Of a stretch of 64,000 nt of DNA, positions 1-64,000 are shown one piece after another. A model generated the notes under the pieces. That model searched no databases. It worked only from the letters and a program-made list of their open reading frames with translations, and had not been told where the DNA came from. Both the position numbers and the translations under genes were made by a program. This DNA comes from an uncultured delta proteobacterium. Lineage in GTDB: Bacteria > Desulfobacterota > Syntrophia > Syntrophales > UBA2185. The stretch's first letter is position 1, and the number at the start of each line of letters is the position of its first letter. Location: the NCBI GenBank assembly GCA_963729715.1, contig CAVSPA010000005.1, positions 352,001 to 416,000 of the forward strand, in the 5' to 3' direction.

Positions 1-458
1 CAGACGCTGCCCTGGATGTGCTTCCCGGCTTCCTTGATGGCCCGGAATGGCGCCTCGAAGTTTCTCGTATCGTTAACCGCATCGAAAACCCGGAAGATGT
101 CCAGACCACATTCGCCTGTGTACAGGCAGAACTCTCTCACGACGTCATCCGCATAGTTTCTGTAGCCAACGACGTTCTGACCGCGAAGGAGCATCATCAA
201 TTTGGTCTTGGGCATCAACTTTCTCAGTTGTATCAATCTCGACCATGGATCTTCATTCAAAAATCTGGTCGGTACGTCAAAAGTGGCACCGCCCCAGACT
301 TCCATGCTGAACCAACCAATTTGATCCATCGCTTCCGCAACGGGGATCATGTCCTCTGTTCTCATTCTGGTCGCCAGCGAAGACTGGTGACCATCACGAA
401 AAGTTGTATCCGTGATTTTAAGAGGATTTGCTGCTGTTTTCTTTTTCTTCTCTGCCAT
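1..458 (-). CDS. Pyruvate carboxylase subunit B / transcarboxylase 5S / oxaloacetate decarboxylase alpha-like carboxyltransferase (N-terminal part; runs off window edge)
   Basis: Not in ORF track. Manual minus-strand translation from ATG 458: MAEKKKKTAANPLKITDTTFRDGHQSSLATRMRTEDM...SMEVWGGATFD...FLNEDPW...MLLRGQN; RDGHQS and WGGATFD are family motifs. Confidence 0.9.
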   Translation of the reverse strand, partial: MAEKKKKTAANPLKITDTTFRDGHQSSLATRMRTEDMIPVAEAMDQIGWFSMEVWGGATFDVPTRFLNEDPWSRLIQLRKLMPKTKLMMLLRGQNVVGYRNYADDVVREFCLYTGECGLDIFRVFDAVNDTRNFEAPFRAIKEAGKHIQGSV

Positions 459-575
459 AAGTAAACTCCCTTTCAATATATTATTCTTTGTTATTGTTTA
501 TGCTCTAAAATAAATGACTTCCTATTTTCCTAAATTGACGATTCAGCCACACCTGCCATCTTTCGATCACGGCCT

Positions 576-785
576 TCAGTATATCCGCATCTGCCACATG
601 CGGCGTGTGAACATCACATCCTGCCGCCCGGCAAGTGCCCAGATATTAATGGAGGCGTAAGGTGCTGCGGAAGGCGCGGCTTCTGCTGCTGGCACTATCA
701 GAGCTGCGGCTTCTTCTTCCAGATAGGCACCTATCGCTGCTGATATGGCTGCCATTACTTTTGGATTTATTGACTCCATGCTCAT
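576..785 (-). CDS. Small accessory subunit of acyl-CoA carboxyltransferase complex (delta/epsilon-like)
   Basis: 69 aa, AAISAAIGAYL helix, Ala/Pro linker, WALAGR motif; lies between two carboxyltransferase subunits. Confidence 0.65.
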   Translation of the reverse strand: MSMESINPKVMAAISAAIGAYLEEEAAALIVPAAEAAPSAAPYASINIWALAGRQDVMFTRRMWQMRIY

Positions 786-809
786 TTCCTTTTCTAAGTA
801 ATTTAATTC

Positions 810-2363
810 CTACATTGGAATGTTGCCGTGTTTCTTCGGTGGTCTTGTTTCCCTCTTTGACCTCAGCATATCAAGGGCCCGAATGATATAACGACGGGTC
901 TCGTGTGGCCGAATAACGGCGTCCACATAGCCTCTTGCCGCTGCCGCATAAGGATTACAGAAGGCATCCTCATATTCTTTGATCTTCTGCGCCCGCATCG
1001 CTGCTGGGTCTGCGGCTGCCTTAATCTCATTCCGGAAGATGATATTGCATGCCCCTTCAGCTCCCATGACCGCCATCTCCGCCGTCGGCCAGGCGATGAC
1101 CATATCCGCACCGAGGTCGCGGCTGCACATGGCCAGATACGATCCGCCATAGTCTTTCCTTGTTGCCAGTGTGATCTTAGGAACAGTCGCTTCTGAATAA
1201 CACCACAAGAGCTTTGCACCGTGTCGGATGATGCCTCTCCATTCCTGGTCTGTTCCCGGCAGATACCCCGGTACGTCCGCTATGGTGATCATAGGAATAT
1301 TGAACGCATCGCAGAAACGAATGAATTTTGTCGCTTTATCAGACGCATCTACGTCAAGACAGCCCGCAAGCCAAGCCGGCTGATTAGCGATGAAGCCGAC
1401 TGTATGACCTGCCATACGTCCGAACGCCACGACCATGTTCCGGGCAAAATACATATGGGGTTCCATGAAATCGCCGTTATCACAGAGTGAGCCGATCAGG
1501 ACCTTCATGTCATAATTCTTTCTTGGAGAATCCGGTACGAGCGTGTCCAGGCTATAATCAACCCGGTTTGGATCGTCACCTGTATCTACATAAGGAGGAT
1601 CTTCCATATTGTTGGAGGGCAGGAAACTAAGAAGTCTCTTGATCTGGTTGATATTGTCTTCATCGCTCTCACAGGCGAAATGGGCGACACCGCTTTTGGT
1701 GTTATGTGTCATCGCTCCACCCAGACCTTCAAAATCTATGATCTCACCGGTAACGGACTTGATAACCTCGGGACCGGTAATAAACATGTAACTCGAGTTC
1801 TTGGTCATGAATATCCAGTCGGTCATGGCCGGCGAGTACACGGCTCCCCCCGCCGTGGGTCCCATGATAGCTGATATCTGGGGAATCGTTCCTGATGCGC
1901 AGGAGTTGCGGTAGAAAATCTGGCCGTAACCCGCGAGTGAATCCACGGCTTCCTGGATTCTGGCGCCGCCTGAGTCGTTAAAGCCTACACATGGAGCTCC
2001 TGTTTTTACTGCCAGATCCATGACCTTGCAGATCTTCTTGGAATGCATCTCTCCCAGTGAGCCTGCGCGGGCGGTAAAATCCTGGGAGAAGGCGAATACC
2101 GTTCGGCCATTGACCTTTCCGTATCCTGTAATGACCGCTTCTGCCGGAACTTCCACTTTGTCCATGCCGAAATCAGTACAGCGATGGCGCATAAACAGGT
2201 CGGTTTCCACAAATGTACCGGGATCAAACAGGAGGCCTATCCTTTCCCTTGCCGTAAGCTTTCCACCTTCATGCTGCTTTGCAATTGCCTTCGGCCCGCC
2301 TTGGGCCATGGCAATGGCTTCACGTCTTTCTAATTCCTGAATTTTTGGAGGTTTTTCACTCAT
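810..2363 (-). CDS. Methylmalonyl-CoA/propionyl-CoA carboxyltransferase subunit (12S/PccB-like)
   Basis: GKLTARERI, DSGGARIQE, GGAVYSPA, DVPGYLPG, C-terminal KKHGNIP motifs. Confidence 0.95.
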   Translation of the reverse strand: MSEKPPKIQELERREAIAMAQGGPKAIAKQHEGGKLTARERIGLLFDPGTFVETDLFMRHRCTDFGMDKVEVPAEAVITGYGKVNGRTVFAFSQDFTARAGSLGEMHSKKICKVMDLAVKTGAPCVGFNDSGGARIQEAVDSLAGYGQIFYRNSCASGTIPQISAIMGPTAGGAVYSPAMTDWIFMTKNSSYMFITGPEVIKSVTGEIIDFEGLGGAMTHNTKSGVAHFACESDEDNINQIKRLLSFLPSNNMEDPPYVDTGDDPNRVDYSLDTLVPDSPRKNYDMKVLIGSLCDNGDFMEPHMYFARNMVVAFGRMAGHTVGFIANQPAWLAGCLDVDASDKATKFIRFCDAFNIPMITIADVPGYLPGTDQEWRGIIRHGAKLLWCYSEATVPKITLATRKDYGGSYLAMCSRDLGADMVIAWPTAEMAVMGAEGACNIIFRNEIKAAADPAAMRAQKIKEYEDAFCNPYAAAARGYVDAVIRPHETRRYIIRALDMLRSKRETRPPKKHGNIPM

Positions 2364-2394
2364 TTACATCTCTCCCCTTTTCTTTATATAGTTG

Positions 2395-2799
2395 TTATAC
2401 TTTCTGACAAAGTTCTACCAGAACGCCGTATGTGTCCTTTGGATGGACAAAGGCTATCTTCTTTCCGCCGGCTCCCATTCGGGGCACCTTATCGATCAAG
2501 CGGATGCCTTTGGCTTCCAGTTCTTTTAACGCTGCTTCAATATTGTCGACTAAGAATGCAACGTGCTGGACACCCTCTCCTTTCTTTTCGATAAAACCTG
2601 CGATGGGTCCATCCGGTGCGGTAGATTGCAGAAGCTCTACTTCAGTATCGCCCACAGGTAAAAAGGCCGTTGTGACCTTCTGTTCGGCAACAGTCTCCTG
2701 CCCTTCCAGTTTCAGTCCCAGCGTATTAGCAAAGAACTTTAGAGATGTTTCAATGCTGTTTACTGCAACACCGATGTGGTCCACCTTAATTATTTTCAT
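2395..2799 (-). CDS. mce: Methylmalonyl-CoA epimerase
   Basis: VDHIGVAV, EVELL, GEGVQHVAF, FVHPKDTYGVLVELC; start reassigned to ATG 2799 after GGGGG SD-like run. Confidence 0.93.
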   Translation of the reverse strand: MKIIKVDHIGVAVNSIETSLKFFANTLGLKLEGQETVAEQKVTTAFLPVGDTEVELLQSTAPDGPIAGFIEKKGEGVQHVAFLVDNIEAALKELEAKGIRLIDKVPRMGAGGKKIAFVHPKDTYGVLVELCQKV

Positions 2800-2901
2800 A
2801 TAATGACCCCCCTTTGTCGGTTTTATTTTTCTGTTATGTTTGAAGGTCGTAGCGTTAACTTCTTCCACCTCAAGTATTAACTGTCCGGCTTATCAAATAA
2901 C

Positions 2902-3792
2902 CTACTTTTTCTTGCCTTTTTTCTTGCTAAGGATTTCCTGTACCCTCTTTCCTATCTCAGCCGGGTTCTTCTCAACGATGACGCCCGCCGCGTCGAGGGC
3001 TTTGAATTTTTCATCCGCGGTTCCCTTTCCACCCGAAATGATCGCACCGGCGTGCCCCATTCTCCTCCCCGGAGGGGCGGTTCTGCCGGCGATGAAAGAT
3101 ACAACCGGCTTGGTGAGGTTGGATTTAATGAATTCAGCAGCCTCTTCCTCGGCAGTTCCGCCGATTTCTCCGATCATAACGAGGGCCACTGTATCAGGAT
3201 CTTTTTCATAGAGAGCCAGCATGTCAACAAAACCTGAACCCGGTATGGGATCCCCACCGATACCGATGGACGTGGTCTGGCCTATTCCCAGATTGGTAAG
3301 CTGCCAGATCGCTTCATAGGTGAGGGTTCCACTTCTTGAGATTACGCCGACGTCGCCCTTTTTATGTATGAAGCTTGGCATAAAGCCGATCTTCCCTACA
3401 CCGGGAGTGGTGATTCCCGGGCAGTTGCACCCAATCATCCGAGCTTTAGATGTCTTGAGCACCTGTTTGACCTTGATCATATCCGTCACAGGAATACCTT
3501 CAGTCATACATACGACAAGCCCGATCCCCGCTTCAATGGATTCGATAATCGCATCCGCAGAGAAAGCTGCAGGAGTATACAAGGCAGCAACATTGGCGCC
3601 TTGCTTTTCTACCGCATCGGCAACCCTGTTATATACGGGGATTCCATCGACGTCCATGCCTCCCTTACCCGGGGTAACCCCAGCCACCACCTTGGTTCCG
3701 AATTTAACAGATTCACGGGTATGAAAGGTTCCTTCCGAACCGGTAATACCCTGAACCACTACACGAGAATTTTTATCTAAAAGTATTGCCAT
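2902..3792 (-). CDS. sucD: Succinyl-CoA synthetase alpha subunit
   Basis: [36 protein letters not shown] phospho-His motif. Confidence 0.97.
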
Positions 3793-3827
3793 GTTCAACT
3801 CACCCCTTCTTTTAAAATAGTCTGTTG

Positions 3828-4997
3828 TTATTTAAGCAATGCAACAACCTTTTCGGCGGCTTCATAGAGACCGTCGGCCACGGTGAATTTCAGACCCGAT
3901 TCTTTAAGGAGTTTCTTGCCTTCGTCCACATTCGTCCCCTGGAGCCTGATCACCATGGGCAGTTTCATATCGATGTTCTTGGCAGCCTGGATGATTCCAT
4001 TGGCTACGCGGTCGCACCGGAGAATGCCTCCAAAGATGTTCACCAGAATTGCTTTTACATTGGGGTCGGCAGTGAGAATCCGAAATGCTTTTTCGATCTG
4101 GTCAGGACTGGCGCCGCCGCCGACATCGAGGAAGTTGGCCGGTTCGCCGCCCGCCATCTTGATGAGATCCATTGTCGTCATGGCAAGGCCCGCGCCGTTA
4201 ACCATACAGGCGATATTCCCGTCCAACTTGATATAATTAACCCCTGCATTCTTGGCGATAACTTCCAGGGGGTCTTCCTCATTTTCATCTCTCAGTTGCT
4301 TGATGTCCGGATTGCGGAAGAGTCCGTCATCATCAAAATTTATCTTGGCATCCACGGCGATGAGGTTGCCCTCCACTGTGAGAACGAGAGGGTTGATCTC
4401 CACGAGAGAAGCATCCTTGGCCACAAATAGTTCATACAATCCCTTGGTGATGTTTGCGAATTGGGAACTGAGAGTCTTGTCGCTTCCCAATCCCAAGCCG
4501 TATGCAAGTTTCCTGGCCTCAAACGGGCTGAATCCCACGGCGGGTGGAACGGCGCATTTGATGATTTTTTCCGGAGTTGCCTTGGCTACTTCTTCGATCT
4601 CCATACCACCGGCTTCGGAAGCCATGAAAACGACACATTCCTTGTCACGCGCGCGATCTACCACCATGCCGAGATAAAGCTCTTTCTTGATATTCGATGT
4701 TTCTTCAACCAGAACCTTCTGCACCTTTATTCCTTCCGGACCGGTCTGGTGGGTAATCAGCTTCATGCCGAGGATCTTCTTTGCTGCCTCATACGCTTCA
4801 TCAGGTGTCTTGGCCACTTTCACACCGCCGCCCTTACCTCTTCCGCCGGCATGGATCTGTGCCTTTACAATAGATGTCTTGTTCAGTGATTTGGCTATAT
4901 CTCGAGCCTTTTCAGGTGTATCAGCGACTTCACCGTTGGGTACGGGTACTTTGTAGGCGCGCAAGAGACTCTTAGCCTGATATTCGTGAATCTTCAT
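3828..4997 (-). CDS. sucC: Succinyl-CoA synthetase beta subunit
   Basis: [47 protein letters not shown] 4997 preceded by GGAGG. Confidence 0.97.
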
Positions 4998-5233
4998 TAT
5001 GAACCTCCAATCACTATTAATTTGATAGTAAATTAACTTGCTGTCAGTTCTGAAAAATATTTGGTGAGTGGTCGGAGGCCGGAGAAAAAAAGACCTGCTG
5101 GACAACTTAAACACCGATGCGGGAGCTAATTTCTCTGGGAAAATCTTTGACCACTGCGAAAAAATCTACTGCCTTTCTTTTAATGAAGAGTTTGATGAAA
5201 GTGTTGCGGACTACTTGATATTGGTCGGTCGGC

Positions 5234-5262
5234 TTCATACCACCCAAATTCGTTTCTGTCAA
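5234..5262 (-). promoter_or_regulatory. Putative sigma70 promoter for the sucCD-mce operon
   Basis: Minus strand TTGACA-N17-TATGAA with extended TG. Confidence 0.55.
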
Positions 5263-5545
5263 CTTTTTTCTGTGACTATTCTGCAATTTTTTCCACGCAT
5301 GTCATGTCAGTCTGTTTATAAGGACTGGGAGGCTGTTAGAAAAATTGGCGTGGCGTGGAAAATTATGGCAGAATGTTAAATAGTTATAACCGATCATGTT
5401 CATGGCTGTGCACCTGAGGCAGTTCATGGCGGAGTTGAGCGGGTGGAGAGACGGATTTACATAACCCACTGAGACCCTTGAACAAAGGATGATTCTTCCT
5501 TGCCCAAAGGTCTCAACGGTAATAAATCAAGCTTACCTTTCTCAA

Positions 5546-5836
5546 TTATGGGCGGTACTCATAGGCTTCGTATTCTGTTTTCTGTCCGAGCAGGGCGTCA
5601 ATCTGATCCTGGATCTTCGCCCTCTCCTTGCTGGACTGCCAGGCCCTCCAGGCGGAAAGACTATCCCATGTGCTGATAACGAGATACTCGTTCTGTCTAT
5701 CCACATTTTTCAGAGATTCCCCGGACACGTAACCCGGCTCTTTCATGCTGAGTGACCTGAGTCGCATCACAAGTTCCTTCAATTGAGCTGCCTTATCCGC
5801 GGCTACCTTTCTTTTAATGAGAATTTTGACTGCCAT
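5546..5836 (-). CDS. Antibiotic biosynthesis monooxygenase (ABM) family protein
   Basis: 96 aa, EPGYVSGE and YLVISTWDS..AW..W pattern; GGAGG SD. Confidence 0.85.
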   Translation of the reverse strand: MAVKILIKRKVAADKAAQLKELVMRLRSLSMKEPGYVSGESLKNVDRQNEYLVISTWDSLSAWRAWQSSKERAKIQDQIDALLGQKTEYEAYEYRP

Positions 5837-5915
5837 TTTCGACCTCCTACATTACTTTGTGGGTTGTCTTTCCGGGCTTAGATCTGAATTCTACCAACCG
5901 CGTTTATCTGAATTC

Positions 5916-5944
5916 ATGATAAGCGTGTTAGGGAACACTGTCAA
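5916..5944 (-). promoter_or_regulatory. Putative sigma70 promoter of the ABM gene, with palindrome in the spacer
   Basis: Minus strand TTGACA-N17-TATCAT; GTGTT-N4-AACAC at 5925-5938. Confidence 0.55.
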
Positions 5945-6181
5945 GTCTTTTTGTGGCGTCGTTTCATTTGAAAATAGCCAAACACAATGATGCAACTCAA
6001 TGGAAGTGAAGGTAATTTAACTGTCTGCGCTAATTATTAAGCAGAGAGTGCTCCACGTGATTGTCCCTGCGGTGAAATGTCCCGGAGTGGCTGATAAATA
6101 TAGCCGCATATAATATTCTTCCCAACGGGACCAAGTATATCATCGTTTATCCCCATCTCAATTAATCTTCATCAGCTCGAA

Positions 6182-6499
6182 TTACTCGATTGGATATCCG
6201 GCATTCTTCCAAGCCACCACACCTCCGCGAAGGACCTTGACATTTCCGTATCCTTTTTTCAGGAAGTGCTCTGCCCGACCGGCAGACGTTTTTTCCCTTG
6301 GTCAGGCTCAATAGAGGATAATTTCCTGGTCTTTTGAATATTGCGGAAGCCGGGAATAGAATTCGCTAAGCGAGATGGATCCTTCAAGATTAACCCTTCT
6401 ATATTCCTCGTCGTCCTTATAGGCGCAGACCAGAATGGCCTCCCCTGATTTTACTTTCAGATAAGCTTCTTCCGGCGATATCCGCATGGCTTCCGTCAC
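6182..6499 (-). CDS. Rhodanese-like selenoprotein, 105 aa, with two in-frame UGA codons (U-A-U)
   Basis: ORF-track 63-aa fragment continues through TGA 6310-6308 and TGA 6304-6302 as IILY-U-A-U-PREKTSAGRAEHFLKKGYGNVKVLRGGVVAWKNAGYPIE*, completing a rhodanese domain; SECIS-like hairpin follows. Confidence 0.85.
6270..6286 (-). promoter_or_regulatory. Putative bacterial SECIS element
   Basis: TCTGCC-GGTCG-GGCAGA; G-led GGUC loop begins 21 nt after the second UGA and 27 nt after the first. Confidence 0.7.
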
Positions 6500-6597
6500 G
6501 ACATTCCTCCTGTTTCACATATCGCATTTTTTTACCCGCATGATCGACGAAAACGATTCACGGTTATAATTATCACGGATGTCCCTTCAACTGCACC

Positions 6598-8202
6598 TTA
6601 AGTATTGTCGTCATCGAATGGATGGAGATCTACCCAATTTCGGCGTAGGGTGGCGTCATGGCACACTTCTCCCTTCTTCCCTACAAGTTCGCTGTGTTCA
6701 AGCTTTCTGAGAGCCATGTTGTCGGTCCTCACTTCCGCCAGCGTACGCTTACCATCCTTGAGACGACCAATGACTGTGGCCCGCTCCGCTTGTCCGTCTT
6801 GATCGTAGCGAATTATGTACGACTCAATCGTCAGAATACCGTCAGCCCGTTCGACGGGAGCGGGAATGGCCTCCGCGTCGATTGCCTTCTGAACAGCTGA
6901 ATCATCTCGCTCCTCCCATGGATGGCTGGGAGGTTCCGCTCCATAGATGCCGATCGCATGTTTAGAGTTGTACCAGCCGTTGGCCGTCACCATGGCCTTC
7001 AGGTGGCGATCACGACGAATGCGCTCTACTATGGAGGCAATGGCGTGCATCGTATAGTTATTGCCGGGTCCGCCAAACTGGGCAAGCCCACCGGTGACCG
7101 TAAGGTCCCTCGGATCATCTTCCGAAATACCGATGGCCTGACGGGAGATCTCTACAGCCGATGGAAAGCAGCTATAGAGATCAAAGACGTCGATGTCGGA
7201 AAGCGAAAGACCCGACTGCTTGAGAGCAAGCCGTGCCGCTTCTGTTATGGGAGGGGAATCATAGAGCCTGGGCCTCTCTGTCACATGCCAGACATTGTTT
7301 AGTTCCGCTCCTCCCATCGGATATACCCATTTGGAGCGGTCGATACCGAACGCAGTAGCATCAGCGTCATTTGTCATGATAAGCGCTGCCGACTGATCTA
7401 CGTTGATATTGGCCACAATGCGGACTGTATACGGATAGACAACGTAGCGATTTTGCGGGGCAGCTATTGTCAACTCCTCCGCCTTGTATTTTTTCCGAGT
7501 CCAGGCATAGGGATTCCCAAAGGCGACCTGGGAAAAGCTCTCATACCGATGCCCCATATAGAGCCGGTGTTCCCTGATACTCCTGCCCGATCGATAGCGA
7601 AGGGATGTTTCGAAGAAAGGATACATGAACTGCGGCAGAAAGAGATCGTAGGCTTCTTCAATGGAATTGTTGACTTCATGATACCTATCGCCCGCTCTCT
7701 TGAGCATTTCTTCCTCATGTTCGCACCCCAAGCGGAGAAGTGTATCAAAGTTGGCGGGCAGATTCTTTTCCCTTAGATGCCGAAACGTCACATTGTCATG
7801 CCAATCCAGAACTGTCTCGCCCTTGGAGGCCTTGTACATCGAATATATCGCTTCGGCGCCTGTGAGTAATACGGCCCTTCTCCCTCCCGCAGCAATATCT
7901 CGCGCAAGGCGATTTACCATCGTTTGAGGTGAATCGCCTCCGATCTGCGAATAAATCACGTTCTTAGGCCTAATGCCCAACGACCCGCTTACAGCCAGCG
8001 GCAGACGCTCATCGTCCCGGGAAAAGCTGTTGATCACGCAGACCGTGTCAATGATAGATTTTAAGGCATCACATCCGGCGTCTCTCATGGCGTCAAGGCT
8101 CGCCCTGACCATTAGGCCAAGGGGGTCAAGAATGGGATTTGCATCTTTTTGTTGAGTGTGCTGTGCAGCGCCAATGAGAATGGGAACGGGTCTCGTCTTC
8201 AT
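6598..8202 (-). CDS. Non-canonical thiolase-like protein (acetyl-CoA acetyltransferase superfamily)
   Basis: PILIGAAQ, IGGDSPQ, VDQSAALIM, DLYSCFP, TVTGGL..FGGPGNNY; start taken at MKTRPV. Confidence 0.8.
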   Translation of the reverse strand: MKTRPVPILIGAAQHTQQKDANPILDPLGLMVRASLDAMRDAGCDALKSIIDTVCVINSFSRDDERLPLAVSGSLGIRPKNVIYSQIGGDSPQTMVNRLARDIAAGGRRAVLLTGAEAIYSMYKASKGETVLDWHDNVTFRHLREKNLPANFDTLLRLGCEHEEEMLKRAGDRYHEVNNSIEEAYDLFLPQFMYPFFETSLRYRSGRSIREHRLYMGHRYESFSQVAFGNPYAWTRKKYKAEELTIAAPQNRYVVYPYTVRIVANINVDQSAALIMTNDADATAFGIDRSKWVYPMGGAELNNVWHVTERPRLYDSPPITEAARLALKQSGLSLSDIDVFDLYSCFPSAVEISRQAIGISEDDPRDLTVTGGLAQFGGPGNNYTMHAIASIVERIRRDRHLKAMVTANGWYNSKHAIGIYGAEPPSHPWEERDDSAVQKAIDAEAIPAPVERADGILTIESYIIRYDQDGQAERATVIGRLKDGKRTLAEVRTDNMALRKLEHSELVGKKGEVCHDATLRRNWVDLHPFDDDNT

Positions 8203-8209
8203 AGTCTGA

Positions 8210-9502
8210 TCATCTGTAGAAATCCCAAGAATACCCTTCCTGATTATCGTATTTTTCGCCCTGCTGTTTGAGATAGCCCCAATAGGCAAGTTCGTCAATG
8301 TGAAGCTCCGCATCCTTCAATGCGTCAATCACGTCTTTGGTGTCCGGGGGGCAGCCGGTCACCTTTATCGCCTTCTTGATATGCGCATTTTCCTTGTTTG
8401 CCTTTATGATACAATTGCCTATGAGAATGGTATTATCATACCCTCTTTGTGCTTGCATTTTTTTGCCGTTGAGGATCTCAACCTTCGGAAGGGGCTGACC
8501 CGTAAATGCCGACAGCACAAGGATATTCACCATGTTGGCAAGAGGGGTGCATCCAGAGCAGAGAGTTTCATCATACTTGCGTAAGGCGACACCTGTCACA
8601 CCGAATTTCTCAAAGATGGAAGGGCCAGTGTTATCTTTCGTCCATCCCCAGTCCCATTTGAACGATTTGATATGATTTTCCAAGGCCTCACCTCTGATAG
8701 CATAATCTCCGAGGTCGAGAGACTTGCCGTCACGTTTGGCATACTCAACGAAATGGACTATGTCCTGCGGGTCGTAACCTATAGTTTTTGCCGCAACTAT
8801 GTCGGCTCCAAGGATATCGCGGGACGCAATTATAATGCCTTTCCTGAATGCGTTTCCGAAGTGAAGAGGGCCTCGCTCCAAGGCGTAGATACCGTCCACA
8901 ATGGTTAATGCCGGCTTTACGCAATCGGCGATGAATGTGAAACAATACTCCAGGCCGGGACTCGCATGATGGCAGATCTTCTTGGAGGAGGTTCTCAGGC
9001 AGCCTTTAAGATTTTTCAGCCCCAGGGATACTTTCGTCTGGGCGTGGGTTTTCAGAACGGGGAAGTTGATAAGAAAGTCGGACTCCACAGCCTCTTTTGC
9101 GATATGGAGAGTAGGTCCTCCCGGGATTTTGAAATTTACGGATTCGCTGGCATTAAAATCTACGAGCTTGACCCCGTACTTTCTTGCCAGTGAGTAGTAG
9201 CCGAGACCTGCGAAGGCCGCCATGGTACCAACACCCTTTTGAACTTGAACCGATCCCTCACCGATGGATATTTCTCTGCATCCGTGATCCTTGAGCATGA
9301 GGACCAGATCTTTGACGAGACGTGTCGTTGTAAACACGCCGAATGGCGCTATCTTGAACTTATCGTCCCATGTAATAAGATTTGGTTTAATTAGTACCCT
9401 GGCATTTCTCTCCAGTTCTTCAAGGCCGCAGCAAAGCTCGACGGCCTCTCTGAGAGAATCGGGACTGCCGGCATATTGAACCAACGATATGAGCGGACTC
9501 AT
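8210..9502 (-). CDS. DUF362 domain protein with C-terminal Cys cluster
   Basis: VLIKPNL, PVLKTH..SLGLKNLKG, IVDGI; C-terminal CSGC...GNC...GCPP. Confidence 0.85.
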   Translation of the reverse strand: MSPLISLVQYAGSPDSLREAVELCCGLEELERNARVLIKPNLITWDDKFKIAPFGVFTTTRLVKDLVLMLKDHGCREISIGEGSVQVQKGVGTMAAFAGLGYYSLARKYGVKLVDFNASESVNFKIPGGPTLHIAKEAVESDFLINFPVLKTHAQTKVSLGLKNLKGCLRTSSKKICHHASPGLEYCFTFIADCVKPALTIVDGIYALERGPLHFGNAFRKGIIIASRDILGADIVAAKTIGYDPQDIVHFVEYAKRDGKSLDLGDYAIRGEALENHIKSFKWDWGWTKDNTGPSIFEKFGVTGVALRKYDETLCSGCTPLANMVNILVLSAFTGQPLPKVEILNGKKMQAQRGYDNTILIGNCIIKANKENAHIKKAIKVTGCPPDTKDVIDALKDAELHIDELAYWGYLKQQGEKYDNQEGYSWDFYR

Positions 9503-9576
9503 GGCTCGCTTCCTTTGATAGAAACGTTACGTTGCTTATCCGAACGCGTAATTTTCAGGAGTCAGGTGGCATGACG

Positions 9577-10074
9577 TTATGCTTTCATGTACGAGTTGAA
9601 CCACTCCATCGCATCCTCGTCTTTGATTCCCAATTTCTTACTGTGATCGGGTTTGAATAATGCAAAGGTTCCTGTGGATTTTGCGCAAAGTTCCCCGGCT
9701 GCGTTGAAGATCATTGCCTCTGCAAGGCATTCGCGATCATTTTTGACTTCGATCACTTTCCCCACGGCCTTCAATTCCTTATCAATCGTGACGGGCTTCA
9801 GGAAGTCAACCTTCATAGACTTGGTCATTCCGAGGCATCTCATTTTATGAATAACGGCCCTCCCCATGACTTCGTCCAGGATAGTTGATATGATCCCACC
9901 GTGGACGAGGTTCTTCCATCCGCAGAGATGGGCGGGCACCCTAACCCATGAAGAAATCGATTCTCCGTCAGTGAAAAATTCCAAGCGTAGCCCTGCCTGG
10001 TTAGCCGGGCTGCACCCAAAACACATGCTGTCACTCCTGTTTGGCAGATGTTTGAGATCTTCTTTCCCGTTCAT
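9577..10074 (-). CDS. PaaI family (hotdog fold) thioesterase
   Basis: CFGCSPAN..GL, VHGGIISTILDEVM. Confidence 0.9.
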   Translation of the reverse strand: MNGKEDLKHLPNRSDSMCFGCSPANQAGLRLEFFTDGESISSWVRVPAHLCGWKNLVHGGIISTILDEVMGRAVIHKMRCLGMTKSMKVDFLKPVTIDKELKAVGKVIEVKNDRECLAEAMIFNAAGELCAKSTGTFALFKPDHSKKLGIKDEDAMEWFNSYMKA

Positions 10075-10424
10075 AAGGTAACGCTCCGTTGGAATCGCAG
10101 TCGGCTATACATAGTATCCGTGTCGTACCTTTACCATATTTCAAATTATGATTCTGCGATTTTTTGAGCACACCGGCTTGAAATTGTTCGTTAATAGATT
10201 CAAGAAGGAAAAACTCTTCAGCAAGGGCTGATCAGAGGTTACCGCAGGATATTTGCACGATAAGACGACTACCCTTCGACCGTCTTTACGTGAGAAGAAA
10301 AAATTTATTTAAACCACGGATAATTTTACGTTGGTTCGTCTGTGTCCTTAATATTGCGGGCGCATTCCGGCGTCAAAGGCCTTGAATTCGAAATAACTGA
10401 CAGTGAAAATCAAACCCGTGAGAC

Positions 10425-10471
10425 AAAAAAAGGGTGGATGGTAAAAGGAGGGAAAAAGGAACCATCCACCC
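10425..10471 (-). terminator. Intrinsic terminator-like hairpin
   Basis: GGGTGGATGGT/ACCATCCACCC perfect 11-bp stem followed by TTTTTTT on the minus strand; 18-nt loop is larger than usual. Confidence 0.7.
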
Positions 10472-10751
10472 GCTCGCTATATAGACTGAAAGGGATCATG
10501 AATGCTGATCCTCTCTCAGAATCTCTGGAAAGGGGGTCGATGGACGGCAAAGGAGGGAAGGGAAACCATCCATCGATCTTAAATCAATTTCAAGCAGAAC
10601 TAAATCTCGTCGATAAAGAAATCAGGGAAAAAATGTTACGCTTTATTCATATACTATGAGTCCAGCGAGACCCCAGGAGCAATGCCTTTCATGAATTATT
10701 TCATCAGATTAAAATCCCAAAGGTGTCTTCCTGCCTTCTGAGGTCTCGTAA
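10425..10751 (-). ncRNA. Putative sigma54-dependent structured small RNA (about 325 nt) with two UCCCUCCUUU loops
   Basis: Four stems (10666-10748, 10537-10576, 10486-10519, 10432-10471); G-U pairs work only on the minus strand; ends in hairpin plus 7 U; consensus -24/-12 promoter just upstream. Confidence 0.6.
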
Positions 10752-10761
10752 TTAACAATCT

Positions 10762-10778
10762 AGCAAAATAGATGCCAA
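10762..10778 (-). promoter_or_regulatory. Sigma54 (-24/-12) promoter
   Basis: Minus strand TTGGCATCTATTTTGCT with GG-N10-GC spacing. Confidence 0.75.
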
Positions 10779-10920
10779 GCTTGAAATTAACAAAAAAGGA
10801 AATTCAAATTATACAGAATTTTCCTATAAAAACAGACTATTACGAAATTTAAGGATATTGCTATTTTCATTGATGCAAAGGCAATGTGACAAGTTGCAAC
10901 GAGGCACCAGCAAGCAAATA

Positions 10921-11028
10921 GTGCGATTCCTGCACAACATAAACTCTCATGAAATTGGCAAATGCGCGAACAGCTAATATCTTGCCTTCTGTGCATTAGT
11001 AGCACATTATGTGCGATAATGGCACATA
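10921..11028. promoter_or_regulatory. Three GTGC-N7-GCAC palindromes (candidate enhancer-binding-protein sites)
   Basis: GTGCGATTCCTGCAC 10921-10935, TGTGCATTAGTAGCACA 10990-11006, TATGTGCGATAATGGCACATA 11008-11028. Confidence 0.6.
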
Positions 11029-11290
11029 GAAAAGTTGTTTTGAAAGGGATAAGAAAAGAGCGTATGGATCCTCAAAAAATGCCGCAATTGGCAATTCTTT
11101 GAAACTCCATTTTCTTCAAATTTCTGAATTTTACATTTACGATATCTGTCGACAATTAAGAGAGATCGACGATAGAAATAGTATTTTTGTGATAGCGAAA
11201 TTCTCATGGATGAAATATAATAATACCAATGTCTTGGATTCCCGCCTCCGCGAGATTGCAGCTTGAAATATTCAATAAGAGGATTCATCC

Positions 11291-12673
11291 ATGGATGGCT
11301 TTTCGGATACTGTCGCGCTTTCACGGATGCAGTTTGCCCTCACTGCAATGTTTCACATCCTCTGGCCGGTTGCAACAATTGGCGTGAGTCTCTTTCTCGT
11401 ATTCCTTGAATCTTGCTGGATATGGACCGGAAGAGAGGAGTACTATCGCCATGCACGTTTCTGGAGCCGCCTATTCTTTCTGAACGTTGCCCTCGGCGTA
11501 GCCACGGGCATTCCCCTCGAGTTTCAGTTCGGGACAAACTGGAGTTTCTTCTCACGTGCCGGGGGCGATTTTTTCGGACACATGTTGGGATATGAGGCCG
11601 CTATGGCCTTCATGCTGGAGGCAAGTTTCATCGGGATCATGATATTCGGATGGAAAAAGGTCTCGCCTCAATTGCATCTTTTCGCCACTTCCATGGTGGC
11701 TCTGGGCGCTTCGCTTTCAGCATTCTGGATCGTGGTCGCTAACTCCTGGATGCAGACACCTGCGGGCGGCTACTTCGACAAGGGAAAATTTATCGTCACA
11801 GACTATCTACGGGCCATCTTCAACCCGGACATGGTATGGAGCGTCCCCCATATGTGGGTTGCTGCTCTTGAGATATCCGTCTTCGTCGTAGGAGGACTGA
11901 GCGCCTGGTATATCCACAAGAGACGGCATACGGACTTCTTTCTCGCTTCCTTCAAATGGGCCGTTATCGCGGCCATCGTAATAACTCCCCTGCAGATCTG
12001 GCTTGGCGATGGTGCAGGCCGGGGGACTTACGACTATGATCCCGCGAAACTTGCCGCCTTCGAAGCCCACTGGCAAACCAATCCCCAGGGGCACGGTGCC
12101 CCTTTCATCGTCCTCGCCTGGCCCGACCCCAAGAAACAGGATAACAGCTGGTCTATCGGAATACCCGGCCTTCTCAGCCTGCTCACCACACATACTATGA
12201 CCGGCCAGGTCAGGGGCCTGCGCGAATTCCTTCGTGAAGACCGGCCGCCAGTTGCCATCCCTTTTTATGCGTTTCGGATCATGGTCGCAATCGGCACAGC
12301 GCTATTCCTTCTCATGCTCTGGACCCTTTGGGTGTGGCGGAAAGGAGGGCTTGATGCGATGCGCGTCGCTACCCAGAAGTGGCTACTTCGGGCTTGGATG
12401 GCGGCGCTTCCCCTGAGCTATCTCGCCATGGAGACGGGGTGGGCAACCCGTGAAGTGGGCCGCCAACCTTGGGTAATCCACGGGCTCCTACGGACGGGAG
12501 ACGCAGCCTCCAATATACCAGCCGTTACGGTAGCAGGATCACTTGCCGCTTTCGCTCTGGTTTATGCAATTCTTACGATTTTATTTTTCGCATTTGCTTG
12601 GCGCATCATCGCCCGCGGACCGGAACCGCCGAGCGAAAGCGCAGGCGGTCCCGCGAATTCTGGAAAGGAATAA
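11291..12673 (+). CDS. cydA: Cytochrome bd quinol oxidase subunit I (short Q-loop)
   Basis: [42 protein letters not shown]. Confidence 0.96.
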
Positions 12674-12676
12674 ATA

Positions 12677-13690
12677 ATGGAGTGGCTTGACGCCCATGTC
12701 GCGCAGATCTGGTTCCTGATAATCGGTTTTCTTGTCCTCTATTACGCCGTCGCGGACGGCACAGATCTGGGCATTGGCATCATCGCCCTTTCTACTCGAG
12801 ATGAGGAGACGCGTGGCATCATGATGAAGAGCCTCCAAAACGTCTGGCAGGAAAATCAGACCTGGCTTGTTGTCTTAGGCGGGATGCTCTTCGGAGCATT
12901 CCCTCTCTTTTACAGCGTAGCACTTTCGGCTTTTTATGTGCCCATAATAGTGATGCTCTTCGGCTTGATGTTCCGCGGGTTGGCCTTTGAACTTCGTGAC
13001 AGCTCCAAGAGACCTTCTCTCTGGAGCCTCTCCTTCGGGTGGGGGAGCCTTGCAACCGCCCTCTCTCAGGGCTTCACCCTGGGAGGCATCTTTTACGGAA
13101 TCCCCATGGAGGGGTATACCTTTACAGGAACGGTGTGGAGCTGGTTTCATCCGTACTCTGTTCTCTTCACTCTGGGCGTGGTTTCAGGTTACATAATGTT
13201 GGCGTCAAACTACCTCATCCTTAAAACAGAGGGCGAAGTCCAACGACAGGGCAGGTTTTATTCATCCTTATCCGCTTATTTGACGTTTATCATCGCCATC
13301 TCGATTTACATCTGGACTATCGCCAGACATTCTTATATGGCGCAAAAATGGCTCGCTATGCCCGGCCTCATTAACGTTGCTATCTTTCCTTTCTTTGCCC
13401 TTCTTGCTTTTATCATGTGCCTCCGGAGTCTGCGCGGTCGATCGGAGTTTGCCCCTTTCATCTGGAATGTATCCTTCATATTCTTTGCCTTCATTGGCCT
13501 CTCCGTGGGCTTTTACCCCTACATCATCCCAGACATGGTCACTATCAGGAACGCCGCTGTGTCTTCACCCAAGACTCTTATCTTCATGCTCGCAGTGATC
13601 ATCATTGTCCTTCCGGTAATTCTCACTTACATCGGCTACAAACACTGGGTCTTCCGCGGAAAAGTTAGAAACGGCGGCTATGGTGAATAG
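12677..13690 (+). CDS. cydB: Cytochrome bd quinol oxidase subunit II
   Basis: DGTDLGIG, WQENQTWLV..GG.LFGAFP, RGLAFELR, VFRGKV. Confidence 0.95.
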   Translation: MEWLDAHVAQIWFLIIGFLVLYYAVADGTDLGIGIIALSTRDEETRGIMMKSLQNVWQENQTWLVVLGGMLFGAFPLFYSVALSAFYVPIIVMLFGLMFRGLAFELRDSSKRPSLWSLSFGWGSLATALSQGFTLGGIFYGIPMEGYTFTGTVWSWFHPYSVLFTLGVVSGYIMLASNYLILKTEGEVQRQGRFYSSLSAYLTFIIAISIYIWTIARHSYMAQKWLAMPGLINVAIFPFFALLAFIMCLRSLRGRSEFAPFIWNVSFIFFAFIGLSVGFYPYIIPDMVTIRNAAVSSPKTLIFMLAVIIIVLPVILTYIGYKHWVFRGKVRNGGYGE

Positions 13691-14050
13691 AGACCCTTTG
13701 CTTCTCGTCATTTCCGTGCGGACTGCGTCATAATTCTCAAGTTTGTCTGTCGTCCAAAGCACTGCATGTCGGCGCAGAAGACACGAAAAATCTCAAAGAT
13801 TATTCGTATACGTTTGGAATGACATTTCTCTTTATGATGGAATAGTACTACCGTGGACGTAAGGGAGTTTTGCTCTTCCCGAAACCATCATAATTACTTC
13901 TGACACAGATTAACCTCCTCACGCGCTCATCTATTCCCTGAGCGCCAACTGCGGTATTTCGCCGCCTAAAATAAGGCATCCCTTGATAGATTAAATAAAT
14001 TATTCATCTACAATACATACAGCGGCAGGAGCTGCCATGGAGGGAATTCA

Positions 14051-15412
14051 GTGAAAGAATACGACGTCATCGTAATAGGCGCCGGCACGGGACTGAGCAT
14101 TGCGTTCAAGGCACAGGCCAGCAAACTCAAAGTCGCCCTCATTGACAAGGCGAATGTGGGAGGAACCTGCGTCAACGTGGGTTGCGTCCCATCTAAGATA
14201 TTAATCTATCATGCCGACAGGATCGCAGATATAGAAGAGGCGAAAAAGCTGGGAATCGAGGCAAAAGTGAAGCGCATAGATTTTCCTGCCATCATGGATC
14301 GCATGAAGGCAACCATAGACGAGAGCCGGACATGGATGAGAAATGAGATTGCAAGTTCGGAGGGACTGGATTTTTTCAACGATGAAGCGCGGTTTGTTGA
14401 TGACTATACCCTGAATGTTGGCAGGGAAACTGTGAGAGGCCGGAAGATATTCGTAGCCACTGGCGCTCGGCCCCTCATACCGCCCATCAACGGTGTTAAT
14501 AAGATCAATTATCTAACCAATGAAAACCTGCTCAATCTCCGGGAAAGGCCGGAAAGCATCATTATCATCGGTGGTGGCTATATCGGGGTCGAATATGCGC
14601 ACTTCTTTGCGGCCATGGGAACCAAGGTAACCATAGTCCAGAGACAAAGCAGGCTCCTCGCCAACGAGGAACCGGAGATAGCAGACCATCTTAAAGAGGT
14701 ACTCTCGAAGCGCATGGACATACTGACCAACTGGGAGACTGTGGAAGTCTGGGAGAAGAAGGGCGTTTATACTGTAATGCTAAAGAATCTTGATACGGGT
14801 TATGAGAAGGCAGTCACCGGTACCAAGATACTCGTCGCTGCAGGGCGCATATCCAATGCAGACCTCCTGGATGTCCATAAGACAGGAGTGACTACGAACC
14901 AGACTAACTACATAGACGTTGACAACACACTGCAGACCAGCAAGGCAAACATCTGGGCATTAGGCGACGCTATCGGACGCCAGATGTTCACACACGCAGG
15001 CGAAATGATGCAGCGGGTGGCCTGGCGCAATGCCACAAGCCGCAAGAAAGTATCTTTCGATTTTAGTCTCGTTCCACACGCCGTCTTTACGCGTCCACAG
15101 ATCGCCTCGCTCGGCCTCACTGAAGAACAGGCAGCGAAGAGCCACGAGATACTTGTAGGCCGGGCAAATTATTCCGACGTGGTGATGGGAGACGCCATGA
15201 TGGAAAGCGAAAGCTTCGCCAAAGCAATTGTGGAAAAGAGAACGGAGAAGATTCTCGGTTTCCATATCATCGGGCCAGATGCAGCCATCCTCATCCAGGA
15301 GGTGGTGAATGCTGTTGCACGCGGTGGAGATGTGAAATCAATAACGGATAATATGCATATCTTTCCAGCGCTTTCTGAAATCATTCCCGAGACATTGAAC
15401 AACCTGGAATAA
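14051..15412 (+). CDS. Class I pyridine nucleotide-disulfide oxidoreductase (dihydrolipoamide dehydrogenase/mycothione reductase-like)
   Basis: GAGTG, GGTCVNVGCVPSK redox disulfide, GGGYIGVE, ALGD; C-terminal HIFPALSE. Confidence 0.9.
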   Translation: MKEYDVIVIGAGTGLSIAFKAQASKLKVALIDKANVGGTCVNVGCVPSKILIYHADRIADIEEAKKLGIEAKVKRIDFPAIMDRMKATIDESRTWMRNEIASSEGLDFFNDEARFVDDYTLNVGRETVRGRKIFVATGARPLIPPINGVNKINYLTNENLLNLRERPESIIIIGGGYIGVEYAHFFAAMGTKVTIVQRQSRLLANEEPEIADHLKEVLSKRMDILTNWETVEVWEKKGVYTVMLKNLDTGYEKAVTGTKILVAAGRISNADLLDVHKTGVTTNQTNYIDVDNTLQTSKANIWALGDAIGRQMFTHAGEMMQRVAWRNATSRKKVSFDFSLVPHAVFTRPQIASLGLTEEQAAKSHEILVGRANYSDVVMGDAMMESESFAKAIVEKRTEKILGFHIIGPDAAILIQEVVNAVARGGDVKSITDNMHIFPALSEIIPETLNNLE

Positions 15413-15433
15413 CAATACTTGAGGAGCCCTTTT

Positions 15434-15745
15434 ATGGAGCATAGTAAACGTTTCGCTACCGGCTGCATTTTGAGTCTGATCTTCCTGCTCGTTGCTTCGC
15501 AGCCCCTTCTTGCCGCCGAAAAAATAGTCAGAATGGTAGTCCTCGGATGCGAGTGACAGGACACTGCGAGCAGGGTACGTGATGCCCTGAAGAAAATCCC
15601 GGGTGTTCTTAAGTACAATGCGAATCCATTCACTCACGAAGTTACCGTAAGATTCGACGACACAAAAACGAGTATTGATAAGATTGTGGCGGGACTTGCC
15701 AAGGAGGACTTCCCGGTCACAGGGGAACCGAAGATAATTCACTAA
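15434..15745 (+). CDS. Exported heavy-metal-associated (HMA/MerP-like) domain selenoprotein, 103 aa, C-E-U motif
   Basis: Absent from ORF track. GAGGAG SD; MEHSKRFATGCILSLIFLLVASQPLLA signal-like segment, then AEKIVRMVVLGCE-U(TGA 15554-15556)-QDTASRVRDALKKIPGVLKYNANPFTHEVTVRFDDTKTSIDKIVAGLAKEDFPV. Confidence 0.82.
15571..15589 (+). promoter_or_regulatory. Putative bacterial SECIS element
   Basis: CAGGGTA-CGTGA-TGCCCTG; loop starts 21 nt after UGA, with G in second loop position followed by U. Confidence 0.55.
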
Positions 15746-15930
15746 GCTTGATGCTATGCGGAGTGCTCTGTCTTGGCATGTTCACAATAAAAATCGTAAC
15801 GATGTATTTTTAATTGGGTTTTGTTCGTGTGGGCGCAGCGGCACCTTAGTTCTGGTAATCCCTCAATGGAGTCGTGAGATTCTTCCACATGGGGAATGTG
15901 AAAATAGAATTACAAGACAAGGAGTATAAG

Positions 15931-16485
15931 ATGGATAATAGACGATACCTGTGGATTTGTTTCTTTGTCGGCATGTCTGTCCTTTTCATATCTGCCTACT
16001 CTTTCGCCGCTGGCATAGAGGCCTCGAAGCTGATAGGAAAGGAAACATGGAATTTCAACCTCGCCTCCACTGATGAACGGCTAATTAACTATGGTGATGA
16101 GTATTATGGAAAGTTCTACCTTATTATGACTTTTTTCCCGGCGGCATTCACACCCGTCTGAACGGGCGAGATGCAGGGGCACCAGAAGATTCTTTCTGTC
16201 TATGCCTCTCTAAACGCCCAGGTCGTGGGCGTAAGCCGGGATGACGTGATAACCCTCAAATATTGGGCACAGAAATATAAACTTACCTTTCCCCTGCTTT
16301 CGAACATCTCCGGATATCTGGGAGATCAATACGGTGTAACCGGCGCCGACAAGTTCCTCTTTAACAGGCGCACTGTAATCGTAGATAAGAAGGCTATCAT
16401 CCGGTATGCGAAGGACGGTTCACCAAACTATGAAGAAATTCTTGCCGTCCTCAAGAAGCTTAACCATGAAGAGGCAAAAAAATGA
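15931..16485 (+). CDS. Peroxiredoxin/AhpC-TSA family selenoprotein (TxxU), 184 aa, with N-terminal signal/anchor
   Basis: ORFs 15874-16161 and 16171-16485 share a frame and join via TGA 16159-16161 as FFPAAFTPV-U-TGEMQG; U sits at the peroxidatic Cys position; VVGVSRD, FPLLS, RRTVIVDK follow; AAGGAG SD. Confidence 0.88.
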
Positions 16486-17496
16486 TATTCTTGCTGCGGC
16501 GTCATTTCAACAGCATTGCCGCCCGCTGGCAAGGTCCGAAAAAAGGGAGCTGTCAGTATCCTTTGCGGAACCGGCCGTGCTTATCAAAAAATGATTTCAC
16601 GCTGTGCTTGCAAAATTCTTCATGTTCCGGAGAATTTACCTGGATCGGGAAGTGGGAAATGGTATGCATTTCGCGTCAGGTTGATATGTTTTAGATAAAC
16701 TTCTTTGAAATATCAAACTCAAGGCTGAATTCCTTATATTATTTAAATTATTCATGAATTCCTTTGCCTAAAAATCATGCAAAGAGCTTAAAATCATCAA
16801 TAATTGATGGTTTTTATGATTCATTAACATAGTCATCAACAACCTTATCAACAAGTATGTTTATCTCTGATGCGGATGCTCTCCGAAAGCGCGTCGTTGC
16901 TTGTTTCCAGCAATGGCCTCTCCTGGAACGACCGCCTATAGAGGAAATCCACGCCATATATCTGGCTGCAGAGAATTCACGCCACTTTCAGAGAGGCGTT
17001 GCGGTTAAGGCAGGTTCCGCAAGGCTCCGCAGCATGCATCCCCGAAGATCCTTATTGGTTGTGGCTTTCGTGCGTCTCCGGTTGGAAATCCTACGAAGGA
17101 ACGAATGAAACATCGAGGCTATAGCAATTCATAAGTGAGCATTCTATGCAGAAAGTGAAGATAATCGGAGAGCATTAATTGTGTATGGGAGGTCTTTGGG
17201 GATGAACCATCCAGGATTGGGGAAGCTCTCCATAATTGCCGCGCACGATCACTCTTTCGCTTTGCTGTGAAATATCAACTCTTCGCCTATCCAATACCCG
17301 CCACTTCTCCATGATGTTTCAAAAAAAGTTTCTCTCCCGTCCGCGTAACGCGTCTCGGATGCGGACACGTCTGTTGGCAGATTGACCTTATCTTCCGGCC
17401 AAATTGAATTCAACTGCATCATCGGCAATGGATTATAACTCTGATATGACGATAATAAATTTCCTTACTGGGCAAATATAAGACAAGCGACCTCGT

Positions 17497-18159
17497 TCAT
17501 ACTTTGGAGGTTGCATTTAATGGTTTCGTCTTTCTTGATTCATGGATCATCTTCGGGTAGATGATATTCTCTCTCACGCTGAGCTTCAACTTCTCCAAAT
17601 CCCCATCGACGAGGGCATTGATGATAGATTCGTGCTGAGCAACACTCAACTGGGGTATATCAAGTGAAAGATAGGCGTTATACCTTAATGCAAAGATGCC
17701 ATTCTTCAACCTGTCAAGATTGTCCGCGAGGAACCGGTTCTCAGTCATCAGATAGAGGGTCTGGTGGAATTCCTCATTTTTCAACACCATTCCTTCGATA
17801 TCACCATTCTCAACTGCTGCGGTATATTCCTTGTGGATCTTCCAGAGGAGAGATAATTTTTCCGGTGTGATCTTCTTTACCAGCAGCTCCGCTGCAAGGA
17901 GTTCCAGATTGACTCGAACACAATAAAGATCTTCCAATTCTTCGTCGGTGATGTCCGCAACTCTTGCCCCTTTGTTCGGTGTAAACTCAACGAATCCGAG
18001 ATGGGCCAGTTCCTGAATTGCCTTTCTGATCGTAAAACGCTTGACATTGAATCTCGCGATGAGTTCCGACTCCACAAGGCGCTCCCGGGGTTTCAGTTCG
18101 CTTGTCAGAATTGCCATTGCCATTCTCCAACTGAAGGAATCGGAATTCATGGTAATCAT
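17497..18159 (-). CDS. GntR family transcriptional regulator (FCD domain)
   Basis: RERLVESELIARFNVKRFTIRKAI wHTH; NEEFH and QHESII FCD motifs. Confidence 0.9.
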   Translation of the reverse strand: MITMNSDSFSWRMAMAILTSELKPRERLVESELIARFNVKRFTIRKAIQELAHLGFVEFTPNKGARVADITDEELEDLYCVRVNLELLAAELLVKKITPEKLSLLWKIHKEYTAAVENGDIEGMVLKNEEFHQTLYLMTENRFLADNLDRLKNGIFALRYNAYLSLDIPQLSVAQHESIINALVDGDLEKLKLSVRENIIYPKMIHESRKTKPLNATSKV

Positions 18160-18672
18160 AACTTCACTCAGAATCTTCTAAGCAAATCTTGAAAATGTGA
18201 AGATGAGAGGCACTTCCCATATTTCTATTGAATTTATAATTATGCCTCTCTTTGCCCGATTGATTTCTGTATGAAATCTATATCAATCTTTTTGGCTTGT
18301 CGATGATTTGTTTTTAGGAAGGCATTTGCTTTTTTGAAGCGGGAAAAAATCGGTTCAGACCTATTATGTTCGAACCCGAAATCAATGAATTGAATGAACG
18401 GAAAGTTGGCGAACATTGCTAAGACCTATGACATTCAACAGTGGGCATTCATCAGAACTGCGGATTGCAGATCGGAAAGGAATGACTGTGCCAAGGTGGA
18501 GTGGCAGGTTGTATGCCGTATCTCTATTTACTCCGACCGCCCCAAAGAATAGAAGGGAGTGAAGACCTGACAAATCCCCCTTTCAGGAGAAAGCCTGCCT
18601 GCCACTCACCCATCTACCATAACTGAAAAAGTTCTTATTCAGAATATTAGAATGAGAAATAAAAAAATTTTC

Positions 18673-18717
18673 TTGACTAAATATGTAACATTATGATAAT
18701 CAAATCATCAGATGATT
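18673..18717 (+). promoter_or_regulatory. Putative promoter and GntR/FadR-type operator for the oxalate operon
   Basis: TTGACT-N16-GATAAT followed directly by palindrome AATCATC-A-GATGATT (18703-18717). Confidence 0.5.
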
Positions 18718-18754
18718 AGATATATTCTACCATATTGAAATAGTACGTAAATCT

Positions 18755-20869
18755 ATGAATACTGGAGTCGATTTGAAAGTGAGTGAAGCCTTTGCTGAGG
18801 ATGTAGGTAAAGGCATCGTACGCCTCAGTCCCGAGGACATCAATTCATTGAAAGCCGTCCTCGGCGATATCATCGAAATTGGCGGCGAGAGGACAACCGT
18901 TGCAAGAATAACGGGTACTTTCCCTGAATCGCAAGGGAAACAACTGATTCAAATCGATGGTAACACGCGTGAGAATGCCGGCGTTCATATAGGTGGACTC
19001 GTAAAGGTTAAGAAAATACCTCGAACAACTGCGGCGACAGTTGTACTGACCCCCGTTGATTTTTCGTATGTGTTGCCGGATGAGGGTGAACTTGAACAGT
19101 TTGCAAAAGTTCTCCAGGGTCTTGCGGTTATAGCCGGCGATAAAATCAATATTCCTTTTCTGGCGGGGAAAGAGCGCTTCTTTCAGATCGAGGCAACTTC
19201 TCCCACAGGCGGAGTGATTATCAATCAGAAAACAAGATTTGTATTGAAGAAACCTGATTTTTCTTTAGATGCAGCCTCGCGTGTTTCCTATGAGAATATC
19301 GGTGGCCTTGAAAATGAGCTCAGACTCGTTCGGGAGATGGTGGAGCTTCCTCTGCGTTATGCCGAGATATTCGAAAAACTTGGTATAGAGGCGCCCAAGG
19401 GTGTTCTTCTCTATGGTCCTCCGGGAACCGGTAAAACACTGATTGCCAGAGCCATCGCGAGTGAAACCAAGCTTCACTTTATGAGGATAAACGGCCCTGA
19501 GATAATCCACAAGTATTATGGCGAGAGCGAGGCGAAGCTCAGGGAAATTTTTGAGGAGGCCTCACTAAAGGCGCCGAGCATCATCTTCATCGACGAAATC
19601 GATGCGATTGCACCCAAGCGTGCAGAGGTGTTAGGTGATGTGGAAAAAAGGGTTGTCGCTCAGCTTCTTGCCCTGATGGACGGCATGGTCTCCCGAGGAC
19701 ATGTAATTGTCATAGGCGCAACTAATATTCCAGAGATTATCGATCCCGCCTTACGCAGGCCGGGTAGATTTGATCGGGAAATTGTGATCCCAGTGCCAAA
19801 CGTCGAAGGTCGTCTCGCGATACTTGGGATTCACAGTCGCAACATGCCATTATCACCTGATGTCAACCTTGATAAACTTGCCAGTATCACTCATGCCTTT
19901 GTGGGAGCTGACCTTGAGGCTCTTTGCAAGGAGGCAGGCATGGTCGCCCTGAGAAGATACCTTTCCGTGAAAGAAGGGAACCACCTCGATACGATACTCA
20001 CAAAACTGGATAACCTCCAAATCACGATGGAGGATTTTCTAACAGCGCTCCGCGAAGTAGAACCCACGGCAACTCGTGAGTTCTTCACTGAAAGATCAAC
20101 GGTAAAATGGCATCACGTTGGGGGATTGAAAAATATCAAGGATCAGCTGATATCGATTATCGAATGGCCGACACGATATCCGGACCTTTTTGCGCTGGGA
20201 AGAGTAACTGCGCCGAAGGGAATTCTTTTCTCCGGGCCTTCCGGCGCGGGTAAAACACTTATGGCAAAGGCCCTGGCAGGAGAAACCGGCCTCAACTTTA
20301 TTTCCATCAGTGCTCCTATTCTCTTCTCAAAATGGCTGGGAGAATCGGAAAAGGCGCTTCACCAGATCTTTAAGAAAGCGAAGCAGTCGGCTCCATGCAT
20401 ACTTTTTTTTGACGAGATAGATGCCTTAGGAATGAGTCGTAATGCGGCGTTAGAAGCAAGCAGTACCGTGGAGCGCGTGTCAACGCAGTTCTTCAACGAA
20501 CTTGACAATTTGAGCGACCATTCCCAGGTTATTGTCCTCGGGGCTTCAAATAGAGAGGAGTTCCTTGATCCGGCTCTCACGCGCGCGGGTCGTCTCGATT
20601 GCATCCTGAGATTCCCGATCCCTGACGAAAAAGACCGGCTGGAAATATTCAAGGTGCACACCGGTGACAGGCCAATCCATACAGATGTTGATATAAATGA
20701 CCTGGTATTATTAACTGACGGTATGGTCGGCTCACAGATTTCTTTTATCTGCCGCAGCGCCGCCATGATGGCTATTAGTGAGCGCATCAACAGCTCTGGG
20801 AGTCCACCGGCAAAGCTTATTATCAGTACCCGTCACTTTCATGATGCCATTAAAAGCCTGGAAAAGTAG
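18755..20869 (+). CDS. CDC48/VCP-family AAA+ ATPase
   Basis: N-domain ([19 protein letters not shown]); two AAA modules [22 protein letters not shown] and [14 protein letters not shown]. Confidence 0.93.
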
Positions 20870-20882
20870 GGGGGAGCAAACA

Positions 20883-21623
20883 TTGTTGAAAGAAGTCAGA
20901 AAAAAGCGGGCTTATGAGGATATCGTTTTACAGATTAAAGTGCTCATCGAAAAAGGCAAGCTAAAGCACGGCGACCAGCTACCCAACGAAAAAGAACTGT
21001 CAGAAACTTTTAAAGTATCTCGATTGACCGTACGTGAGGCGATACTTTCCTTGGAGACGATAAACCTTGTTGAGAGGAGGCAGGGTAATGGAACGTATGT
21101 AATGGCTACCAGCGAGGAAGCAATTATAAGACCTTTGGCAACAGCACTCTTTCACGATCGGGACAGCATCATCGATATATTTGCTCTTCGCAAGATTTTA
21201 GAACCGGAGATCGCAAGATTAGCAGCAATAAATGCATCACAAAGAAAAATAGCCCAGTTGGAAGAGATTATAGCAAGACAGGAAGAAGAGATTTCTGAAG
21301 GGCGAATGCCGGTGAAGTTGGACTCCAGCTTCCATTATACCTTAGCCACGATGTCGAAAAATAAAGTGCTTGGTCGTCTCCTTATTGCTCTTATGGGCAT
21401 TCTCCGCAAAACGCGAGAGACATATCTTCAGACGGAAGAAAGGAAGCAGAAATCACTCGCAGGCCATCAGAGCATTCTTGCGGCGATCAAGGAAGGCAAT
21501 GGAACAACTGCCCGGCAGGCAATGATGCAACACATAGAGGAGGTGGAAAACACACTGTTCAAGAAAAAAGATGCTGGTGAACAGAGAGATCGATCTTCAT
21601 TAAAACGCGTATACACACAATAA
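20883..21623 (+). CDS. FadR/GntR family transcriptional regulator
   Basis: GDQLPNEKELSETFKVSRLTVREAI, RQGNGTYV, FCD domain; TTG start chosen after GGGGAG. Confidence 0.9.
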   Translation: MLKEVRKKRAYEDIVLQIKVLIEKGKLKHGDQLPNEKELSETFKVSRLTVREAILSLETINLVERRQGNGTYVMATSEEAIIRPLATALFHDRDSIIDIFALRKILEPEIARLAAINASQRKIAQLEEIIARQEEEISEGRMPVKLDSSFHYTLATMSKNKVLGRLLIALMGILRKTRETYLQTEERKQKSLAGHQSILAAIKEGNGTTARQAMMQHIEEVENTLFKKKDAGEQRDRSSLKRVYTQ

Positions 21624-21683
21624 TATTGTGGTCTTACGTGTCAGTCTATGGCTGACCAATTTCATTTGAAGGAGGTAGTGTTT

Positions 21684-22322
21684 ATGGCGAAAGTAACTGA
21701 GATAACTGTATGGACGAGGGGCGTGGTAATGGACAAGGAAGCGCGCGACATTGCCAATGCCTTCGCTCAGGCAGCCAAAATGGACGGCAAATTCGTTCAG
21801 GCTTTTGACAATTACGAAGATTTGCCGGACCGCGTTCTTGTAACCACGAGGAAGTACGTGCGAGTCAGTGATGAAGATATTGAGATGAAATATCTCTATA
21901 CCAACAGCCATCCTGACATCGTGGTCGTTGTTGAACCAACCATTGTAAAAGGGATTAATGTTTTGAGGGGGATGCCCGAAGGAGGTCTGCTCATCATTAA
22001 CACGGCCCGGCCCATCAATTACATGCTCCAATTCATTCCCAATGCCGACATACTTGGCGCTGTTGCCACTGTCGATGCTGACGGCATTTCGGGAATAAGA
22101 ACCGTGGACTTCTCGGGATCAGAGGGCGGTGTCGATGCGTCCGGAATCGGGGCCGGTATTGCTGCTCCTATTCTGGGAGCGATGGCAAGAGTAACCAAAA
22201 TGGCGAAAAAAGAAAACCTCGCAAAGATCGTCAGCGATGTGGCAGCAATGGAACGTGGCTTCAAGGAGGTAAATCTGGAAAAATTCAGAAAATCCCGTGT
22301 CGAATATTCATGGGGAAGTTAA
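21684..22322 (+). CDS. Oxalate oxidoreductase, gamma-type domain subunit
   Basis: ITVWTRGVVMDKEARDI, DNYEDLPDRV, KYLYTN..PDIVV resemble (from recall) the N-terminal part of the Moorella thermoacetica OOR delta subunit; lacks the GRGGQG motif of POR gamma. Confidence 0.85.
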   Translation: MAKVTEITVWTRGVVMDKEARDIANAFAQAAKMDGKFVQAFDNYEDLPDRVLVTTRKYVRVSDEDIEMKYLYTNSHPDIVVVVEPTIVKGINVLRGMPEGGLLIINTARPINYMLQFIPNADILGAVATVDADGISGIRTVDFSGSEGGVDASGIGAGIAAPILGAMARVTKMAKKENLAKIVSDVAAMERGFKEVNLEKFRKSRVEYSWGS

Positions 22323-22369
22323 TACATGGTTAGTTCATTATCATTAAAACTTAGAGGAAGGAGAAAAAT

Positions 22370-22699
22370 ATGGCTATAAAGATACCTAAAGACAGAGAAG
22401 TACCTTTCGGAGCAATCACTCCGGCGCCGATCAAACAGCAGGAACTCTTTATGACATCGAACTGGAGGATTGTCAGACCGGTTATCGACCACGAAAAGTG
22501 TACGAGGTGTTTTACCTGTTATGGCGCATGCCCGGATTCATGCTGGTCATACAATGAAAAAGAGGATCAAATGGAATGGAACTGGAAGTTCTGTAAAGGC
22601 TGCCAGATCTGTATCTATGAGTGCCCGGCAGATGCTATAGCTTCTGTCCCGGAACTTGATTTTGAAGACGGGGTACAGCGTTTAGAAAAACCCTTTTAA
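22370..22699 (+). CDS. Oxalate oxidoreductase ferredoxin-like subunit (2x[4Fe-4S])
   Basis: NWRIVRPVID, CTRCFTCYGACP, CKGCQICIYECP. Confidence 0.88.
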   Translation: MAIKIPKDREVPFGAITPAPIKQQELFMTSNWRIVRPVIDHEKCTRCFTCYGACPDSCWSYNEKEDQMEWNWKFCKGCQICIYECPADAIASVPELDFEDGVQRLEKPF

Positions 22700-22718
22700 G
22701 TAAGAAGGAGGAAACAAT

Positions 22719-24928
<2,210 letters not shown>

Positions 24929-24971
24929 GCTGCGACGAGAGATGAGAGTCCTTCTTGCGTTGCGTGATTAG

Positions 24972-25009
24972 TTGAGAGCACCCTGCCGATTCCGGCAGGG
25001 CGCTCTCAA
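24972..25009. repeat. Long inverted repeat (17-bp stem, one mismatch on +) after the OOR beta gene
   Basis: TTGAGAGCACCCTGCCG-ATTC-CGGCAGGGCGCTCTCAA. Confidence 0.7.
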
Positions 25010-25220
25010 TCTCTCTAAAACTTAGATGCTTTAAACATTTCATTAGTAGGGCTGAGTATCACTAATGAAACTGCATCTCGTAAAGACGCAGATACCGCAA
25101 TGGTGGTTGGAAAAGATATGGCACCACATTTAGGCGGTATCATGGATCCAAGTATGAAACATCTCCTCACCAACATCGGGTGAGGGAAAACCTTCTGCCA
25201 AATTGATTACGGAGGTAAAT

Positions 25221-26480
25221 ATGGGAAACGGAGACGCTGCAAAGACAGGTTTCATGAATAATCCCTGGATAATGTTAACAGCCGGTGTTCTCGGTATGGC
25301 AATGATATCCAGCCTTCAGTATGCCTGGGCTCTTTTTGTTCCTGATATTCTTAAGTCTAATCCAACATTTTCAAAGGTGGAGATTCAGGCGGCCTTTGCG
25401 ACATTTGTAGCATGTATGACCTTTGCGGGCCCTCTGACCGGCTACCTGATGGATAAGTTCGGCACAAAAATTTTCTTCTCCCTTGCGGCAATACTGGTAG
25501 CGGTTGGATGGGGTAGCATTGGCGCGCACGATAAGGTGTTGCCAATGTGCATATCTTACGGATGTGCCGGCATCGGCGCAAGTTTTATATATACGGGTGG
25601 CATAGCCGCATCCTTGAAGTGGTTCCCAAAGAAGAGGGGCACGGCTTCCGGTATCATGGCTTGTGGCTTCGGTTCCGGAGCAGCACTTTTCGGATGGCTC
25701 ATAATCAAACTTGTTTCAAATTACGGCTACAAAACCGCCTTCCTTTATACCGGCATTGGGTTTGCGGTGGTATTGCTTCTGGTTGCGCAGGTACTCAGAT
25801 TCCCCCAAGGCACCGCCGATACCGCAGAGGCGGCTGTTTCCGACAAGCCGAAAGAAGCTGAAGGCAAGGGTTACAGCCCCGTAAAGATGTTCAAGACGGG
25901 GCAGTTCTATCTGATTTATGGTATGTTCGTGCTTATGGCCATCGGATATATGTTTCTTACGCCGAACATCAAGCTGATGGCCAATGACTACAAGATACCG
26001 GCGGCAATATTTACTATTACCTTTACGGCATTGGCTGCAGCAAACGGGCTTGGGAGAATCGTCTGGGGCATAATTTCAGATAAGATTGGCAGAGAAAATG
26101 CTATGTTCATTGATTTTGTCGCGTGCGGTCTGCTGTATATTCTTCTGCCGTTTGTAGCAGATAATCCGTATGCGTTCATGATCGTAGTAACGGTGGCATT
26201 TTTCTGCACCGGGCCAATGTTTGCTTTTTTCCCACCCATTACTGCCGATCGTTATGGCGAAAAATATTTGTCCACAAATTATGGCATAATGTATACGGCA
26301 AAGGGCGTTGGCGGTATGATAGGACCAACCTTTATTACTGCGCTTGCACTATACTATGCCAAGTCGCATGGTTTTGAAATTGGGTGGATCGTAGGATGTT
26401 CGGTCATTGGAGCAACGGCCATCGCTTCGGGGATTGGCGCGCTCATTCTAAAAAAGATAGCTAAACCGGTAGGGGCTTAG
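25221..26480 (+). CDS. oxlT: OFA-family MFS transporter (oxalate/formate antiporter-like)
   Basis: ISSLQYAW, KWFPKKRGTASG, GFGSG, NGLGR..WG.ISDKIGRE, NYGIMYTAKG; adjacent to OOR genes. Confidence 0.82.
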   Translation: MGNGDAAKTGFMNNPWIMLTAGVLGMAMISSLQYAWALFVPDILKSNPTFSKVEIQAAFATFVACMTFAGPLTGYLMDKFGTKIFFSLAAILVAVGWGSIGAHDKVLPMCISYGCAGIGASFIYTGGIAASLKWFPKKRGTASGIMACGFGSGAALFGWLIIKLVSNYGYKTAFLYTGIGFAVVLLLVAQVLRFPQGTADTAEAAVSDKPKEAEGKGYSPVKMFKTGQFYLIYGMFVLMAIGYMFLTPNIKLMANDYKIPAAIFTITFTALAAANGLGRIVWGIISDKIGRENAMFIDFVACGLLYILLPFVADNPYAFMIVVTVAFFCTGPMFAFFPPITADRYGEKYLSTNYGIMYTAKGVGGMIGPTFITALALYYAKSHGFEIGWIVGCSVIGATAIASGIGALILKKIAKPVGA

Positions 26481-26696
26481 CCGTTGTGTCCTGCCGCAAC
26501 ACCGGCAGAGGCAGCAGCCAGGACGTCATAATCGATTGGCTGACTGAAGAAATGGCCTTGAGAGAGTTTCAAACGGGGTGCGTATGCAGGCTGCGAAGAT
26601 ACCTTGTTGCGAGTGAACGTTTCACGGAAGGGCGGCTGGTGGAAAAATGATTTCTGCTCGCCGCCCTTACTATTTTGAGAACAGAGGTAAGGCAAT

Positions 26697-27638
26697 ATGG
26701 AGGTTCTGATTGTTGGTGGCGCCGACGATGTAGGAAGATACCTGGCGAAGGTACTTCCCACAAAGGGGCACAAACTGACAATCCTCGACCAGGCTCCGCG
26801 CCCTCTATGGTTTAATGAAAATCTGCCCCTTAACTATCTTCAGGGAAATATTTCAGATGCAACAATAACCAAAGACGCTGTCCGTGGAAAGGATCTGGTC
26901 ATCCACCTTGCATGGAGTTTTGCCGATGACCCGCACACTATTTTTGATATAGACATCAAAGGTCACACCCATCTCCTAGATGCAGCTTCATCTTCAGGAG
27001 TTAAGGGTTTTATCTATACAAGCACGGCAACCGTATATGGCCATGCAGTTGTGCACCCCGTGACAGAGGTTCATCAGTGTCTTATTGGAGAAGCAAGGAA
27101 GCCTTTATACGCGCTTGGCAAGTTAACGGCGGAAGAGCTGTGCAAGTACTACCATAAGACCCGCGGGCTTCATGTCACAATCTTCCGTTTCTGGTGGGCT
27201 TTCGGCGATAGCATCGGCGGGAGTCACTTGAGGGATTTAATCAGGAAGGCTATAAACAATCAGCCCCTTGAATTGGTTCGCGGTGCGGGTGGGGTATTTA
27301 TTACCATGGCTGATCTCGAAAGCGCCATCATGCTTGCGGCGTCAAGACCTAATGCTTCAGGTCAGATTTACAATTTGGGAAGCTTTTTTCTCACATGGGA
27401 AGAAATTGTGAAGATTATTGTGCATCTCACCAACTCCAATTCGCCCATCTAGTTTATCTCTTCTGAAGAGTGGCCGGGACCTGCATTCTTAAGCGAGGTA
27501 TGGGATTTGGATTGGAGTAAGGCAACAAACGAATTGGGTTTTAGGCCGGCCGCATCTGTAGAAATGACGCTCTCCTTGTTCACTGAAGCCATGAAAAATT
27601 GTATTACCAATGTACAAAAAGATGCCATCCAAAAATAA
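26697..27638 (+). pseudogene. NAD-dependent epimerase/dehydratase with one in-frame TAG (nonsense mutation, sequence error or readthrough)
   Basis: GGADDVG, HLAW, YALGK (YxxxK); TAG at 27450-27452 followed by 61 in-frame codons containing DWSKATNELGFRP, typical of the extended-SDR C-terminus. Confidence 0.75.
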
Positions 27639-27727
27639 ATGTCTTACCTCTTATTCTAATTGCTCATAATCATCAAGTATATCGACCTGTTGCTCTGTAT
27701 GAGAACGAAGACTTCTGAGAGTATCAA

Positions 27728-28834
27728 CTATCCGTGATGTTCGGATTTTTCAGAATGAATCATCCAGCATTGAGGATCATCTGCAAAGAGATCGGGGGCG
27801 CCTCGGGATTTCGAATAAGCGTAGGCCACAGCCCGGCAACCCCGGCAGGAAGGCCAGAGAGGGCATTCCCCGCATTCCCCCTTGTAACTTTCTCTTTGCC
27901 TGAGACGCCAGAGGACTTTGGAGGTGGACCATATCTGCCGCAGGGAGGTCTTGCTGAGGTTGCCTATCTTGAGCCCGATACGGCGGCAGGGCATGACAGA
28001 CCCATCACTGGTAATGGTCACTCCTGAGAAACCGGCGCTGCAGCCGGAGAGAGCCAACTTGCTTTCCGGTGAAGGTTTGAATCCCGAAAGGACGCCTGCC
28101 AACGGATCCCCGGAGGCGACTTGGAACGATGGCCTGTCCAAAGCGAGCGCTTTTTCATAAGCCGTCTTGATCTCCTTAGCTGTAAGGATACTGTCCAATA
28201 GGTTTTCAGCGCTTCCGCAGGGAACCAGGCGGGAAAAGCCGATTCCGGAGAAGCCAGCAACTTCTGCTATTTTTGCCGTTTCTTCAACGCTCCCGATGTT
28301 GAGGCGGGAAAGAGTCATATTTGCGCTCACGCCATTTCCCGCATCGACGAGAAGGCGGGCGCCCTTAACAGCAGCGGCAAAACTTCCGGCGCCTCTGATG
28401 CTATCGTGTATTTCGGGAGGACCTTCAAGGCTGATCTGGATATCCGCTATGCCAAGTGCCGACGCCTTTCGGGAAGCGTCCTCGGTAATAAGGCAGCCGT
28501 TCGTCAAAATAGCGACCTTGTACCCGCTCTTTCTGGCATGGGTGATTGCGTCCCACAGCCCCTTATAGAGGAACGGCTCGCCCCCCGTAAAATTAATCGA
28601 CGGGGACAGAGATATATCGTACTCCTTCTCCCAGGCCTCCAACATCTCTGTGGCCCCGTCGATGTGCTGCTTCAATTCATCAACGGACATCTCGCGAGGT
28701 CTTCTCCGCTGCTGATAACAATGCCGGCATTGGAGATTGCAACGCTCGGTCAGATGCCACTGGATAAAAAAATCAAACGTCTTTGTTGCCGGACCGGCAA
28801 CTATTTGCCTTTTCACTTCTTTCAACTGTAGCAT
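27728..28834 (-). CDS. Radical SAM/SPASM domain protein (peptide maturase-like)
   Basis: QWHLTERCNLQCRHC (CxxxCxxC), TGGEP, ISLEG; SPASM CSAG...MPC...CGEC.....CRGCRA...DPQC. Confidence 0.93.
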   Translation of the reverse strand: MLQLKEVKRQIVAGPATKTFDFFIQWHLTERCNLQCRHCYQQRRRPREMSVDELKQHIDGATEMLEAWEKEYDISLSPSINFTGGEPFLYKGLWDAITHARKSGYKVAILTNGCLITEDASRKASALGIADIQISLEGPPEIHDSIRGAGSFAAAVKGARLLVDAGNGVSANMTLSRLNIGSVEETAKIAEVAGFSGIGFSRLVPCGSAENLLDSILTAKEIKTAYEKALALDRPSFQVASGDPLAGVLSGFKPSPESKLALSGCSAGFSGVTITSDGSVMPCRRIGLKIGNLSKTSLRQIWSTSKVLWRLRQRESYKGECGECPLWPSCRGCRAVAYAYSKSRGAPDLFADDPQCWMIHSEKSEHHG

Positions 28835-28837
28835 AAC

Positions 28838-28939
28838 TTACCAGACTCCGCAGACCTCATGTACAACCAGAACTTCTCTTCTTCGCGCTTGGCTCGTTTG
28901 CTCAGTTCGTTCCTTTTTAGGGTCCTCATCCTTTTTCAC
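28838..28939 (-). CDS. Putative RiPP precursor peptide, 33 aa, MKKDEDPKKERTEQTSQARRREVLVVHEVCGVW
   Basis: Below ORF-track cutoff; GTG start after purine-rich AGGAAAGGAG; TAA ends 3 nt before the rSAM ATG; charged leader plus CGVW terminus. Confidence 0.62.
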   Translation of the reverse strand: MKKDEDPKKERTEQTSQARRREVLVVHEVCGVW

Positions 28940-29096
28940 CTCCTTTCCTATTGTTCTTAAGCCTGGGGATATAAACTCCTAAGATGATCACGCCGATCAT
29001 CAGTAGGATCATCTTTTGCTGCTGTTGCGAGAACCGAGCCTAAATAATGCTAATCGTTCACTAAGAAAGAGCGTTTCTATTCTATAAGGTAATGCC

Positions 29097-29762
29097 TCAT
29101 TTATCTTCGCCAAATGCCTTAGCCCTTTTCACGATGACCCGCGCCGGAGCGCCATCAGAATCGAGAATCATCATGGGAAGGCATATCATGTTGTAAAGAC
29201 CGGGTGGAGCATTGGTGAGATCAAGCCCCTCAATAACGAGAATCCCTGCGCCGAGCAAAGTTCTGTGAACATCCGGGCCATTTTTCTTATAGCCGCCGAC
29301 AGAGAGATAATCTACGCCCAGAGTCTTGATGCCGCGGGTGACGAGGAATTCCGCCGCATCTTTCTCCATGTAGACAAAGTCTTCGATAAAGTTATCTTTA
29401 TGTAGTAATTGGTTTGTCGAGTTTAGTGTCCTCAAAAGGATCCTCTCGCCTTTCCTAATTCTGTGTCCGGCAAGTTCCTTTTCTTTGATGGTATCGGCAT
29501 CTTCAATCTCGATGATCCTCGCAAGGCCAATCAGCGAATCAAACAAAAGCCGGTCAACTCCCTTTGCGCCTTTGATAAAATGTGCCGGGGCGTCGACATG
29601 AGTGCCGGAATGAGCGCCCATCGTTATCTTCGAGAGATTGATGGTATCGCCTTTATCCATATCGCGCACGCGCTCAATGGAAAAAGGAGGGTCAGTGGGC
29701 CAGTGCACCATGTTTGATTTCAAGGTAAGAGAGACATCGATCCATTTATCACCTTTCATCAT
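29097..29762 (-). CDS. Cyclase family (kynurenine formamidase-like) metallohydrolase
   Basis: HSGTHVDAPAH, LGVDYLS, H..LL..GI..IEGL, DGAPARV. Confidence 0.9.
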   Translation of the reverse strand: MMKGDKWIDVSLTLKSNMVHWPTDPPFSIERVRDMDKGDTINLSKITMGAHSGTHVDAPAHFIKGAKGVDRLLFDSLIGLARIIEIEDADTIKEKELAGHRIRKGERILLRTLNSTNQLLHKDNFIEDFVYMEKDAAEFLVTRGIKTLGVDYLSVGGYKKNGPDVHRTLLGAGILVIEGLDLTNAPPGLYNMICLPMMILDSDGAPARVIVKRAKAFGEDK

Positions 29763-29793
29763 ACGATTAATTCTCCTTATCCGCTTTGTCCGA

Positions 29794-30540
29794 TCAGTCG
29801 CGCTCGAGATGGCGCACGCCGCCTTTTCCGGCGACAATTACATTCGTGGCGATACGTATAAAGAGCCCGTGTTCTACGATCCCTGCGCGCGCCTTCAAAT
29901 CGGCAGCCAGTTCGGCGGGGTCTCTTATCGGACCAAAATTGGCGTCGAGAATGACATTACCATGGTCGGTTCTAAAAAGCTTTTCGTCGCTATTTCTTCT
30001 TGGCTTCACGTTAGCACCAAGTTTCTCGAGGAAAAAAATGTGGGACTGCCATCCGAAGGGGATCACTTCAATGGGGACAGCGCACCGCGTGCCTAAGACG
30101 TCCGACATCTTTGATTCATCCACAATGATGATCTCACATAGGCTTGCCTGGGCGACGATCTTTTCGCTCAGAAGGGCGCCGCCGCCGCCTTTTATGAGGT
30201 TAAGATGTTCGTCCACTTCATCCGCTCCGTCGATGGTAAGATCGATGACAGAATTTCTGTTCAAGGTAGTGAGCGGAATTCCCAGTGTCCGTGCATCTTC
30301 GAATACTTTCCGGGAACAGGGCACGCCGCGTATGTTCTGCAGAGATCCTGAACGGATCAGCTCCGCAATTCTTCTTACGGCATAGAGGGCCGTACTTCCA
30401 TGACCCAAGCCCACGATCATGCCCGATTGCACAAACTCGACGGCGCGCAGCGCCGCCTGCTCTTTCATCTTTGCAGCATTAGTTCCCACTCCTCGCGCTC
30501 TTCCTTCCTTTTCGATGCTGCGTCCATTCTTCTTCTCCAT
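29794..30540 (-). CDS. rpiA: Ribose-5-phosphate isomerase A
   Basis: VGLGHGST, DGADEV, KGGGGALLSEK, TDHGN, GIVEHGLF. Confidence 0.95.
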   Translation of the reverse strand: MEKKNGRSIEKEGRARGVGTNAAKMKEQAALRAVEFVQSGMIVGLGHGSTALYAVRRIAELIRSGSLQNIRGVPCSRKVFEDARTLGIPLTTLNRNSVIDLTIDGADEVDEHLNLIKGGGGALLSEKIVAQASLCEIIIVDESKMSDVLGTRCAVPIEVIPFGWQSHIFFLEKLGANVKPRRNSDEKLFRTDHGNVILDANFGPIRDPAELAADLKARAGIVEHGLFIRIATNVIVAGKGGVRHLERD

Positions 30541-30563
30541 TATTTCAATTATGACACAGTTTG

Positions 30564-31514
30564 TTAGAGAAGGAAACGGGGCAATTTATCAAAAAACATG
30601 AACATCATGACCACGAGCATGAAGTAATTCGTCCTCTTGAAAACGCCGGCGTAACCTGATGCGTGCGATCTCATAAAATTTATCCCGTTCGTGGCAAGCC
30701 ACAGGGAGACACCAATCAGGGATATATGGATAAAGGGCGACCGAATAACGCCGAAGAAAGTGACAAGCTGCAAACTTACCGCTGTCGCTATGATCCACTG
30801 GAAGGTCAGCCGATCAAGTTGGTCACCTGTGAAGACTTCCGTGAGAGAGGGAAGGCCGGCCTTTTCATATTCCTTTCCGAAGGCAAGGAGATGGATGAAG
30901 CAGTGAGGAACCTGCCACATGAAGAAGAAGAAAGAGAGGAGCGCTAACCGCGGGTCTATGAGGCTCCCGCCTCCTGCAATCCAGCCTATGACCGGCGGGA
31001 TGGCACCGACCAGGGCCCCGGGGATCGCTGCAAAGGCACTGCGGCTCTTGAACCATGTGTAAAAACCATTATACCAGAAGACTGCGGCAAGCCCGAGGAG
31101 GGGCGCTGTTAACACACCCGTAAAGAGGAGCGCGATTGAACCCGCACATATTAGGGCAACGGCAAAGAAGAGCGCATGGCCGGGTTTGATTCTTCCCGAC
31201 GGTATGGGTCTTCTCGCCGTCCTGTGCATAAGGGCATCGGTGGAACGATCCTGCCAGTGATTGAGGGCGCAGGCACCGCAGGCCATGAGAAATACGCCTG
31301 TGATGAGGGCCGGCAATACAGGCCAGGGATCATACGCTTCCAGTAGAAGGCCTGTAGCCGCGGAAAGAGCAGCAAAGAAGGATATCTTCACCTTGCAGAG
31401 GCAGAGATAGGAACGGACATTAGAAAAATCCCTTTCTTCCCCCCTCTGCAAAGGGGGACGGAAGGGGGGGGCAGGCACTTTGCATTTTTTCAGAAACGGC
31501 CCGTTAGTCATCAT
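30564..31514 (-). CDS. ctaB: Protoheme IX farnesyltransferase (heme O synthase)
   Basis: ALNHWQDRSTDALMHRTARRPIPSGRI, GAIPP..GW, WQVPH. Confidence 0.9.
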   Translation of the reverse strand: MMTNGPFLKKCKVPAPPFRPPLQRGEERDFSNVRSYLCLCKVKISFFAALSAATGLLLEAYDPWPVLPALITGVFLMACGACALNHWQDRSTDALMHRTARRPIPSGRIKPGHALFFAVALICAGSIALLFTGVLTAPLLGLAAVFWYNGFYTWFKSRSAFAAIPGALVGAIPPVIGWIAGGGSLIDPRLALLSFFFFMWQVPHCFIHLLAFGKEYEKAGLPSLTEVFTGDQLDRLTFQWIIATAVSLQLVTFFGVIRSPFIHISLIGVSLWLATNGINFMRSHASGYAGVFKRTNYFMLVVMMFMFFDKLPRFLL

Positions 31515-32413
31515 TTGAGCGTCTCAATATAAGAAACAATGGTCCTTAGTTCTTCGTCCGACATTGGAACCTGGGGCATCACCGGGGGATAGCCCTTGAC
31601 GAGGGCGGCTTGGGGATTAAGTATATGTTCACCGATAAAAGTGTCGTCCACTATAATGCTCTTCTCCTGCCCCGCTGCGATCACGGTCTCCTTCCTGCCC
31701 ACGAGATCTTTAAAAGTAGGACCAACTTTCGAGGTACCGTCAAGAGTGTGGCATCCGAGACACCCCTTTGCCTGCAAGATCCTCGGCCCCAGAGCGGCGA
31801 CTGTAGTAGGCGGCGGCGCGTTCATCCACTTTTCAAAATCGTCAGGCATCATGACGACAACCTTCGAGCGCATGTGGGAATGGCCGACGCCGCAATACTC
31901 AGTGCAAAAGATATCATACGTCCCTGCCTCGTTCGCAGTGAACCAGAGGTGAGTCTTCATGCCGGGGACGCAATCTTCTTTGATGCGGTACGCGGGGATG
32001 TAGAGGCAGTGGAGCACATCGACGGATGTCATGATGAGCCTCACCGGCTTTCCCACGGGAACATGCAACACATCGCTCTGCCTGCCGTTGTCATAATCAA
32101 AAAGCCAGGACCACTGACGGGCGGTGACATTGACGGTCATGGCATCCTTCGGCGGGTTGCGGATGTACTGAAAGTCCACCCAGCCGAAGTAGAACATGAA
32201 GATGACGAGTATCGTGGGAATTACCGTCCATGCGATCTCGAGGAGGGTATTTTCTTTGACGTGTTCCGGCCGGGGGTGTTTCTCTCTGTTGTACTTCACG
32301 AGGAAGACCACCATGCAGATCGTGACGATAGCGAAAAGGATTACACAGCAGGTCACGATGAAGAGGAAGGCCCCTTCCACTTTGCCAGCCGTATCTGAAG
32401 GACCCAGAAACAT
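31511..32413 (-). CDS. coxB: Cytochrome c oxidase subunit II with C-terminal cytochrome c
   Basis: LEIAWTVIP, QWSW, DVLH, CTEYCGVGHSHM CuA motif, CLGCH heme c. Confidence 0.93.
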   Translation of the reverse strand: MFLGPSDTAGKVEGAFLFIVTCCVILFAIVTICMVVFLVKYNREKHPRPEHVKENTLLEIAWTVIPTILVIFMFYFGWVDFQYIRNPPKDAMTVNVTARQWSWLFDYDNGRQSDVLHVPVGKPVRLIMTSVDVLHCLYIPAYRIKEDCVPGMKTHLWFTANEAGTYDIFCTEYCGVGHSHMRSKVVVMMPDDFEKWMNAPPPTTVAALGPRILQAKGCLGCHTLDGTSKVGPTFKDLVGRKETVIAAGQEKSIIVDDTFIGEHILNPQAALVKGYPPVMPQVPMSDEELRTIVSYIETLK

Positions 32414-32421
32414 AGTCCGCC

Positions 32422-32715
32422 TCACCTCAGCCACACATCAACGAATGTCAGCCCGATGAGCAGTGTCAGGGCTAACAGGGCGATGCTCAGCATTCCTTTC
32501 AGAAGTTTTCCTTCATATTTGAGGTGCATGAAGAAGGCGAGGACGATGCCAGCTTTGACGGAAGCGATCGCCAGGGACCCCAGGGCGCTAAACTGCGCGA
32601 GCAGACGTAGCTTTGCCACGGCAAGGGTGGCGGCCAGCAGAATGAGAAGGGCCACCCAGACGGCAGCGTACGTTCCGGTGGGGACTATGTGATCCTTTGC
32701 ATATTTCTCTTTCAT
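32422..32715 (-). CDS. Cytochrome c oxidase subunit IV
   Basis: Three hydrophobic segments, IASVKA..V..FFMHLKYE. Confidence 0.9.
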   Translation of the reverse strand: MKEKYAKDHIVPTGTYAAVWVALLILLAATLAVAKLRLLAQFSALGSLAIASVKAGIVLAFFMHLKYEGKLLKGMLSIALLALTLLIGLTFVDVWLR

Positions 32716-32724
32716 GGTTGTTCC

Positions 32725-33330
32725 TTAAGTAATTAGGTAAAAAAGCGGATAGAGGTAAATCCACACGATATCGACAAAGTGCCAGTAGAGGCCGGTGTTT
32801 TCTAGCCGTGCATAGTTCTCCCGGTTGATCGTTTCTCTCCGCGTGAAATAGAGCATGAAGGAAATGACGACGACCCCGACCAAGACGTGGAGCCCGTGGA
32901 GGCCGGTCATGACATAGTAGAGGCCGAAAAAGAGGATCTCCCCTTTAGCGAGCGCGAGCAGTACGGGAGAATCCGGATAGATCCCCACGGTGATCTTAGC
33001 GCTCCACTCGAAATACTTGATGATGAGAAACGCGACCCCCATGAGAATCGTCGCAAGCTGGAGGATCATGGAAGAAATTTTCTCCCCCTTTTTTATGGCC
33101 GCAATCGAAAGTGCGATGGTGAAGCTGCTTGTGAGCAGGATGACTGTGTTGATTGTCCCCATGATGACGTTCTCCCCGGCGGCGGCGGAATGGAAATCCT
33201 GGGCGTACTTGTAGCGGAATATGGAATAGAGGAGGAACACGCCGCCGAAAAAGAGTATCTCCGTAAAGAGGAAGAACCACATCCCCATCTTCTTTCCCAG
33301 CTTGTCGATATGTCCCGTTTCCGTGCTCAA
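32725..33330 (-). CDS. coxC: Cytochrome c oxidase subunit III
   Basis: GMWFFLFTE, NT..LLTSS, TGLHGLHV, YWHFVDIVW. Confidence 0.93.
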   Translation of the reverse strand: MSTETGHIDKLGKKMGMWFFLFTEILFFGGVFLLYSIFRYKYAQDFHSAAAGENVIMGTINTVILLTSSFTIALSIAAIKKGEKISSMILQLATILMGVAFLIIKYFEWSAKITVGIYPDSPVLLALAKGEILFFGLYYVMTGLHGLHVLVGVVVISFMLYFTRRETINRENYARLENTGLYWHFVDIVWIYLYPLFYLIT

Positions 33331-33334
33331 TCTA

Positions 33335-34957
33335 TCACTTCGCCTCCTCTTCGTATGAGTAGGGCCGCCGCGTGATTATGGGGATCTCCTGAAAATTTTC
33401 GCGGGGCAGGGGCGAGGGGATGGTCCACTCCAGTGTCTTTCCGCCCCATGGATTTGCGGGGGCCTTGTCGCCTTTGAATATTGACCGGACCAGATTAGCG
33501 AAGATGATGATAAGACCGATGGCCAGAAACCACGAGCCCATGGTGGAGATCACATGTCCCATCTGATATTGCGGCGGGTAATCGAAATACCTTCTCGGCA
33601 TCCCTTGGAACCCGAGGACGAACATGCTGAAGTAAAGGATGTTGAAGCCGACGAAGAGGTTCAGCCAGCCGATCTTGGCGAATTTCTCGCTGTACATCCG
33701 GCCGGTGATCTTGGGAAACCAGAAATGGAGCGCTGCAATGATGGAGAAGCCGGCCCCACCGAACATGACATAATGAAAATGCCCGACGATGAAATAGGTG
33801 CCGTGGAGATGGAGGTTTGTCGCCAGGGCTCCGATGATAAGACCCGTAAGACCGCCAATGGAAAATAGGAAAATGAAAGACAGGGCGAAAAGGAGGGGTG
33901 CGTCGACTGCGATGGAACCCTTGTAGAGGGTGGACAGCCAATTGAAGATCTTAACACCGCTGGGCACAGCGACCAGGAAGGTGACGAAGGAGAAGACGAC
34001 ACGGGCGGTGTCGCTCATACCGCTGGTGAACATGTGGTGGCCCCAGACGGCATAGCCGACAATGGCGATCCCAAGGGCCGACATGCAGATGGCGGTGTAC
34101 CCGAAGAGGGACCTTCTCGAAAAGACAGGGATGATCTCGCTGATGATCCCCATGGCCGGAAGAACCATGATGTAGACGGCGGGGTGGGAGTACATCCAGA
34201 AGAGGTGTTCGTAGAGGATCGGGTCGCCTCCCTTGTTTGGGTCGAAAAACCCGACGCCGAAGAAACGGCCCAGGAATATGAAGAGCAGCGTAATGGCCAG
34301 GACCGGCGTCGCGAGCATCTGCACCCAGCCCGTGGCGTAGAGCGTCCACGGGAAGGCGGGCATGCGGAACCAACCCATCCCTGGGGCCCGCATCCTGTGA
34401 ATGGTGGTTACAAAATTGAGACCCGTAAGAATTGACGAGAACCCAAGGACAAAGACCCCCATAACGGCTATCGAGATGTTGGCCGGCGTCTGGATGCTAT
34501 ACGGGGCGTAAAATGTCCAGCCCGTATCAGGTGGCCTGCCCTTTATGAAGACGGACAGTAGCACAAGTATGGCGCCGGTCACATAGAGCCACCAGGACAA
34601 CCGGTTGATCTTCGGAAAGGCCACGTCCTGTGCCCCGATCAGGATGGGAAGAAAAATATTCCCGAAGGCGACGGGGATTCCCGGAATGATAAAGAGGAAT
34701 ATCTGGATAACGCCGTGGACGGTGAAAAATTCGTTGTAGCCCTGCTGGCCAACGAGCCATCCCGGCGAGAGGAGGCTGAGCCGGATGATGAAGCCCAGCA
34801 CAACACCTACGCAAAAGAAGGAGAGGAGAGCCATCAGGTACATGACACCGATCCGTTTGTGATCCGTGGACATCATCCACTCCGCGATAAGCCATCGGTA
34901 TCTTCCCGTTCGTGCGTAATAACTGGCCACGTCGAGCGTTTCATTTCTCAGCATCAT
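33335..34957 (-). CDS. coxA: Heme-copper oxidase subunit I, A2 type
   Basis: STDHKRIG, TGWTFY, WMYSHPAVY (YS motif, no Glu), WGHH, HFHY, GMPRRY. Confidence 0.96.
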   Translation of the reverse strand: MMLRNETLDVASYYARTGRYRWLIAEWMMSTDHKRIGVMYLMALLSFFCVGVVLGFIIRLSLLSPGWLVGQQGYNEFFTVHGVIQIFLFIIPGIPVAFGNIFLPILIGAQDVAFPKINRLSWWLYVTGAILVLLSVFIKGRPPDTGWTFYAPYSIQTPANISIAVMGVFVLGFSSILTGLNFVTTIHRMRAPGMGWFRMPAFPWTLYATGWVQMLATPVLAITLLFIFLGRFFGVGFFDPNKGGDPILYEHLFWMYSHPAVYIMVLPAMGIISEIIPVFSRRSLFGYTAICMSALGIAIVGYAVWGHHMFTSGMSDTARVVFSFVTFLVAVPSGVKIFNWLSTLYKGSIAVDAPLLFALSFIFLFSIGGLTGLIIGALATNLHLHGTYFIVGHFHYVMFGGAGFSIIAALHFWFPKITGRMYSEKFAKIGWLNLFVGFNILYFSMFVLGFQGMPRRYFDYPPQYQMGHVISTMGSWFLAIGLIIIFANLVRSIFKGDKAPANPWGGKTLEWTIPSPLPRENFQEIPIITRRPYSYEEEAK

Positions 34958-35783
34958 ATTCCTTGCCTTTGCGATATCTTTTGGACGTCACCTGGAGGTA
35001 AATAAAAAAAGTTACCATGGCAATGAGCGTGATGAGGCCGACTACTGCCATGAAATCAAAGAATTTACTTTGCCCAGGCGGTTCATGGGAGAAGCAATAC
35101 AGGAGGGCTTTCCTGATCCCCGTGACGGCCTTTCCCTGGGAGGCCTCGGTGAGGGCCATGTTAAGGTCAAAAGAAGAGAAGCTGATAGGGTAGGCCGCAC
35201 CGTACTGGAACTGCGTCACATAGTAATAACGCGATATTTTTCCGTCGGGGGCGAGGAATACCAGCACCACGGGGTGGCTGAAACCGTGGATGTCTTTCCG
35301 GTAGTTGAAACCCACGGCCTCGGTCAACCTGTGAATGCTCTCCTGCTTGCCCGTCAGAAATTTCCACCCGTCTTCGGGAAAAGACTTTCCGATGGCGTTT
35401 ATGTAATTCTTCTTTGCCGCCTGAGCAATCTTCGGGGTATCTGCCTCATCAAAGCTCACGGTAATGACCCTGTAGTCTTTGCCTGCGGCAACAGCCAGCC
35501 TGGGCAAGGCCTGCGAAAGACCCCCCAGCATCAGCGGGCAGATATGTTCGCATGAGAAATAGACAAGGGTCAGAATGACGGGTTTCCCCAGGAGATTGCC
35601 CAGTTTCACCTTGTCCCCCTTTTCGTCGTAGAATACGAGATCGGCAGGAACGATTTGCCCCGTCTTTTCCACGATGCCCATCTCTTCCGGTTTGGCATCG
35701 CCGGTACCCAGGGTTTCATGTCCATAAATGCTGCCCGCAGAAAGAAGAACTCCCAAAAATATGAACCATAAAAATTTTCTCAT
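34941..35783 (-). CDS. SCO1/SenC family copper chaperone
   Basis: YFSCEHICP (CxxxC), VSFD, conserved His in FSHP. Confidence 0.9.
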   Translation of the reverse strand: MRKFLWFIFLGVLLSAGSIYGHETLGTGDAKPEEMGIVEKTGQIVPADLVFYDEKGDKVKLGNLLGKPVILTLVYFSCEHICPLMLGGLSQALPRLAVAAGKDYRVITVSFDEADTPKIAQAAKKNYINAIGKSFPEDGWKFLTGKQESIHRLTEAVGFNYRKDIHGFSHPVVLVFLAPDGKISRYYYVTQFQYGAAYPISFSSFDLNMALTEASQGKAVTGIRKALLYCFSHEPPGQSKFFDFMAVVGLITLIAMVTFFIYLQVTSKRYRKGKEYDAEK

Positions 35784-37699
35784 TTATCCACCTCTTTTCT
35801 CTGCCGCTTACCCAGCCTCCAGAACCACCACCATCCCAGCAGGTTGATCCCGACCAAGAGGAATGCAAAAGCGGCGATGATGAAGAACATGCCAGGGGAA
35901 AGCCCGGGGCGGTTGATCATGGCCCGGTCCACCCCGTTCAGGCTGAGAATGTAGGCTTCGAGATCGGCAATCTGCTGTTGCGTTAGCCCATTGGTGTCCC
36001 CGAAGGGAAGCATGCTGACCTGGGGATTTGCTCCTTCCGGCCGGGAGCCGTGCTGTATGTAGACATCGATTTTTTCGGCAAATGCCTTCGGGTCCGGGCT
36101 GAATAGATCACGGTCAATCGGGTTGAGCAGCGGAATCGTCCCGTCCTTTGAACCTGTATTGGGGACATTCCCCATTCCATGAAGGCCGTGGCACGAGGAG
36201 CAGGTTTTCTCGAAGAGAATGTCGCCGTGATCGGCGCTACCGATAATATTAACAGCCACACCAGGCTCCCCGTGCGTGCCTGCGGGGGCTCCGGCAACCG
36301 GCGCTACAGACACGGTGGAAGCTGCTGCCGCTGTCGTTCCCTTGAGGGTGAGAAGGTAATCGACCAGTTGATTGATGGGCGTATCACCCAGGACCGCAAA
36401 AGAAGGCATGACGGTTGCGGAGTCATGGGCCTTCGGATTGCGGAGATGGTCTCTCAGCCACCGGCGGGAACGTCCCTTGATACCTTCCCCGGAAAGATCG
36501 GGTCCGAGGCTTCCGCCTGCGCCGTCTATGCGGTGGCAGGCGACACATCCCTGAGACTTAAACAGGTCGCTTCCCGCCTTTTCGTCGGCGGAGAGGGCTA
36601 CCGGCGCCGCAGCGGTCGGCGGAGCTGACATCCCCCCGCTCTGTACGCCCTCGGGCTTGCCATAGGCTCCGGCCAGTGTGAGAGCGATGAAGCTCGCCAA
36701 GACGATGACCCAGCCTGCCATGGCTATGGGTCGCTTTAAAGGGTGACGCTCCTGGTCGCGGTCCACAAACGGAACAAGGAGCAGGATCAGGGTGCCTATT
36801 ACAGGAATCCCGATGGTGACAATCACCTCGAGTTGACCGGGGAGAAACTTCAGCGCCTCATAGAAGAAGAGGAAGTTCCACTCCGGCTTTGGTATATAGG
36901 AGGCATCCAGAGGGTCCGCCATACCTGCGAAGGGGGGGGGGGCATAGACAGTAAGCCCCACCAGGAGTAGGATGATCAGGCTCGCCACAAGGCCGTCCTT
37001 GAAGACTTGGTCCGGCCAGAAGCGTCCCTTCTTCTCACGCCCTTTTTCATCCCAGGGGCCCGCGTTCCCGACCTTCCTGAGGGCGACCAGGTGGATAGCG
37101 ATGATCGCAAACAGGGCGCCGGAGAGAATGGCGGCATGGAGAATAAAAAAGCGGGAGAGTGTGAGCTGGCCGATGACACCGCCACTCAGCATCAGCCGCT
37201 TGATCATATCGCCGATGACTGGAACCGTACCTGCGCTGCTCGCTGACACTTCCACGAGCCAGTAGCTGCGCTTGTCCCACGGGAGAGCCCCACCGGTCAG
37301 GGTCATGGCCATGGTAATAAGGAAGAGGAACACGCCGGTGACCCACTGCAGTTCATGGGGTCTCTTGTAGGCCCCCCAGATAAAAACCTGGGACATGTGT
37401 AGTATGACAAGGACCACCATGACATTGGCTCCCCAGCAATGAAGCCCGTGGATCAGCCAGCCGAAAGGCACTTCCGTGCGCAGGTAACCGAGGCTGTTGT
37501 ATCCCTGGCTAAGGGTAGGGACGTAATAGAAGAGCTGCCAGATGCCAGTCACAACCTGCAGAAGGAAAATGATCAGGGCGGCGCTGCCGAATACGTAGGC
37601 ATAGCCGGCTCCTCCGGCCATTTCTTCTTCCAGAGCCAGGCGGATGAACGGGGAAACGGGCCAGCGCTCATCGATCCAGCGAAGAATACGGGAGACCAT
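35780..37699 (-). CDS. Cytochrome b (unsplit) fused to two cytochrome c domains
   Basis: Heme b His in GLHCWG..ILHM and ILHA..IHL; PEWN Qo motif; CVACH and CSSCH; C-terminal TM anchor. Confidence 0.92.
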   Translation of the reverse strand: MVSRILRWIDERWPVSPFIRLALEEEMAGGAGYAYVFGSAALIIFLLQVVTGIWQLFYYVPTLSQGYNSLGYLRTEVPFGWLIHGLHCWGANVMVVLVILHMSQVFIWGAYKRPHELQWVTGVFLFLITMAMTLTGGALPWDKRSYWLVEVSASSAGTVPVIGDMIKRLMLSGGVIGQLTLSRFFILHAAILSGALFAIIAIHLVALRKVGNAGPWDEKGREKKGRFWPDQVFKDGLVASLIILLLVGLTVYAPPPFAGMADPLDASYIPKPEWNFLFFYEALKFLPGQLEVIVTIGIPVIGTLILLLVPFVDRDQERHPLKRPIAMAGWVIVLASFIALTLAGAYGKPEGVQSGGMSAPPTAAAPVALSADEKAGSDLFKSQGCVACHRIDGAGGSLGPDLSGEGIKGRSRRWLRDHLRNPKAHDSATVMPSFAVLGDTPINQLVDYLLTLKGTTAAAASTVSVAPVAGAPAGTHGEPGVAVNIIGSADHGDILFEKTCSSCHGLHGMGNVPNTGSKDGTIPLLNPIDRDLFSPDPKAFAEKIDVYIQHGSRPEGANPQVSMLPFGDTNGLTQQQIADLEAYILSLNGVDRAMINRPGLSPGMFFIIAAFAFLLVGINLLGWWWFWRLGKRQRKEVDK

Positions 37700-37710
37700 A
37701 AAAAAACCTC

Positions 37711-38244
37711 CTACACAGGGATTTTTTCCGGGGTGCCGCTCTTGAATTGTATCCATTTCACGTAGAGCTCACCGTTCTCAATCTTTGTCGGGAGGGTGTC
37801 GAGACGGCGGGGAGCGGGTCCACCCAGGACAGTTCCGTCAAGCGCAAACACACTGCCGTGGCACGGACATTCGAAATGCGCGCTCGCCGGGTTCCAGTTA
37901 AAATGACAGCCGAGATGGGTGCAGATGGGGGAGAACACGGTTATCTCTGTGTCACTGTTCTTGACTGCCCATAAGTGACGGATCACAGATTCCTGCACGT
38001 AGGCATCCACCTGCACGCCGGCTGCACTCACGTCTACTGGCCGCCCCACAGGTAGTGTTTCTATGTCGGCAACCTTGATCCAGGTTGTCTTCATGGTCAT
38101 GAAAGCCGGTCCAACGAATGAACCGATAAGGGGTATCCCCACGACTATCCCGCAGAGCACGGTCAGGATGCCTGTAGCCCATTGCAAAAATAGCCGGCGT
38201 GTGCTCTCTGTTTGGTTTTCTACGGGTGTGTTGGCCTCTTCCAT
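37711..38244 (-). CDS. Rieske iron-sulfur subunit of quinol:cytochrome c reductase
   Basis: Tat motif TRRLFL, CTHLGC, CPCHGS, GPAPRRL. Confidence 0.95.
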   Translation of the reverse strand: MEEANTPVENQTESTRRLFLQWATGILTVLCGIVVGIPLIGSFVGPAFMTMKTTWIKVADIETLPVGRPVDVSAAGVQVDAYVQESVIRHLWAVKNSDTEITVFSPICTHLGCHFNWNPASAHFECPCHGSVFALDGTVLGGPAPRRLDTLPTKIENGELYVKWIQFKSGTPEKIPV

Positions 38245-38371
38245 TTGTCCTCCTTGTAATCATTACATGATGCCCATTCTGAATAACGTCCACTCCCTTG
38301 GTGGGAAGGGGTGTTAAGTCTCTCCCTCCAATAACTTCTTTCAGAGCTACCACTCTCAAAATTGCAGGTCA

Positions 38372-38698
38372 CTACTTGAACGTCTTCAGGACATACTCGG
38401 CAATAGCCCTGGCCTCTTTGTCGGGAATCGTCTTTTCATCAAACTGCGTCATCCCCGGCCCGGGGTTCCTAATCTTGCCGACCATGTCGGCAGGCTTCCT
38501 GATGCCGTTTACCTCTAAGACTTTTTTATTGATGGGCTTGGCGGGATTGATGATATTCCCGCCGTTCGCGTGACAGACGGCGCAGTTCTTTACAAATGCC
38601 TGCTCGCCCTGCGAAACTTTTGCAGCATCCGCCCGCGTGCCTAAGCAGAGCAAAACGATGAACAGTATAGCCATCCACGCCATAAAAACTTTTTTCAT
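38372..38698 (-). CDS. Periplasmic monoheme cytochrome c (c6-like)
   Basis: Signal peptide, CAVCHANGGN, GPGM axial Met. Confidence 0.9.
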   Translation of the reverse strand: MKKVFMAWMAILFIVLLCLGTRADAAKVSQGEQAFVKNCAVCHANGGNIINPAKPINKKVLEVNGIRKPADMVGKIRNPGPGMTQFDEKTIPDKEARAIAEYVLKTFK

Positions 38699-38759
38699 TT
38701 TACATCTCCCTTTATTTAATGGCCGGGCTGCATGGGATTTTCCCGCACATCGCGGCGCT

Positions 38760-40307
38760 TTATGCCGGTTTGCAGTGCACAGTAACTCCTCTTTCCTCCG
38801 TTTCGTAGAGCGAGGGTGTCAGCCAGTTCCGGCCGTCCCGTGCAATCAGAATCGCCGCCGGTTCGATGACTCCTGTTCCCGCTGGATAATTTGGAAAATC
38901 GGGCGGCGCCGAAAGTTCCCATGCTTCGAGGATCGGCGTCATGAGCGCCCATGCGGCCTCTATCTGATCGGCACGTTTGAAGAGTGTCCCGTCACCGAGC
39001 ATGACGTCAACGAGCAGTGTTTCATAAGCTTCCGGCGGTTTAGCATTGAAGGCTTCACAGTAGAAGAAATGCATATCCACGGGGCTCAGGTGTATCTGCA
39101 GGCCGGGCCGCTTCGCCTGAAAACGGAGTATGATCCCTTCGTCCGGCTGGATGCGTATCATCAGGCGGTTGGATAGAAAGTCCCGGACCGCCGTAGCGGG
39201 AAACGACTGGTGCGGTGCGGGCCTGAACTGTATGGACACCTCTGAGATGCGGTGTGGGAACCTTTTCCCCGTGCGGAGGTAAAACGGCACGTCCTGCCAC
39301 CGCCAGTTGTCGATAAAGAATCTGACTGCCGCGAAGGTCTCTGTCGTTGAATCGGGTTTCACCCCCGGCTCATCGCGGTATGCCGGCACACTCTGCCCGT
39401 CGATCCATCCAGAGCCATACTGCCCCCTCGCAGCATACTCGTGGACGTGGTCCCGGTTTATCGGGCGTATCGCACGGAGCAGGTCTGTCTGTTTGTTCCG
39501 GATTTCATCGGCGTCGAAGGAAACGGGCGGCTCCATGGCGATCATGCAGAGGATCTGAAGAAGATGGTTTTGGATCATGTCCCTGAGGGCGCCCGTTCGA
39601 TCGTAATAGGCCCCTCTGTGCTCGATCCCTACCTGCTCCGCCACTGTTATCTGCACGTTGTCGATGTACCGGCGATCCCAGACCGGCTCGAAAAGGGCAT
39701 TGGCGAAGCGGAACGCGAGGATGTTCTGCACTGTCTCCTTGCCGAGGTAGTGATCGATCCGGAATATTTGGGATTCGTCAAACGCTGCTGTGAGTACCTT
39801 GTTCAGGATCCGGGCAGCCGCGAGATCACGGCCGAAAGGCTTTTCCACGACTATCCGGGCATGTCTGTAATCCCGTGCAAGACCGGCCATGCCCAGCTGC
39901 CGGGGGATGACCGAGATCATCTGTGGAGGTGTGGCGAGATAATAAATCCTGATTGCCTCGCCGTTCCACCCCTGGTTCAGGTCACTTAAATGCCGGGCCA
40001 GGGCTTGATAGCATTCGGCATTCATAAAATCCGCGACCCGGTAGTGGAGAGACGAGGCGAAAGTTTTCCATAATTCGTCACTGGGTTTTTCCTGGCGCGA
40101 AAACTGCTCAACGCCCCCCCGGAGATGCTGACGGAATTCTTCGTCGCTCATCTTCTTCACGTCCATTCCCATGATCACGAATCTCTCGGGCAGCCACTGG
40201 TCGCGGAAAAGACTGTAAAGGGCGGGGATGAGCTTCCGCCAAGTCAGGTCGCCGCCGGCGCCGAAGATTACGATGACTACAGGGTTTCCGTTCTTCGATC
40301 TTTCCAT
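38760..40307 (-). CDS. zwf: Glucose-6-phosphate dehydrogenase
   Basis: [34 protein letters not shown]. Confidence 0.97.
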
Positions 40308-40310
40308 GAT

Positions 40311-41726
40311 TCAATCTTCCTCCCACTTTGTATGGAAGACGCCTTTCTCATCCACCCTCTCATACGTGTGGGCCCCGAAGTAGTCCCTCTGGGCTTGGAT
40401 GAGGCTGGTCGGCATCCATGCACTTCTGTAGCTGTCGAAATAAGCCAGGGCCGCCATCATTCCCGGAACCGGAATCCCAAGGTTTGCGGCGGAACAAACC
40501 ATGCCCCTCAGCTCATGCTGGTATGCCGCCACTTGTCGTCCAAAGCCGGGGTCTACAAGCAAATTCGGGAGATCAGGGTTTTTTTGATAACTCTCGCAGA
40601 TATCTTCGAGAATTGCCGCGCGGATGATGCAGCCGCCCCGCCAGATGCGGGCAACATCCGCAAGGTTAAGATTGTAGCCATATGTCGCAGAGGCCTTGCG
40701 GAGGAGGGACATCCCTTGGGCGTAAATAATGATGAAGGCGACCCGCAGCGCCTTTTTTAGCGCGCTGATAAAGAGATCACGTTTTCCACGGTAGGGCGGA
40801 GAAGGCCCTGTCAAGATACGGCTTGCTTCCTCCCTTTCCGCTTTGTAGCCGGAAAGGTCGCGCATAAAGACAGCGGCATCAATTATAGGAACAGGGACCT
40901 GAAGGTCCATGGCTGTCTGTGACGTCCATTTCCCGGTCCCCTTTTGACGGGCCTCGTCAAGGATAACATCAATGAGCCTCCTGCCAGTTTTTTCGTCCAC
41001 ATGGCAGAAGATATCGGCGGTGATCTCCAACAGGTAAGAATGAAAAGACCATCCATTCCAGCTCTCGTATACCTCGGCCAGTTCATCGTCCGTAAGGCCT
41101 ATGCCCCGCTTCATTAGGTCATAGGTTTCGGCGATGAGTTCCATGAGGCCATATTCAATGCCGTTGTGAACCATCTTCACGAAGTGTCCCGCAGACCCTG
41201 TCCCCAGATAGGTGACGCAGGGTTCCCCCTGCACTCGGGCGGCCACTGACTCAAAAAGAGGCCGCACCCTTTCATAGGCCTCCCGCTCCCCTCCGGGCAT
41301 GATGCTCGGACCGTGGCGTGCACCGTGCTCTCCGCCGGAGATGCCGACACCGAGAAGCTGAATCCCAGCCCTTGCCAGAATTTTCTGCCTCAAGTTTGTA
41401 TCGGTGAAGTGGGAATTGCCGCAATCGGCAACGACATCTTTCGCTTCCAGAAAGGGAAGGATGTCCCTGATGACGTCATCTACAGTGGGGCCTGCAGGGA
41501 CGAGCATGATGACGGCCCGCGGCGATTTCAGAAGCGCCATATATTCTTCCAAGACCCGCGCGCCCCGGATATGCCTCCCGGCCGATTCAGCGTGGAGGGC
41601 ATTGACCTTCTCATGGTCTTTGTCGTAGCCGGCTACCGCATATCCATGATCGGCCATGTTGAGAAGCAGGTTGCGCCCCATGACACCGAGACCGATCAGG
41701 CCTATTTCGTACTTCTGTTTACTCAT
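40311..41726 (-). CDS. gnd: 6-phosphogluconate dehydrogenase (decarboxylating)
   Basis: GLGVMG, SGGE.GA, KMVHNGIEY, QKGTG, QRDYFGAH. Confidence 0.97.
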   Translation of the reverse strand: MSKQKYEIGLIGLGVMGRNLLLNMADHGYAVAGYDKDHEKVNALHAESAGRHIRGARVLEEYMALLKSPRAVIMLVPAGPTVDDVIRDILPFLEAKDVVADCGNSHFTDTNLRQKILARAGIQLLGVGISGGEHGARHGPSIMPGGEREAYERVRPLFESVAARVQGEPCVTYLGTGSAGHFVKMVHNGIEYGLMELIAETYDLMKRGIGLTDDELAEVYESWNGWSFHSYLLEITADIFCHVDEKTGRRLIDVILDEARQKGTGKWTSQTAMDLQVPVPIIDAAVFMRDLSGYKAEREEASRILTGPSPPYRGKRDLFISALKKALRVAFIIIYAQGMSLLRKASATYGYNLNLADVARIWRGGCIIRAAILEDICESYQKNPDLPNLLVDPGFGRQVAAYQHELRGMVCSAANLGIPVPGMMAALAYFDSYRSAWMPTSLIQAQRDYFGAHTYERVDEKGVFHTKWEED

Positions 41727-42163
41727 CTTCTTTTCTCTCTTTCCACAATTTTCGACCCGGCGACCCAGGTCAATGGTCTCCCTTCATGGCCTCTGGTCAT
41801 AGATTAGGAGCGTGCATGGCTTGGTAATCCAAATCTTCATCTCAGAAAATAAAGCTGCGAAACTTAAAATCATTTTAACTATAGCATCGCCGCCTGTTCA
41901 GTGCTTATCCTTACAGTTTCAGGCTTTTTTTTCCATCGGCGTAATACTTAATCTGACTAATCCAATGTCTTATTTTGTCTCAGGCAAGGGATGAGAAAAA
42001 ATCCCTTGTAGGGATAGGCAGTTCCGATGTAATGTCATTCAGTGCGAGAAGCAGGCACACCATCCTTTTTTCGCATGCCTGCCATATTTTTCCGAATGAA
42101 CTGTGTTTTATGAATTATCTCTGGCGAAATGTTCCCTACCGGATTCAAAAAGATATTTAGTTA

Positions 42164-43516
42164 ATGATGGAAGAGTCCGCCTCACCTTTAAACATTCTGG
42201 TTGTCGACGACGAGCTGAATATTCGCAAGACCCTCTCCGTCTGCCTCGAGACGGAAGGACACAAGGTTGTTGCGGTTAGCAATTACGAGGATGCCCTTTC
42301 TGAAAACGCCCGCCGTTCCTTTGATGCCGCTTTTGTTGATCTCCGTCTCGGGACAAAAAGCGGCCTCGACCTCATCCCGGCGCTTCTATCCAGCTCGCCC
42401 TGGCTAAAAGTCATAGTCATCACCGCCTACGCATCGATCGATACAGCGGTAGATGCGATGAAGCGGGGCGCTGCCGACTATATTCCGAAACCTTTCACGC
42501 CTTCCCAGGTAAAACTCTGCGTAGATAAGGTTGCCGAGGTTCGTTCGCTGGAGCAGCGTGTAGATGCCCTCCAGGCGGATTTGAGCCGCATCAATCCCGA
42601 AGTGGACCTGGGCACGACAAGTCCCATCATGCAGCGGACTGTCGAACAGGCACGGCAGGTGGCCACGACAGACGCTATTGTCCTGCTCACAGGAGAGAAC
42701 GGAACCGGAAAAAGTGTTATTGCGCGGGCTATCCACGGGTGGAGCAAACGGGCAAATAAGCCTTTTGCAGAGATCTCATGCCCTGCTCTTTCCGCAGAAC
42801 TTCTGGAAAGCGAGCTTTTCGGACACGTGAAAGGGGCATTTACAGGCGCTGTGCGGGACCATCTGGGACGGATCGCCTTTTGCGAAGGAGGCACGCTGTT
42901 CCTGGATGAGATAGGCGATCTGCCGCCCTCCGTTCAGCCGAAGCTGTTAAGGTTTATCCAGGAAAGGGAATACGAACGTCTCGGCGATCACGTGACCCGG
43001 AAAGCGGATGTTCGCCTGATCGCAGCTACCAACATGGACATCGAGGAGGCAGTCAGAAATAATCGTTTCCGCGAAGACCTCTTCTATCGGCTGAATGTCA
43101 TCCAGATAGAGATCCCCCCGCTCCGCAAGCGGCCTGATGATATTGCCGACCTCGCCCGCCGCTTGCTCATCTTCTTTGGAAGAAGCCATCACTGTGCTCA
43201 TCAGCGCTTGACCGAAGAGGCGCTGCAGGCGCTCCGCCGCTATTCCTGGCCGGGAAATGTGCGTGAGCTGCGAAATGTAATCGAACGGGCCTCCATACTC
43301 TGCAAATCAGAGTCCGTGGGAATCGAATTCCTGCCGGAAAAGCTAATCACCGCGGAAGACCGCCCTAAGCCCGGAGATCTTGTTTCTCTCGATAAGCTGG
43401 AAGAGATGCACATCCGTCGCGTCCTCGCTCAAGCGAAATCATTGCAGGAAGCCGCCGACATTCTCGGAGTCGATCAGGCAACCCTCTGGCGACGCCGGAA
43501 ACGCTACGGAATCTGA
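42164..43516 (+). CDS. Sigma54-dependent response regulator (NtrC/AlgB-like)
   Basis: Receiver VVDDE..VDLRL..KPF; GENGTGKS, ESELFGH..GAFTGA, WPGNVREL, C-terminal HTH. Confidence 0.95.
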   Translation: MMEESASPLNILVVDDELNIRKTLSVCLETEGHKVVAVSNYEDALSENARRSFDAAFVDLRLGTKSGLDLIPALLSSSPWLKVIVITAYASIDTAVDAMKRGAADYIPKPFTPSQVKLCVDKVAEVRSLEQRVDALQADLSRINPEVDLGTTSPIMQRTVEQARQVATTDAIVLLTGENGTGKSVIARAIHGWSKRANKPFAEISCPALSAELLESELFGHVKGAFTGAVRDHLGRIAFCEGGTLFLDEIGDLPPSVQPKLLRFIQEREYERLGDHVTRKADVRLIAATNMDIEEAVRNNRFREDLFYRLNVIQIEIPPLRKRPDDIADLARRLLIFFGRSHHCAHQRLTEEALQALRRYSWPGNVRELRNVIERASILCKSESVGIEFLPEKLITAEDRPKPGDLVSLDKLEEMHIRRVLAQAKSLQEAADILGVDQATLWRRRKRYGI

Positions 43517-43553
43517 ACAGGCAGTTCGCAGAAATTACATCATCTATTACAAA

Positions 43554-43598
43554 TTGCGTTTTGCAAAGTGTTTGACGCCGTCTTCTTGCGGAATGCAA
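43554..43598. promoter_or_regulatory. Paired upstream activator sites
   Basis: TTGCGTTTTGCAA (43554-43566) and TTGCGGAATGCAA (43586-43598), 32 bp apart. Confidence 0.65.
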
Positions 43599-43649
43599 GA
43601 CCAAGCAGTTGCGCAAATCTACAGGCCCTGATTTTATTGTGTTTCTCCG

Positions 43650-43665
43650 TGGCACGCCGGTTGCT
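43650..43665 (+). promoter_or_regulatory. Sigma54 promoter of the histidine kinase-kdp operon
   Basis: TGGCACGCCGGTTGCT matches TGGCACG-N4-TTGCW. Confidence 0.88.
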
Positions 43666-43693
43666 TTAACACAGCAGCACGAGGAGAAAGACT

Positions 43694-45541
43694 ATGTTTA
43701 GTTTAAGACAGAAGTTATTTCTTGGATTCGGCGGCCTGTTGCTCATCATCGCATTGACCGGTATTCAAAGCATCAGTAAAGTCACAGAACTGGGCGATGC
43801 AATCGATGTCATTCTCAGAGAAAATTATCTAAGCGTGCTCGCCTGTCAGAATATGAAAGAATCCCTGGAAAGAATGGACAGCGGGGCGCTTTTTATCCTT
43901 TCCGGTTATGAAAAGGAGGGAAGAGAGGCCATTGACGGAAACGTCCCGGAGTTTGAGAAGGCGCTCACGATCGAATTGAATAATATCACTATCCCGGGCG
44001 AAGGAGAGAAGGCCGCCCACCTCAGTAAACTTTTTGTAAAATATAAGACCACGATTCAAGGCATGGAAGATCGAATCACCCCACACGAAACGCGGCGGGA
44101 CATTTATTTCAATAAACTGTTTCCATTGTTTCGGGATATAAAGGGAACGGCGGATGCGATCCTTAATATGAACCAACAGAACATGTACGATGCTAATCAA
44201 TTGGCGCGCCATAAGGCGACCAAGGCGCGTGAGCAGATGTATTTTCTCCTGATTCTCGGTGCTGTCATGGCCGTCGCCTACATATTCTTGATCGGCAAAT
44301 GGATCCTCCGACCGATTCAACGTTTGACCCAGTCTGCCGAGGAGATCAAAAGGGGCAATCTGGATCTCACGGTTAAGACCGATACCCGTGACGAAATAGG
44401 GCAACTTTCGGAGGCATTCAACGCGATGGCTGCAAGTCTTCGGGAAGTCCGCCGCAGCGACGAAGCAAAACTTGTTAGGATTCAGCACTCGACACAGCAG
44501 ACATTCGATAATCTTCCGGATGCCGTGGCAATTCTCGACTTGGAGGGAAAGGTGGAGACGGCGACGGAAACAGCCGGAAACATCTTTGGACTGAAGCGCA
44601 GCATCCGGATTGAAAGCGTACCATTTAAATGGATAACTGATCTATACAGAAATGCCCTGAAGGGCGATCACGCCTCTGCGAAAGAAGACGTAACAGCTGT
44701 CGTACAACACTTTGTCAACGCGGAGGAACATTTCTTCCGGCCGATGACAGCTCCTATCTTGAATAATAGAAGAGAACTTATCGGCATAATCCTTATCCTC
44801 AAGGATGTCACAGATCAACTGGAGCAAGACGAACTAAAAAAAGGCGTCATTTCCACAGTCTCCCATCAGTTGAAAACGCCTCTTACGTCGATGCGCATGG
44901 CCATTCACCTCCTTCTTGATGAAAAGATCGGGCCCCTCACTCCCAAGCAGCAGGAACTCTTGATTGCGGCCCGGGAAGACAGCGAGCGCCTTCATAAGAT
45001 CCTCGATAGTCTGCTTGATATCAGCCGCATAGTATCCGGCAAAATGGCTATGGAGCTTCATGCGGTCCCGCCTCAGCAAATCATCTCCGAGACTGTTGAA
45101 TCTTTCCGGGGAGCGGCCCTCGGCCAAGGCGTGAAAATTCACATACTGCTGCCCGGCGACCTGCCCGAGGTCTGGGCTGATACGATGCGGATCGGACATG
45201 TTTTCGCGAACCTGCTGTCCAATGCCCTCAAGTATACTGCCTCCGGCGACACGGTGACTGTAACCGCACAGGTTGGTAAACAACAGGTTGAGTTCTCCGT
45301 TTCCGATACCGGCAAAGGAATACCTGAGCAGTATCTCTCCAGGGTCTTCGACCCGTTCTTCCGCGTTCCGGGACAGGAAGCTGATACCGGCACCGGCTTG
45401 GGCCTTTCCATAGTCAAGGAAATCGTCGAGGCACACGGAGGATCTGTTACCGTAAAAAGCAAGACAGGTGAAGGAACAACTTTTTCCTTTGCGTTGAGAA
45501 GGGCCGATAGAATTGCAGCGGATGCGGGTGACAGGGAATGA
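43694..45541 (+). CDS. Membrane sensor histidine kinase (periplasmic helical sensor, HAMP, PAS; KinB-like)
   Basis: Two TMs, DEIGQLSEAFNAM, SHQLKTPLT H-box, NLLSNALKY, DTGKGI, GTGLGL. Confidence 0.94.
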   Translation: MFSLRQKLFLGFGGLLLIIALTGIQSISKVTELGDAIDVILRENYLSVLACQNMKESLERMDSGALFILSGYEKEGREAIDGNVPEFEKALTIELNNITIPGEGEKAAHLSKLFVKYKTTIQGMEDRITPHETRRDIYFNKLFPLFRDIKGTADAILNMNQQNMYDANQLARHKATKAREQMYFLLILGAVMAVAYIFLIGKWILRPIQRLTQSAEEIKRGNLDLTVKTDTRDEIGQLSEAFNAMAASLREVRRSDEAKLVRIQHSTQQTFDNLPDAVAILDLEGKVETATETAGNIFGLKRSIRIESVPFKWITDLYRNALKGDHASAKEDVTAVVQHFVNAEEHFFRPMTAPILNNRRELIGIILILKDVTDQLEQDELKKGVISTVSHQLKTPLTSMRMAIHLLLDEKIGPLTPKQQELLIAAREDSERLHKILDSLLDISRIVSGKMAMELHAVPPQQIISETVESFRGAALGQGVKIHILLPGDLPEVWADTMRIGHVFANLLSNALKYTASGDTVTVTAQVGKQQVEFSVSDTGKGIPEQYLSRVFDPFFRVPGQEADTGTGLGLSIVKEIVEAHGGSVTVKSKTGEGTTFSFALRRADRIAADAGDRE

Positions 45542-45621
45542 TTGATCTCGTCTATATAATCACAGTCGTCATCTTTTTCGCGGCTTGTATCTCTTATGCG
45601 AGGCTCTGCGGGAGGCTTTAG
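45538..45621 (+). CDS. 27-aa membrane peptide upstream of kdpF (MIDLVYIITVVIFFAACISYARLCGRL)
   Basis: ATGA overlap with kinase stop; single hydrophobic helix; supplies GGAGG SD for kdpF. Confidence 0.65.
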   Translation: MIDLVYIITVVIFFAACISYARLCGRL

Positions 45622-45624
45622 CGT

Positions 45625-45708
45625 ATGTCGGAATACATCGTTTTTATAATCGGCATGATTCTCATCGTCTATCTTTTCGTTGTTGTCCTCCGTCCGGAGA
45701 AGTTTTAA
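45625..45708 (+). CDS. kdpF: K+-transporting ATPase subunit F
   Basis: MSEYIVFIIGMILIVYLFVVVLRPEKF; YL....L.PEKF signature. Confidence 0.88.
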   Translation: MSEYIVFIIGMILIVYLFVVVLRPEKF

Positions 45709-45762
45709 AGATTCTCTCTGCCGGAAACGGTGACATATAACATCTGAACTGGTTGTCTTGTT

Positions 45763-47565
45763 ATGAATATATATGGCTGGAGCCAATTGGCAGTCTTTAT
45801 CGGGATTCTCCTGATGCTGACAAAACCGATCGGGATCTATCTTGCACAGGTTCTGGATATTGATGGTAAGCCGTTTCTCGGCTCCGCGCTTCGTCCTCTC
45901 GAAAGGTTACTTTACAATCTTTTCGGGCTTGACCAGAAAAAGGAACAGTCCTGGCAGGAGTATACCATTTCGCTCCTCGTCTTCAGCCTCGTAAGTCTCC
46001 TTGCGACCTACGCGATCCTCCGTCTACAGCATCTCTTGCCTTTGAACACGCAGAGGTTCGGGCCTGTCAGTGAACATCTGGCCTTCAACACCGCCGCAAG
46101 TTTCACCACCAACACAAACTGGCAGAGTTACGGCGGCGAGTCCACGCTTTCGTATTTTTCGCAGATGGTGGGTCTCGTCTTCCATAACTTCACCTCCGCA
46201 GCCGTAGGAATAGCCGTGGCCGCCGTCCTCGTAAGAGGCGTCGCCCGGCAGTCCGCGCGAACGATCGGCAATTTTTGGATTGACCTCGTCCGCGTGAACA
46301 TTTATCTCCTCCTGCCCCTCTCTATCATCTACGCCCTTTTTCTGGTGTCCCAAGGCATGATTCAGAATTTCAGGCCTTACGATACGGCACAGCTTGTGGA
46401 AGCCTCCGTCATTCAAGTAGTCAAGACGGATGCCACGGGTCATGAAATCATCGATGCCCAGCGAAGGCCGGTCATGGAGGATCGGCGGATCGAAACACAA
46501 ACTATAGCGCAGGGACCGGCTGCATCACAGGCGGCGATCAAGATGCTGGGGACCAACGGCGGCGGCTTCTTCAATGCCAACGCCTCTCACCCCTTTGAGA
46601 ACCCGACGCCTCTATCAAACTTTTTGCAGATCCTTTCCATATTTCTCATACCGAGCGGTCTCACTTATTATCTAGGTAGAATGGTCAAGAACCAGCGGCA
46701 CGGATGGACAGTTTGGGGCGTGATGCTTGCACTCTTCCTTGCAGGAGTTCTGGTATGCTGGTGGGCGGAAGGAGCGGGAAACCCGAGAATGCATGCCCTC
46801 GGCGTTGATGCGGCTGGAGGGAATATGGAAGGCAAGGAGACTCGCTTCGGCATATTCGGCTCTGCCCTTTTCGCCGCGGTGACTACGGATGCCTCATGCG
46901 GAGCCGTCAACGCGATGCATGATTCCTTCACACCGCTGGGCGGCTTGATCCCACTCTTCAATATTCAGCTCGGGGAGGTCGTTTTTGGTGGCGTGGGAGC
47001 CGGGCTTTACGGGATGCTTGTCTTTGTTATCCTGACCGTGTTTCTCGCGGGACTGATGGTAGGGCGCACCCCCGAGTATCTCGGAAAGAAAATCGAGGCC
47101 TATGACGTGAAGGCCAGTGTCTTATACGTGATGGTGCCCGTTTTTTCTGTCCTGGGATTCGCCGCTTGGGCCGCGGCGAGCAAGTGGGGCATGGCCGGTC
47201 TCAATAATACCGGGCCTCATGGTTTTAGCGAAATACTTTATGCATTCTCATCTGCCGTGGGCAATAATGGCAGCGCCTTCGCGGGCTTGAGCACCAACAC
47301 CTACTGGTATGACACAACGCTCGGTGTGGCCATGCTGCTTGGCCGCTTTTTCATGATTATCCCGGTTCTTGCACTCGCAGGCAGCCTGGCGCAAAAGAAA
47401 CAGGTTGCTGTGAGCGGCGGCTCTTTTCCTGCGTCCGGCGTTCTCTTTGCCGTGCTTGTGCTCGGCACCGTTCTCATTGTCGGCGCCCTGACTTTCCTGC
47501 CGGCGCTTGCGCTCGGTCCCATTGTGGAACATTTCCTGATGGCAGGTTCGCAGATTCTCTATTGA
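45763..47565 (+). CDS. kdpA: K+-transporting ATPase subunit A
   Basis: TNTNWQSY, LGTNGGG, SCGAVN, GNNGSAF. Confidence 0.97.
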   Translation: MNIYGWSQLAVFIGILLMLTKPIGIYLAQVLDIDGKPFLGSALRPLERLLYNLFGLDQKKEQSWQEYTISLLVFSLVSLLATYAILRLQHLLPLNTQRFGPVSEHLAFNTAASFTTNTNWQSYGGESTLSYFSQMVGLVFHNFTSAAVGIAVAAVLVRGVARQSARTIGNFWIDLVRVNIYLLLPLSIIYALFLVSQGMIQNFRPYDTAQLVEASVIQVVKTDATGHEIIDAQRRPVMEDRRIETQTIAQGPAASQAAIKMLGTNGGGFFNANASHPFENPTPLSNFLQILSIFLIPSGLTYYLGRMVKNQRHGWTVWGVMLALFLAGVLVCWWAEGAGNPRMHALGVDAAGGNMEGKETRFGIFGSALFAAVTTDASCGAVNAMHDSFTPLGGLIPLFNIQLGEVVFGGVGAGLYGMLVFVILTVFLAGLMVGRTPEYLGKKIEAYDVKASVLYVMVPVFSVLGFAAWAAASKWGMAGLNNTGPHGFSEILYAFSSAVGNNGSAFAGLSTNTYWYDTTLGVAMLLGRFFMIIPVLALAGSLAQKKQVAVSGGSFPASGVLFAVLVLGTVLIVGALTFLPALALGPIVEHFLMAGSQILY

Positions 47566-47577
47566 GGTACAAAGTTC

Positions 47578-49599
47578 ATGGCTATGAAGGCGCGTTCTAT
47601 CTTTGATCGGGACATTCTATCGCAGGCAATAGTTCACGCTGCAAAAAAAATGAACCCGGTATACATGGTCAATAATCCTGTCATGTTCGTCACGGAAGCG
47701 GGGGCATTCATCGTGAGCGTCGGGCTGTTCTTCCTTCCGGGGGGTGAAAATCTTGGTTTCAGTATACAGATCGCCCTATGGCTCTGGTTCACAGTATACT
47801 TCGCCAATTTCGCGGAAGCCATGGCAGAAGGGAGAGGCAGGGCGCAGGCGAACGCCCTCCGGAAGACGCGGACACGCACAACGGCCAATCGCATCCGTAA
47901 CGATAGCTCTCTCGAGAAAATCCCTGCCGACCAATTGCAAAAGGGAGATATGTTTTTCGTCGCCGCAGGCGAAATAATACCTGCGGACGGAGAAATAACT
48001 GAGGGGGTCGCCACGGTTGATGAATCGGCCATTACCGGGGAATCGGCGCCCGTAATCCGGGAGGCAGGCGGTGACCGAAGCGCCGTTACCGGTGGAACAA
48101 AGGTTCTCTCGGATTGGATCAGAGTTCGTGTGACGGCTAATCCCGGTGAGAGTTTTTTGGACCGCATGATCGGACTCGTCGAAGGGGCGAGGCGCCAGAA
48201 GACACCAAACGAGATAGCCCTCACTATCCTCCTTGCGGCGCTCACGATAATCTTTCTCGTTGTCATCATGACGCTGAAATTCTACGGGCTCTATGCGGGA
48301 ATATCATTTTCCGTCACTGTCCTGGTCGCACTGCTTGTCTGCCTGATTCCCACGACCATCGGCGGGCTTCTGAGCGCCATCGGCATAGCGGGTATCGACA
48401 GGATGGTGCAGAGGAACGTCCTCGCCATGAGCGGCCGCGCAGTTGAGGCCGCGGGTGATGTGGATGTACTGCTACTCGACAAAACGGGAACAATAACTCT
48501 CGGCGACCGTCAGGCTACTGAATTCATTCCCGCGCCGGGCATCACGGTGGAGGAACTGGCTGATGCCGCCCAGTTGGCCTCACTTGCCGACGAGACACCC
48601 GAGGGGAGAAGTATAGTCGTCCTCGCAAAAAAATATAGTCTCAGGGGCCGCTCGATTTCAGACATGCCCCAGGCCAGGTTCATCAACTTCACGGCGCAGA
48701 CACGTATGAGCGGTGTGGATTTAGAAGACCGACAGATAAGGAAGGGAGCAGCCGACGTAATAAAGACTTTTGTCGGTGCGGATTTCCCGGCACAAGTCCA
48801 AGACTCCGTAGATCATGTTGCGGATTCCGGCGGGACGCCTCTCGTCGTCGCTTCCGGCGGGCAGGTTCTCGGTGTCGTCCATCTGAAGGATATCGTGAAA
48901 GGCGGGCTCAAAGACCGGTTTGAAAGATTACGCGCGATGGGCATCAAGACGGTCATGATCACCGGCGATAACCGGCTTACAGCGACAGCCATTGCGAAGG
49001 AGGCAGGCGTGGATGACTTCATCGCTGAGGCGCGCCCCGAGGACAAGCTCTCTCTGATCCGAAAAGAACAAGCGAGAGGACATCTTGTCGCCATGACCGG
49101 CGACGGTACGAATGACGCACCCGCCCTTGCACAGGCCGACGTCGGGGTTGCGATGAACACAGGCACGCAGGCGGCAAAGGAAGCAGGCAATATGGTGGAC
49201 CTTGATTCCAACCCCACGAAACTTATCGAGGTCGTTGAAATCGGAAAGCAGATGCTCATCACGCGGGGCGCCCTCACGACTTTCAGCATCGCCAATGACG
49301 TAGCCAAATACTTTGCCATCATTCCGGCCATGATCGTGGGCTCATTTCCGGTTATTGACCCCTTGAACGTCATGCGGCTTCAATCTCCGGCAAGCGCCAT
49401 ACTCAGCGCCGTAATTTTCAACGCGCTCATTATTATTGCCCTTGTTCCTCTCGCGCTGAGAGGCGTGAAGTTCCGGCCCGTCGGCGCCGCGGCGCTGTTG
49501 AAGCGCAATATTCTCATCTACGGCTTGGGAGGAATCATAGCGCCTTTCCCCGGAATCAAGCTAATAGATATCATCGTTAACGCCCTGCATCTCGCGTGA
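47578..49599 (+). CDS. kdpB: K+-transporting ATPase subunit B
   Basis: [27 protein letters not shown]. Confidence 0.97.
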
Positions 49600-49616
49600 G
49601 GGAAGGTTTTGCAGCC

Positions 49617-50198
49617 ATGAAGAATCTGTTCAAAGAAATCCGCATATCGCTTGTTGCCACCCTGTCTCTCGCGGTCATTTTATGCGGCATTTACCCGGCC
49701 CTGGTCTGGATCGCGGCACAGGCCGTATTCCACGACGAGGCGAACGGATCACTCATCATCAAGAATGGCCGCATTGTGGGGTCGAGCCTGCTTGCGCAGA
49801 GATTTACCGGCGCAAAATATTTTCATCCCCGGCCGTCCGCGGCGGGCGCCGGTTACGACGCAGCCAACTCCGGCGGCAGCAACCTCGGCCCTCTCTCGAA
49901 GAAATTGATTGATGATCTCGGCGAGCGCGTCCGTGACTACCGTGCAGAGAATAACCTTTCAGTCGAAGCCACGGTGCCGGCGGATGCAGTGACTGCGTCG
50001 GCAAGCGGCCTTGACCCGCACATCAGCCGGGAGAACGCCATGATGCAGGCAGCGCGGGTTGCCCGCGCGCGAGGAGTGAGCGAGGAAAGCATAGAGAGCA
50101 AGATCGCGGCTCATACGGAAAGGCGCACTCTCGGAATATTCGGCGAACCCCGCGTGAATGTACTGCTCTTGAATCTGGAGTTCGATGGGGACAAATAG
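49617..50198 (+). CDS. kdpC: K+-transporting ATPase subunit C
   Basis: ANGSLI, YFHPRPS, SGGSNLGP, SASGLDPHIS, RVNVL.LN. Confidence 0.96.
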   Translation: MKNLFKEIRISLVATLSLAVILCGIYPALVWIAAQAVFHDEANGSLIIKNGRIVGSSLLAQRFTGAKYFHPRPSAAGAGYDAANSGGSNLGPLSKKLIDDLGERVRDYRAENNLSVEATVPADAVTASASGLDPHISRENAMMQAARVARARGVSEESIESKIAAHTERRTLGIFGEPRVNVLLLNLEFDGDK

Positions 50199-50201
50199 AA
50201 T

Positions 50202-51881
50202 ATGCCTGGTGAAAATCGTCCAGATGCCTTTTTGAGGATGATCCGCAGGTCCCAACGCGGCCACCTGAAGATATACCTCGGTTATGCAGCGGGCGTGGGT
50301 AAGACCTACCGGATGCTCCAAGAGGCGCGCCAACTCAAGGCCGAGAGTATTGACGTGGTCGTGGGACTGGTCGAGACGCATGGCCGGGTCGATGTCGCCA
50401 AGCTTCTCGAAGGTCTGGAAATAATCCGGAGACGAAGGCAGGAATACCGCGGGATCATCGTTGAGGAGATGGACGTTGATGCCATTCTCGCCCGGAAGCC
50501 GCAGATTGCACTCGTCGATGAACTGGCACATACCAACGTGCCGGGGAGCCGCAATGCCAAGAGGTATCAGGACGTCCAGGATATCCTCGCCCACGGGATT
50601 CACGTCATCAGTACCCTGAACATCCAGCATCTCGAAAGCCTCTACGACGTCGTAGAGAAGGCGTCCGGCGTCAGGGTCCATGAACGGCTTCCTGATGCGG
50701 TCCTCGCGGAAGCGGACCAGATCGTGAATGTCGATTTGACTACGGAGGACCTTGGCGAACGTCTCAAAGAAGGAAAGATATATCCTCTCGAACGCATCGA
50801 GACGGCAGTCACAAATTTCTTCAAGAAATCGAACCTAGAGCAGCTCCGGGAGCTTACCTTACGCGAACTGGCTTCACAGATTGATCTGCGATCCCGTGAT
50901 GAACTGGAAGAGGAGGTGCCGGCCACTCCCGATCAGGTGATGGTATGTCTCAGCTCAAAAGGCCAGAACAGCGAGAAGCTGCTTCGTTATGCTTCGCGCT
51001 TGGCCGGACGACTTAACAGGAACTGGTATGCCGTCTATGTCCAGACGCCGTCGGAGGCGCCGACGGCTATCGATGCGCAGACACAGCGTATCCTGTCAGG
51101 CACCCTAACCCTCGCGAAGCAGCTCGGGGCCATCGTCTTCACCTTCAAGGGAGAAGATATCGTCAAGACCATTCTTCAGTTTGCCAGAGAATACAGGGTC
51201 GGTCATATTGTGATCGGGAGCCCGAGAAAAATTCCTTTCTGGAAACAACTGATGGGCGAACGCAGTGTCGCCGAACGCCTGATCCGCGATGCGAGGGGCG
51301 TGACGGTAGTTGTCCTTGACACGCAGAAACACGACGTAGCCGCTCCTCTTGCGGTTGAAGAAGAGATAATACATGAGGAGAAGGCCCCTGCAACACGTGA
51401 AGCAGAGGACACTCGCACACTTTTAACTCAATTCATATCCCAGGACAGGATCGTCATCTGGGAGACGCCCATCGCAAAAGATAATCTGCTCAGAACCCTC
51501 TCAGATGCCGCCTGTGAAGACGGAAGCGAAGAGAAATCGAAGGGCCTTAACGCAATCATGGAAAGAGAAAAACAAGGCTCCACGTTTTTCAACGAAGGCG
51601 TGGCCTTCCCCCATGCAAGGATCGAAGGACTGAAACGCTCATGCGTGGCCATCGGTTTGACACACGGGGGTCTTTTCGATGTGGCGACGGAAAAGCCTAT
51701 CGAATATGTTTTTTTGATCTTTTCACCGGCGGATATTCCCGACGAACAGATCCAGATACTGGCACTTGTCAGCAAAGCCGCCCTCGACAGGCAGCTCATG
51801 GAAACCTTGCGGTCGGCGGGAACCCCGGGCGAAGCCTATCAGGCCATTCGGGCATGGGAAATTGCGGAGCAAGCCGTATAA
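50202..51881 (+). CDS. kdpD: Soluble KdpD N-terminal domain + Usp domain + PTS EIIA-like domain fusion (no TM, no kinase)
   Basis: YLGYAAGVGKTY, VETHGR, VDELAHTN, NIQHLESL; Usp VMVCLSS..IVIG; EIIA-like ERE..GST....GVAFPHAR. Confidence 0.85.
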   Translation: MPGENRPDAFLRMIRRSQRGHLKIYLGYAAGVGKTYRMLQEARQLKAESIDVVVGLVETHGRVDVAKLLEGLEIIRRRRQEYRGIIVEEMDVDAILARKPQIALVDELAHTNVPGSRNAKRYQDVQDILAHGIHVISTLNIQHLESLYDVVEKASGVRVHERLPDAVLAEADQIVNVDLTTEDLGERLKEGKIYPLERIETAVTNFFKKSNLEQLRELTLRELASQIDLRSRDELEEEVPATPDQVMVCLSSKGQNSEKLLRYASRLAGRLNRNWYAVYVQTPSEAPTAIDAQTQRILSGTLTLAKQLGAIVFTFKGEDIVKTILQFAREYRVGHIVIGSPRKIPFWKQLMGERSVAERLIRDARGVTVVVLDTQKHDVAAPLAVEEEIIHEEKAPATREAEDTRTLLTQFISQDRIVIWETPIAKDNLLRTLSDAACEDGSEEKSKGLNAIMEREKQGSTFFNEGVAFPHARIEGLKRSCVAIGLTHGGLFDVATEKPIEYVFLIFSPADIPDEQIQILALVSKAALDRQLMETLRSAGTPGEAYQAIRAWEIAEQAV

Positions 51882-51989
51882 TGAGCCACGTTGTAAATTA
51901 TACTGCGGCCTGAAGTCATCAGCAGTGCGGGTTCTAAGGGAGATTGGAGAAGAGAAAATCGAGCGCGAACAAGAGGACGATGAGATACA

Positions 51990-52130
51990 TGAGGGGATGG
52001 ACATCCCGCAACATTAAACAGGGTAGGATAAGTCCGAAGTCCTTTACGGCGGAACAGATTATCGCGTTTCTACGAGAAGCGGATGTGAAGCTTTCCCTGG
52101 GCAGAAACGTGGGAATAGCTTTTCCGGAAG
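51990..52130 (+). pseudogene. IS3-family orfA remnant (boundaries approximate)
   Basis: KSFTAEQIIAFLREADVKLSLG resembles the IS3 orfA N-terminus. Confidence 0.55.
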
Positions 52131-52313
52131 ATTCCATCACAAGACTTCTAAATGTTTTTATCACTCCAACAAGCACTGGCTGTTACAAACAGTAATCTCC
52201 AATGCCTCTCTCTTGTACATTTCATTGACTTGATACTATTTAAGGCCTCCCCCTAAAACATGGTATATTTGTTTTTGACGAGACAAAATAATACCAGAAG
52301 AAGGAGGAAGCCC

Positions 52314-52592
52314 ATGAGATTTTACACTAATCAACGCAACTACTACTGCGGAATCGACCTCCGCACAAGAAAAATGTATATCTGCATCCTCGATGAAAAA
52401 GGAGAAATCAGGGAACATCGCAACCTGAAAACCGACCGTGATACCTTTCTCAAAGCCATCGCTCCCTTTCGTGAGGATATTGTCGTTGCTGTAGAATGCA
52501 TCTTCACCTGGTACTGGGTAGCCGATCTTTGCCACAACGAAGGCATTCCTTTTGTAGATACCAATAACCGGCGCATTTCATTTTTTCTTTGA
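52314..52592 (+). pseudogene. Truncated IS110-family transposase (N-terminal fragment)
   Basis: YYCGIDL..RKMYICILD, VAVEC.FTWYW.AD; AAGGAGG SD; truncated. Confidence 0.8.
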
Positions 52593-52694
52593 TCTCTCCT
52601 GCAAATTACGGAAGGAAATCTGCTAGAAAAGCGCATCATGCCGAAATCTCGCTTTCAGTGATCCTCCCCCAGCAGGAGCTGGGGGCTTCTTAAA

Positions 52695-53123
52695 TCACAA
52701 CGTTAATTGCAGTTGTCCTTTGTCTTCTTTTTCTTGATACTTAACATAGGCGAGAATTTCCTTTTCACTTAAGCCTATGCACGATACACAGTAGCCTCGT
52801 GACCAGATGCCTTCTTTACTTGCATACGTCTTACGCAGAAAAGGAAATTTCGCCTTTATCTTTTTTGCCGACTGCGATTTGATGAACTGAACTACGTCGG
52901 CAACTGCAATTCTTGGCGGTATCACGACCACCATGTGAACATGGTCTAACTGAACACTAAGTTTTATTACCTCGATATCGGGATCAAGTTATGGGATGTG
53001 CGAAAGTGTTTCCCCCGCATATCCCTTTACACCTTTTACGAAGATTTTTCTCCGATATCTCGCTATCCAGACGAGATCATATTCTGTTTTATAGATAGCA
53101 TGGGCACTTTTACGATATCTCAT
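52695..53123 (-). pseudogene. tnpA: IS200/IS605 TnpA, frameshifted
   Basis: MRYRKSAHAIYKTEYDLVWIARYRRK, frameshift near 53020, then DHVHMVVVIPP..IWSRGY..YVKYQ; hairpin CCCCCAGC/GCTGGGGG near 52665-52685. Confidence 0.85.
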
Positions 53124-53361
53124 GCCCTATCATACCAAATACTCACTCGTCTGGATAGCCACTACATCACCAGACAGGAGTTTGGTGTTTTATGTGGCTC
53201 AATAAAAACTGCCCGGACTAACCAAAAAATATTTCAATTTTGGGAATCGAACCTGCGTATATACTCACTATAAGTGTATCTCAGAATCTTCTGACCTTGA
53301 TCTGACCCTGAGCATTTAATCTTCCTAAATTTCGTCATCATAAATTGTCTCATAAATTGTC

Positions 53362-53389
53362 TTGCTTATTATACCAAATATGGTATAAG
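53362..53389 (+). promoter_or_regulatory. Promoter and palindromic operator of the TA pair
   Basis: TTGCTT-N16-TATAAG with extended TG, overlapped by TTATACCA-AATA-TGGTATAA (53369-53388). Confidence 0.65.
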
Positions 53390-53396
53390 TAAATTC

Positions 53397-53756
53397 ATGG
53401 ATACGAAGCCGTTAGTCTGGATAGGTAGAAGCAGAGAGGATCTCAAAAAGTTTCCAGAGGCGGTTAAGGATGTTGCCGGTTTTGCCTTATATAAGGCCCA
53501 AATGGGCGGCAAACATCCGGCAGCAAAGCCATTGAAAGGTTTTCACGGCGCCGGTGTTGTTGAAATTGTCGAAAACTATTTTGGAAATACATATAGGGTT
53601 ATATACACAACCAGACTGGAAGGTGCAGTCTATGTTCTGCATGCTTTCCAGAAAAAGGCAAAGACTGGCATTGAAACACCGAAACAGGAAATTGATTTGA
53701 TAAATAGTAGACTGAAGACAGCTTCAGAGCACCATGAATTGCGATTCAAGAAATGA
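53397..53756 (+). CDS. RelE/HigB-like (Gp49-type) toxin
   Basis: KPLVWIG.S..DL..FP, YRVIY, VYVLHAFQKK..G..TP. Confidence 0.9.
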   Translation: MDTKPLVWIGRSREDLKKFPEAVKDVAGFALYKAQMGGKHPAAKPLKGFHGAGVVEIVENYFGNTYRVIYTTRLEGAVYVLHAFQKKAKTGIETPKQEIDLINSRLKTASEHHELRFKK

Positions 53757-53764
53757 GGCATATT

Positions 53765-54088
53765 ATGAAGGATAAAGTAATGATGAGTAGTGGGAATGTC
53801 TTCGCAGATATCGGGCTTCCAGACGCGGAAGAACGCCTAGCAAAGGCACAGCTTGCCCACAAAATAAGTGAAATAATTCAGAAGCGCCATCTCAGTCAGT
53901 CAGGGGCTGCAAGAATCCTTGGAACAGAACAACCCAAAATTTCGGCTATCATGAATGGCAAGCTGTCGGGGTTTTCCCTTGAACGTCTCATTTTTTTTCT
54001 TAATGTCCTTGGCAGTGACGTCCAGATAATTGTTAAACCCAAACCGCCACGTCGTAAATCTGCCGCCCTGGAAGTAGTTTTCGCCTGA
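53765..54088 (+). CDS. HigA-like XRE-HTH antitoxin
   Basis: SSGNVFADIG, LSQSGAA.ILG..QPKIS...GKLSGFSLERL. Confidence 0.9.
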   Translation: MKDKVMMSSGNVFADIGLPDAEERLAKAQLAHKISEIIQKRHLSQSGAARILGTEQPKISAIMNGKLSGFSLERLIFFLNVLGSDVQIIVKPKPPRRKSAALEVVFA

Positions 54089-54274
54089 TTCTCGATTTGG
54101 GGATAATCAAAAAATATCCTCCTATTACGTAGTAAGCAACGCCGAAGACTGGATATCAAAACTTGCAAATAAAAAGGCGCGGTCCGGGTTTCCAAACATT
54201 TTATTGAATACGGGTTCAAACATGCGATGGTTTGACAGCCGATTTCTCAATTACAATATTTAAGGAGGTGTGCT

Positions 54275-54633
54275 GTGAAAGAGATTCCTCGTGGGGCAAG
54301 AAATAAATTCACAGAAATACATAAGGAGCGGTTGGCACGGGAGTATAGCGAGGCCGCGAAAGAAAGCACAGAAGTATACAAGGATTTACATGGGACATTT
54401 GACGATGGTCTCTGCGAAACAAGTGATGTGGATGGTGTGGAAAAAGGGGAAGCATGTTTTGAAGATCGGGCTACTCGGAAAAGATGAGATAGATTACGTG
54501 CACTGGCAAGAGATCGTCGTCTATAAGTCCTTCTAAAATATCGGGTTCTATTCCGCCGGGGAAGGGGATTGGCGACTTGTTCTATGGAAGAGATAAACAA
54601 GGTCTCGAAGATGCATGGTCTGAGGAGATCGTA
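54275..54633 (+). pseudogene. Possible degraded mazEF-like toxin-antitoxin remnant
   Basis: LAREYSEAAKE..DLHGTFDDGL (antitoxin-like tail) and MEEINKVSKMHGL (MazF C-terminus-like) fragments; weak. Confidence 0.3.
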
Positions 54634-54720
54634 ATCCTCAAGTCTATAAAGCAGGTGACCCGTTCGTCTCGGTGATTTTTTTGAGATAACCAGGACTCGC
54701 ACGCGGAAACAACATATCCA

Positions 54721-54780
54721 TTGATTTTTTTCGCAGATGAGTTTATAAATTGTGAACAATGAGTTTACGTATCATGAACA
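54721..54780 (+). promoter_or_regulatory. Promoter plus tandem 22-bp operator repeats of the MNT-HEPN pair
   Basis: TTGATT-N17-TATAAA; ATGAGTTTA-N7-TGAACA at 54737-54758 and 54759-54780. Confidence 0.6.
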
Positions 54781-55313
54781 TAGAAAAGCTTTTGTCAACA
54801 AAAGAGAGGATTGCCATACTCCGTGATGTCATCTATTCGGAGAGGCAGTTTGGCGTGAATGAAATAGCTGCAAAGCTTGGGCTTAGCAAGGGACTGGTGT
54901 CGAAATATTTTGAGATTCTGGAAAAGGAAAATATCCTTGAGAGAAAAAAAGGCAAGTTAGGCGTCAGAAATAATAGAGAAGTCAAGGCTTTGAAAATACT
55001 ATTCAACGTGCAGGGGATTAAGACTGGTATCTTGAAGCGCTATGAATTCGTTAAGGCGGCGGGCTTGTACGGAAGCTGTTCCAAAGGCACCAATACAGAG
55101 TCTTCGGATGTCGATTTATGGGTCAAGATCGAGCACGCGGAAGATAAAACAATCGCGAGCCTCACATCGGAGCTCAGGAGGTTGGTGAAAAATGCCAGGG
55201 TTCTCGTGCTTGACGATAAAAAAATACGGCAACTGAAGAAAGAAGATCCCCTATTTTACCACTCACTTTATTTCGGTTCAGTGATTCTGTATGGCCAAGA
55301 AGACGCTCTATAA
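54759..55313 (+). CDS. HTH-fused minimal nucleotidyltransferase (MntA-like antitoxin)
   Basis: N-terminal HTH (GVNEIAAKLGLSKGLVSKY), LYGS.SKG....SDVDL. Confidence 0.85.
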   Translation: MSLRIMNIEKLLSTKERIAILRDVIYSERQFGVNEIAAKLGLSKGLVSKYFEILEKENILERKKGKLGVRNNREVKALKILFNVQGIKTGILKRYEFVKAAGLYGSCSKGTNTESSDVDLWVKIEHAEDKTIASLTSELRRLVKNARVLVLDDKKIRQLKKEDPLFYHSLYFGSVILYGQEDAL

Positions 55314-55482
55314 CATTGACAGACTTCTCGATGAAGGACTGCTTAGGAAAATCCCGGCGTTAAGAGAAAAAGCAGGGGAAAGCCTCAGGACAGCCGAATC
55401 TTGGATAAAGGAAGCGGAAAACAACTTCCGCAGCAAAGCTTTCAGGTCATGTATCATATCAAGCTATCTTGCCATGTTCCAT
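55291..55482 (+). pseudogene. HEPN-domain protein, truncated
   Basis: A..WIKEAE........CIISSYLAMFH; similarity then appears lost at the IS110 remnant. Confidence 0.7.
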
Positions 55483-55991
55483 TTCGGCGCCCTTCTGATT
55501 GACATAGTCCCTTTTGGTGCCCTTGCTGACGAACATGGAAGAATTAGTTGGCCATCGGAGCATATTCATGAGCATAGTTGGGTTTAAAGAGGCTTATGAT
55601 AGTATAATATCCGCCAGTACCCGGGGATCCTTGTCATCTGTCTTCAGAGGAGAGTTGTCGTTTATCTCTTTTACCCTCTTTGTGTGCATGGGATTAACCT
55701 GGACTACCGTCACGGGCTTCTTTGACAGGTAATGGCCGATGGGTTCACCATAGGGACCTGTTGATTCGTATCCTACGATCACCTCATTGCATCTGAACCT
55801 GTTCTTATTCACAACAATCATGCTCCAGAGCCTGTCAAGCCCCGCCCTCGTATTGTCAAATCTGAAAGGCTTTATATCCCTTCCGTCTGTGGTGGTACAG
55901 TACCCTCTGTTCATCTCCAAACCGATTCTATTGTCACGATCAGCGTATCTTCCTTTACCCTTCCTATTTTCCCTGTGCCTGCTTTCTTCAT
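55483..55991 (-). pseudogene. IS110-family transposase remnant (frameshifted, truncated; left boundary approximate)
   Basis: TLIVTI, frameshift, F.FDNTRAG, VGYESTGPY, VQVNPMHTK, NSPLKTDDKD. Confidence 0.8.
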
Positions 55992-56257
55992 GAATATATT
56001 CCCCCTTATTGTCTTAACTGAATAATCAATCTTGCCTCAGGGGGATATATATATCTTTAAACTGCTTCAATCATGAACTACAATATAGCAAGCTGTAATC
56101 CTCCCTTGGTAATTTTGTCAAATCATGCAATAATAGAGACAGTAATCGTTACTGACCTACAGGAATGGTTTCTATGCTTAGCAGAATCAACCAAAATGAA
56201 TTAGGAAAGCGGCCGATTACCGTGAGATCCCAGCGTCTGGCTCATTAAGGAGGAAAT

Positions 56258-57052
56258 ATGACTCTAAGAACAAAGCTCACATTGGGTTTAGGATTTCTGT
56301 TCCTGATAATTTTCACTCTTGCAGCTCTTTGCTCCTATTATGTTGGGGAATTGGGTCGAGAATCGGACAATATTCTTAAAGATAACTACTACTCCATCGT
56401 TTATTCCAGGAATATGCTTTCTGGTCTTGATGACATGAAGACTTCGATCACCAGCATCGTGTATAATAGAAGCCGAGTTGGAACAATGTCTCATTATTAC
56501 GTGAGACTATTCGAATCAGGAAGAAATGTATTTGAGACCAACTTAAAAGCGGAATATAATAATATAACAGAGATACACGAAAAAGAATATGTCGAAACAC
56601 TTAACCAGGACTATGATTCATACGTGAAACTCTGTTTTCAGATGAAGAGCGGATTGGGTGGAAGTTCGGTGTATTTTGATCAGTTTCTGCCGGCCTGCGA
56701 AAGACTGAAAAAATCTATCAACGCCATCTATGACATAAACACTCAGGCTGTAGTGCGGAAAAGCGAGTTGGTAAAGCATGATTCTTCCCGTTTCATTAAC
56801 TATATGGCGATCATAGGATCGATCTGCCTGTTGCTTGCGTTGGCTTACTTCTGGTATTTCCCGGTCTACATTTCCACCACCCTCAGCTATCTCTCGGAGA
56901 AAATGAAAAATTTGCTAAAGAGCAGTGGCGTCGCCTTTGACATAAAAACAAATGATGAGGCTTATATCATGTTACACGCCATAGGCCTGCTTGAAAACAA
57001 ATTGGGCGTAAAGAAAGAGGACACGCACAACACGAGAAATGGCGTGCAATAA
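56258..57052 (+). CDS. Two-TM periplasmic helical sensor-only protein, similar to the N-terminus of the kinase at 43694
   Basis: AAGGAGG SD; ILKDNYYSIVYSRNM vs ILRENYLSVLACQNM; NNITEIHEKE vs NNITIPGEGE; no kinase domain. Confidence 0.75.
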   Translation: MTLRTKLTLGLGFLFLIIFTLAALCSYYVGELGRESDNILKDNYYSIVYSRNMLSGLDDMKTSITSIVYNRSRVGTMSHYYVRLFESGRNVFETNLKAEYNNITEIHEKEYVETLNQDYDSYVKLCFQMKSGLGGSSVYFDQFLPACERLKKSINAIYDINTQAVVRKSELVKHDSSRFINYMAIIGSICLLLALAYFWYFPVYISTTLSYLSEKMKNLLKSSGVAFDIKTNDEAYIMLHAIGLLENKLGVKKEDTHNTRNGVQ

Positions 57053-57343
57053 TCGTCCGGGCAGGTCGCCCCTCGTATGACCATTTGCTCCACTGGCGAG
57101 ATATTGTCCGATCTAAGATACTCCGTCCTCGACCATTTGACCTCTTTTCTGGAAGGAAAATCATAAATGAAAAAGCCAGAGAATTGATCTTCAACGAGGT
57201 TAAAAGAAAGGCGATTATATCATTCCTTAATCTTAACATTTCCTCACAGAACCATAATAATAGGCGTAATCAACATCTCTAAATTTCTCGCAACTTCCTG
57301 TAGGGTGGTTTTTCCATTTGCATTTATTTATTTATCTCTCAAA

Positions 57344-57953
57344 ACCACTGACATAGTCAGTGGTGGGGCGTGGGGGCGGAGGCCCCACACCTTTAGCGCA
57401 TCAACAATGTTGATAAGCAGATAGGATTTGTTGTAACGTATCCATAGGAGGCAAGGGTATGGAAGAATACAACAAATCATCTCATGCAATTTACCGATGT
57501 GAGTATCACTTCGTTTGGGTTCCGAAATACCGCTATCAGGTGCTGGTGAAAGAGATCAAGCCAAGATTAAAGGAGCTGTTGGTGGAGTTATGCAACTGGC
57601 TTGACGTCACAATTATAGAAGGAGCGATATGTTCAGATCACGTGCATATGTATCTTTCAGTTCCTCCGAAATATTCTCCGGCCCATGTAATGAAGATCCT
57701 CAAAGGAAAAAGTGCAGAGTATCTGCGTAGGGATTTTCCTGAATTGTGCAAAAAGTATTGGGGGCTGCATATATGGGCCGGGGGCTATTTTGTGAGCACT
57801 GTGGGAATCGACAGCGCCACCATTCAGAAATATGTTAAAGAGCAAGTAGAAGATCAGATGCGAGAAGAGCAGCTTGGGTTATGGAGGGACGACAGCGAAT
57901 GACATTGTCAGGAGTTGTCGTCCTTCAAGAAAGCCACCGACAAGGTCGGTGGT
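57344..57953 (+). mobile_element. IS200-like element with intact tnpA and similar subterminal hairpins
   Basis: ACCACTGAC-ATA-GTCAGTGGT (57344-57364) and GCCACCGAC-AAG-GTCGGTGGT (57933-57953); no tnpB. Confidence 0.82.
57459..57902 (+). CDS. tnpA: IS200/IS605 family Y1 HUH transposase
   Basis: YHFVWVPKYR, DHVHM, LKGKS, W..GYFVSTVG, YV..Q. Confidence 0.95.
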   Translation: MEEYNKSSHAIYRCEYHFVWVPKYRYQVLVKEIKPRLKELLVELCNWLDVTIIEGAICSDHVHMYLSVPPKYSPAHVMKILKGKSAEYLRRDFPELCKKYWGLHIWAGGYFVSTVGIDSATIQKYVKEQVEDQMREEQLGLWRDDSE

Positions 57954-58045
57954 AGTTTACTGAATATTTCAACTTGTAATCGCTATAAGGTCAGTGTAAT
58001 AGTCTTGCACGCATTGTAGATTAACCCGTTGCTGGAATAGACGTT

Positions 58046-60022
58046 ATGGTATCTCTTGACGCAGAGGATAAGCCGTCACTGCTTGACAGGATGCGCCATA
58101 AAATATTCGGTTCTCCCCATGACATAAACGAGCCATCCGTATTTCACAAATTATCCCTCATCCCAATACTCGCATGGATCGGCCTCGGCGCTGATGGCCT
58201 CTCTTCTTCTTCCTATGGTCCTGAAGAAGCTTTCAAGGCGTTAGGCAGTCACACCTATATCGCCTTCTTTTTGGGACTTGCGACTGCTTTCACGGTATTT
58301 GTCATCGCCTATGCTTACTCTCGAATCATTGAGCATTTTCCTCACGGAGGCGGCGGATATATTGTCGCCACTCACACCATTAGCGATGGTGCGGGGGTCG
58401 TATCGGGGAGCGCCTTGCTCGTCGATTATATGTTGACAATTACCGTATCCCTTGTTTCCTGTGGTGACGCCCTCTTCAGCTTTCTGCCCGTGGCATACCT
58501 TAAATACAAATTGATTTTCGCGGTGTTCTTAATTCTCATGATGGTAGTCATGAACCTGAGGGGGGTGAAAGAATCCGTAATAAGCCTCGCCCCCATTTTT
58601 ATTATCTTTGTTGTGACCCACATCCTGCTTATTGGCTATGGCGTATTGGATCACTCAGATCAGTTCGGATCTCTGGTTGGCGAATTTAAGGGAAGTATCA
58701 GGGAGGATGTAGCGTCCATAGGTTATATCGGTATGCTTGCAATCTTTCTCCGGGCCTTCTCTCTGGGAGGAGGTACCTACACGGGACTCGAAGCAGTATC
58801 AAACGGGATGCAGATCATGCGGGAGCCAAGGGTTCAGACGGGAAAAAAGACGATGGCCTATATGGCGCTATCTCTTGCATTTACGGCAGGTGGTCTTCTC
58901 ATTTGCTATGTCCTTTATCAAATAAAGCCTGTAGAAGGAAGAACGCTGAATGCTATCCTTGCGGACAACATTTTTGGCAACTGGCCATTAGGTGGTTGGA
59001 TTGCGCTCATCACTATTCTTTCCGAAGGTGCGCTCCTCATAGTGGGTGCCCAGGCAGGCTTTGTGGATGGCCCGAGAGTGATGGCCAACATGGCAACGGA
59101 TTTTTGGCTGCCCCGCCGTTTCACCATGCTTTCAGACCGCTTTACGATGCAAAATGGCGTGCTATTGATGGGCGGAGCGTCATTGTTGCTCTTATTTTAC
59201 ACTCACGGCTCCATCTCCGCCCTCATCGTCATGTATTCCATTAATGTCTTTGTCACCTTCTCCCTTTCACAGCTCGGCATGGTTGTTTTCTATGTCCGCA
59301 ACAGCAACGTGGACGAAAGATGGAAAAAGCATATCGCCATTCATATTGTGGGTCTGATTCTCTGCCTCACTATTCTTTTCGTAACCGTGTACGAGAAATT
59401 TGAGGAGGGTGGATGGATGACCATTCTTATAACCTCAGTCGTCATAGTCTTGTGCTATTGGATCCACGGCCATTACGGGAAGGTCCACAAGGCAGCCCGG
59501 AAACTGGAAGAAGTCCTAACCGGACTCCCCCCCGGGAGCAATTTCAATAATAATCCCGTCGATCCGAAGGAAGCGACCGCCATTATGCTTGTCAGCGGTT
59601 ATAATGGATTTGGTATTCACGTTTGGCTTTCCATTATTCGTAAGTTTCCCAAGCTGTATAAGAATTTCATTTTTGTGTCTGTCGCAGAGATAGATTCCGG
59701 GTCTTTTAAGGGTGTCGCGGAGATAGAAGCCTTGAAAACTTCTCTTTCAAGTGACCTGGAAAAATACGTCCACCTTGTCCGTTCCCTTGGATTTTCTGCA
59801 GATTACAGAATGAGCGTAGGAACGGATGTCGTAGATAGTGTAACGCAACTTTGCAAATCTCTGGCCAAAGAATTCCCCAGATCGATGGTATTTACGGGGA
59901 AGCTGATATTTCAATACGACCGCTATTTCCAGAGATTCCTTCACAATGAAACGGCCTTCGCCATTCAGCGGCATCTGCAGTGGGAGGGAGTTGATACAGT
60001 CATCCTGCCGATTCGTATCTGA
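58046..60022 (+). CDS. APC-superfamily permease, KimA/YdaO-like (probable K+ importer)
   Basis: ADGLSSSSYGPEE, FPHGGGGY, LLVDY.LT, TGLEAVSNG, KFEEGGW, cytosolic LHNETA tail. Confidence 0.8.
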   Translation: MVSLDAEDKPSLLDRMRHKIFGSPHDINEPSVFHKLSLIPILAWIGLGADGLSSSSYGPEEAFKALGSHTYIAFFLGLATAFTVFVIAYAYSRIIEHFPHGGGGYIVATHTISDGAGVVSGSALLVDYMLTITVSLVSCGDALFSFLPVAYLKYKLIFAVFLILMMVVMNLRGVKESVISLAPIFIIFVVTHILLIGYGVLDHSDQFGSLVGEFKGSIREDVASIGYIGMLAIFLRAFSLGGGTYTGLEAVSNGMQIMREPRVQTGKKTMAYMALSLAFTAGGLLICYVLYQIKPVEGRTLNAILADNIFGNWPLGGWIALITILSEGALLIVGAQAGFVDGPRVMANMATDFWLPRRFTMLSDRFTMQNGVLLMGGASLLLLFYTHGSISALIVMYSINVFVTFSLSQLGMVVFYVRNSNVDERWKKHIAIHIVGLILCLTILFVTVYEKFEEGGWMTILITSVVIVLCYWIHGHYGKVHKAARKLEEVLTGLPPGSNFNNNPVDPKEATAIMLVSGYNGFGIHVWLSIIRKFPKLYKNFIFVSVAEIDSGSFKGVAEIEALKTSLSSDLEKYVHLVRSLGFSADYRMSVGTDVVDSVTQLCKSLAKEFPRSMVFTGKLIFQYDRYFQRFLHNETAFAIQRHLQWEGVDTVILPIRI

Positions 60023-60288
60023 TCCATATGTTCTGCATAGAAAGATCAATCAATGGACTTATGAAATGTACCAGCTCTCATGGCCACCTACTAAGTGCCT
60101 ATATCAATATGAAGCTCTGGGTTCCGAAATACGGCTTATTTGTGCAAATCCTAGAGAGAGACGGTTCTCCCATCAGGATGATTGCGCGAATCCATCAGCG
60201 CTTTGTACAAGTCGTGCGGCGTCGCTTTAAATGTTACAGACTGTCGAATCGTGCGTGTCTTCATGTGCTCACCTTTATAAGACTCCAT

Positions 60289-61056
60289 TTATTCTTTTCC
60301 GCGCCAGGCAAAAGTCTCCCTTTCTATCGCTCCTTGATCCACATGCAGGCTGCTGGCTTCCGCCAGCGCAGACTCCATCATAGGAGGCGGGCCGCAGAGA
60401 TAGAAGGATGCTTCTTTAGCGGCTCCGTGCCTCTTTAGGATATCCCCGCTCAAACGCCCCTTCTCATAGAAGACGCCGGGGTACTCTTGCCGGTAGTATC
60501 CCTCAACATCGTCGGCACGGCTGAGACAGTAAATCACCCTCAGATTGAGGTCCCTGGTCATGCCCTGGATCTCGTCTGTAGCGAACACGTCTTCCATAGT
60601 CTTATTCACCCAGAAAAGTGTGACAATATTTCGCGCCTCGATGTTTCTGAAGTGCCTGAGAACGCTTAGGAAGGGCGTTATACCCACTCCCCCAGCCATC
60701 ATGATAATTACAGGCTTGGCGTCAATATCCTTGCAGAATGCTCCTAGGGGCCCCATGCACCTCACTTCAGTTCCCGGCTTGAAATCCGGGATGGCGGAGG
60801 TGAATTGACCCGCCTTCTTGATAGTCAGGCACAGAACCGGGTCCTCCGGAGCGCTGGCTATAGAAAACGGGTGGGGATCACTCCATCCATCATTAGTCCT
60901 AATGCTGATTGATGCGAACTGGCCTGCCCTTCTCTTAGCCATCTTCTCGTCAGAACCTACGAGATAGAGTGAATTCGTATCCCGGTTTTCAGGAACAACT
61001 TTCATTATTTTCCAGATCTGCTTCTGGTCCTGTCCGGCGCTTCTTATATCCGTCAT
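60289..61056 (-). CDS. Ferredoxin reductase-like FAD/NAD(P)-binding oxidoreductase
   Basis: HPFSIAS, G.FT, GPLG.F, AGGVGITP, YLCGPPPM. Confidence 0.88.
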   Translation of the reverse strand: MTDIRSAGQDQKQIWKIMKVVPENRDTNSLYLVGSDEKMAKRRAGQFASISIRTNDGWSDPHPFSIASAPEDPVLCLTIKKAGQFTSAIPDFKPGTEVRCMGPLGAFCKDIDAKPVIIMMAGGVGITPFLSVLRHFRNIEARNIVTLFWVNKTMEDVFATDEIQGMTRDLNLRVIYCLSRADDVEGYYRQEYPGVFYEKGRLSGDILKRHGAAKEASFYLCGPPPMMESALAEASSLHVDQGAIERETFAWRGKE

Positions 61057-61069
61057 ATTATCTCCTTCC

Positions 61070-61693
61070 TCACCTGACGAGCTTCTGGGCCTCCTGAATT
61101 GCCCGTTCCATGTCCGGAAGATGGGTGATTTCAGGAACCACCTGGATGTAGCTCACCTTTCCATCTTTATCCACGATGATGATCGAACGCGCCAAGAGCA
61201 TTAAACCGTCCATCAGGAGACCGGTGGCGCGGCCGAAGGCACCCTCCTTGTAGTCGGAAAGAAATTGGATATTCTTAGTCTTTGCCTCCTGCGCAAATCT
61301 TTTTTGGGCAAATGGGGTATCGCGGCTGACGGTAATCATCTTGGCCTGGGGGGGGAGCTTGTCTCCGTAATCATTGAGGTAGTGGGTCTGCGCCTCACAA
61401 ACGGCTGTGTCTAAGGAGGGAACGACGCTCACGAAGAGGATGAAGCCTTTCATGTCTTTGGAGAGGTCCACGCGCTGCATAGTCATGGCATCCACTAGGT
61501 CTACTGATGGAAGCGTGCGGCCTACAGCAATTGGCTTACCGAGCAGGTTAAGGCTCATGCCCTCTCTCGCCACGGCGGAACCCGGTGCAACAGAGCCCTT
61601 CTCGACGGCAATATTGGCGCTCCCTGCCGCGCAGGCAGAGAGAAAAAACAAAAATAGGAATAATACGAGCAACCGTATTTTTTTTGTTTTCAT
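61070..61693 (-). CDS. tpx: Thiol peroxidase (Tpx-type), lipoprotein
   Basis: Lipobox LSAC, VPSLDTAVC, S.DTPFAQKRF, LARS. Confidence 0.85.
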   Translation of the reverse strand: MKTKKIRLLVLFLFLFFLSACAAGSANIAVEKGSVAPGSAVAREGMSLNLLGKPIAVGRTLPSVDLVDAMTMQRVDLSKDMKGFILFVSVVPSLDTAVCEAQTHYLNDYGDKLPPQAKMITVSRDTPFAQKRFAQEAKTKNIQFLSDYKEGAFGRATGLLMDGLMLLARSIIIVDKDGKVSYIQVVPEITHLPDMERAIQEAQKLVR

Positions 61694-61758
61694 GGCAAAT
61701 CTCCTTTCTTCTTTAATGACAGCGGGCCGACCTCGCGAAAGTACGGCCTCAGTTAAAT

Positions 61759-64000
<2,242 letters not shown>

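What the first reader, a model, noticed from the sequence alone, without database searches (positions are those of the whole stretch)
6182..6499. Rhodanese-like protein with a double-selenocysteine U-x-U active-site loop
Seen: TAT TGA GCC TGA CCA at the rhodanese active-site position, with an intact domain C-terminus after both stops. A single GGUC-loop hairpin lies 27 and 21 nt downstream of the two UGAs. Known: bacterial SECIS elements sit just 3' of the UGA, and Sec-containing rhodanese-like proteins exist. Inference: both UGAs are Sec and share one SECIS, giving a possible diselenide motif. Gene callers would truncate this to 63 aa.
Basis: partly seen in the sequence, partly recalled or inferred. 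Interest (0 to 1): 0.78.

Follow-up and report, generated by a model that had tools for sequence, protein, structure and literature searches.

The report
Rhodanese gene with two selenocysteine codons
A small sulfur-transfer (rhodanese-type) gene carries two in-frame TGA "stop" codons, two positions apart in its active-site loop, that are almost certainly read as selenocysteine with the help of one RNA hairpin; the gene is real and is cut short by gene callers, but this U-x-U type of rhodanese was already noted in 2007.

Summary
On the minus strand, window 6182-6499 encodes a 105-residue single-domain rhodanese. It has in-frame TGA at codons 64 and 66 (motif Y-U-A-U-P) and one 6-bp hairpin with a GGUCG loop, 21 and 27 nt after the two TGAs.

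The genome has SelA, SelB, SelD and tRNA-Sec, and TGA is its commonest ordinary stop. Of 30 orthologues read from the same order, 12 have U-A-U and 18 have C-A-U. One database homologue has C-A-C. The part after both TGAs is under purifying selection (dN/dS 0.12).

In 59 C-x-U or U-x-U genes from two searches, the hairpin sits at exactly the same distance, with compensatory changes in its stem. So both TGAs are very probably selenocysteine served by one SECIS.

It is not new in kind:
- The C-x-U rhodanese selenoprotein is curated as NCBIfam NF041203 "rhodanese_LYCAU".
- A U-x-U form was reported in 2007 (PMC1976440).

This clade scores below the NF041203 cut-off and has an extra invariant Cys25. 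A diselenide and the biochemical role remain untested.

The parts
6182..6499 (-). Complete coding sequence of a 105-residue single-domain rhodanese-like selenoprotein (GTG start, two in-frame TGA, TAA stop at 6182-6184)
   Evidence: Read-through translation. Pfam PF00581 at 38.4 bits. AF2 pLDDT 94.0. dN/dS is 0.148 before TGA-1 and 0.12 after TGA-2 among 7 U-A-U orthologues.
6506..6511 (-). Shine-Dalgarno-like AGGAGG, 6 nt before the GTG start (6497-6499)
   Evidence: Read directly from the sequence. The orthologue L024 has ATG at the aligned position.
6308..6310 (-). TGA-1, codon 64: selenocysteine at the canonical catalytic-Cys position of the rhodanese loop
   Evidence: Aligns with the catalytic Cys of solved rhodaneses (6mxv alignment). 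TGC or TGT in 18 of 30 orthologues and TGA in 12 of 30.
6302..6304 (-). TGA-2, codon 66: the family-defining selenocysteine of the C-x-U / U-x-U motif
   Evidence: TGA in 30 of 30 orthologues and in all 59 C-x-U/U-x-U genes checked. Cys in P0049.
6270..6286 (-). SECIS hairpin: 6-bp stem UCUGCC/GGCAGA with 5-nt loop GGUCG. The loop starts 21 nt after TGA-2 and 27 nt after TGA-1.
   Evidence: -10.3 kcal/mol. It is the only helix RNAalifold predicts on 30 orthologues. Alignment pair 33-45 is U-A in 21 and C-G in 9 sequences, with none broken. The register is the same in 59 genes, and 58 of them are fully paired.
6261..6297 (-). Possible lower stem around the hairpin in this window only (6293-6297 pairing with 6261-6265)
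   Evidence: Single-sequence fold at -14.6 kcal/mol, z -1.47. The consensus fold does not predict it. Weak.

Best explanation
The locus is one intact gene for a cytoplasmic, 105-residue, single-domain rhodanese-like selenoprotein with no signal peptide. It has two selenocysteines in its active-site loop (Y-U64-A-U66-P-R-E-K-T-S).

Both UGA codons are recoded by the SelB/tRNA-Sec system through a single SECIS hairpin in the coding sequence. The hairpin's apical loop lies 21 nt after the second UGA and 27 nt after the first.

Sec66 is the ancestral, family-defining selenocysteine of the C-x-U rhodanese selenoproteins. Sec64 is a later Cys-to-Sec replacement at the canonical catalytic-Cys position, and this replacement appears in at least three separate clades.

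Inferred mechanism (not shown): residue 64 takes up a sulfane sulfur or selenium atom as in ordinary rhodaneses. The chalcogen two residues away resolves the adduct by forming an intraloop Se-Se bond (Se-S in the C-x-U forms). The protein would then work as a redox-cycling carrier or reductase of sulfur or selenium species rather than as a plain transferase.
For: Shown:
- Two in-frame TGAs with an open frame beyond them.
- Rhodanese family and fold.
- Column 64 is the catalytic-Cys column, and the loop is two residues longer than in solved rhodaneses.
- Sec machinery is complete: SelA 521.9 bits, SelB 387.7 bits (cut-off 242.25), SelD 390.3 bits with its own in-frame TGA, tRNA-Sec 76.2 bits with anticodon tca.
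- TGA is an ordinary stop here. It ends 406 of 987 open frames of at least 400 codons.
- Of 30 orthologues read, 12 are U-A-U and 18 are C-A-U. Of the 46 best rows of the order-wide search, 14 have 2 TGA and 32 have 1 TGA.
- dN/dS downstream of both TGAs is 0.12, against 0.148 upstream.
- Hairpin: 92.8% of cells are paired, 0 of 500 shuffles reach its covariation score, and pair 33-45 is U-A in 21 and C-G in 9 sequences.
- In 59 distinct genes (20 U-x-U, 39 C-x-U) the 5-bp core lies at nt 17-21 and 27-31 after the second UGA. It is fully paired in 58. Loop position 2 is G and position 3 is G or U in all 59. Several different stem sequences occur.
- The hairpin meets the bSECIS constraints quoted in PMC13188914: loop of 3-9 nt, stem of 4-16 bp, G in the first two loop positions, 16-37 nt spacing, MFE at or below -7.5.
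- U at column 64 needs 3 changes on the tree, in all bootstrap trees. There is no shift of the hairpin in any U-x-U gene.

Context that fits a redox role:
- A U-A-U domain fused to an eight-CxxCH multihaem cytochrome.
- A pyridine nucleotide-disulfide oxidoreductase gene next to a C-A-U lipoprotein form.
Against: - There is no direct evidence of selenium in the protein, and none that the first UGA is decoded by SelB rather than by occasional near-cognate read-through.
- Rfam found nothing in 5800-6900 at E up to 10.
- The fold of the 91-nt region is not better than shuffles (z -1.13). It prefers a different, long-range helix that buries the second UGA. That helix is 88.8% paired across orthologues.
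- Starred branches of the tree do not by themselves exclude a single origin of U at column 64.
- At the second column only 1 of 3 full-length non-Sec homologues has Cys. The others have Trp and Ser.
- The diselenide and the redox role are inference. I could not measure distances in the model because no coordinates were available.
- The window's neighbours are uninformative: a thiolase-like protein, DUF362, ABM and SucC.
Confidence: 0.85

Rival explanations
1. Only the second UGA (the ancestral one) is selenocysteine. The first UGA is a real stop or a leaky stop, so the main product in this clade is the 63-residue N-terminal fragment, and the full-length protein is a minor or selenium-dependent by-product.
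For: The SECIS spacing of 21 nt is the ancestral one for the second UGA. All 39 C-x-U genes have it. The 27 nt spacing is seen only for first UGAs of U-x-U genes. Recoding of a UGA is incomplete even in E. coli: 30-40% according to the abstract of PMC4513850 as seen in a search listing.
Against: The first UGA sits exactly on the catalytic-Cys column, and Cys occupies that column in 18 of 30 orthologues. TGA-1 is kept in all 9 rows of the window's clade across two genera. It also occurs in 20 distinct genes in several lineages. The sequence after it is under the same purifying selection as the sequence before it. A spacing of 27 nt lies inside the 16-37 nt range of the bSECIS model.
Confidence: 0.08
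2. The gene is a decaying pseudogene, or the TGAs are sequencing or assembly errors of TGC/TGT.
For: Each TGA is one base change from a Cys codon. One orthologue (L027) has a frame disturbance near its 3' end, and one (L030) contains N.
Against: The same two TGAs occur in 12 independent assemblies read here and in 8 further genes of the phylum. dN/dS is 0.12-0.15 on both sides of the TGAs. There are 55 database clusters of 62-65 aa.
Confidence: 0.02
3. TGA is a sense codon in this organism (an alternative genetic code reading it as Trp or Gly), not a SECIS-directed selenocysteine codon.
For: One homologue has Trp at the second column (P0004).
Against: TGA ends 406 of 987 long open frames and is the commonest stop. 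The SelA and SelB frames contain no internal stop. Sec machinery and tRNA-Sec are present.
Confidence: 0.01
4. The hairpin at 6270-6286 is not a SECIS. It is an intrinsic terminator for plus-strand transcription, or a by-product of the Ser-Ala-Gly-Arg-Ala codons.
For: Read on the plus strand, the stem is followed by a T-run and is listed as terminator-like. Four of its 6 pairs show no change on both sides.
Against: The T-run (an A-run on the coding strand, from the R-E-K-T codons) occurs only in the window's clade. The hairpin is kept in all 59 genes with other flanks. Synonymous third positions covary: U-A in 21 and C-G in 9 sequences, with none broken. Across the wider family, three stem positions change in a compensatory way. 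No plus-strand gene ends here.
Confidence: 0.03

Closest known systems
U-x-U form of the 'rhodanese-related sulfurtransferase' selenoprotein, reported from the deltaproteobacterial symbionts of Olavius algarvensis (Zhang & Gladyshev 2007, PMC1976440; passages read)
   Same: [quoted passage not shown] It comes from the same broad bacterial group (former Deltaproteobacteria).
   Different: Their sequences are in a figure that is not held here, and no supplement could be read. Identity of subfamily is therefore inferred, not tested. That paper gives one sentence and says nothing in the passages I read about how one SECIS serves two UGAs, about recurrence, or about function.
[quoted passage not shown]
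   Same: It is the best NCBIfam match. It shares the [LF]-Y-C/U-x-U loop two residues longer than canonical rhodaneses, and the same SECIS hairpin in the same register. U-x-U versions also occur among true members (L070-L072, L076, L077, 145-157 bits).
   Different: The window's protein scores 69.5 bits against a cut-off of 115. All 22 relatives tested score 49-71 bits. This clade has an invariant Cys in L-V-C-A-Y (C25, in 31 of 31 rows). The one true member I read (L079) has I-D-V-R at the matching place. The review lists the family with one Sec only.
TsoB, rhodanese/DsbD fusion-like selenoprotein (NF045694; 'form 5', motif UxxxxU, 2 Sec; PMC13188914 table)
   Same: A rhodanese-domain selenoprotein listed with a two-Sec UxxxxU motif.
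   Different: It is a fusion protein of about 570 residues, with the Sec residues five apart. The window's protein scores 15.8 bits against a cut-off of 805.
Rhodanese-like selenoproteins forms 1, 2 and 4 (UxxS / UxxG; PMC13188914 table)
   Same: If, as their motifs suggest, they carry Sec at the canonical catalytic-Cys position, they resemble Sec64 here. I did not test this.
   Different: They have a single Sec and lack the +2 Sec.
GlpE and other single-domain rhodaneses with solved structures (1gmx, 6mxv, 3nhv)
   Same: The fold is the same (TMq 0.75-0.80). The catalytic column aligns.
   Different: They have Cys rather than Sec. Their active-site loop is two residues shorter (gap in the 6mxv alignment). 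They have no second chalcogen in the loop.

Membership tests
Bacterial SECIS-dependent selenoprotein | In-frame UGA aligned with Cys in homologues | tested here: met
   Column 64: Cys codon in 18 of 30 orthologues and TGA in 12. Column 66: TGA in 30 of 30. Among the 3 full-length non-Sec homologues it is Cys in P0049, Trp in P0004 and Ser in P0026.
Bacterial SECIS-dependent selenoprotein | Stem-loop after the UGA that fits the bSECIS model (loop 3-9 nt, upper stem 4-16 bp, G in the first two loop positions, 16-37 nt from UGA to loop, MFE at or below -7.5 kcal/mol; as quoted in PMC13188914) | tested here: met
   6-bp stem, loop GGUCG, spacing 21 and 27 nt, -10.3 kcal/mol. Conserved and covarying. 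No Rfam family matched.
Bacterial SECIS-dependent selenoprotein | selA, selB, selC and selD present in the genome | tested here: met
   All are above the curated cut-offs. ARAGORN calls a tRNA-SeC with anticodon tca.
Bacterial SECIS-dependent selenoprotein | Selenium demonstrated in the protein | not testable with these tools
   Needs 75Se labelling or mass spectrometry.
Rhodanese-like domain (Pfam PF00581) | Score above the gathering threshold, and a rhodanese fold | tested here: met
   38.4 bits against 22.2. AF2 pLDDT 94.0. Foldseek: 82 PDB matches at E up to 0.001, with the top hits all rhodaneses.
Rhodanese-like domain (Pfam PF00581) | Nucleophile at the start of the active-site loop after the central beta-strand | tested here: met
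   Codon 64 aligns with the loop Cys of 6mxv. The loop is 2 residues longer. Here the nucleophile would be Sec.
NCBIfam NF041203 rhodanese_LYCAU (C-x-U rhodanese selenoprotein, 'form 3') | Score at or above the curated cut-off of 115 bits | tested here: not met
   69.5 bits, or 56.1 bits in the six-frame genome search. All 22 tested relatives score 49.2-70.8 bits. Two other genes of the same genome do pass, at 162 and 122.2 bits.
NCBIfam NF041203 rhodanese_LYCAU (C-x-U rhodanese selenoprotein, 'form 3') | Y-C-x-U loop motif with the SECIS loop 21 nt after the UGA | tested here: met
   The +2 Sec and the hairpin register are identical. The Cys of the motif is itself Sec here, as it is in 5 true members.
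U-x-U rhodanese-related sulfurtransferase form (PMC1976440) | Two Sec in a U-x-U motif in a rhodanese-related protein | tested here: met
   for the motif. for the published description.
U-x-U rhodanese-related sulfurtransferase form (PMC1976440) | Sequence relationship to the published Olavius-symbiont sequences | not testable with these tools
   The figure is not held and no supplement was readable.
TsoB (NF045694) | Score at or above 805 bits; rhodanese/DsbD fusion; UxxxxU | tested here: not met
   15.8 bits. The protein is a single domain of 105 residues, and the motif is U-x-U.

The most novel reading that the evidence does not exclude
A single bacterial SECIS hairpin routinely programmes two selenocysteine insertions six nucleotides apart. 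That would show natural SelB/SECIS spacing tolerance of at least 21-27 nt on one mRNA.

The resulting U-x-U loop would form a natural intraloop diselenide. In this Syntrophales-type clade it would work together with a third invariant Cys (C25, in place of the Asp of the usual D-V-R motif) as a three-chalcogen redox relay. The clade would then be a distinct, uncurated subfamily of redox-cycling rhodaneses acting on sulfur or selenium species.
Probability: 0.4. Interest if true: 0.55.

Novelty: new member of a known kind. Interest (0 to 1): 0.3.

Why it matters
For annotation: this gene and its relatives are cut to about 63 residues by gene callers. In the protein database 55 of 72 homologues are that short. 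A whole clade of double-Sec proteins is therefore missing its active site in public records. The curated model NF041203 would not rescue it, because the clade scores below the cut-off.

For biology: U-x-U rhodaneses are a natural test case for two questions that have not been tested experimentally, as far as the papers I could search show.
- How far from a UGA can one bacterial SECIS act, and can it act twice in quick succession?
- Are natural diselenide redox centres used in bacteria?

The repeated Cys-to-Sec change at the catalytic position, and the fusions to multihaem cytochromes and neighbouring disulfide reductases, point to sulfur or selenium redox chemistry in anaerobes. None of this changes the fact that the kind is already in print.

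Tried and rejected
- Rfam scan of 5800-6900 at E up to 10: no match. Bacterial SECIS elements of this type are evidently not captured there, so I relied on comparative analysis.
- Single-sequence folding of the 91-nt and 71-nt regions gave a long-range helix, GCCUGACC with GGUCGGGC, that competes with the hairpin. Across 30 orthologues it is 88.8% paired. It shows almost no compensatory change (1 cell; 23 of 500 shuffles reach its covariation score), and pairing is lost where the Pro codon is absent. I treat it as a possible alternative conformer, not as the SECIS.
- Alternative genetic code: rejected.
- Plus-strand terminator: judged coincidental.
- Gene neighbourhood in the window (thiolase-like TLP1, DUF362, ABM, SucC): no functional lead.
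- I wanted Se-Se and Cys25 distances from the AF2 model, but the tools give no coordinates, so the geometry is untested.
- I tried to see the 2007 paper's sequences, but no supplement is held.
- My first regular expression for the hairpin census was too narrow and caught 31 genes. I redid it and caught 60 rows, which are 59 distinct genes.
- Literature searches: 'selenocysteine + rhodanese + selenoproteome + SECIS' gave 20 papers. 'UxU' + selenocysteine as whole words gave 3 papers, of which only the 2007 paper is relevant. 'SECIS / two UGA codons / SelB / bacterial' gave listings only, and none of the listed titles or abstracts addressed two adjacent bacterial UGAs on one SECIS.
- Not run: sequencing-run search, read laying, complex prediction and protein atlas. 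None would decide Sec insertion.

Full report
**What is in the sequence.** The feature lies on the minus strand.

- A GTG at 6497-6499 is preceded by AGGAGG (6506-6511) six nt upstream and opens a frame that table 11 closes after 63 codons (ORF 6308-6499).
- Read with TGA as a residue, the frame continues. TGA-1 is codon 64 (6308-6310), GCC is codon 65, and TGA-2 is codon 66 (6302-6304). Then come 39 more sense codons and TAA at 6182-6184.
- The 105-residue product matches Pfam Rhodanese (38.4 bits, cut-off 22.2).
- An AlphaFold2 model built on 31 aligned relatives is confident (pLDDT 94.0, pTM 0.88).
- Its best PDB neighbours are all rhodaneses: GlpE 1gmx at TMq 0.80, and 6mxv, 3tp9 and 3nhv at 0.75-0.80.
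- In the sequence alignment to the solved rhodanese 6mxv, codon 64 falls on the loop cysteine after the central strand. The window's loop is two residues longer.

**The hairpin.** After TGA-2 come 15 nt, then UCUGCC (6281-6286), the loop GGUCG (6276-6280) and GGCAGA (6270-6275).

- On its own the hairpin folds at -10.3 kcal/mol, and 4 of 200 shuffles fold as well.
- The loop starts 21 nt after TGA-2 and 27 nt after TGA-1.
- These values satisfy the published consensus for bacterial SECIS elements as quoted in the 2026 review PMC13188914: loop 3-9 nt, upper stem 4-16 bp, a G in the first two loop positions usually followed by G or U, 16-37 nt between UGA and loop, MFE at or below -7.5 kcal/mol (passages read).
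- Rfam found nothing here.
- Folding the larger region alone is not better than shuffles (z -1.13) and picks a competing long-range helix. The single sequence therefore does not settle the matter.

**The organism can make selenoproteins and uses TGA as a stop.** The genome that holds the window has:

- SelA (521.9 bits);
- SelB (387.7 bits, cut-off 242.25);
- SelD (390.3 bits, itself with one in-frame TGA);
- a tRNA-Sec (76.2 bits), which ARAGORN calls tRNA-SeC with anticodon tca.

TGA ends 406 of the 987 open frames of at least 400 codons, more than TAA (354) or TAG (227). A reassigned code is therefore excluded.

**Comparative evidence for the two codons.**

- A protein search with the read-through product returned 72 homologues. 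Of these, 55 are 62-65 aa long and cover only the first 57-62% of the query. I did not inspect the sequences of those 55.
- Of the 13 I read, eight (P0065-P0072) end in Y-C-A or Y-C-G directly before their stop.
- Three are full length and show C-A-C (P0049), C-A-W (P0004) and C-E-S (P0026) at the three loop positions.
- A six-frame search of 201 genomes of the same order found 140 genomes with some rhodanese match. Among the 46 best rows (E up to 1e-24), 14 have two in-frame TGAs and 32 have one.
- I read the 30 loci that were returned. 12 have U-A-U (L020-L027, L030, L032, L039, L045) and 18 have C-A-U.
- The second TGA is therefore universal, and the first alternates with TGC or TGT. This is the classical Cys/Sec signature at the catalytic column.
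- Among seven U-A-U genes (L020-L026; L027 and L030 were left out because of a 3' frame disturbance and N's), pooled pairwise dN/dS is 0.148 for the 58 codons before TGA-1 and 0.12 for the 38 codons after TGA-2. The part behind both 'stops' is thus translated and under selection.

**Comparative evidence for the hairpin.**

- On the 30-sequence, gap-free DNA alignment, RNAalifold predicts exactly one helix, the 5-bp core of this hairpin.
- Counting pairs for the 6-bp version gives 92.8% of cells paired, against 29-58% when the partner is slid by 1-3 columns. None of 500 shuffles reaches the observed covariation score.
- The middle pair joins two synonymous third positions. It is U-A in 21 sequences and C-G in 9, and is never broken.
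- I then widened the set with the curated family NF041203. I searched 301 genomes of the phylum and fetched 20 best loci plus 9 stretches chosen because they showed two TGAs.
- In all, 59 distinct genes (20 U-x-U, 39 C-x-U; one gene appears in two loci) carry a 5-bp stem at nt 17-21 and 27-31 after the second UGA. It is fully paired in 58 and has one mismatch in L033.
- All 59 have a 5-nt loop whose second base is G and whose third is G or U.
- The stem sequence differs between clades: GUGCC/GGCAC in 25, CUGCC/GGCAG in 20, CCGCC/GGCGG in 7, and others.
- No U-x-U gene has a shifted or additional hairpin.

This is the basis for saying that one SECIS serves both UGAs. It is an inference from natural variation, not a measurement.

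**History of the first Sec.** I built a maximum-likelihood tree of 33 domain sequences with the two trait columns masked (30 loci plus P0004, P0026 and P0049).

- The window falls in a clade of nine U-A-U genes from two genera of one family (support 100/99).
- U at column 64 needs three changes on the tree, in all bootstrap trees (5-95% range 3-3).
- The strongly supported branches alone would still allow one origin.
- U-x-U also occurs in true NF041203 members from other families (L070-L072, L076, L077).

The Cys-to-Sec switch at the catalytic position is therefore recurrent, or at least repeatedly toggled.

**What it is called in the literature and databases.**

- The best NCBIfam match is NF041203, 'rhodanese_LYCAU, rhodanese-related (seleno)protein'. 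The window's protein scores 69.5 bits against a cut-off of 115.
- All 22 relatives I tested score 49.2-70.8 bits.
- Two other genes of the same genome pass, at 162 and 122.2 bits.
[quoted passage not shown] It also lists a two-Sec rhodanese fusion, TsoB (UxxxxU) (table passages).
- I could see neither the figure nor any supplement. That their form is the C-x-U family is my inference.
- A whole-word search for 'UxU' with 'selenocysteine' found three papers, and only this one is relevant.
- Two earlier reports of this scan on other genomes reached the same verdict. They are not independent evidence.

**How this clade differs.** All 31 aligned sequences have an invariant cysteine at position 25 in L-V-C-A-Y. 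The one true NF041203 member I read in full (L079) has I-D-V-R at the corresponding place. This, and other N-terminal differences, probably explains the sub-threshold score.

The window's protein has no signal peptide. Several relatives have a signal or lipoprotein leader.

**Function.** No function is shown. The neighbours in the window are a thiolase-like protein, DUF362, an ABM-domain protein and SucC, and they give no lead. Context elsewhere points to redox chemistry:

- a U-A-U NF041203 domain (155.3 bits) is fused to a multihaem cytochrome with eight CxxCH motifs;
- a C-A-U lipoprotein form is followed by a pyridine nucleotide-disulfide oxidoreductase gene;
- C-A-U forms are also fused to a patatin-like domain.

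My working mechanism is inferred. The residue at 64 accepts a sulfane sulfur or selenium, and the Sec at 66 resolves it through an intraloop Se-Se bond (Se-S in the C-x-U forms). Cys25 is a possible third partner in this clade.

**Verdict.** The novelty is low: this is a new, sub-threshold member of a known kind. Its practical value is in correcting truncated annotations, and it is a good natural system for testing one-SECIS, two-UGA decoding.

Noticed in passing
Own genome outside the window: G000:C6:159738-160109 (+), G000:C5:63364-63714 (-), G000:C3:226608-226931 (+): Three more rhodanese genes with one in-frame TGA in a Y-C-x-U loop and a hairpin in the same register. The first two pass the NF041203 cut-off, at 162 and 122.2 bits. 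The genome therefore carries four C-x-U/U-x-U rhodanese selenoprotein genes.
   Followed up: partly
L079:288-2393 (-) (G244:C20). Similar long frames with two TGAs at G346:C368, G488:C239 and G281:C27.: A U-A-U NF041203 rhodanese domain (155.3 bits) is fused in one frame, after a signal-like leader, to a multihaem cytochrome c with eight CxxCH motifs (Pfam Multi-haem_cyto; weak likeness to hydrazine dehydrogenase). Four such frames of 546-575 aa occur in one genus. I only read L079 in full. I did not search the literature for this fusion.
   Followed up: partly
L033:424-1836 (-); also L041 and L049: A C-A-U rhodanese continues without a stop into a patatin-like phospholipase domain (Pfam Patatin, 86.7 bits, for L033). 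L041 and L049 show the same continuation in their translations.
   Followed up: partly
L048:1243-3306 (+): A lipoprotein-type C-A-U rhodanese is followed closely by a class-I pyridine nucleotide-disulfide oxidoreductase gene (Pyr_redox_2, 195 bits). This could be a reductase partner.
   Followed up: no
window 6297-6307 with 6273-6280 (minus strand): An alternative 8-bp helix, GCCUGACC with GGUCGGGC, would bury TGA-2 and the SECIS loop. It is the minimum-energy fold of the single sequence and is 88.8% paired across 30 orthologues, but without real covariation. It may be a pre-ribosome conformer or a by-product of the codons.
   Followed up: partly
window 6270-6296 (+ strand): Read on the plus strand, the SECIS stem followed by a T-run scores as an intrinsic-terminator-like site. 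I judge this a coincidence of the R-E-K-T codons, which occur only in the window's clade.
   Followed up: partly
G000:C12:74564-75493 (+) (L010): The genome's SelD has its own in-frame TGA at codon 11 of the matched stretch, in the context G-A-G-U-A-C-K. By eye I saw a small downstream hairpin roughly 16 nt after the UGA. The fold program did not predict that hairpin, and I did not analyse it further.
   Followed up: no
P0004 (database protein, 127 aa): This full-length homologue has Trp (C-A-W) at the second Sec column. TGG is one base from TGA, so this may be a Sec-to-Trp loss or a miscall. P0026 has C-E-S.
   Followed up: no
Alignment A2, position 25 of the window protein (window 6425-6427, minus strand): An invariant Cys in L-V-C-A-Y in 31 of 31 clade members. 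The one bona fide NF041203 member I read (L079) has Asp there, in I-D-V-R.
   Followed up: partly
L027 (G131:C23) and L030 (G029:C86): In L027 the last ~15 residues of the U-A-U orthologue go out of register, which suggests a frameshift or assembly error. L030 contains N's in the N-terminal part. Both were left out of the dN/dS count and of alignment A2.
   Followed up: no
window 5916-5944 (-): A strong sigma-70-like site (TTGACA, 17 nt, TATCAT; 11 of 12 matches) lies upstream of the ABM-domain gene at 5546-5836. That gene is therefore probably transcribed separately from the rhodanese gene.
   Followed up: no
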